Shown here piece by piece: positions 1 to 64,000 of a stretch of 64,000 bases of DNA. The translations under genes were made by a program, and so were the position numbers. Source of the DNA: Pristiophorus japonicus. Its lineage: Eukaryota. Within the stretch, counting starts at the first letter, position 1, and every line of letters begins with the position of its first letter. Under the pieces are notes generated by a model. It ran no database searches. It had not been told where the DNA came from and saw only the letters and a program-made list of their open reading frames with translations. The stretch is from contig NC_091987.1 of assembly GCF_044704955.1 (NCBI RefSeq), forward strand, positions 26,412,001-26,476,000, in the 5' to 3' direction.

Positions 1-10379: not shown

Positions 10380-13300
10380 GGGACTTGGACAGGTTAGGTG
10401 AATGGGCAAATGCATGGCAGATGACAGTATATTGTGGATAAATGTGAGGTTATCCACTTTGGTGGCAAAAACAGAAAGGCAGATTATTATCTGAATGGTG
10501 ACAGATTAGTAAAACGTGAGGTGCAACGAGATCTGGATGTCATGGTACATCAGTCATTGAAGGTAGGCATGCAGGTACAGCAGGCAGTAAAGAAAGCAAA
10601 TGGCACGTTGGCCTTCATAGCGAGCGGATTTGAGTACAGGAGCAGGGAAATCTTGCTGCAGTTGTACAGAGCCTTGGTGAGACCACATCTTGAATATTGT
10701 GCTCACTTTTGATCTCCTAATCTGAGGAAGGACGTGCTTGCTATTGGGGGAGTGCAGCGAAGGTTCACCAGACTGATTCCCGCGATGGCAGGACTGACAT
10801 ATGAGCAAAGAGTGGATCAGTTAGGCTCAAACTCAAATTGAGTTTAAAAGAATGAGAGGGGATCTCATAGAAACGTATACAATTCTGACGGGGCTGGACA
10901 GGTTAGATGTAGGAAGAATGTTCCCGCTGTTGGAGAAGTCCAGAACCAGGGGACACAGTCTAAGGGTAAGGGGTAAGCCATAAAGGACGGAGATGAGGAT
11001 AAACCAGACAGTCTGCACCTGGGCAGGACCAGAATCAATGCCCTAGGCGAAGTGTTTGCTCGTGCTGTTCGGGAGGAGATAAACTAATATGGCTCGAGGG
11101 ATGGGAACCTATGCAGGGAGACAGAGGGAAGTAGAATTGGGGCAGAAGCAAAAGATAGAAAGAAGAAAAGTAAAAGTGGAGGGCAGAGAAACCTAAGGCA
11201 AAAAGCAGAAAGGGCCACATTACAGGAAAATTCTAAAGGGGCAAAGTGAGTTAGAAAGACAAGCCTGAAGGCTCTGTGCCTCAATGGGAGGAGTATTTGG
11301 AATAAGGTGGACGAATTAACTGCGCAGATAGCAATTAACGGGTATGATGTAATTGGCATCATGAAAACATGGCTCCAGGATGACCAAGGCTGGGAAATCA
11401 ACATCGAGGGGTATTCAACATTTAGGAAGGATAGACAGAAAGGAAAAGGAGGCGGGGTGGCATTGCTGGTTGAAGAGGAAATTAATACAATAAAAGGAAA
11501 GGACATTAGCTTGGATGATGTGGAATCGGTATGGGTGGAGCTGCGGGATACCAAGGGGCAGAAAACGCTAGTGGGAGTTGTGTACAGACCACCAAACAGT
11601 AGTAGTAAGGATGGAGACAGCATCAAACAAGAAATTAGGGATGCATGCAATAAAGGTACAGTAGTTATCATGCGTGACTTTAATCTACATATTGATTGGG
11701 CTAACCAAACTGGTAGCAATGCGATGGAGGAGCATTCCTGGAGTGTATTAGGGATGGTTTTTGAGACCAATATATCGAGGAACCAATTAGGGAGCTGGCC
11801 ATCCTAGACTGGGTGATGTGTAATGAGAAAGGAATAATTAGCAATCTTGTTGTGCGAGACCCTTGGGGAAGAGTGACCCTAACATGGTAGAATTCTTTAT
11901 TAGGATGGAGAGTGACACAGTTAATTCAGAAACTAGGGTCCTGAACTTAAGGAAAGGGAACTTCGATGGTTTGAGGTGTGAATTGGCTAGAATAGACTGG
12001 CAAATGATACTTAAAGGATTGGCGGTGAATAGGCAATGGCAAACATTTAAAGATCACATGGATGAACTTCAGCAATTGTACATCCCTGTCTGGAATAAAA
12101 ATAAAATGGGGAAGGTGGCTCAACCGTGGCTAACAAGGGAAATTAAGCATAGTGTTAAATCTAAGGAAGAGGCATATAAATTAGCCAGACGAAGCAGCAA
12201 ACATGAGGACTGGGAGCAATTTAGAATTCAGCAGAGGAGGTCAAAGGATTTACTTAAGAGGGGGAAAATGGACTCCGAGAAGAAGTTTGCCGGGAACATA
12301 AAAACTGACTGCAAAAGCTTCTACATATATGTGAAGAGGAAAAGATTAGTGAAGATAAACGTAGGTCCCTTGCAGTCGGATTCAGGTGAACTTATAATGG
12401 GGAACAAAGAAATGGCTGACCAATTGAACAAATACTTTGGTTCTGTCTTCACGAAGGAAGACACAAAAAACCTTCCGGAAGTACCAGGGGACCGAGGGTC
12501 TAGTGAGAAGAAAGAACTGAAGGATGTCCTTATTAGGCGGGAACTTGTGTTCGGGAAATTGATGGGATTGAAGGCCGATAAATCCCTTGGGCCTCATAGT
12601 CTGCATCTCAGAGTATTTAAGGATGTGGCCCTAGAAATGGTGGATGCATTGGTGATCATTTTCCAACAGTCTATCGACTCGTGATCAGTTGCCATGGACT
12701 GGAGTGTAGCTAATGTAACACCACTTTTTAAAAATGGAGGGAGAGAGAAGGCGGGTAATTATAGACCAGTTAGACTGACATCAGAGGTGGGGAAAATGTT
12801 GGAATTAATTATTAAGGATGAAATAGCAGCGCATTTGGAAAAGGATCTGTCCAAGTCAGCATGGATTTATGAAAGGGAAATCATGCTTGACAAATCTTTT
12901 GGAATTTTTTGAGGATATAACTAGTAGAGTGGACAAGGGAAAACCAGTGGATGTGGTTTATTTAGATTTTCAAAAGGCTTTTGACAAGGTCCCACACAAG
13001 AGATTGGTGTGCAAAATCAAAGCACATGGTATTTGGGGTAATAAACGGACTTGGATACAGAACTGGTTGGCAGAGAGGAAGCAGACAGTCGGGATAAACG
13101 GGCCCTTTCAGAATGGCAGGCAGTGGCTATTGGAGTGCTGCAGGGCTCAGTGCTGGGATCCCAGCTCTTTACAATATACATCAATGATTTGGATGTAGGA
13201 ATTGAGTGTAATATCTCCAAGTTCGCAGATGACACTAAACTGGGTGGTGGTGTGAGCTGTGAGGGGGATGCTAAGAGGCTGCAGGGTGACTTAAACAGGT

Positions 13301-14400
13301 TAGTTGAGTGGGCAAATACATTGTAGATGCAGTATAATGTGGATAAATGTGAGGTTATCCAATTTGGGGCAAAAACACGAAGACAGAATATTATCTGAAT
13401 GGCGGCAGATTAGGAAAAGGGGAGGTGCAACGAGACCGGGGTGTCATGGTTCATCAGTCATTGAAAGTTGGCATACAGGTATAGCAGGCGGTGAAGAAGG
13501 CAAATGGCATGCTGGCCTTCATAGCTAGGGGATTTGAGTATAGGAGCAGGGAGGTCTTACTGCAGTTGTATAGGGCCTTGGTAATACCGCACCTGGAATA
13601 TTGTGTTCAGTTTTGGTCTCCTAATCTGAGGAAGGACGTTCTTGCTATTGAGGGAGTGCAGCAAAGGTTCACCAGACTGATTCCCGGGATGGCTGGACGA
13701 ATAGATGAGGAGAGACTGGATCAACTGGGCCTTTATACATTGGAGTTTAGAAGGATTAGAGGAGGTCTGATAGAAACATACAAGATTCTGATGCGACGGG
13801 ACAGGTTAGATGCGGGTAGATTGTTCCCGATGTTGGGGAAGTCCAGAACCAGGTGACACCTTCTTAGGATAAGGGTTAGGCCATTTATGACTGAGATGAG
13901 GAGAAATTTTTTCACTCAGAGTTGTTAACCTGTGGAATTCCATGCCACAGAGAGTTGTTGATGCCAGTTCATTGGATATATTCAAGTGGGATTTAGATAT
14001 GGTCCTTATGACTAAGGGGATCAAGGGGTATGGAGAGAAAGTGGGAAAGGGGTACTGAGGGAATGATCAGCCATGATCTTATCGAATGCAGGCTCAAAGG
14101 GCCGAATGGCCTACTCCTGCACCTATTTTCTATATTTCTATGTTTCTAAACTTTTTCACCCAGAGAGTTTTGAACCTGTGGAATTCTCTGCAACAAAATA
14201 TTGTTGAGTCCAATTCGTTGGACATTTTCAGAAGGGAGGTACATGTGGCCCTTATGGCTAAAGGGATCGGGGGTATGGAGGGAAGGCTGGGGTGGGATAC
14301 GAGGATGAATGATCAGCCAGGATCTTATTGAATGGCAGTGCAGGCTCGATTGGCCGAATGGCCTGCTCTTGCACCAATTTTCTATGTTTCTATGTTTCTG
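10380..14400 (+). mobile_element. Stacked CR1 LINE copies, including a long degenerate copy (ORF1 end, APE endonuclease, RT, tail)
   Basis: ORF fragments with YRPP (APE), [11 protein letters not shown] and KFADDTKL (RT); many stops; TTCTATGT tails at about 14140 and 14395. Confidence 0.9.
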
Positions 14401-14676
14401 TAGTGAAAATTAATTTCCTCCGTTTGGGGGAATCCAAAACATAGGGACCCAATCTTCAAATTAGAGTCAGGTCATTCAGGCATTTCATCAGAAACCACTT
14501 CTTCAGAGAAACAGTAGTGGAACTATGGCAATCTCGCCTCCAAGATGCTGTTGAGGCTCGGGCTCAAAGCAGCCTTCAAAGCAGAGCATGATATATTTCT
14601 GGTTGGGTAAGGGTATCTCGGGATTTGCAGCAAAGAAGTTAAATAATGCTCGGCCGTAATGTAGCTGAATGGCACA

Positions 14677-15012
14677 GCAGGCTCGAAGGGCTGAATGGCC
14701 ATCTCCTGTTTCTGTGTAACAGGCTCGAGGGGCTGCATGGGCCTCCTCCTGCTCATGTGTAATGCGATAGAGGGGCTGAATGTCATCCTCCTCTTGCTGT
14801 GTAACAGGCTCGACGGACTGAATGGCCTCCTCCTGTTCCTGTGAAACGGGCTCGAGGGGCTGAATGGCCTCCTCCTGTTCATGTGTAACAGGCTCGAGGT
14901 GCTGAATGGCCTCTTCCTGTTCCTGTGTAACAGGCTCGAGGGGCTGAATGGGCCTCCTCCTGTTCCTGTGTAACAGGCTCGAGGGGCTGAATGGCGTCCT
15001 CCTGTTCCTGTG
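14677..15012 (+). repeat. ~41-bp LINE-tail minisatellite
   Basis: Same unit as 890-1310. Confidence 0.9.
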
Positions 15013-15632
15013 TTGCTTTTGAATCATATTCCAGGCAGTGTTGTGTTTCATGGCCAAGAGCGCCCTCTATAAACCTTGTGAAGAAAGAATGCACAATGTC
15101 AGTTTTTTAAAAATGTTTCCTAGCATTCCATTTTTCCACATTTCATTCTCGCTTTTTACTATCCTTCTGTCTGTCTGTCACTCTTTCTTTTCACTACCTT
15201 CAATTCCTTTTCATTCTTTCGTTCATTCTTTGTGTCTTTCTTTCAATCTTCCTTTATTTCTTACCCGCTTTCTTCTTTTCTTTCAATTATTCTTCCAATA
15301 TCCTTTCCTTCTACCTTTCTTCTCCACGCCATAGCCTACACAATAGGTTGTTAATCTTTAAAGATCTGACATGCCACCCCTCAGCCTTCCATATTCTGGA
15401 CACAACAGGCCCAGCCTGTTCAGCATTTCCTGATAGCTTGAACCTCTCAATTCTGGTGTCAGATGTACTAATCGTTCTTTGCACATTCTCCACTGCCATA
15501 GTATCTAATCTCTCATTTTTATTCTAACACGTCTCTACGTCTAGTCAAAACTATGCTGCTGTGTAAAATAAACCGAACATAACTCGGCACAGCGCTGTTT
15601 CACCATCCACAGGTGTTTCCTGCCGCCTTTGG

Positions 15633-16198
15633 GGTTTGTGTCGAGCCCCTCCATCTCCCTGAGTCACTGCGCAGACGCTAGGCGCAGTAATACACGGCTG
15701 ACTGATCCGCCCGCAGGCAGGAGGACTTCAGGTTCAACTCGTTGTCATTCGGTCGCTCGGCGGTAAAACCGTCCACGGACCCCTCTGGGTGCCCGTCGAG
15801 TAAAACATCAACTGCGGCTCCTTCCCCCGGTCCTGTCTGTACCACAATATATTCGGGGTACTGGTGTCCTCCAAATCACATTTCAGTTCCATTCCCTGCC
15901 CAGGAAATCTGGAGACAGCGGCGGCTTGTCCGTGAGTTCACATCTGGGAAAGGGACGGTGAGAGAAAGACGTCAGTGAGCACGGGCATTCTGGGGGCTGA
16001 AATAAGAAATAAGGAAATGAGAGAAAGAGAGAGAAAAAGAGAGAGAGAAGTAGTGAAAGTGAAAAGGAAAGAAAGAAGTAAAGAAAGAACGAAAGAAAGA
16101 AGAAAAGAGAAAAGAAAGAAAACTGTTATTAGCAAGATTTATATTTTTAAAAGTGCCTTATGGTGAAACAGCATCATCAGACCTAGTAACAGATATAT
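15633..16198 (-). pseudogene. TRBV: TCR V pseudogene V4 (paralog of V1), including RSS 15633-15671, V exon 15672-15943 and leader ~16162-16198
   Basis: YYCA* stop; exon 24 nt shorter than in paralogs; leader start ATA with ATAAGG donor; heptamer CGCAGTG. Confidence 0.85.
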
Positions 16199-16900
16199 CT
16201 TTCAAATGAAGCTTTTCCCTTAATAATGAAAGGAGCGATAACAGGAGCGTGGTGTCTGCAAGGAAAATATGAAGAACATAAAGAGTTTTTATGAATTTGA
16301 AAGTCCCTACCCTCTCTGATTCACAGCCCTGTCTCTCTGCCTCTCCCCGGCTGATGCTCCCACTCGTCCCTCTCTGATTGGCCGTGAGTGGAGGAGATGG
16401 GAACAGGAAATTGCACTGTGGACATAGAGAGATTAAGTGAGTGAGCAAAACAGTCACATTTGTTGGAAAGTGTGACTTCATCCACGTTGGACCGAGGAAG
16501 GATATATCAGAGGACTTTCTATATGGTGAGAATCTAGAAACTGTGGAGGAGTAATAGGATTTACAGGTGCAAGTAAACAACTCATTAAAGCCAGTAGGAA
16601 AGTATAAAAAAAATCAAAAAGCCTTGATCTCAACAGGGCTGAAATATAAAGGGGCGGATGCTATTCTGCAGTTGTATACAGCAATGGGCAGACTCACTCT
16701 GGAGGAACTGCATTCAGGCCTGGGCACCGCACTTCACGAAGGATATATTGGCCTTGGAGAGTTGGTGGCACAGAATCACTAGAATGATCCGGGGCTAAAA
16801 GGGTTAAATTGCGACGACAGATTGGACATACGTGTATTCCATTGAATGTAGAAGATTATGCTATGATCTAATTAAGGTTTAGAAAATGTTAAAAGGAGTT

Positions 16901-18655
16901 ACATAGAAACATAGAAACATAGAAGATAGTTGCAGGAGTAGGCCATTCGGCCCTTTGAGCCTGCACCACCATTCAATATGATCATGGCTGATCATTCACC
17001 TCAGTACCCCTTTCCCGCTTTCTCTCAATACCCTTTGATCCCTTTAGCCATAAGGACCACATCTAACTCCCTCGTGAATATATCCAATGAGATGGCATCA
17101 ACGACTCTCTGCGGCAGGGAACTCCACAGGTTAACAACTCTCTGAGTGAAGAAGTTTCTCCTCATCTCAGTCCTAAATAGCCTACCCCTTATCCTAAGAC
17201 TGTGTCCCCTGGTTCTGGACTTCCCCAACATCGGGAACATTCTTCCCGCATCTAACCTGTCCCATCCCGTCAGAATCTTATACGTTTCTATGAGATCCCC
17301 TCTCATCCTTCTAAACCCCAGTGTATAAAGACCCAGTTGATCCAGTCTCTCCTCATATGTCAGTCCAGCCATCCCTGGAATCACTCTGGTGAACCTTTGC
17401 TGCACTCCCTCAATAGCAAGAACGTCCTTCATCAGATTAGGAGACCAAAACTGAACACAATATTCGAGGTGAGGCCTCACCAAGGCCCTGTACAACTGCA
17501 GTAAGACCTCCCTGCTCCCACACTCAAATCCCCTAGCTATGAAGGTCAACAGGCCATTTGCCTTCTTCACCGCCTGCTGCACCTGCATGACAACTTTCAA
17601 TGACTGATGAACCATGACACCTAGGCCTCGTTGCACCTCCCCTTTTCCTAATCTGCCGCCATTCAGATAATATTCTGCCTTCGTGTTTTTAACACCAAAG
17701 TGGATAACCTCACATTTATCCACATTATATTGCATCTGCTATGCATTTTCCCACTCTCCTAACCTGTCCAAATCACCCTGCAGCCTCTTAGCATCCTCCT
17801 CACCGCTCATACCGCCACCCAGTTTAGTGTCATCTGCAAACTTGGAGATGTTACCCTCAATTCCTTCATCCAAATCATTAATGTATATTGTAAAGAGCTG
17901 GGCTCCCAGCACTGAGCCCTGCAGCACTCCACTAGTTACTGCCTCCCATTCCGAAAAGGACCCGTTTATCCCGACTCTCTGCTTCCTGCCTGCCAACCAA
18001 TTCTCTATCCACGCCAGTACATTACCCCCAATACCATGTGCCTTGATCTTGTACACCAATCTCTTATGTGGTACCCTGTCAAAGGCCTTTTGAAAGTCCA
18101 AATACACCACATCCACTGGTTCTCCCTTGTCCACTCTACTAGTTACATCCTCAAAAAATTCCAAAAGATTTGTCAAGCATGATTTCCCTTTCATAAATCC
18201 ATGCTGACTTGGTCTGATCCTGTCACCTTTTCCAAATGCGCTGCTATTTCATCCTTATTAATAGATACCAACATTTTCCCCACTACTGATGTCAGGCTAA
18301 CCGGTCTATAATTACCCGTTTTCTCTCTCCCTCCTTTTTTAAAAAGTGGTGTTACATTAGCTACCCTCCAGTCCATAGGAACTGATCCAGAGTCGATTGA
18401 CTGTTGGAAAATGATTACCAATGCATCCACTATTTCTAGGGCCACCTCCTTAATACTCTGGGATGCAGACAATCAGGCCCTGGGGATTTATCGGCCTTCA
18501 ATACCATCAATTTCCCCAACACAATGTCCTGCCTAATAAGGATATCCTTCAGTTCCTCCTTCTCACCAGACCCTCGGTCCCCTAGTACATCTGGAAGGTA
18601 ATTTCTGTCTTCCTTCATGAAGACAGAACCAAAGTATTTGTGCAGTTGGTCTGCC
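16901..18655 (-). mobile_element. 5'-truncated CR1 LINE (RT region and tail)
   Basis: RT ORF fragments 17025-18472; (CATAGAAA)n tail at 16901; absent from the paralogous unit at about 3200. Confidence 0.9.
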
Positions 18656-18872
18656 TGTATAAGAGGCTCGAGGGGCTGAATGGCCTCCTCCTGTTCCTGT
18701 GTAACAGGCTCGAGGGGCTGAATGGGCCTTCTCCTGTTCCTGTGTAGGAGGCTCGAGGGGCTGAATGGGCCTCCTACTCTTCCTGTGTAAGAGGCTCGAG
18801 GAGCTGAATGGCCCCCTCCTGTTCCTATGTAACATGCTCGAGGGACTGAATGAACCTCTTCCTGTTCCTGTG
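18655..18872 (+). repeat. ~41-bp LINE-tail minisatellite
   Basis: About 5 copies of the same unit. Confidence 0.85.
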
Positions 18873-19488
18873 TTCATTTTGAACTCGGTTCCAGGCACTG
18901 GTGTGTCACGGGGTCCTAGAGCGCCCTCTATTGTACCTTAGGAGAAAGAAAACACAATGTCAGTGTTCGAACAATGTATTTTACTTGCATTCCTTCTTTC
19001 CATATTTCGTTCTACTTTTTTTAACTATCGTTCTGCCTTTCTAGCTTTCTTACTTTTCTCCATCTTTCCTTCCTTCTCTATTGTTTGCTGCTTGTATTTT
19101 TTCTTTCATTCTTCCGTATCGTCTTTCTTTCCCTCTTTCTTCCTTTCTTTATTTTATTCTTCATTCCGTTCTATTATTCTCTACACCCTGTAATATATAA
19201 CACATTGTTAATCTTTAGCGGCCTCTGTCAGGTCACCCCTTAGCCTTCTCTTTTTTAGACAAATCAGTCCGGCCTCTCAGGATGTACTGGCGTTGCAATC
19301 TCTCAATTCTGGTGTGCTACTTGTTAATCTTCATTTTCACCTTCTCCAGTGACTCTACATCTAACCTCTTACTTTTATGCTAAACCCTCTTTACTACTTT
19401 TCAACACAGTGTTAACTCAGTAAAATAAACCCAACATAGCTCGGCACCGCGCTGTCTCACCATCCACAAGTATTTCCTGCCATGGTGG

Positions 19489-19527
19489 GGTTTGTGTCGA
19501 GCCCCACCATCTCCCTGAGTCACTGTG
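19489..19527 (-). other. Canonical 23-RSS of V5
   Basis: CACAGTG 19521-19527, 23-nt spacer, ACACAAACC 19489-19497. Confidence 0.95.
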
Positions 19528-20097
19528 CAGACTCCAGGCGCAGTAATACACGGCCGACTGATCCACCCGCAGGTCGGAGGACTTCAGCTTCAACTCGTTG
19601 CCATTTGGTCGCTCGGCGATAAAACCGTCCACCGTCCCGTCTGGATCCACGTAATTGGTAGTCGTGGAGTAAAACATCAAATGCGGCTCCTTCCCCAGGT
19701 CCTGTCTGTACCAGTAGATTTGAGGGGTACTGGTGCTCTTCACATCGCAATTGAGTTGCACTCCGTGCCCGGTCAATCTGGACACAGCCCCGGGAGTCTG
19801 GCGGATGGTCTGTGAGTTAACGTCTGGGAAAGAGACGGGGAGAGGAGGAGATCAGTAAACAGGAACAATCGGGAAATGCACCGGGATAGAATCGAAGTAT
19901 GGAAACACCGAAAGAAAGGTAGAAGTAAGGGAAGGAAGAAATAAAATTAAGAAAGCAAGGATGGAAGAAGGAAAGAAAGATAGAAAGAAAGTCAGAAATA
20001 ATGATATAAAGTGTAATGAGCGGCTATTCACAACGTTTATTGAGTTAAATAATCACGTACATTGAAATAACATCACGAGACTCAGTAACAGATACAT
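19528..20097 (-). CDS. TRBV: TCR beta V segment V5 (TRBV30-like), apparently functional: leader 20061-20097, V exon 19528-19823
   Basis: MYLLLSLVMLFQ/YVNSQTIRQTPGAVSRLTGHGVQLNCDVKSTSTPQIYWYRQ...YYCAWSL; GT-AG intron; open frame; intact RSS. Confidence 0.9.
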
Positions 20098-20218
20098 CTT
20101 TTACTTTAAGATATATTTTTAAAAATGAAATCAGCGAAAATAAGAGCCTTGAGTCTGTGAGGATCCAACCCGCTCCTTCCAAATTATTGAGGAAACATGG
20201 GAAGGGTAAGCAATAGTG

Positions 20219-20357
20219 TCCCCGCCCCCTCGGATTGGCAACCCAGCCCCTCCCCCTTTGATTGGCAGACCCGCTCCTCCCCCTCTGATTAAGAGCCCAG
20301 CCCCTCCCCCTCTGATAGGAAGCCCACCCCCCTCTGATTGGCAGGGAGTAGAGCCAA
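20219..20357 (-). promoter_or_regulatory. CCAAT/GC-box array upstream of V5 (partly decayed)
   Basis: Paralog of 4945-5087; three of five units retain CCAATC. Confidence 0.55.
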
Positions 20358-21329
20358 TGGGAAGCAGGAAGTTGCAAAGGGACCCAAACAGATTGTGAAT
20401 GATATAACCAGTGACAGGTGGATTTTGAGGTGAGCAAGTCTGAGGTGACCCTCGCCGGTCTGAGGATGGAAGGTCGGAGAATTGTCTAACTGCTGTGATG
20501 CTGGCAACTGGGAAGGAGCAAAGGCAGTGATGTGCTCGGGGCACAAATCACTAAAAGCCCGGAGAGAGATGCAAAAAGGGATCTAAAGTTCGAATGGGAT
20601 GTTGGCCTTTATATCAAGGCGGCTGGAATACTAACGGGAGGAAGTTCTGCTCCAATTGTACAGAGCCTGGGTCAGACTCTGGAACATTATGGTCAGTTCT
20701 GGGGAACGCACCTCAGGGAGGATACAGTGGCCTTGGAGGTAGTGCCACGCAGATTGACCAGAACGATAGTGGGGCTCAGAGGGTTACATTGTGGGTGCAT
20801 ATTCATAGACTAGGCTTCTATTTATTTCAGTGTAAAAGATTGAGTGTTGAAATAATTGTGTTTTTGTAATGTTAAAAGTCAGTGCTGCGGTAGATACATA
20901 GAGACTATTTTCTCTGGTGGAGGAGTCTGGAACAAATAGAGCGAGGAATTTCAGGCGTGAGATCAGAAAGCACCTTTTTACATAAAGGGCTGCGAGACCA
21001 GGTTTGGAGCTTGTCGATAGCAGCAGGTTCTGGGATGGTATTTGGGTAAAAATCATGTCTCACCCATCCCGCCTGGGAAACTAATACATAATCTGGGCCG
21101 TTGGAGAACTGTTTCATTCGCCGCTCATGTAAAAGACACGGATGTTAATGGATATTTTCTCATTTTACACCCTCCTAACAGATAGCGGGAGATACATTTA
21201 GAGAGAGGGCGAAAGGGAGAGAGAGGGGGAGAGAGACGTGGAGAGAGTGAACGAGGGAAGCGATGGTTGCGAGACACGGAGTGATGCAGCGGGATGGAGA
21301 GAGGGGGAGAGGGAGAGATCTGAGAAAAT

Positions 21330-21530
21330 GTATCTATCTATCGGTCTAGCTATCTATCTATCGGTGTCTATCTGTCTATAGCTAGTGTTATGTCTATCTG
21401 TCTGTCTTACTCTCCATACATCTGTGTATCTATGTATCTGTCTATCTATCTATGTAACTCTCCGACAGTTTACCTATGTCTATACCTATCTATCCCTCTG
21501 CCCATCTATCTGCCCATGTATGTGTCATCA

Positions 21531-21616
<86 letters not shown>

Positions 21617-21617
21617 A
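21330..21617. repeat. (TCTA)n microsatellite
   Basis: Pure TCTA run at about 21530-21617. Confidence 0.95.
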
Positions 21618-21689
21618 CTTTAGAACCAGTTAGGGGTCAGTGCCTGTGACGGGCGGTTGTCTGTCACAAGGTTCAGTCCGAGTGTTGGT

Positions 21690-21985
21690 CTCTGTGCAGC
21701 ATTGCAGGCACTGACATACCGCGCCGTGTCGTTCTGCGGCACTGCCGATACCTGCAGACAGGAGATTTCTGCAGTTTTCTTCGCGCAGAATCGCTCGGTG
21801 ATCCGGGCGGACCTCGGGTCCTCACCTTGCCCCGCCTGTAGGATGTGCTGTGGTCCCAGGGCCCGGGAGCTGACTATACCGCTACATGCAAGGATCAGTC
21901 CCGAGGTGGGTACACGGGCGAGATACAGACTCGCTCTCGAGCACCCACACACACTACCGGGACTGCACTGGCTTCTGATACTCCC
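21690..21985 (-). pseudogene. Decayed TCR V pseudogene V6 (duplicate of V3)
   Basis: Near-identical to 7164-7460; CACAGAG at 21690-21696. Confidence 0.7.
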
Positions 21986-22841
21986 TAAATGCTCGAATCG
22001 ATTTACTCTCCATATTTTTACTTAAAATCTAATTGACTGATTAGAGGAGTTAATAGGGTAGATAAACTATTCCCATTGTGGGTGGAGTCCAGAGCAAGTG
22101 GGCAGAACCTTAAAATTAGAGCCAGGATATTCAGGGTGACGTCAGGAAGCACTTCAGGCAAAGGGTAGTGGAGCTCTGGAACTCTGTCCCCCCAAAATGC
22201 TGTTGACGCTGGGCATCAGTTGCAAATTTCAAAACTGAACTTGATAGATTTTTGTTGAGTAAGGTTATTAAAGATGATGGGACCAAGGCGGCAGGTGGCA
22301 TTCAGAAACAGATCAGCGCTGATCAGGTTGGATGGCGGAACAGGCTCGAGGGGCTGAATGACCTCCTCCTGTTCCTATTGTTCATTAACGGACATATTTG
22401 ATCTGCTCTGCCATTGACATCCTGGCTTTAGTCGATTTGACAAAACCAGAAAAGTATTCTTAATCCACAGGCGCGTATAGTGATTTGGGATCACTCCCTG
22501 TTATAGGGACAACTATCGAGGACAGACTTGGGAAATGTCACCCACAGATTTACACAATACAGGAATAACCCTGTTCACTAAAAGGCCATCCTGCCTTCAT
22601 TTCTCTCATTTAATTGTCACTGAACTGCTACAGTCTATTTNNNNNNNNNNNNNNNNNNNNNNNNNNNNNNNNNNNNNNNNNNNNNNNNNNNNNNNNNNNN
22701 NNNNNNNNNNNNNNNNNNNNNNNNNNNNNNNNNNNNNNNNNNNNNNNNNNNNNNNNNNNNNNNNNNNNNNNNNNNNNNNNNNNNNNNNNNNNNNNNNNNN
22801 NNNNNNNNNNNNNNNNNNNNNNNNNNNNNNNNNNNNNNNNN

Positions 22842-24000
22842 CATAAGAAATTGTCTATTTCTGTCTTAAATTTATTCAATGCCCCAGCTTCCACAGCTCT
22901 CTGATGCAGTGAATTCCACAGATTTACAAGCCTCTGAGAGAAGAAATTTCTCCTCATCTCAGTTTTAAATGGGCGGCACCTTATTCTAAGATCATGTCCT
23001 CTAGTTCTCGTCTCCCCCATCAGTGGAAACATCCTCTCTGCATCCACCTTGCCAAGCCCCCTCATAATCTTATACGTTTCGATAAGATCACCTCTCAATC
23101 TTTTGATGTCCATTGAGTATAGGCCCAACCTACTCAACCTTTCCTCATAAGTCAACCCCCTCATCTCTGGAATCAACCTAGTGAACCTTCTCTGAACTGC
23201 CTCCAAAGCAAATATATCCTTTCGTAAACATGGAAACCAAAACCGGACGCAGTATTCCAGGTGTGGCCTCACCAATACCCTGTATAACAAGAATTCCCTG
23301 CTTTTATACTCCATCCCCTTTGCAATAAAGGCCAAGATTTCATTGGCCTTCCTGATCACTTGCTGTACCTGCATCCTAACCTTTTGTGTTTCATGCACAA
23401 GTACCCCCAGGTCCCGCTGTACTGCGGCACTTTGCAATCTTTCTCTATTTAAATAATAACTTCCTCTTTGGTTTTTTTCTGCCAATGTGCATGACTTCAT
23501 ACTTTCCAACATTATATCCATCTGCCAATTTTTTGCAGATTCACTGAGCCTGCCTATTTCCTTTTGCAGATTTCTGTGTCCTCCTCATACATTGCGTTCC
23601 CTCCCATCTTTGTATCTTCAGCAAACTTGGCTACGTTACACTCAGACCCTTCTTCCTAATCGTTAGTATAGATTGTAAATAGTCGGAGTCCCAGCATTGA
23701 TCCCTGCGACACCCCACTAGTTATTGATTGCAAAGCCAAGAGTGAACCATTTATCCCGACTCTCTGTTTTTTGTTAGTTAGCCAATACTCTATCCATGCT
23801 AATGTATTACTCCCCACCCTATGAACGTTTATCTTGTGCAGTAACCTTTTACCTGGCATCTTGTCAAATGCCTTCTGGAACTCCGAATACATCACATCCA
23901 CTGATTTCCCTTTATCCACTCTGTTCGTTACATCCTCAAAGAATTACAGCAAATTTGTCAAACATGACTTCCCCTTCATAAATCCATGCTGAATCTGCCT
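22842..24000 (-). mobile_element. CR1 LINE fragment (RT)
   Basis: ORFs 22628-23521 and 23656-23919 carry CR1 RT/C-terminal motifs. Confidence 0.85.
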
Positions 24001-25392
24001 TGTAAGATTTCTAAATCTCTGGCACTAAATTTGACAATGAGAAAATTATTTTAACATAACTGGAAGAGCGGTTTATTAAAAAAGCACACATATGCACATA
24101 TCAGCAATCGTCGATTATCCTACGAGTCTATCTTAGCTACAACAGAGATGCAATGAGGTTATAATCAAAAGTGATATACGTTACTTCCCTTTCTGGCTGG
24201 TTTCAGGAGAGAGAAGAGAAGGAAGAGAGATCAGTTCCTGCATTGTGTTTTTTATATTCCTTAAGTTCATTGCTCCTCAGAAAACCTCACGTTTGGACCT
24301 TGGTTCCAGGGCAGTTCCTTATTGGCTCTCCTCACACATAGAAACATAGAAACATAGAAAATAGGTGCAGGAGTAGGGTTAGGGGAGTGGGCAAATGAAT
24401 GGCAGATGCAATATAATGTGGATAAATATGAGATTATCCATTTTGGGAGCAAAAACACGAAGGCAGAATATTATCTGAATGGCAGCAGAAGAGGAAAAGG
24501 GGAGGTGCAACGCGACCTGGGTGTCATGGTTCATCAGTCATTGAAAGTTGGCATGCAGGTACAGCAGGCGGCGAAGAAGGCAAATGGTATGTTGGCCTTC
24601 ATAGCTAGGGGATTTGAGTATACGAGCAGGGAGGTCTTACTGCAGTTGTACAGGGCCTTGGTGAGGCCTCACCTGGAATATTGTGTTCAGTTTTGGTCTC
24701 CTAATCTGAGGAAGGACGCTCTTGCTATTGAGGGAGTGCAGTGAAGGTTCACCAGACTGATTCCAGGGATGGCTGGACTGACATATGAGGAGAGACTGGA
24801 TTAACTGTGCCTTTTTTCACTGGAGTTTAGAAGGATGAGAGGGGATCTCGTAGAAATGTATACAGTTCTGACGGGATGGGACAGGTTAGATGCAGGTTAG
24901 TTCCCAATGTTGGGGAAGTCCAGAACTAGGGGACATAGTCTTAGGATAAGGGGCAGGCCGTTTAGGTCTGAGATGAGGAGAAACTTCTTCACTCAGAGAG
25001 TTGTTAACCTGTGGAATTCCCTGCTGCAGAGAGTTGTTGATGCCAGTTTATTGGATATATTCAAGAGGGAGTTAGATATGGCCCTTATGGCTAAAGAGAT
25101 CAAGGGGTATGGAGAGAAAGCAGGAAAGGGGTACTGAGGGATGTGGTTGGCTGGACTAGTCAGCCATCTCTGGTTCGTTTAAATGGCTTTCCAATGCACG
25201 AAAGCCATGTGGCAGCTCTGGGGCCTTTCATTTTGTTTCTTACAGAAATTAGCCCATGCTGGCAATCTGTGGGCTTGCATTTTAACTCAACACAAACAGG
25301 CCTGTCCATTTATACACGTTTAATATTTATACATAAAAAGAATCAATTTTGATCATTAATAAACACTTTTATTCTTACAAACTCCCCACCTT
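24001..25392 (-). mobile_element. LTR (TGTAAGA...TCTTACA, 24001-25379) with adjacent polypurine tract, interrupted by a CR1
   Basis: 7-bp terminal inverted repeats; minus-strand AAGGTGGGGAG PPT at about 25382-25392, plus TATA-like (~24250) and AATAAA (~24075) signals. Confidence 0.65.
24337..25140. mobile_element. CR1 insertion with inverted structure (tail on minus strand, body on plus strand)
   Basis: Minus-strand tail 24337-24376 joined directly to plus-strand ORF2 C-terminus 24377-25140. Confidence 0.75.
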
Positions 25393-25419
25393 GAAGGGCA
25401 AATATTCTTATTGACCCCT

Positions 25420-26615
25420 CATAAGAACATAAGAATTAGGAACTGGAGTAGGCCACCAACCCCATCGAGCCTGCTCCGCCACTCAACAAGATCATGGCTG
25501 ATCTGGCCGTGGACTCAGCTCCACTTACCCGGCCACTCCCCATAACCCTTAATTCCCTTATTGGTTAAAAATCTATCTATCTGTGATTTGAATACATTCA
25601 ATGAGCTAGCCTCAACTGCTTCCCTGAGCAGAGAATTCCACAGATTCACAACCCTCTGGGAGAAGAAATTCCTTCTCAACTCGGTTTTAAATTGGCTCCC
25701 CCGTATTTTGAGGCTGTGCCCCCTAGTTCTAGTCTCCCCAACCAGTGGAAACAACCTCTCTGCCTCTATTTTGTCTATCCCTTTCATTAAATGTTTCTAT
25801 AAGATCACCCCTCATCCTTCTGAACTCCAACGAATAAAGACCCAGTCTACTCAATCTATCATCATAAGATAACCCCCTCATCTCCTAGTGAATCTGCCTA
25901 GTGAATCGTCTCTAAACCCCTCCAAAGCTAGTATATCCTTGCTTAAGTAAGGTGACAAAAACTGCACGCAGTACTCCAGGTGCAGCCTCACCAATACCCT
26001 GTGCAGTTGCAGCAGGACCTCCCTGCTTTTGTACTCCATCCCTCTCGCAATGAAGGCCAACATTCCATTCGCCTTCCTGATTACCTGCTGCACCTGCAAA
26101 CTAACTTTTTGGGATTCATGCACAAGGATCCCCCAGATCGGGGGGCACGGTTTAATGTTTTTCTGTTAACTCCTAAAAGAGTTTCATGCACAAGGATCCT
26201 AAAAGAGTTTCATGCACAAGGACTCCCAGGTCCCTCTGCACTGCAGCATGTTGTAATTTCTCCCCATTCAAATAATATTCCCTTTTACTGTTTGTTTTTC
26301 CAAGGTGGATGACATCACATTTTCCGACATTTTCCGACATTGTAGTCCATCTGCCAAACCTTAGCCCATTCGCTTAACCTATCTAAATCTCTTTGCAGCC
26401 TCTCTGTGTCCTCTACACAACCCGCTTTCCCACTAATCTTTGTGCCATCTGCAAATTTTGTTACACTACACTCTGTCCGCTCTTCCAGGTCATCTATGTA
26501 TATTGTAAACAGTTGTAGTCCCAGCACCAATCCCTGTGGCACACCACTAACCACCGATTTCCAACCCGAAAAGGACCCATTTATCCCGACTCTCTGCTTA
26601 CTGTTAGCCAGCCTA
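25420..26615 (-). mobile_element. CR1 LINE 3' portion ((ATAAGAAC)n-tail subfamily) with an internal insertion at 26129-26208
   Basis: RT motifs in ORFs 25515-26755; tail at 25420. Confidence 0.85.
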
Positions 26616-27094
26616 TGTGGCCTCATGTGGTTTATATCCTCAGGGATCACATACAATAACATTGAGAGGGAGAGTGAGAAAATTGGATGTCCTGACTTGG
26701 TTCCCACCTCGTAATGAGTAGGCCACGAAGGGGATTTATTGTAGTCCAAACGCATCTCCAGCGGAGACTCTCACCTTCCCATATGTTCAATGCACCGTCA
26801 CTCATGAAAGTATATTGATGATTGATGATGCTCGTGAGTCATGCTGCAGCTCCCACTTCTCCATCNNNNNNNNNNNNNNNNNNNNNNNNNNNNNNNNNNN
26901 NNNNNNNNNNNNNNNNNNNNNNNNNNNNNNNNNNNNNNNNNNNNNNNNNNNNNNNNNNNNNNNNNNNNNNNNNNNNNNNNNNNNNNNNNNNNNNNNNNNN
27001 NNNNNNNNNNNNNNNNNNNNNNNNNNNNNNNNNNNNNNNNNNNNNNNNNNNNNNNNNNNNNNNNNNNNNNNNNNNNATTCTGAAAAATCACTTA

Positions 27095-27130
27095 ACATGA
27101 AACAACATCATCAGACATAGTAACAGATAG
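27095..27130 (-). pseudogene. Orphan V leader remnant (paralog of 8525-8560)
   Basis: Homologous to 8505-8560; its upstream flank resumes at about 31148, after the CR1. Confidence 0.6.
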
Positions 27131-27132
27131 TT

Positions 27133-30100
27133 AGAAACGTAGAAAGTAGGGCAGGAGTAGGCCATTCGGCCCTTTGAACATGCACCACCATTCAATAAGA
27201 TTATGGCTGATCATTCACCTCAGTATCCCTTTCCTGCTTTCTCTCCATACCCCTTGATCCCTTTAGCCGTAAGGGTCATATCTAACTCCCTCTTGAATAT
27301 ATCCAATGAACTGGCATCAACAACTCTCTGCGGCAGGGAATTCCACAGGTTAACAACTTTCTGAGTGAAAAGGTTTCTCCTCATCTCAGCCCTCATCTAA
27401 ATGGTCTACCCCTTATCCTAAAACTGTGTTCCCTGGTTCTGGACTTTCCCAAGATCGGGAACATTCTTCACGCATCTAACCTGTCAAGTCTTGTCAGAAT
27501 CTTATATGTTTCTATGAGATCCCCTCTCATCTTTCTAAACTCCAGTGTATAAAGGCACAGTTGATCCAGTCTCTCCTCATATGTCAGTCCTGTCATCCTG
27601 AGAATCAGTCTGGTGAACCTTCGCTTCACTCCCTCAACAGCAACAACGTCCTTCCTCAGATTAGGAGACCAAAGCTGAACACAATATTCTAGGTGAGGTC
27701 TCACCAAGGCCATGTACAACTGCAGTAAGACCTGCCTGGTCCTATACTCAAATCCCCTAGCAATGAATGCCAACATACCATTTGCCTCTTCACCGCCTGC
27801 TGTTCCTGCATGCCAACTTTCAATGACTGATGAACCATAACACCCAGGCCTCGTTGCACATCCCCTTTTCGTAATCTGCTGCCATTCAGATAATATTCTG
27901 CCTTCATGTTTTTGCCCCAAAAGTGGTAACCTCACATTTATCCACATTATACTGCATCTGCCATGCATTTGCTCACTCACCTAACCTGTCCAAGTCAACC
28001 TGCAGCCTCTTAGCGTCCTCGTCACGGCTCACACTGCCACACAGTTAAGTGTCATCTGCAAACTTGGAGATATTACACTCAGTTCCTTCATCTAAATCAT
28101 TAATGTATATTACAAAGAGCTGGGATACCAGCACTGAGCCCTGCGGCACCCCACTAGTCACTGCCTGCCCTTCTGAAAAGGACCCATTTATCCCGACTCT
28201 CTGCTTTCTGTCTGTCAACCAGTTCTCTATCCATGTCAGTACATTACCCCCAATACCATGTGCTTTGATTTTGCACACCAATCTCTTGTGTGGGACCTTG
28301 TCAAAAGCCTTTTGAAAGTCCAAATACACCACATCCCTTGTTCACTCTGCTAGTTACATCCTCAGAAAATTCCAGAAGATTCATCAAGCATAATTTCCCT
28401 TTCATAAATCCATGCTGACTTGGTCCGATTCTTTCACTGCTTTCCAAATGCGCTGCTATTTCATCCTTAATGATTGATTCCAACATTTTCCCCCCTACTG
28501 TTGTCAGGTTAACTGGTGTATAATTGCATGTTTTCTCTCCCCCTCCTTTTCTAAAAAGTGGCGGTACATTAGCTACGCTCCAGTCCATGGGAACAGATCC
28601 AGAGTCGAGAGACTGTTGGAAAATGATCACCAATGCATCCACTATTTCGAGGGTCACTTCGTTAAATACTCTGGGATGCAGTCGATCAAGCCCCGGGGAT
28701 TTATCAGCCTTCAATCCCATCAATATTCCGAACACAATTTCCTGTATAATAAGGATATCCTTCAATTCCTCCTTCTGACCAGAACCTCGGTCCCCTAGTA
28801 CATCTGGGAGTTTATTTGTGTCTTCCTTCGTGAAGACAGAACGAAATAATTTGTTCAACTGTTCTGCCATTTCTTTGTTCCCCATTATAACTTAACCTGT
28901 ATCCGACTGCAAGGGACCCACGTTTGTCTTCCCTAATCTTTTTCTCTTCACATATCTATAGAAGATTTTGCAGTCAATTTTCATGTTCCCAGCAAGCTTC
29001 CTCTTTTACTCTTTTTTCCCCCTCTTAATTAAACCCTTCGTCCTCCTCTGCTGAATTCTAAATTTCTCCCAGTCTTCAAGTTTGCTGATTTTTCTGGCCA
29101 ATTTATATGCCTCTTCCTTGGATTTAACACGATCCTTAAGTTCCCTTGTTAGCCATGGTTGAGCCACCTTTCCCGTTTTATTTTTACTCCAGACAGGGAT
29201 GTACAATTGTTGAAGTTCAGCCATGTGATCTTTAAATGTTTGCCATTGCCTATCCACCGTCAACCCTTTAAGTATCATTTGCCAGTCTATTCTAGCCAAT
29301 TCACGCCTCATACCATCGAAGTTACCTTTCCTTAAGTTCAGGACCCTACTTTCTGAATTAACTGTGTCACTCTCCATCTTAATAAAGAATTCTACCATAT
29401 TATGGTCACTCTTCCTCAAGGGGCCTCGCACAACAAGATTGCCAATTAGTCCCTTCTCATTACACATCACCCAGTCTAGGATGGCCAGCTCTCTAGTTGG
29501 TTCTTCGATATATTAGTCTAGAAAACCATCTCTAATACACGCCAGGAAATCCTCCTCCACCGCATTGCTACCAGTTTGGTTAGCCCAATCAATATGTGGA
29601 TTAAAGTCGCCCATGATAACTGCTGTACCTTTATTGCACACATCCCTTATTTCTTGTTTGATGCTATCCCAAACCTCACTACTACTGTTTGTTGGACCGT
29701 ACACAACTCCCACGTGCGTTTTCTGCCCTTTGGTATTCCGCAGCTCCACCCATACCGATTCCATCCAAGCTAATGTCCCTCCTTACTATTGCATTAATAT
29801 ACTCTTTAACTCGCAACGCCACCCTGCCTGCTTTCCTTTCTGTCTATCCTTCCTAAATGTTGAATACCCCTGCATGTTAAGTCCCCAGCCTTGGTCACCC
29901 TGGAGCCATGTCTCCGTGATGCCAATTACAACATATCCGTTAACTGCTATCTGTGCAGTTAATTCATCCACCTTATTCTGAATTCTCCTCGCATTGAGGC
30001 ACAGAGCTTTTAGGCTTGCCTTTTTAACACACTTTTCCCCTGTTGAATTTTGCTGTAATGTGGCCATTTTTGTTTTTTGCCTTGGATTTCTCTGCCCTCC

Positions 30101-31140
30101 ACTTTTACTATTCCCCTTTCTATCTTTTGCTTCTGCCTCCATTTTATTTCCCTCTGTCTCCCTGCATAGGTTACCATTCCTCTGCCATATTAGTTTAACT
30201 CCTCCCCAACAGCACTAGCAAACTCTCTCCCTAGGACATTGGTTCCGGTCCTGCCCAGGTGCAGACCGTCCGGTTTGTACTGGTCCCACCTCCCCCAGAA
30301 TTGGTTCCAATATCCCAGGAATTTGAATCCTTCTCTTCTGCAGCACTCCTCAAGCCACGTATTCATCTGAGCTATCCTGCCATTCCTACTCTGACTAGCA
30401 CGTGGCACTGGTAGCAATCATGAGATTACTACTTTTGTGGTCCTACTTTTTAATTTAGCTCCTAGCTCCCTAAATTCATCTCGTAGGACCTCATCCCGTT
30501 TTTTAGCTATATCGTTGGTACCTATATGCACCACGACAGCTGGCTGTTCACCCTCCCTTCTCAGAATGTCCTGCACCCGCTCTGAGACATTCTTGACCCA
30601 TGCACCAGGGAGGCAATATACCATCCTGGAGTCGCGGTTGCGGCAGCAGAAACGCCTATCTATTCCCCTTACAATCGAATCCCCTATCACTATCGCTCAC
30701 CCACTCTTTTTCCTGCCCTCCTGTGCAGCAGAGCCACCCATGGGCTGCCGCTGCTCTCCCCTGATGAGTCATCCCCCTAAACAGTACCCAATGCGTTGTA
30801 TCTGTTTTGCAGGGCTTGACCGCAGGGGACCCCTGCACTATCTTCCTTGCACTGCTCTTCCTGTTGGTCACCCATTCCCTGACTGGCTGTGTACCCTTTA
30901 CCTGCGGTAAAACCAACTCACTAAACGTGCTATTCACGTCATTCTCAGCATTGTGAATGCTCTAGTGTGAATCCACCCGCAGCTCCAGTGCCGCAATGAA
31001 GTCCGTCAGAAGCTGCAGGTGGATGCACTTCTCTCATATATAGTCATCAGTGACACTGGAAGCGTCCCTGACTTCCCACATAGTACAGGAGGAGCATAAC
31101 ACGTGTCCGAGCTCTTTTGCCATGACTTTACCCCTAGGTT
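27133..31140 (-). mobile_element. Near full-length degenerate CR1 LINE (ORF1 zinc-finger/SGNH esterase; ORF2 APE and RT)
   Basis: ORF1 starts MAKELGHVLCSSC near 31123; IGDSIVR, HIGTND and DGLH esterase motifs; ETWL and GDFN APE motifs; RT motifs; tail at 27133. Confidence 0.9.
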
Positions 31141-32189
31141 AAATTGGTTCAAGTTGTCCCCTTAATAATTAAAGAACCGAAAAGGTGAGCATCCGGTCTG
31201 TGAGGAAATTATGAAGAACATTATGAGGTTTCACAGATTTGAAAGCCCAGCCCTTCTCTAATTGACCACTCCTCCCTTCTCTGATTCACAGCCCTGTCTC
31301 TCTGCCTTTCCCTGGCTGATACCCCCACTCGTCCCTCTCTGATTGGCGGTGAGTGGAGTAGATGGGAACAGGAATTTGCACTGGGGACATAGAGAGATTA
31401 AATGAGTGAGCAAAACAGTCACAGATGTAGGTCATTGTTGGAAAGTGTGACTTGATCTACTTTGGACCGACGAAAGACATATCAGAGTACTTGCTATATC
31501 TAGAAACTGTGGAGGAGTAATGGGATTTACATGTCCAGGTAAACAACTCACTACGAGCCAGTATGAAAGGATTAAAAAGAAACAGAGAGCCGGGATAGGG
31601 CTGGAATATAAAGCTCCAGAAATTATTCTGCAGTTGTGTACAGCTCTGGTCACGCTCCCTCTGGAGTAACTGCATTCAGGCCTGGGCACCGCACCTCAGG
31701 AAGGATATATTGGCCTTGGAGAGGGAGTGGCACAGAATCACTAGAATGGTCTGGGGCTAAAAGGGTTAAATTGGGATGACAGATTGTACAGACGTGTATT
31801 CCACTGAATGTAGCAGATTAAGGTATGATCTAATTGAAGTTTTGAAATGTTAAAAGCAGTTGATAAGGCAGAGAAACTATTTCCTCTGGTGGGGGAGTCC
31901 ATTACATAGGGTGCATTACCTTAAATCTGGACCCAGACCGTTCAGGCATGGTCAGGAAGCACTACTTCACACAAAGTATTAAATTAATCTGGAACTCTCT
32001 TCCTCAATTAGCTGCGGATGATGGGAGAAAATTGGAGCTCGTCAGGCTCAGTTTCATAGATTTATGCCGGGTTAGGTTATTATGGGATATGCAGCAAAGG
32101 CGGCTAAATGAAGGTGGTGTACAGATCAGCCATGATCTGATTAAATCCCAAAGTAGGAGCAAGTACACGATTGTTTCCCTCGCCTTCCA

Positions 32190-32485
32190 GAGTAACAGGC
32201 TTGAGGGGGCTAAATGGCCTCCTCCTGTTCCTGTGCAACAGGCTCGAGGGGCTGAATGGGCCTCCTGTTCCTGTTTTACATGCTTGAGGGACTGCATAGC
32301 CTCCTCCTGTTCCTGTGTAACAGGCTCAAGGGGCTGAATTGGCCTCCTGTTCCTGTGTAGCAGGCTCGAGGGTCTGAATGGGGCTCCTCCTGTTCCTATG
32401 TACAGGCTCGAAGGGCTGAATGGATCTCCTCTTGTTCCCGTGTAACAGGCTCGAGGGGCTGAATGGGCCTCCTCCTGTTGCTGTG
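32190..32485 (+). repeat. ~41-bp LINE-tail minisatellite
   Basis: About 7 copies. Confidence 0.85.
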
Positions 32486-33120
32486 TTCATCTTGAACCAT
32501 GTTCCGGGCACTGTTGTGTTTCTTGCTTAGAGCGCCCTCTACTGTACCTTTTGGACAATGTCAGTATTTGTAAAAAGTATTTTACTTGGATACCTTCTTG
32601 ATATATTTCGATCTATTTTTTCACTAGCATTCAGCCTTCCAATCTTTCAATCTTTTCTTTACCTTCCCTTCATTGTCGTTTGTTTCCTCTTTGCATTCTT
32701 TCTTTCATTTTTTCGTTATGTCTTTATTTCCTTTTTGATTAATTTATTTCCCTCTTTATTCCTTTCTATCTTTTATTCTTCCTATCTTCCTTCCTTTCTA
32801 TCGATTCTCTACACACTGTAATATAAAACACGTTGTTAATCTTTAGCGGCCTCTGTCTCATCACCCCTTAGCCATCTCTTTTTTTAGACAAATCGGCCCG
32901 GTTTGCTCAGGATTTCCTGTTCGTTTGAACCTCTCAATTCTGGTGTCATGCTTGTTAATCTTTATTTGCACCTTCTCCAGTGACTCCACATCTAATCTCT
33001 CACTTTTATTCTAAACCCTCTATAGTGCTTGTCAAAACCATGTGAGCTCAGTAAAATAAACCCAATATAACTCGGCACCATGCTGCTTCACCATCCCCAG
33101 GTGTTTCCTGCCGCCTTTGG

Positions 33121-35056
33121 GGTTTATGTCGGGCCCCTCCATCTCCCTGAGTCACTGCGCAAACTCCAGCCGCAGTAATACACGGCCGACTGATCCGCCC
33201 GCAGGCGGGAGGACTTCAGGTTCAACTCGTTGCTATTCGGTCGTTCGGCGGTAAAAACTGTCCACCGTCCCTTCTGCAGTTACGCTTTTTGCAACTAGGG
33301 ACATAAACATCAAATGCGGCTCCTTCCCCGGGTCCTGCCTGCACCAGTACATTTGAGGGCTACTGGTGCCCTTCACGTCACAATAGATTTGCACTCCGTG
33401 TCTGGGCAATCTGGACACAGCCCCGGGAATCTGGCTGATGGTCTCTGAGTTAACGTCTGGGAAAGAGACGGGGAGAGGAGGAGGTCAGTAAACAGGGACA
33501 ATCGGGAAATGCACCGGGATAGAATCGAAGTATGGAAAGACAGAAAGACAGAAAGATAGAAAGAAAGGAAGGAAAGAAAGAAAGTGTGATAAAGGTTAGT
33601 GACAAGAATTAATCTTTGAAAAACTCCCTTACATAAGAACATAAGAATTAGGAACAGGAGTAGGCCATCTAGCCCTGGAGCCTGCTCCGCCACTCAACAA
33701 GATCATGGCTGATCTGGCCACTTACCCGCCCGCTCCCCATAACCCTTAATTCCCTTATTGGTTAAAAATCTATCTATCTGTGATTTGAATACATTCAATG
33801 AGCTAGCCTCAACTGCTTCCTTGGGCAGAGAATTCCACAGATTCACAACCCTCTAGGAGAAGAAATTCCTTCTCAACTCGGTTTTAAATTGGCTCCCCCG
33901 TACTTTGAGGCTGTGCTCCCTAGTTCTAGTCTCCCGACCAGTGGAAACAGCCTCTCTGCCTCTATCTTGTCTATCCCTTCCATTATTTTAAATGCTTCTA
34001 TGAGATCACCCCTCATCCTTCTGAACTCCAACGAGAAAAGACCCAGACTACTCAATCTATCATCATAAGTTAACCCCCTCATCTCCGGAATCAGCCTAGT
34101 GAATCGTTCTGTACCACTCCAAAGCTAGTATATCCTTCCTTAAGTAAGGTGACAAAAACTGCATGCAGTACTCCAGGTGCGGCCTCACCAATACCCTGTA
34201 CAGTTGCAGCAGGACCGCCCTGCTTTTGTACTCCATCCCTCTCACAATGAAGGCCAACATTCCATTCGCCTTCCTGATTATCTGCTGCATCTGCAAACTA
34301 ACTTTTTGGGATTCATGCACAAGGACCCCCAGGTCCCTCTGCACCGCAGCATGTTGTAATTTCTCCCCATTGAAATAATATTCCCTTTTACTGTTTTTTT
34401 TCCAAGGTGGATGACCTCACATTTTCTGACATTGTATTCCATCTGCCAAACCTTAGCCCATTCGCTTAACCTATTTAATCTCTTTGCAGCTTCTCTGTGT
34501 CCTCTACACAACCCGCTTTCCCACTAATCTTTGTGTCATCTGCAAATTTTGTTACACTACACTCTGTCCCCTCTTCCAGGTCATCTATGTATTCTGTAAA
34601 CAGTTGTGGTCCCAGCACCAATCCCTGTGGCACACCACTAACCACCGATTTCTAACCTAAAAAGGACCCATTTATCCCGACTCTCTGCTTTATGTTAGTT
34701 AGCCAATTTTCTATCCCTGCTAATACATTACCTCTGACTCCGCGTACCTTTATCTTCTGCGGTAACCTTTTGTGTGGCACCTTATTGAATGCCTTTTGGA
34801 AATCCAAATACACAACATCCATTGGTACACCTCTATCCACCATGCTCGTTATATCCTCAAAGAATTCCAGTAAATTAGTTAAACGTGATTTCCCCTTCAT
34901 GATTCCATGTTGCGTCTGCTTCCTGTCTCGATGTCCCGCTATTTCTTCCTTAAAGATAACTTCAAGCATTTTCCCCACTACAGATGTTAAACTAACCGGC
35001 CTATAGTTACCTTCCTTACATTGAAACATGATCAACAGACCCAGTAACTGCTGCAT
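33121..35056 (-). pseudogene. TRBV: TCR V pseudogene V7 (paralog of V8): RSS 33121-33159, V exon 33160-33456, leader 35020-35056
   Basis: 1-nt insertion frameshift near 33255; WY changed to WC; heptamer CGCAGTG; leader MQQLLGLLIMFQ displaced by a 1.4-kb CR1. Confidence 0.85.
33632..35013 (-). mobile_element. CR1 LINE inserted at the V7 leader splice donor
   Basis: RT ORFs; CCTTACAT at both 33627-33634 and 35014-35021. Confidence 0.85.
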
Positions 35057-35369
35057 CTTTTACTTGATGGTGTCCTCTTGATGAAAGGAGTGATTACAGG
35101 AGCGTGGAGTCTGTTAGGAGCCAGACCGGTTATTTATTAAACACTGAGGAGAATATGAAGAGCCTGAGAAAGTGAGGCAGCGTCCCTTCCCCCGATCGAA
35201 CCAGTCACATTCAATGACGTTTCTAATAAAGAATCGCTGGCTAGATCTGATACCGTTTACTCTCCCAACACCAGTCTTTGTGGCTGATTTTTTATTCGCT
35301 GAGCAGAAATGAGATTTTCCAAATCTGAATTTCCCACTAGAAACAGCTGCATTCTCATTGGTATCTGTC

Positions 35370-37050
35370 CGTCAATGTGGAAAACTGCCCGGCTATGTCC
35401 TGTCCACAAAAGGCAGGACAAATCCAATCCGGCCAATGACCACCCCATCAGTCTACTCTCAATCATCAGCAAAGTGATGGAAGGTGTCGTCGACAGTGCT
35501 ATCAAGTGGCTCTTACTTAGTAATAAGCCACTCGCCGAGGCTCGGTTTGGGTTCTGCCAGGATCACTTGGCCCAAGACCTCATTACAGCTTGGTCCAAAA
35601 TGGACAAAAGAGCTGAATTCCAGAGGTGAGGTTAGAGTGACTGCCCTCGACATCAAGGCAGCATCTGACCGAGTGTGGCACCAAGGAGCCCCAGTAAAAC
35701 TGAAGTAAGTGGGAATCGGGGGGTGGAGGATCTTCATTGGCTGGAATCATACCCAGCACAAAGGAAGATGGTTGTGGTGGTTTCAGGTGAATCATCCATG
35801 CCCCAGGACATAACTGCAGGACTTCCCCAGGGCAGTGTCCTTGGCTCAACCGTCTTCAATTGCTTCATCAGCACTCTTCCTTCCATCATAAGATCAGAAG
35901 TGGGGATGTTCGCTGATTACTTCATAGTCAGAGAGTTTGCAACCTGTAGAATTCTCTACCGCAGAAAGTTGTTGATGCCAGTTCATTGGATATATTCAAG
36001 AGGGAGTTAGATATGGCCCTTACGGCTAAAGGGATCAAGGGGTATGGAGATAAAGCAGGGAAAGGGGTACTGAGGTGAATGATCAGCCATGATCTTATTG
36101 AATAGCGGTGCAGACTTGAAGGGCTGGATCGCCTACTCCTGCACCTATTTTCTATGTTTTTATGTTTCTATGTTTCCTCAGTGTCATTCACAACTCCTCA
36201 GATAATGAAGCAGTCCACGCCTGCATGCAACAAGACCTGGATAACATTCAGTCTTGGGCTGATAAGTGGAAAGTAACATTCGTGCCACACAAGTACCAGG
36301 CAATAACTATCTCCAACAAGCGAGAGTCTAACCACTGCCCCTTGACATTCAACGGCATTACCATCGCCGAATTCTCCACCATCAACATCCTGGGGGCCAC
36401 CATTGACCAAAAACTTAACTGGACCAGCCGCTTAAATACTGTGGCAACAAGAGCAGGTCAGAGGCTGGGTATTCTGCGGCGAGTGTCTCACCTCCTGACT
36501 CCCCAAAGCCTTTCCACCATCTACAAAGCACAAGCCAAGAGTGTGATGGAATACTCTCCACTTGCCGGGATGAGTGCACTCCAACAACACGAAAGAAGCT
36601 TGACACCATCCCGGACAAAGCAGCCCACTTGATCGGCTCCACATCCATCACCTTAATCATTCACTCACTCCACCACCAGCGCACCATGGCTGCAGTGTGT
36701 ACCATCTACAAGATGAACTGCAGCAACTCGCCAAGGCTTCTTCGGCAGCACCACCCAAACCCGCGACCTCTACCATAGAAGGACAAGGGCAGCAGGTTCA
36801 TGGGAACACCACCACCTCCAAGTTCCCCTCCGAGTCACACACCATCCTGACTTGGAAATATATCGGCCGTTCCTTCATCGTCGCTGGGTCACAATCCTGG
36901 AACTCACTCCTTAACAGCACTATGGGAGCACCTTCACCACACGGACTGCAGCGGTTCAAGAAGGCAGCTCACCACCACCTTCTCAAGGGGCAATTAGGGA
37001 TGGGCAATAAATGGCGGCCTTGTTAGCACTGCCCACATCCCATTAACGAA
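35370..37050 (+). mobile_element. Second non-LTR retrotransposon family (CR1/L2-like RT), interrupted by a CR1 3' end at about 35918-36172
   Basis: WKTA..PVHK..DKSNPAN..PISLLS and PQGSVLG RT motifs. Confidence 0.8.
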
Positions 37051-37549
37051 TTTTTTAAAAATTACCCACCCGTTGTTCCCCAATTAGACAGATGCAGCGG
37101 CCCAATTATCCACAATCACATTCGCAAAATAGCCACAAGTGGCTCGTGGCTCACACACACACAGACAACACTGGTGTAAACAAACGTTTTCTGATAGAGC
37201 GAGACAGATGATGCCACAATATCCGGGTCACAAGGCCTTCCCCTCTGTCTTACCGCATGGTTGGGCTCAGGGTTGGGCCAGTGACAACCAGGAGGACTCA
37301 AAATGTCGCCTTTGACTGGGGAACCTGCAAAATGTCCAGCTGTATTCAGACTGCAGTGAACCCGTTCCACATCAGTGATAGCACAGGTTGAGCTGGGACA
37401 TGAATGGCTGCCCAATAAGAGAGCTAAATGGAAGAGGCAATAATTTCCTGGATGTCCTCATCGACACTCATTGCTCCAAGTAATGCCCTACTGTTGAGGA
37501 AATTATATACTTCATAGTTCTATTCCATTTTACGACATTCCCGATGGGC

Positions 37550-37838
37550 TGTAAGAGGCTCGAGGGGCTGAATGGGCCTGCTCCTGTTCGTGTGTAACAG
37601 GCTCCAGGGGCTGAATAGCCTCCTGTTCCTGTGCAACATGCTTCAGGGGCAGAATGGGCCTCCTCCTGTTCCAGTGTAACAGGCTCGAGGGACTGAATCG
37701 GCCTCCTGTTTCGGTGTAACAGGCTCGAGGGGCTGAATGGGCCTCCTGTTCCTATGTAGCAAGCTCGAGGGGCTGAATGGCCTTCTCCTGTTCCTGTGTA
37801 ACAAGCTCGAGGGGCTGAATGGCCTCCTATTCCTGTGT
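37550..37838 (+). repeat. ~41-bp LINE-tail minisatellite
   Basis: About 7 copies. Confidence 0.85.
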
Positions 37839-38337
37839 TCATCTTGAACCATGTTCCGGGCACTGTTGTGTTACTTTGTCCTAGAGCGTCCTCTACTGTA
37901 CCTTTGGACAATGTCAGTGTTTGAAAAAAGTATTTTACTTGGATACCTTCTTTATATATTTCGTTCTTTTTTTCACTAGCATTCAGCCGTTCTATCTTTC
38001 AATCTTTTCTCTACCTTTCCTTCATTCTCTTTTGTTTCCTGTTTGCATTCTTTCTTTCATTTTTTCGTTGTCTTTATTTCGCTTTTGATTCATTTATTTC
38101 CCTCTTTATTCCTTTCTATCTTTTATTCTTCCTATCTTCCTTCCTTTCTATCGATTCTCTACACACTGTAATATAAAACACGTTGTTAATCTTTAGCGGC
38201 CTCTGTCTCATCACCCCTTAGCCTTCTCTTTTTTAGACAAATCAGCCCGGCCTGCTCAGGATTTCCTGTTCGTTTGAACCTCTCAATTCTGGTGTCATGC
38301 TTGGTAATCTTTATTTGCACCTTCTCCAGTGACTCTA

Positions 38338-39380
38338 CATAAGAACATAAGAATTAGGAACTGGAGTAGGCCATCTAGCCCCTCGAGCCTGCTCAGCCAT
38401 TCAAGAAGATCATGGCTGAAATGGCCATGGACTCAGCTCCTCTTGCCCGCCCGCTCCCCATAACCCTTTATTCCCTTACTGGATAAAAATCTATCTATCT
38501 GTGATTTGAATACATTCAATGAGCTAGCCTCAACTGCTTCCTTGGGCAGAGAATTCCACAGATTCACAACCCTCTGGGAGAAGAAATTCCATCTCAACTC
38601 GGTTTTAAATTGGCTCCCCCGTATTTTGAGGCTGTGCCCCCTAGTTCTAGTCTCCCCGACCAGTGGAAACCACCTCTCTGCCTCTATCTTGTCTATTCCT
38701 TTCATTATTTTACTTGTTTCTATAAGATCACCCCTCATCCTTCTGAACTCCAACGAGTAAAGACCCAGTCTACTCAATCTATCACCATAAGGTAACCCCC
38801 CATCTCCGGAATCAGCCTAGTGAATCGTTCTGTACCCACTCCAAAGCTAGTATATCCTTCCTTAAGTAAGGTGATCAAAACTGCACGCAGTACTCCAGGT
38901 GCTGCCTCACCAATACCCTATACAGTTGCAGAAGGACCTCCCTGCTTTTGTACGCCATCCCTCTCGCAATGAAGGCCAACATTCGATTTGCCTTCCTAAT
39001 TACCTGCTGCACCTGCAAACTAACTGTTTGGATTCATTGGCTCGTTGCTCTAGGAGTATGATTGTTGCTTTGGGATTGTTACTTGAAATTTGCGTAAGGT
39101 CCAGGGTTCAAATCCTGCACGAGCCCTTAATTTGCAGCGAATTTTGAATTTGCGTCGAACTTTTCTCTAAAAGAGTTTCATGCACAAGGACCCCCAGGTC
39201 CCTCTGCACCGCAGCATGTTGTAATTTCTCCCCATTTAAATAATATTCCCTTTTACTGTTTTTTTTCCCAAGGTGGATGACCTCACATTTTCCAACATTA
39301 TATTCCATCTGCCAAACCTTCGCTCATTCGGTTAACCTATCTAAATCTCATTGCAGCCTCTCTGTGTCCTCTACACAACA
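38338..39380 (-). mobile_element. CR1 LINE 3' portion carrying a tRNA-containing insertion
   Basis: (ATAAGAAC) tail at 38338; ORF2 C-terminal motifs; absent from the paralogous unit at about 32990. Confidence 0.85.
39039..39126 (+). tRNA. tRNA-Pro(TGG) pseudogene with a 16-nt intron (39075-39090)
   Basis: GGCTCGTTGcTCTAGGaGTATGATT...CTT-TGG-G[intron]TGCG..AGGTCCaGGGTTCAAATCCtGcACGAGCCC closely matches the eukaryotic tRNA-Pro sequence; several stem mismatches. Confidence 0.8.
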
Positions 39381-39516
39381 GCCAGATCTAATCTCTCACT
39401 TTTATTCTAAACCCTCTATAGTACTTGTCAAAACCATGTGAGCTCAGTAAAATAAACCCAACATAACTCGATACCGCGCTTGTTCACCATCGCCAGGTGT
39501 TTCCTGCCGCCTTTGG

Positions 39517-39555
39517 GGTTTATGTCGGGCCCCTCCATCTCCCCGAGTCACTGTG
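39517..39555 (-). other. 23-RSS of V8 (CACAGTG / 23 bp / ACATAAACC)
   Basis: Heptamer 39549-39555, nonamer 39517-39525. Confidence 0.9.
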
Positions 39556-40035
39556 CAGACTCCAGGCGCAGTAATACACGGCCGACTGATCCGCCCGCAG
39601 GCGGGAGGACTTCAGGTTGAACTCGTTGCTATTCGGTCGTTCGGCGGTAAAACCGTCCACCGTCCCTTCTGTAGTCACGCTTTTTGCAACTAGGGACATA
39701 AACATCAACTGCGGCTCCTTCCACGGGTCCTGTCTGTACCAGTACATTTGAAGGCTACTGGTGCTCTTCACATCGCAATTGAGTTGCACTCCGTGCCCGG
39801 GCAATCTGGACACAGCTCCGGGAGTCTGGCTGATGGTCTGTGAGTTAACGTCTGGGAAAGAGATGGGGAGAGGAGGAGGTCAGTAAATAGGGACAATCGG
39901 GAAATGCACCGGGATAGAATCGAAGTATGGAAAGAAAGAAAGAAAGAAAGAGTGATAAAGGTTAGTGACAAGAACTAATCTTTGAAAAACTCCCTTACGT
40001 TGAAACATGATCAACAGACCCAGTAACTGCTGCAT
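39556..40035 (-). CDS. TRBV: TCR beta V segment V8 (TRBV30-like), apparently functional: leader 39999-40035, V exon 39556-39851
   Basis: MQQLLGLLIMFQ/HVNSQTISQTPGAVSRLPGHGVQLNCDVKSTSSLQMYWYRQ...YYCAWSL; GTAAGG donor; open frame. Confidence 0.88.
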
Positions 40036-40349
40036 CTTTTACTTGATGGTGTCTTGTTGATGAAAGGAGTGATTACAGGAGCGTGGATTCTGTGAGGAGC
40101 CAGACCGGTTATTTATTAAACACTGAGGAGAATATGAAGAGTCTGAGAAAGTGAGGCAGCGTCGCTTCCCCCGATCGAACCAGTCACATTCAATGACGTT
40201 TCTAATAACCAATCGCTGACTAGATCTGATACCGTTTACTCTCCCAACACCAGTCTTTGTGGCTGATTTTTTATTCACTGAGCAGAAATGAGATTATCCA
40301 AATCTGAATTTCCCACTAGAAACAGCTGCATTCTCATTGGTATCTGTCT

Positions 40350-42010
40350 GTCAATGTGAAAAACTGCCCGGCTATGTCCTGTCCACAAAAAGCAGGACAA
40401 ATCCAATCCGGCCAATGACCACCCCATCAGTCTACTCTCAATCATCAGCAAAGTGATGGAAGGTGTCGTCGACAGTGCTATCAAGTGGCACTTACTCACT
40501 AATAAGCCACTCACCAATGCTCAGTTTGGGTTCTGCCAGGATCACTTGGCCCCAGATCTCATTACAGCTTGGTCCCAACATGGACCAAAGAGCTGAGTTA
40601 CAGAGGTGAGGTTAGAGTGACTGCCCTCAACATCAAGGCAGCATCTGACCGAGTGTGGCACCAAGGAGCCCCAGTAAAACTAAAGTCAGTGGGAATCAGG
40701 GGGTGGAGGATCTTCATTGGCTGGAATCATACCCAGCACAAAGGAAGATGGTTGTGGTGGTTTCAGGTGAATCATCAATGTCCCAGGACATAACTGCAGA
40801 CTTCCCCAGGGCAGTGTCCTAGGCTCAACCGTCTTCAATTGCTTCATCAGCACTCTTCCTTCCGTCATAAGATTGGAAGTGGGGATGTTCGCTGATTACT
40901 TCACAGTCAGAGAGTTTTAAACCTGTGGAATTCTCTACCGCAGAGAGTTGTTGATGCCAATTTATTGGATATATTCAAGAGGGAGTTAGATATGGCCCTT
41001 ACGGCTAAAGGGATCAAGGCGTATGGAGAGAAAGCAGGAAAGGGGTACTGAGGTGAATGATCAGCCATGATCTTATTGAATCATGGTGCAGGCTCGAAGA
41101 GCCAAATGGCCTACTCCTGCAGCTATTTTCTATGTTTCCATGTTTCCTCAGTGTCATTCACAACTCCTCAGATAATGAGGCAGTCCATGCCCGCATGCAG
41201 CAAGACCTGGATAACATTCAGGTTTGGGCTGATAAGTGGAAAGTAACAGTCGTGCCACACAAGTACCAGGCAATGACCATCTCCAACAAGTGAGAGTCTA
41301 ACCACTGCCCCTTAACATTCAATGGCATTACCATCGCCAAATCCCCTACCATCAACATCCTGGCGGTCACCATTGATCAGACCAGCCACTTAAATACTCT
41401 GGGAACATCAGCAGGATAGAGGCTGGGTATTCTACAGTGAGTGTCTCACCTCCTGACTCCCCAAAGCCTTTCCACCATCTACAAGGCACAAGTCAGGAGT
41501 GTGATGGAATACTCTCCATTTGCCTGGATGAATGCAGCTCCACCAACACTCAAGAAGCTCGACACCATCCAGGACAAAGCAGCCGCTTGATTGACACCCC
41601 ATCCACCACCTTCAACATTCACTCCCTCCATCATTGGTGCACCATGGCTGCAGTGTGTACCATCAACAAGATGTACTGCAGCAACTCGCCAAGGCTTTTT
41701 CGGCAGCACCTCCCAAACCCGCGACCTCTACCACCTAGAAAGACAAGGGCAGCAGGTGCATGGGAACACCACCACCTCCACGTTCCCCTCTGAGTCACAC
41801 ACTATCCTGACTTGGAAATATATCGCCGTTCCTTCATTGTCGCTGGGTCATAATCCTGGAACTCTCTCCCTAACAGCACTGTGGGAGTATCTTCACCACA
41901 CGGACTTCAGCGGTTGAAGAAAGCGGCTCACCACCACCTTCTCAAGGGGCAATTAGGGATTGGCAATAAATGGCGGCCTTGTTAGCGCTGCCCATATCCC
42001 GTTAACGAAT
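40350..42010 (+). mobile_element. Duplicate of the non-LTR element at 35370-37050
   Basis: Collinear sequence with the same nested CR1 3' end. Confidence 0.8.
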
Positions 42011-42147
42011 TTTTAAAAAAATTACCCACCCGTTCCCCAATTAGACAGATGCAACGGCCCAATTATCCACATTCACATTGCCAAAATAGCTACAAGTGGC
42101 TCGTGGCTCACACACACACAGACAAGACTGGAGTAAGCAAATGTTTT

Positions 42148-42578
42148 ACATAAGAACATAAGAATTAGGAACAGGAGTAGGCCATCTAGCCCCTCGAGCC
42201 TGCTCCGCCATTCAACAAGATCATGGCTGATCTGGCCATGGACTCAGCTCCACTTACCTGCCTGCTCCCTATAACCCTTAATTTCCTTATTGGTTAAAAA
42301 TCTATCTATCTGTGATTTGAATACATTCAATGAGCTAGCCTCAACTGCTTCCTTGGGCAGAGAATTCCACAGATTCACAACCCTCTGGGAGAAGAAATTA
42401 CTTCTCAACTCGGTTTTAAATTGGCTCCCCCTTATTTTGAGGCTGTGCCTTCTAGTTCTAGTCTCCCCGACCAGTGGAAACAACCTCACTGCCTCTATCT
42501 TGTCTATCCCTTTCATTATTTTAAATGTTTCTATAAGATCACCCCTCATCCTTCTGACCTCCAACGAGTAAAGACTCT
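42148..42578 (-). mobile_element. Short CR1 3' end
   Basis: (ATAAGAAC) tail; absent from the paralogous site at about 37190. Confidence 0.85.
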
Positions 42579-43159
42579 GATAGCGTGAGACAGACGGTGC
42601 CACAATATCGGGGTCACAAGGCCTTCCCCTCTGTCCTACCGCATGGTTGGGCTCAGGGTTGGGCCAGTGACGACCAGGAGGACTCAAAATGTCGCCTTTG
42701 ACTGGGGAAACTGCAAAATGTCCTGCTGTATTCAGACTGCAGTGAACCCGTTCCACATCAGTGATAGCACAGGCTGAGCTGGCTGCCGAATAAGACAGCT
42801 AAATGGAAGAGGCAATAATTTCCTGGATGTCCTCAACGACCCTCATTGCTCCAAGTAATGTCCTGCTGTTGAGGAAATTATATACGTCATAGTTCTATTC
42901 CATTTTACGACATTCCCGATGGGCTGAATGGCCTCCTCCAGTACTGACTGAACCAGGTTCCAGGCAGATGTGATTCCTGGTCCAAGAGCGCCCTCTTCCA
43001 TCCCTGTGGAGAAGGAAAACACAGTGTCAGTGGATCAAACCCCAAATCTTTCCTTCTTTCTATCTTCCTGTCTTTGCTTTTTTGTTTGTTCAGTAATTCA
43101 TTCTCTTTCATTCTTTCTTTTTTAAATTATATCCTTCTCTACAGCCACGCCATCGATGG

Positions 43160-46100
43160 CTTTAATAATAATGCAAAAACATATTGTAACAGCTTCTAAA
43201 TGTATGTTCTAAGCAAGTGTCTGATACAGGTGAGTATCTTGATGTAATTAGTATAAGTAGAGCAAAAATACCAAAGGAATTAATTTGACTGAATGCTGAC
43301 AAATTCCCTGTACCTGACGCCTTACATCCTAGTTTTCTAAAAGAGGCAGCTGCAGTGTGAGTGGATGGATTGGTTTAAAACTTTCAAAATTCGCTAGATT
43401 CTAGAATGGTTCCAGCGCATTGGAAGTTAGCAAATGAAACATCGATAATCAAGAAAGGAGGGAGAGAGAAAACAGAGGACTACAGACCAGTTAGCCTGAC
43501 ATCAGTCATCAGGAAAATGCTGCAATCAATTGTTACAGAAGGTGTTGTGTGTTGTGCCAGTACCTCAAATGTATGACAAGTACAATGGTGCACCACAGAG
43601 GGCGCTGCGGTGGGAGACCTGAAAGTACCTGCACGAGGCAGTATGTAAAGCCCCCCCTCCCCCCCCCCCCCCGCCCCGCCCCAGCACACCTGTGGGCACT
43701 CTGAAGCTAGTGAATAAAGGACCAAGGTCACAGCAGTTAGATCGACAACAAAGCGTGTGGAGTCAGTGTTTTGTGTGCTACATACACCACATTGACGACA
43801 AGGAAGCGGACGAACTCAACGCAACCATGGCTATTCTGGACTCGCTAAATGATTTTACCATGAGCAATGATTGGGAGGCCTTCATGGAACGGCTCGAGTA
43901 CTATTTCACAGCAAACAACCTGATGGAGGACACGGACGCACTGAGAGAGAGGCGTAAGGCGATATTGCTTTCCAGTTGCGGTGATGAGGTTTACTGTCTC
44001 GCCAGGGATTTGCTGGCACCCGAGAGCACCAGGGACAAGTCATACGAGGAGCTGGTCGAACTCATTCATGACCAGTTACAACCGAAGGAGAGCATCCTCA
44101 CAGCCAGGTACAAATTCTACCATCACTGCAGACCCGAGGGCCAGGATGTCACCAAATATGCTGCGGACCTCAAGAGACTCGCGGCGCCGTGTGATTTTGG
44201 GGCACACCTTGACGAGGCACTGCGGGACATTTTCGTCATGGGGATTGGCCATGAGGGCCTCCTTCACAAGTTGCTAGCCACGGAACCCACAGTCACCCTG
44301 ACAAAGGCCATCACCATCAGCCGGGCATATATGACCTCGACTTGCAGCACCAAGCAAATAATCCACACAGCCTCGAACCTGGCAGGCACCGTCCACAGGA
44401 TAGCACCCACCACGGACAGTACGGCTGAACGTGGCTCTGCCCAGGGCAGAGAGCACGAACCCCGGGGTCCTAGAACTCAGAGTCCGCTGAGGTGGGCTAA
44501 TCAAGCAGCACCATGCTGGCGCTGTGGAGGAAGCCATGGGGCTCACCGGTGCAGGTTTGTGGAGTACACATGCAATACCTGCCACATTAAAGGCCACCTT
44601 CAGCGTATGTGTAAAAGAAATCGGACTCACCACGTGGCTGAGGAGACGGAGGATGACCCACTGCTCAGCGAGGGGCAGGCAGACGAAGATGAGGTGATGG
44701 GACTGTACACGTGCACTGACGATTCGCCCCCAGTGATAATGGAAGTAAAAATTGAAGGAGTCCCAGTGAGTATGGTAGTGGATACGGGATCAGGTCCATC
44801 ATTAATGAGCCAGAGAACTTTTGAGAAACTGTGGGATAACCCGACTGCATGACCCAAGCTGGCCCCGGTCACGGCTAAGCTGCGTACTTACACCGAGGTG
44901 CTGATACCTGTTCTCGGCAGAGTGGATGTGCAGGTATCTCACGAGGGCGAGACGCACGGTTTACCCTTATGGATCATTGCAGGCTGTGGGCCAACATTTC
45001 TCGGCAGAAGATGGATGGGAAAGGTTCGTGGGAGCTGGGAAGACTTCATCCCTCCACAGACTGCAGCCTCAGCCTCCACAGATGAGCAGCCTCAAGGAGA
45101 GCCAGACTCCAGGTGCGATGGCCCTATTGTTCGGGTGCGGGCCGGCGGGATGCTGCGGGCGAAGCAGTCGGGCGGCCTCAGCGGCCGCAGTCGGGCAACC
45201 TCGGAGGCCGCAGAAGGAACGGCCTCGGCGCCGGCAGGCCCACTATAGAGCCTCCAATGGAGAGTGTGTGTCTGTCTGGCAAAGAGTTCAGGGCTCTGCA
45301 CCTGTGTCCATTAAGTATTCCTGTTCTTTTTTTTTCTTCTTTCTTCGCCAGCGAACTCAAAATGGCAGTGAGCCTCGTGGCAACGGAGACAAAGGCCAGC
45401 AGAGAACCTAAGATGGCAGCATCTGAGGAACACCTTGTGGGAGCCACAAGATGGTGTCTTAAAAGGGAAATGCTCCCGGGAGTCTTAAAAGGGCATTTGT
45501 AAGGCTAGAGAGAGAGACCAAATGTGCTATGGAATGAGGATGATGGATGTATGACATGAATTAATACTTTAATGACAGGTGGTCACTGTGTCTATAATAA
45601 TGGACATGAACTGCGAATCATGATAAGAGTTGTTATTTCAATGCTGTAATGTATCTTTGGTTAAAATCAGGGACGCGGATTCATGACTAACAACATTAAT
45701 GGGTTGAGGCATTTTTCGATTTAGGGAATTCAGCAACGGCTTTTTGAATTGAGTGGGGAAGTGATGTGTTTTGTGCCAGTACCTCAAATGTATGACAAGT
45801 ACAATGGTGCACCACAGAGGGCGCTGCGGTGGGAGACCTGAAAGTAACTGCACGAGGCAGTATGTAAGGCCCCCCCAGCACACCTGTGGGCACTCTGAAG
45901 CTAGTGAATAAAGGACCAAGGTCACAGCAGTTAGATCAACAACAGAGCGTGTGGAGTCAGTGTTTCGTGTGCTACATACACCACAGAAGGGGTATCATGG
46001 CAGTTAGAAAAACATAACATGATTAGGCAGAATCAACATTTTTTCATGGAAGGGAAGTCGTGTTTGAAAAATTTATTCGAGTGCTTTGAGGGTGTAATTA

Positions 46101-47300
46101 GCAGGGTAGATAAAAGGGAACCAGCAGATGTAGTATATTTAGAATTTGAAAATGCATTCGATGAGGTGGCACATAAAAGGTTATTACACAAGATAAGGGA
46201 TCATGGGATTGTAGTTAATGTATTAGCATGGATAGATGATTGGTTAACGGATAGAAAACAGCGGGTAGGTTTAAATGTGTCATTTTCAGGTTGGCAGGCT
46301 GTAACTCGTGGGCTGCCGCAGGAATTAATGCTGAGGCCTCAGCTATTTACAATCTATATTAATGTCCGAGATGAAGGGACCGAGTGCAATATATCCAAGT
46401 TTGCTGATGATACAAAGCTAGGTGAGACAGTAAGCCGTGAGGAGAACACAAAGCATCTGCAAAGTGATACAGATAGACTAAGTGAGTGGGTAGTAAGTTG
46501 GCAGATTGAGTAGGGAAATGTGAGCTTAATTACTTTAGTAGGAAGAATAGAAAAACTGAATATTTTTAAATGGTGATAAACTTATAAATGTTGGTGTTCA
46601 GAGAGTTTTGTGTGTCCTTTTGCAAGAATCACAAAAAGCTATCCTGCCAGTCTGGCAAGCAATAAGGAAGGCAAATGGTATGTTGTCCTTTATTGCAAGG
46701 CGATTAGAGTATAAGAATAAGGCAGTCGAGCTACGATTGTACAGGGCCTTGGTGTGACTGGAGTACTTTGCACAGCTCTGGTCTTGTTATCCAAGAAAAG
46801 ATACTTGCCATAGAGGCGGTGCTATGAAGGTTAACTAGATTGGTTCCTGGGATAAGAGAGCTGTCTTATGATGAGAGATTGTGTAAAATGGGCCTATACT
46901 CTCTGGAGTTTAGAAGAAATAGAGGTGATCTCATTGAAGCATACAAGATTTTGAAGGGGATTGACAGGGTCGATGATGAGTGGTTGTTTCCCCCAGGCTG
47001 GAGAGTCAAGAACTAGAGGTATACCGTCTCAGGATAAGGGAAGACCATTTAAGACAGAGATGAGGAGGAATTTCTTCACTCAGAGGGTGATGAATCTTTG
47101 GAATTCCCTCTTCCAGAGTGCTGTGGATGCTGCAACTCTGAGTATATTCAAGGCTGAGATCTATAGATTTTTGGACTCTCGGGGAATCTAAGGATCTGGT
47201 GATTGGGCGGGAAAGTGAAGTTGAGGTCGATAATTAGCCATGAATGGTGGAGCAGGCTGGAGGAACTATATGGCCTACTCATGCTCCTATTTCTTATGTC
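43160..47300 (+). mobile_element. Older CR1 LINE interrupted by an LTR element
   Basis: ORF2 motifs on both sides of 43543-45985 (e.g. ORF 46019-46513 KFADDTKL). Confidence 0.75.
43543..45985 (+). mobile_element. Gypsy-like LTR retrotransposon, internally deleted (gag and protease only)
   Basis: LTRs 43543-43791 and 45762-45985; GAAGG 5-bp TSD; PBS-like and GAGTGGGGAAG PPT; gag with CCHC-type knuckles and a DTG protease; no RT or integrase. Confidence 0.9.
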
Positions 47301-47575
47301 TTAAAGACCTCGATCAGATTATCAATTCCCCATCACTTTTCTAGAGAAAAGCGACCTCAGCTTTCCAAGCTTTGCTAATGGTTATAAATCTGCAATTCTG
47401 GTGTCATTATTGTACATCTTTCCTTGCACCTTCTCCAATATATACTTAAACTTTCACTTTAATGCTAAGCTGTCTCCTCTTCTTATCAAAATCTGCGTTC
47501 GCTGTGCAAAATAAGCCCAACAGGACGCGGCACCATGCTGGCTCATTATTTGCAGGTGTTATCTGCCAACTGTGG

Positions 47576-47600
47576 GGTTTGTGTCGAGGTCTCCCTGGCT
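47576..47600 (-). pseudogene. RSS remnant of a deleted V gene
   Basis: Nonamer ACACAAACC and its RSS 3' flank are joined directly to V-promoter sequence. Confidence 0.7.
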
Positions 47601-47739
47601 GATACTCCCACCCATCCCTCTCTGAGTGGCTGTGAGTGGAGCAGATGGGAACAGGAATTTGCACTGGGGACATAGAGAGATTAAGTGAGTGAGCAAAACA
47701 GTCACAGACGCATGTCATTTTCGGAAAGATGCAAGATGC

Positions 47740-48870
47740 TGAATGGGCCTCCTCCCGTTACTAATGTAACGGGCTCAGGGAGCTGAATTGCCTCACTCTG
47801 TCCTTAACAGGCTCGAGGGGCTGAATAGGCCTCCTCCTATTTCTGTGTAACAGGTTCGAGGGGCTGAATGGGTCTCCTGTTCCTGTGTAACAGGCTCGAG
47901 GGGCTGAACAGCCTCCTGCAGTTCCTGTGTAACAGGCTCGAGGAGCTGAATGGGACTCCTGTTCCTGTGTCACGGGCTCGAGGGGCTAAATGGGCCTCCT
48001 CCTGTTCTTGTGTAACTGGTTTGAGGGGCTGAATGACTTCCTCTTGTTACTGTGTAACAGAGTAGAGGGGCTGAATGGACCTCCTCCTGTTCATGTGTAA
48101 GAGACTCAAGGGGCTGAATTCCCTCATTGTGTTAGGAACATAGAAACATAGAAATTTACAGTGCAGAAGGGGGCCATTTCGGCCCATCATGTCCACGGGG
48201 CCGACAAAGAGCCGCATGGCCCTCAGTCAGCAGCCCAAAAGGTTATATATAAACCTATGAACAATGACGGAAAGGCAAAGAGCACCCAGCCCAACCAGTC
48301 CGCCTCACACAACTGCGACACCCCTTATACTGAAACATTCTACACTCCACTCCAACTGGAGCCATGTGATCTCCTGGGAGAGGCAAAAACCAGATATAAA
48401 CCCAGGCCAATTTGGGGAAGAAAACCTGGGAGAATTCCTCTTCGACCCATCCAGGCGATCGAAACTAGTCCAGGAGATCACCCTGGCCGTATTCGATTCC
48501 TTGCAGTACTTACGATCATATCTGCATCGGCCAACAAGAGGTTATCGAGGCTAATCCCAATTACCAGTTACTGTTTGTGTGTAACAGATTAGAGGAGCTG
48601 AATGGGCCACCCTCTGTTCCTGTGTAACAGGCTCGAGGGGCTGCATGACCTTCTCCTGTTCCTGTGTAGCAGGCCCGAGGGGCTTAATGGGCCTCCTCCT
48701 GTACCTGTGTAACAGGCTCGAGGAGCTGAATGGGCCTCCTCCTGTTCCTATGTAACAGGCTCGATGGGCTGAATGGGCCTCCTCCTGTTCCTATGTAACA
48801 GGCTCGATGGGCTGAATGGGCCTCCTCCTGTACCTGTGTAACAGGCTCGATGGGCTGAATGGCCTCCTCC
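47740..48870 (+). repeat. ~41-bp LINE-tail minisatellite, interrupted by another LINE 3' end at about 48135-48570
   Basis: Tandem copies on both sides of a (CATAGAAA)-tailed insert. Confidence 0.85.
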
Positions 48871-49205
48871 TCTCTCTGTATTCTCATTAAACCTTTTAAA
48901 CGCAACTGTTTATTTAATGGTCCCAGAGCGCCCTCTGCTGTTACTGTGGAGAAAGAAACCCTAAAGTCAGTGTATAAAAAACCAAGTCCTTTTAATATTG
49001 TTCTTCCCTGATAGCTACAACCTGTCAGATGTGGCGTCATCCTCGCAAATCTTTCTATGCACCTTCTCCACATCCTCTACATCTAATATCTCACAATTAT
49101 TCTAACGCATTGCTCGACCAAAACATGTTCGCTCTGCAATATTAACCCAATAATTCGCTAAGTTGCGCTGGTTCACCACCCACAGCTGTTTCCTGCCGCC
49201 TTTCG

Positions 49206-49727
49206 GGTTTGTGTCGGGCCCCTCCAGCTCCCTCAGTCACTGCGCAGACTCCGGGCGCAGTAATACACGGCCGACTGATCCGCCCGCAGGCGGGAGGGCT
49301 TCAGGTTGAAATCTTTACCATTCGGTCAGTCGGCGATAAAACCTTCCACCATCCCCTCTGGATTGATGTGATTGGTGCCCGCGGAGTAAAATATCTACTG
49401 CGGCTACTTCCCCGGATCCTGCCTGTACCACAACAGGTCAGGGTTACTGAGGCCCTTCACATCGCACCTCAGTGCCACTCTCTCCCCGGGAAATCCGGAG
49501 AGAGCAGGGGAAGGCTGTGGATACTCGCTGAGTCCGCGTCTGCGATTAGACGGGGAGAGGAGCAGGTCAGTAATCCGGGAATTGTAAGCTTGGGAGAAAG
49601 ATAGAAGTAAAACATGAGAGAAGGAAAGAATGAGAGAAAAATAAAGAAAACATTTATTAAAGAGAATCATTGTTTGAAAAGGTTCCTTACAGTGAAACAA
49701 GATAATCAGACCCAGTAAGAGATACAT
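49206..49727 (-). pseudogene. TRBV: TCR V pseudogene V10 (TRBV30-like): RSS 49206-49244, V exon 49245-49539, leader 49691-49727
   Basis: CDVKGLSNPDLLWYRQDPGK* stop; exon 1 nt short (FR1 frameshift); ends YYCARS; heptamer CGCAGTG; leader intact. Confidence 0.85.
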
Positions 49728-50159
49728 CTTTAACGTGAAGCGTTTCCCTTAATAGTGAAAGGAGCGAGAACAGAAGCGTGGAGTCTCTGAGAAACCAAAC
49801 CCGCTCTGTTCAAATCATTGAGGAAAAGATGAAGAGCATGAGGAAGTGATGCAGATTGGACACGCCCCTTCTCCTGATTGACCCAATGAAAATCAATGAG
49901 GTTGCTAATAACCAATAGCTGACTAGATCTGACACCGTTCACATTCCCAACGACTGTGTATTTGATCATTTTTCATCCAGTAATCAGAAATAAAATTATC
50001 CACATCTGCATTTCCCCACTAGAGGCGTCTGGATTCTCAATTACCCGCCCATTGGTCCCCAATTAGCCAGATGTAGATTTCCAATTAGCCACAAATGACT
50101 AGTTACCCTGGTGTCCTGGGACCATTATTTATCCTTCAATCAACATATTAGAACACAGA

Positions 50160-50325
50160 TCATCTCATTAGCACATTGCTCTTTGTGGGAGCTTGCTATG
50201 CGTAATTTGGCTGGTGCGTTTCCCACCTTCCTACAGTGGATTCACTCCAACAGTACTTCATTGACTGTAAAGCGCTTTGTGACGTCCAGTGGCCGTGAAA
50301 GGCGCTATAGAAATGCAAGTCTTTC
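50160..50325 (+). mobile_element. SINE 3' portion (DeuSINE/AmnSINE-like tail)
   Basis: TGTAAAGCGCTTTG..GACGTCC..GTGAAAGGCGCTATAGAAATGCAAGTC resembles recalled L2-related SINE tails. Confidence 0.55.
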
Positions 50326-50407
50326 ATCACCACTACAGTCATCTCATGACCACGAATGCCAGTCCCTTCCTATCCCCGCTGGCGGAGGTGCCTTTCTTGC
50401 TCAGTGA

Positions 50408-50446
50408 GGTTTTTGCCATGACCCCGTGCAATCTAACAACACTGTG
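50408..50446 (-). other. 23-RSS of V11 (CACAGTG / 23 bp / GCAAAAACC)
   Basis: Heptamer 50440-50446, nonamer 50408-50416. Confidence 0.92.
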
Positions 50447-51459
50447 CGCATCCTGGGTCGCCACACAGTAATACATGCCGCTGTCCTGAGTCCGGGTGTT
50501 TTTCAGGGACAGTGTGAATGTGGTGCCGTCAGGGTCATGTTTGATGCCAGACTTTGTTCTATAGTTAGCCGCAGAAAACATGACCGATCCGATCCAATGC
50601 AGGAGCTCCCCGATCTGCAGGTACCAGTCCCACCCATAGTTACTCATGTTGCCCTGCCCGATGCTGCAGTAGAACCCGGCTTCTTCCCCTGGAACCTGGA
50701 TATAGAAACATAGAAAATTGGTGCAGGAGTAGGCCATTCGGCCCTTCGAGCCTGCACCATCATTCAATAAGATCATGGCTGATCATTCCCTCAGTACCCC
50801 TTTCCTGCTTTCTCTAGATACCCCTAGATCCCCTTAGCCATAAGGGCCATATCTAACTCCCTCTTGAATATATCCAATGCACTGGCATCAACAACTCTCT
50901 GTGGTAGGGAATTCCACAGGTTAACAACTCTCTGAGTGAAGAAGTTTCTGCTCATCTCAGTCCTAAATGGCTTACCCTTTATCCTTAGACTGTGACCCCT
51001 GGTTCTGGACTTGCCCAACTTTGGGAACATTCTTCCTGCATCTTACCTGTCCAGTCCCGTCAGAATTTTATATGTTTCTATGAGATCCCCTCTCATCCTT
51101 CTAAACTCCAGTGAATACAGGCACAGTCGATCCAGTCTCTCCTCATATGTCAGTCCTGCCATCCTGGGAATCAGTCTGGTGAACCTTCGTTGCATTCCCT
51201 CAATAGCAAGAACATCCTTCCTCAGATTAGGAGACCAAAACTGATGACAATATTCCAGATGAGGCCCTGAACAACTGCAGTAAGACCTCCCTGCTCCTAT
51301 ACTCAAATCCTCTAGCTATGAAGGCCAGCATACCATTTGCCTTCTTCCCTGCCTGCTGAACCTGCATGCCAACTGTCAATGACTGATGTACCAAGACACC
51401 CAAGTCTCATTGCATGGTGGCCGAAGGGGTCTGGACAACTAGTTTTTGTGACCGAACAT
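50447..51459 (-). pseudogene. Divergent antigen-receptor V segment V11, split in FR1 by a CR1 insertion (50701-51414)
   Basis: Joining 51459-51415 to 50700-50447 restores VRSQKLVVQTPSATIQVPGEEAGFYCSIGQGNMSNYGWDWYLQ..LHWIG..DSGMYYCVATQDA. Confidence 0.85.
50701..51414 (-). mobile_element. 5'-truncated CR1 LINE inside V11
   Basis: ORF2 C-terminal motifs; tail at 50701. Confidence 0.9.
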
Positions 51460-52179
51460 CTAACGGATTATAAAACAACAGTAAGCCCAATCGATCAGTC
51501 AGAGGACAATAGATGGTGTCAGGGAATATGAAAGGGACAGAGTCAGGAGCAGCAGGGAGAGAAAAGGAATGGAACAAGTTAGTTTTCTGAAATCGCTTCT
51601 ATTTGCTCTAAAGGCTAAGTTCAATTAGTCGGGTTTATCGAATTGATAAAAGTATAAATGCGCCAAATTCTAAACTGGAAAAGACAAAGACAAATAGGCT
51701 CAGATCGGAAAGAGTGAAATTGAATAATTTTTGGATGATCCTTTACCAGATTAAATTAACTCTCACTTGGATCAAAGCAAAGCAAAGTTTTTGTATTTGT
51801 TTAATGAAGAAGACTACATCAATAAATAATCTCATCAGTGTTGTTAACCTGATAGCAATGGTACAAAATGAGGACAGTAAGATTTGCTGTCTCATACATA
51901 CAGGAATTGGAAAGCAGAAATATGGAAAGCCAATACATAGCGAGAATTGTCTTCCCTCCTTTGCAAACTGATGCCAGACTATTTCAGATCACTGCCGCTG
52001 TGGGAATTACAAGTTAATAAATTAACCCATTCTGCGCTTCGAGCGAGCACCAATCGCAATATTGCTCAATCATTGCCGTAACGTTCTGTTTGTTACAATG
52101 CTCTTGCCGACTATAGCTCACCAGCTGAACCATCGATGGGAACAGAGCCGATGGAGCGAGAGGGAGGTGCTATTGAGGG

Positions 52180-53330
52180 AGGCAGGAAGAATGTTCCCAA
52201 TGTTGGGAAAGTCCATAATCAGGGGTCACAGTCTAAGGATAAGGGGTAAGCCATTTAGGACCGAGATGAGAAACTTCTTCACCCAGAGAGTGGTGAACCT
52301 GTGGAATTCTCTACCACAGAAAGTTGTTGAGGCCAATTCACTAAATATATTCAAAAAGGAGTTAGATGTAGTCCTTACTACTTGGGGGATCAAGGGGTAT
52401 GGCGAGAAAGCAGGAATGGGGTACTGAGGTTGCATGTTCAGCCATGAACTCATTGAATGGCGGTGCAGGCTCGAAGGGCCGAATGGCCTACTCCTGTACC
52501 TATTTTCTATGTTTCTAGAAGGATGGAAAGAGATGGAGAAATAGATCATACAAGAGATTATCCTTTGAGGAGAGATTGGGTAAATTAGGGCTATATTCTC
52601 TAGAGTTTAGGAGACTGAGAAGTGATCTCATTGAAACATACAGAATTCTTACAGGGCTTGACAGGGTAAGTGCAGGGAGTCTAGAACCAGGGACCACAGT
52701 CTCAGAATAAGGGGTCGGCCATTTAGGACTGAGATGAGGAGAAAATTCTTCACTCAGAGGGTGGTGAATCTCTGGAATTCTCTGCCCCAGAGAGCTGTGG
52801 AGGCTCAGTCGTTGAGTATATTTAAGACAGAGATCGATAGATGTTTGGATATTAAATGAATCAAGGGATATGGGGATGGGGCAGGAAAGTGGAGTTGAGG
52901 TCGAAGATCAGCCGTGATCATATTTAATGGTGGAGCAGGCTCCAAGCTCCGAATGGCCCAATCCTGCTCCTGTATCTTACGTTATTATGTATTTATGATT
53001 TAATTGAGGTGTTCCATATTATCAAGGGATTGGTTAGTGTTACTAAGGAGAAATTGTTTCCAGTGGCAAGGATTGTGTAGAATGGACCGATATTCTCTGC
53101 AGTTTAGAAGAAAGAGAGGTGATCTCATTAAACATGCAAGATTCTGAAGGCGATTGAAAGGATAGATGCTGAGAGGTTGTTTCCTTAACCCTAACTGGAG
53201 TTTCTGGAACTAGGATGTGCAGGCTTAGGATAAGAGGTAGGCCCTTATTGAAATGTAAGAACATGCTCGAAATTCCATATGGCCTACTCATGGTCCTATT
53301 TCTTATGCCTGTATGTTCTTACATGTCAGT
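52180..53330 (+). mobile_element. Stacked CR1 3'-end fragments
   Basis: Three successive copies of the ORF2 C-terminus and 3' UTR. Confidence 0.75.
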
Positions 53331-53796
53331 AACCAGAGGACACAGATTTAATGACTGGACAGCGATATCATGATTTTTTAATGCAGTTATTTTGGGGAGT
53401 TTGGAATGCACTGCCCGAAAGGAGGGGGAAACAGATCCAATAATAACACACAAAGGGAATTTAGTACACAGTGGAAAGGGAGGTTGTCTGGGCTATGGGA
53501 AAAGGGCAGTGGACTAGGACTAATTGGTAGATCTCTCAAAGAGCCGCTACAGGTACATGTTGCAGAATGTCCTCCTTCCGGCTGGATCAGATTGTTTCTT
53601 TTAGTTAGACTTTCTTTCTTGTGTTTTACTTTTTTCTTTTCTTATATACTTTTATATTTCTGTGTTTTCTTTTTCTTTGTTTATTTCTTTTTTCTTTCTT
53701 GTTTTCTGTCTTTCTTACGCAATAACTTATTTCAAAAATACAGCAAACTGTTACTGAGTTGGAAATGCGATATGGGAATAGGAAGGGCACATAATA

Positions 53797-55578
53797 TTCC
53801 CCCTCCTAATTAAACCCTTTGTCCTCTGCTGAATTCTAAATTTCTCCCAGTCCTCAGGTTTGCTGCTTTTTCTGGCCAATTTATAAGCCTCTTCCTTGGA
53901 TTTAACACTATCCCTAGTTTCCCTTGTTAGCCACAGTTGAGCCACCTTCCCTGTTTTTATTTTACTCCAGACATGGATGTACAATTGTTGAAGATCATCC
54001 ATGTGATCTTTAAATGTTTGCCATTTCCTATCCACCATTAACCCTCTAAGTATCTTTCGCCAGTCTATTCTAGCCAATTCATGTCTCATACCATCGAAGT
54101 TACCTTTCCTTAAGTTCAGTCTCTGAATTAACTATGTCACTCGCCATCTTAATAAAGAATTCTACCATATTATGGTCACTCTTCCCCAAGGGGCCTTTCA
54201 CAACAAGATTGCTAATTAGTCATTTCTTGTTACACATCACCCAGTCTAGGATGGCCAGCTCCCTGGTTGGTTCCTCGACATATTGGTCTGGAAAACCATC
54301 CCTAATATACTCCAGGAAATCCTCCTCCACCACATTGCTACCAGTTTGGTTAGCCCAATCAATATGTAGATTAAAGTCGCCCAGGATAACTGCTGTACCT
54401 TTATTGCACGTATCTCTAATACCTTGTTTGATGCTGTCCCCAACCTCACTACTACTATTCGGTCATCTGTACACAACTCCCTCCAGCATTTTCTGCCCTT
54501 TAGTATTCTGCAGCTCTACCCATACAGATTCCACATCATCCAAGCTAATGTCCTTCCTTACTATTGCGTTAAGTTCCTCTTTACCAAGCAATGCTACCCC
54601 ACCTCCTTTTCCTTTCCGTCTATCCTTCCTGAATGTTGAATACCCCTGGATGTTGAGTTCCCAGCCTTTGTCACCCTGGAGCCATGTCTCCGCAATCCCA
54701 ATTATATCATATTTGTTAATAGCTATCTGCGCAGTTAATTCGTACCTTATTACGAATACTCCTCGCATTGAGGCACAGAGCCTTCAGGCTTGTCTTTTTA
54801 ACACACTTTGTACCTTTAGACTTTTGCTGTAAAGTGGCCTTTTTTGAGTTTTGCCTTGGATTTCTCTGCCCTCCACTTTTACTTTTCTTCTTTCTGTCTT
54901 TTCCTTCTGCCCCCATTTTACTTCCCTCTGTCTCCCTGCATAGGTTCCCATCCCCCTGCCATATTAGTTTAACCCCTCCCCAACAGCACTAGAAAATACT
55001 CCCCCTAGGACATTGGTTCCAGTCCTGCCCAGGTGCAGAACGTCCAGTTTGTACTGGTCCCAACTCCCCCAGAACCGGTTCCAATGTCCCATGAATTTGA
55101 ATCTCTCCCTCCTGCACCACTCCTCAAGCCACGTATTCATCTTAGCTATCCTGCAATTCCTACTCTGACTAGTACGTGGCATTGGTAAAAATCCTGAGAT
55201 AACTACCTTTGAGGTCCTGCTTTTAAATTTAACTCCTAGCTCCCTAAATTCAGCTTGTAGGACCTCATCCCATTTTTGTACCTATATTGTTTGTATCCAT
55301 ATGCACCATGACAACTGGCTGTTCACCCTCCCCCTCCAAACAGTCCTGCAGCCGACCGAGACCTCCTTGAACCTTGCACCAGGGAGGCAACATAACATCC
55401 TGGAGTCTCGATTGCGGCCGCAGAAACGCCTATCTATTCCCCTTACAATAGAATCCCCTACCACTATAGCTCTCGCACTCTTCTTCCTGCCCTCCTGTGC
55501 AGCAGAGCCACCTACGGTGCCATGAACTTGGCTGCTGCTGCCTTCCCCTAATGAGTCACCCCCCCCCACAGTACCCAA
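53797..55578 (-). mobile_element. CR1 5' portion (ORF1 esterase and APE)
   Basis: VGDSIVRG, ETWL and GDFN-like motifs. Confidence 0.85.
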
Positions 55579-55579
55579 A

Positions 55580-57580
55580 ACAGAATCCAAACCATCTTTG
55601 TCTACTATGTACCTGAACTGCTCCACTGAGTTTTGAAATAACTCACACTTGCGAGCAGACACTCATACTCTGTGCTTCTCTCGCCATTTGAGGACTTCAT
55701 TCAATATGTTATTATGAATTTTGAATTTTCCTATTTGGTGCTGAAATTAGTATGTCATCTAAATAACATACTACCTCTTCAATACCTTGCAAAATCTGGT
55801 TCATCACCCCTTGGAATATGGCAGGTGCGGAAGACACTCCAAATGGTAGCCTAGTAAATTGATATAGGCCTAGATGAGTATTTATAGTCAAGCATGACTT
55901 GGACTCCTCAACTAGTTCAAGCTGTAAGTAGGCATTCGTAAGATTCAACTTTGAGAAAATCTGACCACCCCTTGTCAGTGTTGTGAACAAATCTTCTACA
56001 TTTGACAATGTATTGAGGACATTACCCTCTCGAACCTGGTTTATGGTTACTTTATAATCACCACACAATCTTACCATACCATTGGACTTAGGTACAACAA
56101 CAATGGGTGAAACCCAATTACATAGATCTATCTTAGAAATAATGTTCTCAGTCTCTTGTCTTTTGAGTTCTTGCTCAACTTTCTCCTTGAGTGAATGTGG
56201 TATGGAACATGGCTTGCAGTAAACCGACCTAGCGTCCTTCTGTACCCTGACACACGCCTTGAAGCCTTGGATCGGATTGCCTGTTTTGCAGAATACCTTT
56301 AGATAATTCTTGATGATATCATCCTTTGTTTCAACACGAAACATCTCACTCCAGTCCAGCTTCAGTGATGCCAACCAATTTCTTCCTAGTAAGGCAGGCT
56401 TGTCTTCTGCCACTACTATTAGAGGCAAGCTCTGAAATTGATATTTGTATTTCACCGGTACAGTGATACGACCCACCACAGGAATGTTCTCTCCCGAGTA
56501 GCCACGCAGCTCTATCTTGGATTTCTCCAATGGGAAATCACGCAATTTGGCGAGGTATAGCGACTCCAATACAATGCTCATGGATGCACCAGTGTTGATT
56601 TCCATGGGTATCTTGGTTCCTGCAACCTCTATGTGGATTATGATACTTTTCGAATCGCTGTTAGTTACCCTCGTGCTCCTGATGATGTGTAGCTCTAAAA
56701 CCACCTCATCCTGTTGCTTTTCTTCCATGCTATGTAGTCTCTGGGAATTTCTACTCATAGCTTTGAAAGCTGGTTTACCCTTCAGTCGGCATGCCTTCGC
56801 AAGATGCCCAGTTTTCCTGCAGATGAAACACTCTGCCTTCACATATTAACAACTTTGAGCAATGTGTTGTCCCAAATAGGACTTCAATGCTCTGTTACCA
56901 TCGCCAGTTTCTGAGACTTTGGGGCCCAATTGCCTTTTACTTTTAACCTGCAGGTGATTCACCTTGGTTGTCTGATGACTGGAAATTGTATGAAATTCTC
57001 GAGAATATCGGTCAGCCATGTTCATTGACATTGCTGTCTGACAAGCTAAATCAAAAGTTAGGAGTTGTGAATAACTTTCTTCTGATTGCACCATTTTTCA
57101 TCCCACAAACAAAGTATTCACACAATGCTTGATCCTGAAAGTTTCTGAAATTACAATGAATAGATAGCTTTTTTAATGCTACAACGTACTCCCTGATATT
57201 TTTTTCGATTAACTGATCTTGTATTCAGAAATGATAACTTACAGCAATTTCCAGGGGCTCAGGGTTGCAGTGCCATTCTAACTTAGTTAGAATCTGCTTA
57301 ATAGTTGTGTCCTTTGGCTTGTCAGGCACAAGCAAATGTTCACCTCAGGCCCTGCTTCAATTAAGAAAATAGCCCTTTATTGTCCCAACACCACCCAGTT
57401 ATGGTTTTCATCATTGGGAACTTCAATGATATTATTTGTGGTGAGAAACATTTCTAGCCACTCCTCATATGCTCTGAAACTTTCACGGTCACGTTGAAAC
57501 TTTCACAAATACCCTATTATTTCCAGAGGTGCAACAGTTCAGACAAGTGTGCTTGTAATTTACCTTGGATTTGTAGCTGT
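55580..57580 (-). mobile_element. Degenerate Gypsy gag-protease-RT fragment
   Basis: CFICRKTGHLAKAC knuckle; NTGAS protease-like motif; RLPFG and YLDD RT motifs in ORF 55712-56842. Confidence 0.88.
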
Positions 57581-57584
57581 TAAT

Positions 57585-58118
57585 CACATGGATGAACTTC
57601 AACAATTGCACATACCTGTCTAGTGTAAAATAAAATGGGGAAGGTGGCTCAACCTTGGCTATGTAAGGGATAGTGTTAAAGCCAAGGAAGATGCATATAA
57701 ATTGGCCAGAAAAAGCAGCAAACCTGAGGTCTGGGAGAATTTTATAATTTTACAATTCAGCAGAGCAGGACAAAGGGTTTAATTAGATGGGGGAAAAATT
57801 GAGTATGAGAGTAAGCTTGCAGGGATCATAAAAACTGACTGCAAAAGCTTCTATAGATATGTGAAGAATAAAAGTTTAGTGGAGACAAATGTAGGTCACT
57901 TGCAGTCGGATTCAGGTGAATTAATAATGGGGAACAAAAAAAGGGCAGACCAATTGAACAAATACTTTTGTTCTGTCTTCACTAATGAACACACAAATAA
58001 ATTTCTGGAAATATGAGGATCTAGCGAGAAGGAGGAACTGAAGGAAATCCTTATTAGTCAGAAAATTGTATTATGGAAATTGATGGTATTGAAGGCCGAT
58101 AATTCACCAGGGCCTGAT
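57585..58118 (+). mobile_element. CR1 ORF2 fragment
   Basis: Homologous to 12055-12595. Confidence 0.75.
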
Positions 58119-59084
58119 TTGGGGGGGGGGCGGGGGAGAGTGAGGGGTGGATTGAGGGGGGTGATTCAGGGGGTGGAGAGTGAGATGGGAGGAGAGAGTG
58201 GGGGGGGGGAAGAGTCAGGGGGGGGAGAGCAAAGGGGGACAGCGAGGGGGGAGTGTGAGGGTAGGATAGTGAGGGGGACAGTGAAAGGGAGAGAGTGAGG
58301 GGGAAGAGTGGGAGGAGATTGAGGGGGTAAAGGGAGGGGGTAAAGTGAGTGGGGAGAGAGTGAGGGGGGAGAGTGAGGTGGGGAGTGGGGGGTAGATGGA
58401 GGAGGGTAAAGGGAGGGGGGTAAAGTGAGTGGGGAGAGAGTGAGGGGGAGAGTGGGGGGAGAGATTGATGGGGGTAAAGTGAATGGGGGGAGAGTGAGGG
58501 GCGAGAGTGGTGGGGAAGAATGGGGGGAAGAGTGAGGGGGCAGAGTGAGGGGGCAGAGTGGGGGAGAGAGAGAGTGAGGGGAGAGTAAGGGGGGAGTGTG
58601 AGAGGGTGGAGAGTGAGGGGGAGTGAGGGAGGGGGAGAGTGAGGGGGAGAGTAAGGGGGGAGAGTGAGGGTGGATGAGGTGGGAGAAGAGTGAGGGGGGA
58701 GAGTGAGGGTGGATGAGGTGGGAGAAGAGTGAGGGGGGAGTGAGGGTGGAGAGTGAGACGGTGAGTGAGAGGGGTGAGAGTAAGAGTTGAGTGAGTGGTG
58801 GGGGATTGAGGAGGAGAGTGATGGGGAGAGTGGTGGGGGGGGTGTGTGCGGAGGGAGAGAGTGGGTGGAGAGTGAGGGGGATAATGAGGGGGGTCGAGAG
58901 TGAGGTGGGGAGAGTGAGTGGGGAGAGTAAGGGGGTCAGAGAGTGAGGGGTGAGAGAGTGAGGGGGAGTGAGGGTGGGGGATTGAGGGTGGGGAAGAGTG
59001 AGGGTGGGAGATTGAGGGTGGGGAAGAGTGAGGGGGGAAGAGTGAGGGGAGGATAGTGAGGGGGAGAGTGAGGGGTGGAGTGAG
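58119..59084. repeat. G-rich low-complexity repeat (GAGAGTGAGGGG)n, continuing at 63889-64000
   Basis: Purine-rich degenerate repeat with many G runs. Confidence 0.9.
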
Positions 59085-62000
59085 AGTCGTGAATAAAGAG
59101 TATCATCAGATACTGTGAGCTCAAAGTAAAGTGTGACCGTAGTCTTTTATTAGAGGTCTCCAGAGTGCCTCTCCAACCTGTGAGGCTTCCTTAAGTACCA
59201 GTGCTCCCTTGGGACTCCAGGGGATGAGTCCTCTGCTGGTTAAACAAGGTATTGACTGGTTTACATATATAACAACATTCCACACCCGCCCCCCCCCCGC
59301 CCCCAAAGTCAACAGTGTAACTATTTACAAGGTGCATTGATCTGGGGCCTTTCTTTCCCTGGTCGATCGTCTCGGTGCAAATGCTGGTTTTGGTAAGCCG
59401 TTTGTTGGGCCCTCGCTGGGCTGCTGTGCAGCTGGCCTTGCTGTGCTGCCTGGTGTGGTGAGTCCTGCTGGGCTACTGCGGGTGATGGGTTCTGCTTCGT
59501 GGTCAACCGCTGGGTCGGTTGCCATTGCTGTGTTTTGGGGGGTCAAAAAAGTTAGGGTCTAATGTGGGTTGCTCTGGATAGTCCGTGAATGTGAGTTTGG
59601 TTTGGTCCATGTGTTTCCTGCAGATGAGTCTGAGTCCATTTGAAAGTTTGACCCGAAACACCCTACTCCCCTCTTTGGCCACAACAGTGCCGGGAAGTCA
59701 CTTGGGTCCTTGTCCATAGTTCAACACAAATACAAGATCATTCATTTCAATCTCGCGTGACACATTTGCACTATCATGATATGTACTTTGTTGAAGCCGC
59801 CTGCTCTCTACCTGTTCATGTAGATTAGGGTGGACTAATGAGAGCCTTGCCTTAAGTACCCTTTTCATGAGCAGTTCAGCGGGTGGAATCCCAGTGAGCG
59901 AGTGTGGTCTCGTGCGGTAACTAAGCAGGACTCGGGATAGGCGAGTCTGCAGTGAGTCTTCAGTTACCCTCTTCAAGCTCTGCTTGATTGTTTGCACTAC
60001 TCTCTCTGCCTGACCATTGGATGCTCATTTGAACGGGGCAGATGTGTCATGTTTGATCCCATTGCGGGTCATGAACTCTTTGAACTCAGCACTGGTGAAA
60101 CACGGCCCGTTGTCACTCACAAGGACATCAGGCAGGCCGTGCATGGCAAACATGTCCCGCAGGCTTCAGTGGTGGCAGCGGACGTGCTTGCCGACATTAT
60201 CTCACATTCAATCCATTTGGAGTACGCATCTACAACCACTCGGAACATTTTTCCCAAGAACGGGTCTGCACAGTCAACATGGACCCTAGACCACGGTTTG
60301 GAGGGCCAAGTCCATAAACTTAGTGGTGATCCCTGGGTGCATTGATTAACTGTGAACATGTGTTACATTTGTGCACGCAGAACTCTAAGACTGCATCGAT
60401 ACCGGGCCACCACACATGGGATCTGGCTATCGCTTTCATCATTACAATGCCTGGGTGGGTACTGTGAAGATCACTAATGAAAGTGTCTCTGCCCTTTTCT
60501 GGTACCACTACCTGATTACCCCACAGAAGGCAGTCTGCCTGTATCGACATTTCATCTTTGCGCCGCTGGTATGGCTTTATTTCTTCCTGCATTTCTAATG
60601 GGACACTGGACTAGCTCCCGCGAAGCAAACAGTGTTTTACTAAGGACTGTAAGGGGTCCTGGCTCGTCCAGGTTCTAAGCTGTGAAGCGGTAGCAGGTGA
60701 TTGCTCACTCTCGAATGCTTCCATTATCATAACTAAATCTGCAGGCTGTGCCATTTCCACGCCCGTGGTGGGCAATGGCAGCCTACTGAGGGCATCGGCA
60801 CAGTTTACTGTGCCTGGCCTGTGGCATATGGCATAGTTGTATGCAGACAACGTGAGCGCCCATCTCTGGATGCAGGCCGATGCATTCGTATTTATCCCCT
60901 TACTTTCAGAAAAGAGGGATATCAGTGGCTTATGGTCAGTTTCGAATTCAAATTTGAGCCCAAACAGATATTGATGCATTTTCTTTACCCCATAAACACA
61001 CGCTAACGCTTCTTTTTCAATCATGCTGTAGGCCCTCTCAGCCTCAGACAGATTCCTGGATGCATAAGCAACTGGTTGCAATTTCCCAGATTCATTAGTT
61101 TGTTGCAATACACACCCGACACCGTATGATGACGCATCACATGCTAGTACCAAACGCTTACATGGATCATACAACACAAGCAATTTTTTTGAGCATAACA
61201 GTTTTCTAGCTTTTACAAAGGCATTTTCTTGCCTTTTACCCCATACCCATTCATCTCCTTTACGCAGTAAAGTGTGCAGTGGTTCTAACTGTGAGCTGAG
61301 ATCCAGTAAGAAGTTACCAAAGTAGTTCAGGAATCCTAGAAACGACCGCAGCTCCATCACGTTCTGTGGCCTCGGTGTGTTCTCGATTGATTCCGTCTTC
61401 GAATCAGTGGGACTGATGCCGTTCACCACGATTCTTCTCCCCAGGAACTACACTTCAGGTGCCAGGAAAATGTACTTCGAGCATTTTAACCTCAGCCCCA
61501 TGCAATTAAGCTGATTAAGAACCTCCTCCAGGTTCTGCAGATGCTCGACTGTGTCCCAACCTGTAACCAAGATGTCGTCCTGGAAGACCACGGTGCATGG
61601 GACCGATTTCAGTAAGCTTTCCATGTTTCTCTGGAATATCGCTGCTGCTGATCGAATTCCAAATGGGCATCTGTTGTAAATGAAGAGACCTTTGTGCGTG
61701 TTGATGCAGGTGAGGCCTTTCAATGATCCCTCCAGCTCCTGCGTCATGTAGGTTAAGGTCAATTCCAGCTTCGTGAACATCTTTCCTCCTACCAGCATCG
61801 CAACAAGGTCATCTGCCTTTGGTAGTGGTTACTGATCCTACAGGGAGAAACGATTGATAGTTACTTTGTAATCACTGCAGATTCTGACGGTGCTCTCTCC
61901 CTTGAGGGCTGGAACAATTGGACTGGCTCACTCGTTGAATTTGATCGGCGAAATGATGCCCTCTCATTGCAGCCAGTCCAGCTCGATCTCCACCCTCTCT

Positions 62001-63888
62001 CTCATCATGTACGGTACTGCTCTCGCCTTGTGATGGATGGGTCGCGCCCCCGGAATTAGTTGGATCTGCACTTTTGCTCCTTGGAACTTCCCGATGCCTG
62101 GTTCGAGCAGCGAGGGGAACTTGGTTGGACCTGGTCACACAAAGTGTTGTCGACGGGTGAGAGTGCTCGGACATCATCCAATTCCAGAGTATCTTCCCCA
62201 GCCAACTCCTACCGAGCAGTGTGAGGCCATCACCTGCTACCACCCAGAGTGATAATTTGTGCACCGCTCCATCATAGGAGACCTTTACAGTAGCACTGCC
62301 GATTACGGAAATCAGTTCCTTTGTCTAAGTTCTCAGTTTAGTGCGGATGGAATCAGAACTGGCCTTGAGGCCTTGCTGCACCACAATTTATCGAAAGTCT
62401 TTTTGCTCATAATGGACTGACTCGTGCCTGTGTCCAGCTCTATTGACATCAGGAGTCCATTTAATTCAACCTTCAGCATTATCGGGGGACACAGTGTGGT
62501 AAATGTGTGCACCCCATATACCTCTGCCTTCTATATCTGAGGCTCTGGTTCATCGTGATCCACCGTGGATATGTGCTCCTCTGCAAAATGGTGGTTTGCA
62601 GGATTAGCTTGCCTGCACATACATTGGAGATGTCCCATTGTTCCACAGCCTTTGCAAACGTACTCTTTGAAGTGGCATGAATGGAAATGATGATCACCCC
62701 CGCAGCACCAACAAGGTGTTAGTGGCCTAGCATTCATCACTCTTGATGGTGGACTCTGAAACATTTGCGGATGTGTAGCTGCAGATATGTGTGACCTGCC
62801 CTGTATGTTAAGATTCGAAAACAACATCACTTTGTTCACAGTACTTGTAGTAGCACTTGTGTGCTGAGAGATTTGCTTAGTGTTGTCACTGGTGGCAATG
62901 AACGCCTGGGCTATCAATATAGCTTTACTCAAGGTTAGGGTCTCTACAGTCAAAAGTTTGCAAAGTATTACTTCATGGCCAATGCCAAGTAAAAAGAAGT
63001 CCCTGAGCATGTGCTCCAAATATCCTTCAAATTCGCAATGTTCTGCAAGGCATCTTAGCCCGGCGACATAGCTCGCCACTTCCTGGCCTTCAGACCTCTT
63101 GCACGTGTAGTACCGGTACCTCTCCATCAGAACACTTTCCTTCAGGTTAAGATGCTCTCAGACCAGTGTGCACAAATCATCATCTATGTAAAGTCCTTAC
63201 TCTACAGTATGAAATCACACGAGACACATTGTGGGGACAAGGTCACTCTGTGACCTTAACTCTTTATTCACAGGACTCCAAAGATGATGACCCTGCATGG
63301 GACCTCCCTTTTTATACCTGTGTGATCAGGTAAGGAGTGTCTCCCACAAGTTCACCCCTTGTGGTCAAGGTGTGCATCTAGGTTGAGTGTATACAGTAAT
63401 ACAGTGGTGTTACATTGTGGTTACATACATGACAACATGATTTCTCTGTGGTTTCGCTGGAGCAAGCAGATTTTTCATGAGGTGCCCCGCAAATAGTTAG
63501 GAGAATCGCCCTTCATTTGGCAGCGTTCGCTTCTCCTTCCAGCTCATTGGCCATGAAGTATTGGTCGAATTGCTCCACGAAGGTTTCCCAATCATCTCCC
63601 TCCGAAAATTTCTCCAGGATGCCCACTGTTCTCTGCATCATTGCAGTGGGGTTTGTCATCTGTATCTCGTCACCAGTTATAGTGTATGAATAAAGAGTCT
63701 GACCAGATACTGTGAGCTTAAAGTAAAGTGTGACCTTAGACTTTGATTGTAGGTCTCCAGAGTGCCTCTCCAACCTGTGAGGCCTCCTTAAGTACCTGTG
63801 CTCCCAAGGGATTGTGTGGTCCCTTGGGACTCCAGGGGATGAGCCTTCTGATTGTTAAAACAGGTATTACAAGTTTACATATATAACA
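59085..63888 (-). mobile_element. Degenerate full-length Gypsy LTR retrotransposon (gag, protease, RT, RNase H, integrase) with a nested solo LTR at about 63185-63437
   Basis: LTRs at about 59085-59278 and 63678-63888; TGGTGACGAG PBS; FQDD RT, CDAS and ADALSR RNase H, H-H-C-C integrase motifs. Confidence 0.9.
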
Positions 63889-64000
63889 AGGGGGTAGAGT
63901 GAGGGGGGAGAGTGAGGGTGGGTAGAGTGAGAAGGGAGAAAGTGCGGAGGGAGAGTGATGGGAGAAAGTGAGGGGGAGAGTGGGGTGGGGTTGAGTGAGG

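Follow-up and report, generated by a model that had tools for sequence, protein, structure and literature searches.

A Tx1-clade LINE inserted at one base of CR1 ORF2 in Pristiophorus japonicus, with an 11-12 nt tail class and captured small RNAs

The 64,000-nt stretch of Pristiophorus japonicus DNA analysed here (the window) carries three copies of a CR1 LINE, two of them interrupted at the same nucleotide of ORF2 and the third uninterrupted there. The relevant features are as follows.

25489..26616, minus strand: host CR1 copy 1 (3′ part of ORF2), interrupted by two inserts; 91-92% identical to the empty copy at either side of the insertion point
26115..26128, plus strand: 14-bp target duplication, 5′ copy; 17-nt identity with the next copy
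26129..26182, plus strand: 5′-truncated Tx1 copy, the final 54 nt of the element, from the 3′ UTR stem-loop; 91% over 33 nt to the donor copy L037 and near-identical to the Tx1 end at L180
26183..26196, plus strand: target duplication, middle copy
26197..26208, plus strand: tail-only Tx1 insert of 12 nt, of the class to which 78 of 100 short inserts belong
26209..26222, plus strand: target, 3′ copy, after which CR1 resumes
33700..34960, minus strand: host-type CR1 copy 2, site empty; insertion point between 34311 and 34312
38439..39379, minus strand: host CR1 copy 3, interrupted by the tRNA insert; 93-94% identity to the empty copy
39033..39037, plus strand: 5-nt duplication TTCAT
39039..39126, plus strand: decayed tRNA-Pro(TGG) copy that retains a 16-nt intron (39075-39090), from similarity to source genes
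39127..39164, plus strand: 3′ trailer of the tRNA gene up to its second T4 run, from similarity to source genes
39165..39176, plus strand: Tx1 tail of 12 nt, the longest suffix match to real Tx1 ends

The sequence TTCATGCACAAGGA occurs at positions 26115, 26183, 26209, 34312 and 39177, and the target 14-mer has seven matches in the window with up to two mismatches, where 0.97 are expected. The exact 10-mer CTAAAAGAGT, one among several tail variants, starts at 26173, 26199 and 39167, with TTCAT immediately 3′ of each. The original prediction, that inserts at one CR1 nucleotide share a common end before TTCAT, holds in all its coordinates. The three inserts measure 54 nt (26129-26182), 12 nt (26197-26208) and 139 nt (39038-39176), the last carrying tRNA sequence and a 5-nt duplication as claimed, and the intact empty site reported near 34310 is uninterrupted at 34308-34325, where the codons at the insertion point read DLGVLVHES on the minus strand. 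Both tandem inserts are indeed followed by a duplicated target, but the first duplication extends over 17 nt (to 26131) rather than 14, because both inserts start with TCC. Pairwise, the host CR1 copies differ at 33-39 of ∼581 bases and are therefore separate hosts. Two features went unremarked in that first reading: the 54-nt insert consists of 3′-terminal sequence of the inserting element itself, and the length of the tail is fixed.

As judged from sequence comparison, the inserts all end with the 3′ terminus of a LINE of the Tx1 clade, 7.2 kb long and with two ORFs. A donor copy (L037), lying between CR1 halves, encodes an ORF1 of 699 aa and an ORF2 of 1299 aa. Pfam places Exo_endo_phos (PF03372) at residues 6-227 of ORF2, RVT_1 (PF00078) at 512-760 and zf-RVT (PF13966) at 1132-1180, so that an N-terminal APE-type endonuclease precedes the reverse transcriptase (RT), as in the Tx1 clade. 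The separate upstream ORF1 contains a C-X2-C-X4-H-X4-C motif, as also expected of that clade; a Pfam search of its 699 aa returned no match. The best family-named match of ORF2 is Xenopus Tx1 ORF2 (49% over 1296 aa, 99% of the query). Copies of the element diverge by ∼2-3.5%, and it is young, intact and site-specific. The earlier suggestion of a Tx1- or R2-like element was thus correct as to Tx1, for which an autonomous donor exists, and wrong as to R2. R2 encodes one ORF with a restriction-like endonuclease and targets 28S (cf. PMC5035012, PMC4640811), and none of this applies to the shark element with its two ORFs, APE domain before the RT and CR1 target. A literature search, with Repbase outside its scope, found no paper on a Tx1 element that targets CR1, and PMC13343379 does not mention Tx1.

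The element lies antisense at a single base of CR1 ORF2, with a 14-bp duplication in most cases. The genome contains 4,266 occurrences of the 19-nt junction (reversed control, 0), which is thus not unique to the window loci, and 6,088 of 31,214 scored sites (about a fifth) are filled. Among 30 Tx1 ends identified through a motif inside the 3′ UTR, and hence unselected for target, 27 are followed by the target 14-mer with at most one mismatch, which agrees with the prediction that the element targets another LINE; three are off target. Site specificity is not strict. A non-target pattern has 447 matches in two tail variants, some of which are array joints with short duplications, and insertions recur at a second target (L231, L246-L248). 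Off-target duplications begin directly after AGAGT and span 12-15 bp in 12 of 14 readable sites. An RNA origin for the TT that follows AGAGT was rejected, because its second base, a duplicate of target sequence, is variable at off-target sites. Locus-private variants are present in both duplication copies at L040, L075 and L057; very few variants were available for an analysis of sharing by position in the on-target duplications of 34 loci.

The strongest result is the fixed length of the tail. Inserts no longer than 35 nt and flanked by a complete duplication number 753. The first 100 of these, drawn from the first contigs only, with segmental duplicates included (a 33-nt insert is counted four times, and L031 equals L032) and each length blurred by ∼1 nt through microhomology, comprise none at 5-9 nt, one at 10, 38 at 11, 40 at 12, five at 13 and 16 at 15-33 nt. 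The 78 inserts at 11-12 nt span five tail variants with different hairpin sizes. Counted by eye among inserts of 10-14 nt, all 31 with the CAAAAA-loop variant (hairpin of 14 nt) and 16 of 17 with the AAAA-loop variant (hairpin of 12 nt) measure 11-12 nt. This length is not absolute: exceptions are a 4-nt insert (L307), one 5S tail of 9-10 nt, and 8-nt inserts without duplication at L164, L169, L170 and L184. Folding predicts a terminal hairpin, ACTC-loop-GAGT, with loops of 4-8 nt among 92 collected ends, whose stem is constant because the collecting pattern required it.

The search for further captured RNAs was also productive, as many different small RNAs are present behind the common Tx1 tail. 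At 54 loci, as in the window, a sense small RNA lies 5′ of the LINE 3′ end, which is the arrangement of an RNA/LINE chimera. All 54 classified chimeras have tails of 11-12 nt, a range bounded by the search patterns; a control anchored on the 5S 3′ end and open to 4-34 nt gave 11-12 nt in 12 of 13 cases. Rfam matches a tRNA or 5S in 35 of the 54 and U6 in none; as the patterns that recovered most chimera loci required a T-run, the Pol III share is inflated. The captured RNAs keep their introns, leaders and trailers and vary between loci in identity, leader and trailer. Head-to-tail chains occur (5S-5S, 5S-tRNA), and no duplication separates RNA from tail. One chimera has a long tail (L057, a SINE head on 504 nt of Tx1). 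By eye, no captured RNA was seen at any of 69 5′ junctions of longer Tx1 copies at loci not chosen for captures. The original prediction of a switch to small RNAs is upheld as regards the RNAs themselves, and the anatomy of the junctions suggests template switching as their probable route.

Fold-back copies of the neighbouring target strand lie behind the Tx1 tail at L077, L166 and L212, and Rfam miRNA matches at these loci were discarded as fold-back hairpins scoring below the gathering threshold. A U1/U2-derived repeat was considered as a SINE partner of Tx1 and rejected for the bulk of its copies: of the best 30, 29 lack the tail, terminate in poly(A) and lie elsewhere than the CR1 site. 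Three loci of this repeat (L089, L090, L101) are captures.

The third insert in the window is, by similarity to source genes, an unspliced pre-tRNA-Pro that ends at a T-run of the source gene and is joined to a 12-nt Tx1 tail. Relatives comprise 39 other listed matches at 85-91% identity, from 1,054 candidates. The 19 that were fetched are tRNA-gene-type copies with common flanks, and ARAGORN finds tRNA-Pro(tgg) with a 16-nt intron in six of them. Similarity to the source genes ends at query base 127, where they continue with GCAAAG. At default thresholds neither ARAGORN nor Rfam detects the window copy, and the Gln label that ARAGORN gives at a lowered threshold is a mislabel, the source genes being Pro; the tRNA-Pro identity therefore rests on the source genes.

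Tx1 copies also occur in arrays, whose units share a 5′ breakpoint, differ by 33-62 substitutions per ∼1,860 bases and bear different tails. Private changes increase downstream in five of six arrays, with one tie. The divergence and the tail differences rule out local duplication as the origin of the arrays, except perhaps at L036, whose two units are only three substitutions apart.

From the donor and its domains, the occupied site, the 14-bp duplication, the tail class and the identities of many captured RNAs, we infer a series of steps that we consider likely. The APE endonuclease would nick at GGGA^TTCA on the bottom strand and ∼14 bp farther downstream on the top strand, and cDNA synthesis would begin at the RNA end ...AGAGU. 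Reverse transcription probably often stops at a length checkpoint of 11-12 nt. The resulting stub would then be joined to the upstream flank and sealed, or probably jump end-to-end to the U-rich 3′ end of a new Pol III RNA (pre-tRNA, 5S, vault or SINE RNA), at times to several in succession. The duplication would rebuild the site, and later copies would therefore land upstream, often acquiring the 5′ breakpoint of the resident copy by homology.

A broader proposal, to which we assign an even chance, is that target-primed reverse transcription passes through an initiation checkpoint, halting once about a helical turn (11-12 nt) has been copied, regardless of the RNA sequence, much as RNA polymerase initiates abortively. 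The halted cDNA end would be the state that jumps. Because every event falls on one known CR1 base, the genome would hold hundreds of frozen intermediates, together with a sample of nascent germ-line Pol III RNAs.

A polymerase stop and an RNA cut 11-12 nt from the end look alike in DNA. The length could thus be set on the RNA, by a nuclease that cuts 11-12 nt from the end of Tx1 RNA and leaves a bound fragment; this would be copied by itself, be joined by ligation to Pol III RNAs, or serve as a run-off template before a jump. Such cleavage accounts for the sharp peak in bare tails and chimeras alike. It also suits the description, in part of PMC8857657, of R2-type jumps as beginning at the template 5′ end and requiring a 1-2 nt overhang, and RNA ligation is one route proposed for U6/L1 chimeras (in the relevant part of PMC13174262). 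The cut would, however, have to fall at one length in five tail variants that differ in sequence and hairpin size, and the fold-back copies suggest a free cDNA end. For the ligation branch, the absence of U6 from the 54 chimeras is unfavourable, given its dominance in L1 chimeras. RtcB, moreover, requires a 3′ or cyclic phosphate, and the ends of pre-tRNA and 5S are not known to carry one. The chains, extra bases and absent U6 favour a jump over RNA ligation, and we regard RNA cleavage as unlikely.

A stall of the enzyme at the small terminal RNA hairpin would draw on the predicted stem, but loops of 4, 5 and 6 nt yield equal tails of 11-12 nt, and the variant with a 14-nt hairpin gives none of 31 (by eye) at 13-14 nt; this explanation is largely refuted and very improbable. 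Slightly less credible still is the view that bare tails are remnants of longer insertions after deletion or recombination, and tRNA inserts a tRNA-headed SINE with a Tx1 tail. At some joints, microhomology of 1-3 nt to the target is indeed present, and SINEs with LINE-derived tails are described as common in part of PMC4494074. Nevertheless, no constant homology accounts for a single length in five variants, and the locus-to-locus variation of the captured RNAs argues against one SINE. For the window insert the SINE reading is refuted: no multi-copy head-plus-tail unit was found, and neither the Tx1 tail nor CR1 flank is present in any of the 19 fetched best relatives. Extremely improbable are an origin of the motif within a CR1 subfamily, as the original prediction had allowed, its spread by conversion, and a misassembly. 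Contigs are short and none spans either window locus, but the motif forms the terminus of a distinct element with two ORFs, contents, lengths and duplications vary among thousands of sites, and short-read contigs contain bare-tail joints, including a second sample from another study (X5, joining 26114 to 26201).

Among the closest known systems is Tx1L of Xenopus laevis, which resembles the shark element in ORF2 ('Transposon TX1 uncharacterized 149 kDa protein'; 49% over 1296 aa, APE and RT) and likewise has a defined insertion point within another transposon, the non-autonomous piggyBac Tx1D (as described in part of PMC4494074). The shark target, in contrast, is the coding region of a LINE, entered antisense. 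Neither tail-only inserts nor the capture of Pol III RNAs turned up for Tx1L in a literature search that did not include the Tx1L endonuclease paper. According to the relevant sections of Kojima 2015 (PMC4494074), crocodilian Tx1-Mar, Tx1-8_Crp, Tx1-4_AMi, Tx1-9_AMi and SINEU prefer other transposons (Mariner, LTR elements, Harbinger), insert in tandem and carry U1/U2 sequences at 5′ ends, for which template switching was proposed. These likenesses to the shark element are accompanied by differences: the crocodilian preference is regional and old (85-87% to consensus) whereas the shark element is single-base and young (∼2-3.5%), and those sections name no CR1 or other LINE target and describe no fixed-length tail.

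In the parts of PMC4476161 and PMC13174262 that treat them, U6/L1 and other RNA/LINE chimeras consist of a sense small RNA 5′ of a LINE 3′ fragment within one duplication, as in the shark, with template switch or RNA ligation proposed, L2 and RTE cases in lizard, and pre-tRNA retrocopies noted in human. U6 dominates the L1 chimeras, and tRNA/L1 chimeras number 21 loci, mostly antisense halves, whereas the shark captures are whole sense precursors of many tRNAs and 5S, lack U6 in all 54 and have a LINE part fixed at 11-12 nt. R2 template jumping, described in part of PMC8857657, proceeds end-to-end onto the 3′ end of a new RNA with the help of 1-2 bases that are paired or added; the chains and extra bases among the shark captures are in keeping with it.

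These observations bear on how a LINE switches from priming to processive copying, what causes truncation and how 5′ ends are joined. In the shark genome, very many natural products of the element share a single reference base; their 11-12 nt class is sharp, the 14-bp stagger also appears off target, and breakpoints are inherited from neighbours. Known Tx1 targets are DNA transposons, LTR elements, RNA genes and microsatellites; a LINE that fills ∼20% of scored sites in the ORF2 of another LINE extends this list, and its insertion may disable many CR1 copies. An APE element with single-base specificity is of interest for targeted gene insertion. The captures represent the raw step by which Pol III RNAs acquire a LINE tail, a proposed origin of new SINEs. 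If the proposed mechanism is true, a LINE that parasitises the RT gene of another LINE would archive the nascent Pol III RNAs of the germ-line nucleus.

Three inserts interrupt CR1 LINE copies of the window at the same base, and the coordinates, lengths and duplications given for them in the original prediction are all present in the window sequence. The window CR1 is on the minus strand, its three host copies differ by ~6%, and the insertion point falls within codons DLGVLVHES of ORF2, at a target 14-mer that normally is duplicated around an insert. At the corresponding position, seven more distant CR1 copies of the window are empty and do not have the exact site.

17075-18206, more distant CR1 subfamily
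23390-23403, empty variant site with different bases upstream, in an older CR1 copy (75% to the young copy)
26129-26182, 54-nt insert in minus-strand CR1
26197-26208, 12-nt insert in minus-strand CR1
39038-39176, 139-nt insert in minus-strand CR1

Elsewhere in the genome (locus L229), one Tx1 end lies in the more distant subfamily represented by 17075-18206 and similar copies, at a TTCAA motif ~8 bases off the homologous position.

The 19-nt junction between tail (the last 11-12 nt of the inserted element) and target has 4,266 matches in the 5.9-Gb genome, while the reversed control has none. The first 30 junction loci mostly have the same sequence upstream, and the proposed search for an autonomous donor was successful: examination of 18 stretches of 10 kb yielded a whole two-ORF Tx1-clade element of ~7.17 kb, flanked by two CR1 halves (locus L037). 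Its ORF1 encodes 699 aa and its ORF2 1299 aa, the latter with APE endonuclease, RT and a C-terminal zinc motif, 49% identity to Xenopus Tx1 ORF2 over 1296 aa, and partial matches of 67-71% in a ray and a shark, which make a cartilaginous fish the probable host. Tx1 copies diverge from each other by ~2-3.5%. The 54-nt window insert comes from a variant of this element, of which it is the 3′ end; it begins at a stem-loop with a stem that changes on both sides from variant to variant. We are nearly certain that the site-specific insertion is driven by Tx1.

An internal 3′ UTR motif with 1,380 matches genome-wide was used to choose 30 Tx1 ends, of which 27 are followed directly by the target 14-mer, three of these belonging to one array, and three are off target. 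Sites with an exact match over 22 downstream bases number 31,214, and a tail fills 6,088 of them (19.5%). Off-target duplications of 12-15 bp begin directly after AGAGT in 12 of 14 readable sites, which were drawn from 30 pattern-found loci and two loci of the 30-end sample; TTCA is their commonest start, and the base before the duplication is unlike the element's T in several sites. Because the duplication begins right after AGAGT and the preceding base varies, AGAGT is the element end, and since duplications of 12-15 bp hold off target, the 14-bp stagger is independent of target sequence. Another repeat provides this Tx1 with a second recurrent target (GGCGCTA^TTCACAGCCACTTA; L231, L246, L247 and L248), with duplications of 12-14 bp. 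The data show the site, geometry and products of Tx1 insertion.

Many inserts consist of little more than the tail. A pattern open to 5-35 nt found 753 sites with full duplication, and the first 100 inserts comprise none of 5-9 nt, one of 10 nt, 38 of 11 nt, 40 of 12 nt, five of 13 nt and 16 of 15-33 nt; in the last group some are doubles or a single event that entered the count four times. Tail variants have an ACTC/GAGT stem and loops of 4-8 nt, and tail length does not track hairpin size, as tallied by eye for inserts of 10-14 nt.

Tail lengths by loop variant (number of inserts)
CAAAAA: 12 nt, 21; 11 nt, 10
AAAA: 12 nt, 6; 11 nt, 10; 13 nt, 1
TAAAA: 12 nt, 4; 11 nt, 7; 10 nt, 1
CAAAA: 12 nt, 7; 11 nt, 5; 13 nt, 1
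CTAAAA: 11 nt, 3; 13 nt, up to 3

The first 100 matches of a search anchored on the 5′ flank include 60 filled sites, and 11 of these hold tails of 11-13 nt (counted by eye, 30 script-checked). Exceptions to the tail length are inserts of 4 nt and 8 nt.

The same tail follows captured RNAs. For the 139-nt window insert the match is to a multi-copy family of tRNA-Pro(TGG) genes; the insert retains the 16-nt intron and a 38-nt trailer, and the match stops exactly at the second of two T4 runs, followed by a 12-nt tail. The gene family itself, with its 16-nt intron, is represented by L110-L128. For one tail variant, non-Tx1 bases precede the tail at 257 and 78 junctions, bare tails and Tx1 point variants included, and T4 precedes any tail in 327 raw matches, overlaps included. 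From 130 fetched loci (60 + 30 + 40) we classed 54 chimeras by eye, after setting aside three fold-backs, duplicates, loci with bare tails or Tx1 variants, and cases that were unclear. Every one of the 54 has an 11-12 nt tail, where the patterns admitted only about 9-13 nt; a control anchored at the 3′ end of 5S, which admitted 4-34 nt, gave 11-12 nt in 12 of 13 cases and 9-10 nt in one, with extra bases between 5S and tail in three.

In 35 chimeras Rfam identifies tRNA or 5S; it also detects tRNA-Sec and vault RNA, and U6 in none of the 54. ARAGORN assigns captured tRNAs to Leu, Ser, Met, Arg, Asp, Trp and Tyr. Introns are present in those for Tyr and Arg, the latter including tRNA-Arg(TCG) copies. 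RNAs can also be chained head to tail, as 5S-5S (L214), 5S-tRNA-Asp (L202) and three tRNAs (L074). At L191 the captured RNA's trailer has the same stem-loop as the window Tx1 variant and then a different end, possibly reflecting a related Tx1 family behind tRNA genes. A young repeat (L101:1160-1500 and L259-L288; 98-99% alike, 1,111 candidates) combines parts that resemble U1 and U2 with a poly(A) tail, similar to crocodilian SINEU; 29 of its 30 best copies are without the Tx1 tail and away from the CR1 site, and its Rfam U1 and U2 scores are under the gathering cut-offs.

Duplications of at least 12 bp occur in nine of 45 chimeras versus 14 of 20 longer Tx1 copies (by-eye tallies; Fisher p = 0.0002), and the 5-nt duplication of the window tRNA insert is consistent with this rarity. 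Captured RNA was found at none of 69 5′ junctions of longer Tx1 copies; one case on a longer copy (L057) comes from a selected set. At L077, L166 and L212 the neighbouring target strand is present as an inverted copy behind an 11-12 nt tail, as if the stub had either folded back on itself or jumped to CR1 RNA or local DNA. For the enzymology we infer that Tx1 reverse transcription probably stops at 11-12 nt and jumps from that point. The main rival, in which RNA is cleaved at a fixed distance from its end, would also speak to the constant tail length and is judged unlikely.

Array units frequently start at the same Tx1 base (L036, L038, L041 and L043), are as divergent as copies at separate loci and differ in their tails, and private changes increase from upstream to downstream in five of six arrays. 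This pattern is consistent with new copies entering repeatedly at the upstream site, the resident copy guiding their 5′ joint. The window's tandem 54-nt and 12-nt inserts have TCC in common after the duplication, which is the same effect on a small scale. Arrays of at least six short Tx1 copies at off-target sites (L234-L239 and L258) have common 5′ breakpoints and mixed tails, and a copy already in place may help later insertions to succeed. Five separate loci (G000:C1) have an identical 5′ breakpoint close to element base 6240, at a point where the element is similar to the final part of the target duplication.

Tx1 targets listed in part of PMC4494074 are piggyBac, Mariner, Harbinger, LTR elements, U2, U5, 5S, satellites and microsatellites. 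Tx1 elements that target another transposon are known; here the target transposon is a LINE. Literature titles and abstract openings, a search that lay outside Repbase and most subscription journals, yielded neither a Tx1 with a CR1 target nor a fixed-length tail class. The CR1-targeting Tx1 is a real feature, and its sharp 11-12 nt product class is testable.

Follow-up and report, generated by a model that had tools for sequence, protein, structure and literature searches.

Introduction

In animals, the tRNA genes described as having introns are solely those for Tyr-GUA, Ile-UAU, Leu-CAA, and Arg-UCU, and intron-dependent modifications have been invoked to explain why these introns persist (PMC12168002). 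According to reviews, the features that mark a substrate of the TSEN splicing enzyme are intron position, intron length, and an anticodon-intron pair (PMC10485636, PMC4090602), with a generic tRNA intron length of 15 to 30 nt (PMC10485636). Across all eukaryotes, UCG, AGG, and UGG rank 8th to 10th by intron share, a placing that conveys order only and comes from the supplement of one cited paper. According to the Squalomix preprint, shark genomes abound in tRNA loci, including ones that contain introns. Small RNAs can also be copied into DNA together with LINE sequence: U6/LINE chimeras have been found with several LINE clades, and human pre-tRNA retropseudogenes made by L1 are cited in the same work (PMC4476161). 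Serial end-to-end jumping by a non-LTR reverse transcriptase has been documented in vitro (PMC8594491), and some Tx1 families are known to insert into other transposons (PMC4494074). In the literature searched, which was judged mostly from listings and covered few subscription papers, no report of shark introns in Pro or Arg-UCG tRNAs came up and none on a Tx1 element that targets CR1, and PMC7954030, PMC13343379, and PMC8450103 added nothing on prior knowledge.

Here, we analyze a 64,000-nt stretch of the Pristiophorus japonicus genome (contig NC_091987.1, positions 26,412,001 to 26,476,000; hereafter the window), in which an initial annotation made from the sequence alone had read an insert within a LINE as a copy of an unspliced, intron-containing tRNA-Pro precursor. 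It had offered three sources for such a copy, namely intron-bearing tRNA-Pro genes in this lineage, a tRNA-derived SINE, or a foreign organism.

Results

The insert, a one-off chimeric retrocopy, consists of an inactive DNA copy of a tRNA-Pro precursor that had not been spliced, joined to a Tx1 3' end (Table 1). Every coordinate previously given for the 139-nt insert (39038-39176), flanked by TTCAT and beginning 1 nt ahead of the tRNA-Pro, was reproduced, and the sequence likewise bears out the 16 extra nucleotides directly after base 37, the A at their third-last position, the T at base 32, and the absence of CCA. The T-run-containing trailer spans 39127-39164, and the last 12 nt (39165-39176), which had not been told apart from it, are the Tx1 3' end. 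T4 runs start at 39142 and 39161 within the trailer, and homology between the window copy and its source genes stops exactly at the second, with the relatives L002-L010 diverging right after it. The copy is decayed, differing from an intronless Pro gene of the same genome at 9 of 72 exon bases, while its intron shares 15 of 16 bases with the commonest intron of what we term Pro family 1. ARAGORN called no tRNA in the window, Rfam returned no match for the insert at its gathering score and, for the window copy, only a tRNA match of E=4.5 at a loose E-value, and the fold of the copy was without significance (z -1.75).

Table 1. Positions of the insert, its host LINE, and related target sites within the window
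Feature	Position	Strand	Remark
Host CR1-type LINE left of insert, 3' portion (ORF2 end, 3' UTR)	38336..39037	-	91-94% identity to other window copies
Left copy of 5-bp target-site duplication, TTCAT	39033..39037	+	
Single base T, leader (T at -1 in source genes) or untemplated	39038..39038	+	
5' exon of tRNA-Pro(TGG), last base is base 37	39039..39074	+	
16-nt intron at 37/38, -3 base A opposite U32	39075..39090	+	
3' exon of tRNA-Pro, without CCA	39091..39126	+	
38-nt 3' trailer of source gene, stopping exactly at second T4 run (likely Pol III terminator)	39127..39164	+	common to relatives L002-L010
Final 12 nt of CR1-targeting Tx1 non-LTR retrotransposon	39165..39176	+	same 12 nt close the 7,168-nt element in L065
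Right copy of target-site duplication, TTCAT	39177..39181	+	
Host CR1-type LINE right of insert	39177..39379	-	94% identity to empty copy 34312-34512
Empty CR1 target site, pre-insertion sequence	34309..34329	+	aligns across 139-nt gap
Same target used again, Tx1 remnants in another CR1 copy	26115..26222	+	

The host LINE, presumably a CR1 as the initial annotation had labeled it, has an ORF2 translation on the minus strand on both sides of the insertion site. It is 91-94% identical to the other copies in the window and has a median identity of 93% to 72 copies in the fetched loci. Within the reused target, a 5'-truncated Tx1 3' end of 54 nt from a variant subfamily (26129-26182) and a second, tail-only Tx1 insertion of 12 nt (26197-26208) are each followed by duplicated target. 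Other insertions at this CR1 site have target duplications of about 2 to 15 bp.

The Tx1 family occupies this one site in CR1 ORF2, antisense to CR1. Its tail plus the target motif forms 4,266 exact junctions genome-wide, compared to 0 for a control, and the first 30 of these are mostly the 3' end of one long element, together with 4 consisting of the tail only and 1 carrying 5S rRNA. Tail-only insertions measure 10-12 nt. When Tx1 3' ends were sampled blind to the downstream sequence (the first 30 of 3,112), the target motif followed in 25. As the RNA may read into the target, the 3' terminus of the element can be placed only to within a few bases. A full-length element of 7,168 nt (L065) encodes an ORF1 of 699 aa and an ORF2 of 1,299 aa, the latter with Pfam endonuclease (PF03372), RT (PF00078), and zf-RVT (PF13966) domains. 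Its best named full-length match is the Xenopus Tx1 ORF2 (UniRef YTX2_XENLA; 49% identity over 1,296 aa), and protein fragments have 71% and 67% identity to shark and ray records. Judged by its predicted protein, the vehicle is a Tx1-clade element whose ORF2 is nearest to Tx1 among named elements. We also observed internally deleted copies in which ~700 nt of the Tx1 5' end is joined to the 3' part (L064, L066, and L067), possibly a non-autonomous derivative.

A search of the 5.9-Gb genome with the insert as query returned 1,055 candidates, 40 of which were scored. The window alone aligned over the whole query, and the other 39 stopped in the trailer. All 29 relatives inspected carry the 16-nt insert, and their flanks agree both 5' and 3' of the gene, which marks them as gene units rather than dispersed repeats. 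The nearest genes among the fetched loci differ from the window copy at 12 of 126 bases and have three exon changes in common with it; the origin of the captured RNA was therefore a subfamily that is partly degenerate. Stem-breaking changes occur in this subfamily, and the exact source gene was not found among the fetched loci (40 of the 1,055 candidates scored).

How common such genes are was assessed with a motif of canonical Pro exon ends (TGG, CGG, or AGG) separated by a free gap of 0-30 nt. Of its 599 genome matches, 9 were gap-free and 590 had an insert; these numbers, like those for Arg below, are exact-motif counts that include retrocopies and pseudogenes. The gap-free matches comprise 3 AGG, 1 CGG, and 5 TGG, one of them resembling a retrocopy, and in the first 100 of the 599 matches listed, the other 91 have 16 or 17 nt and are TGG, CGG, AGG, and one GGG. 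The genome search for source and copy number, which had been proposed as a check, thus located hundreds of intron-bearing tRNA-Pro genes, and both the reading as an unspliced pre-tRNA copy and the existence of such genes in this lineage stand. Many lie in 3.1-kb tandem arrays, and others are in mixed, partly decayed tRNA clusters. The fetched loci hold 66 distinct Pro gene contexts, 10 without an insert and 56 with 16 nt at 37/38, which excludes a chance insertion. The exons have at most one mismatch in 18 of these 56 (9 AGG, 5 CGG, and 4 TGG) and 2-12 mismatches in the remaining 38.

The Pro introns fall into two families. Between four good copies chosen for comparison, the introns disagree at 11-12 of their 16 bases and the flanks at 30-34 of 40, compared to 0-1 of 72 exon bases, and the sole exon difference is the anticodon. 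After gapped alignment, the two families were nevertheless found to be related (p=0.011, 1,000 column permutations); the intron was thus likely gained once and diverged afterwards. The -3 base opposite U32 is A in all but one of 18 distinct Pro introns, the exception having G. When folded, a family-1 anticodon arm (L200) forms the U32:A(-3) pair and leaves a 3-nt bulge where the 3' splice site lies; the minimum-energy folds of the family-2 Pro and Arg arms did not cleanly reproduce an anticodon-intron helix. Intact intronless genes are present for all three Pro anticodons as well as for Arg-TCG. As a separate observation, the intronless Pro genes L202 (G000:C12), L203 (G000:C11), and L117 (G000:C6) sit in small clusters with unique flanks and, unlike the array genes, have a strong T-run terminator right after the gene. 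ARAGORN called intact intron-bearing Pro genes Pro(GGG) when run without an intron search and often Phe(AAA) or Leu(TAA) when run with one.

In the arrays L196-L198, the Pro gene is paired with a tRNA-Arg(TCG) gene that also bears an insert at 37/38. The corresponding Arg-TCG intron motif has 740 genome matches, and one intronless gene was found (L214). Among the matches listed, the insert is 16-17 nt long and the -3 base opposite C32 is G in 95 of 99 (scored by eye), but in only 12 of 17 distinct introns in the fetched loci. Most intron-bearing Arg copies have A37 and A73, compared to G37 and G73 in the intronless gene. A common origin of the Pro and Arg-TCG introns was not supported, as their likeness was without significance (p=0.06 and 0.24, 1,000 column permutations). 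Arg-TCT, for which 32 of 32 matches bear an intron, likewise has G at -3; it was considered as donor of the Arg-TCG intron and rejected, its introns being unlike the latter by eye. Intron-bearing Tyr genes also occur in this genome, and the Tyr intron was rejected as a relative of the array introns (p 0.10-0.29). For Lys-TTT, which served as a control, the first 100 of 328 matches were all intronless and mostly from one array, so tandem tRNA arrays in this genome are not all intron-bearing. This tRNA-Lys(TTT) array has a 1.2-kb unit and at least 89 units (G000:C3:83453-218272).

A T-run followed by the Tx1 tail, as in the window, has 131 genome matches. The 100 matches listed represent 86 distinct sites (14 overlaps), of which 73 were examined; the other 13 are the window's own, 9 with a T-run like that of the CR1 flank, and 3 repeats of a 3' UTR variant. 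In this set, which was selected for T-runs (in the unselected sample, 1 of 30 had cargo), 38 junctions carry a B-box or 5S cargo, 4 a variant of the element, and 10 something else; the remaining 21 hold little or nothing. The tRNA precursors among the cargoes, identified by ARAGORN and by eye, are Glu, Ser, Asp, Ile, Leu, Val, Lys, Met, Sec, Tyr, and Arg, and they are accompanied by vault RNA and by what we presume to be SINE-like RNAs. Several single insertions are chains of 2-3 Pol III RNAs (L175, L181, L192, L168, L161, L091, and L204), with combinations such as Lys, SINE-like RNA, and intron-bearing Arg; Met and Tyr; Val and Leu; 5S and Asp; or a tRNA end and vault RNA. All 6 full-length captured Tyr pre-tRNAs retain their intron, and an unspliced window copy is therefore expected and is no argument against splicing. 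Dispersed intron-bearing Arg copies are joined to Tx1 sequence or to the Tx1 target in 10 of 10 cases. Five dispersed intron-bearing Pro precursors (L116, L118, L119, L120, and L135) are instead fused to CR1-type sequence without a Tx1 tail, which suggests that CR1 also makes pre-tRNA chimeras.

One insertion holds a captured selenocysteine pre-tRNA complete with leader and trailer (L078), and the Squalomix preprint describes numerous tRNA-Sec copies in sharks. Small inserts in L073, L162, and L148 are inverted target copies located before the tail, which suggests fold-back copying at the nick. The insert in L093 has an inverted repeat of tail/target sequence, and part of it appears to us to resemble the 5' end of U2 snRNA; U2 genes are the target of other Tx1 families.

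Several features bear upon whether the inserts might be removed by splicing. A single intron lies between bases 37 and 38 in 56 of 56 Pro contexts, in the window copy, and in Arg-TCG; its 16-nt length in all 56 Pro contexts falls within the TSEN-type range of 15-30 nt; and a proximal anticodon-intron pair can be drawn in both isotypes, U:A in Pro and mostly C:G in Arg. The mature tRNA body upon which a ruler mechanism relies is preserved with 0-1 mismatch in 18 of the 56 Pro members, compared to 9 differences in 72 bases for the window copy. The 16-nt insert at 37/38 is likely to be removed by the ordinary tRNA splicing enzyme. Against splicing, most copies are degenerate, and with intact intronless genes present, the arrays may be dispensable. 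The A at -3 in Pro may simply reflect shared descent in an A/T-rich intron, and the intronless DNA matches (9 for Pro and 1 for Arg) include no spliced array-type copy. Further points against it are the G at -3 in only 12 of 17 distinct Arg introns, the unclean folds of the family-2 and Arg arms, the stem-breaking changes in the subfamily nearest to the window copy, and the A37 of most intron-bearing Arg copies. Judging from its exons and genomic setting, the intron-bearing Pro family is native to this genome, and the shift in isotype is the surprising part of the finding.

Discussion

We consider it probable that the insert was made by Tx1 from a native intron-bearing Pro pre-tRNA and that the intron is likely spliced in the family from which this precursor came. 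The starting point is what the genome counts establish, which is that most Pro and Arg-TCG gene copies carry the insert. Since their retrocopies are heritable, the intron-bearing genes would have served as Pol III templates in cells of the germ line or early embryo. The Tx1 endonuclease would then nick the CR1 site and reverse transcription would begin at the 3' end of the Tx1 RNA. After ~12 nt, the reverse transcriptase presumably jumped end-to-end onto the U-run of a nascent pre-tRNA, and second-strand cleavage 5 bp away would have produced the target duplication. Intact family members may meanwhile be spliced by TSEN and RtcB to yield normal tRNA-Pro and tRNA-Arg(UCG). The arrangement of the insert is that of a chimeric retrocopy, in which one target duplication encloses a small RNA and, 3' of it in the same orientation, the truncated end of a LINE, and the homology that stops at T4 is what copying from the natural 3' end of the RNA, its U-run, would leave.

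The chimera could also have been formed as RNA, with the intron reading kept, if RtcB ligated the pre-tRNA to a fragment of Tx1 RNA before reverse transcription. Such a reaction has a precedent in U6 RNA, whose 2',3'-cyclic phosphate end is joined to L1 RNA by RtcB (PMC6789731). The joint in the window is end-to-end at a U-run, as in U6/L1, and the same DNA structure is expected from ligation as from a template jump. However, nascent Pol III transcripts end in 3'-OH and are not RtcB substrates, while the cargoes seen here are varied Pol III RNAs that end at terminator T-runs and include chains of 2-3 RNAs. The 10-12 nt tail-only insertions further suggest that the reverse transcriptase is released early from its own RNA, and overall we regard ligation as unlikely. 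We give slightly less credence, again a low one, to the proposal that the intron arrays are non-functional tRNA-derived repeats that are transcribed and never spliced, with the few intronless genes supplying all tRNA-Pro and tRNA-Arg(UCG). This proposal draws upon the 38 of 56 copies with two or more exon mismatches, the intact intronless genes, the ability of tandem arrays to homogenize without selection, and the lack of any spliced array-type retrocopy among the intronless matches. It does not readily account for exons that stay identical, also at bases that lie beyond the A and B boxes, between families whose introns have diverged and whose flanks cannot be aligned, nor for two isotypes having inserts of 16 nt at exactly 37/38, nor for a -3 base that tracks base 32.

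The two remaining sources that had been proposed for the insert did not survive the genome search. A tRNA head, a LINE-derived 3' end, and a target duplication together constitute the architecture of a SINE, and SINEU in crocodilians is mobilized by target-specific Tx1 (PMC4494074), so membership in a tRNA-Pro-derived SINE family mobilized by Tx1 had some appeal. Yet, this composite occurs only once: the window is the 1 of 40 scored hits that covers the whole insert, and the other 39 end in the trailer and share gene flanks on both the 5' and 3' sides. The same Pro cargo was found at 0 of 73 other T-run junctions examined, and the second T4 precedes the tail, such that a transcript of the insert would likely lose the tail. 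We therefore judge the SINE interpretation highly improbable. The likelihood of contamination or of a foreign source, such as a fungus, is close to negligible. Pro introns are common in yeasts, where tRNA-Pro UGG is an example (PMC4090602), and they are not listed for humans; nonetheless, the best relatives have the same exon sequence as the host's intronless Pro genes, which refutes a foreign origin, and hundreds of copies reside on chromosome-scale contigs amid host tRNA clusters and repeats.

With Tx1 capture of a native precursor as the preferred account, a broader picture may be entertained, albeit tentatively and with somewhat more doubt than confidence. Cartilaginous fishes may have acquired new spliceable introns in all three Pro isoacceptors and in Arg(UCG), resulting in a two-tier supply in which array genes would serve the oocyte and early embryo and intronless genes the soma. 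Proline and CGA decoding in the germ line would then be splicing-dependent, and Tx1 insertions would constitute a fossil library of the germ-line Pol III transcriptome together with its start and stop sites. Pro and Arg-UCG intron copies that exist beside intronless genes, with identical exons in the case of Pro, offer a natural paired test of intron gain, array spread, and function. The ARAGORN miscalls indicate that automatic annotation may hide the intron-bearing Pro family. Tx1 chimeras map precursor ends without RNA data, and they display, as a tRNA head placed upon a LINE tail, the raw step from which SINEs are believed to originate.

In their form, the introns described here resemble the metazoan introns processed by TSEN and RtcB (PMC12530127, PMC12168002, PMC10485636), as both have one short intron at 37/38, a proximal pair, and a normal tRNA body. 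They differ in isotype, since the metazoan set comprises Tyr-GUA, Ile-UAU, Leu-CAA, and, in humans, Arg-UCU, whereas the shark arrays comprise Pro (TGG, CGG, and AGG) and Arg-TCG, for which splicing is predicted. They also differ in scale, with intron-bearing genes outnumbering intronless genes by about 65:1 (Pro) and 740:1 (Arg) by motif count and occurring in arrays, and in that intron-bearing and intronless Pro genes with identical exons coexist. The text of the Squalomix preprint presents its intron-containing loci without isotype, intron position, pairing, or intronless counterpart, which its figure or supplements may provide. Similar to the U6/LINE chimeras (PMC4476161, PMC6789731), the shark chimeras combine, within one duplication, a small Pol III RNA that has a terminal U-run with a truncated LINE located 3' of it. 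The U6/LINE switch has been described as largely restricted to U6/U6atac (PMC4476161), whereas the shark Tx1 captures vault RNA, 5S, and numerous pre-tRNAs at one fixed site, in chains and often when no more than 10-12 nt of its own RNA has been copied. As for the element itself, it shares with Xenopus Tx1L and crocodilian Tx1-Mar (PMC4494074) two ORFs, an APE endonuclease with RT, and insertion into another transposable element. The targets of the known elements are a piggyBac, Mariner, Harbinger, or LTR element (PMC4494074), compared to a site in CR1 ORF2 for the shark Tx1, and while crocodilian SINEU is an snRNA-headed SINE family (PMC4494074), the cargoes of the shark Tx1 are one-off Pol III precursors.
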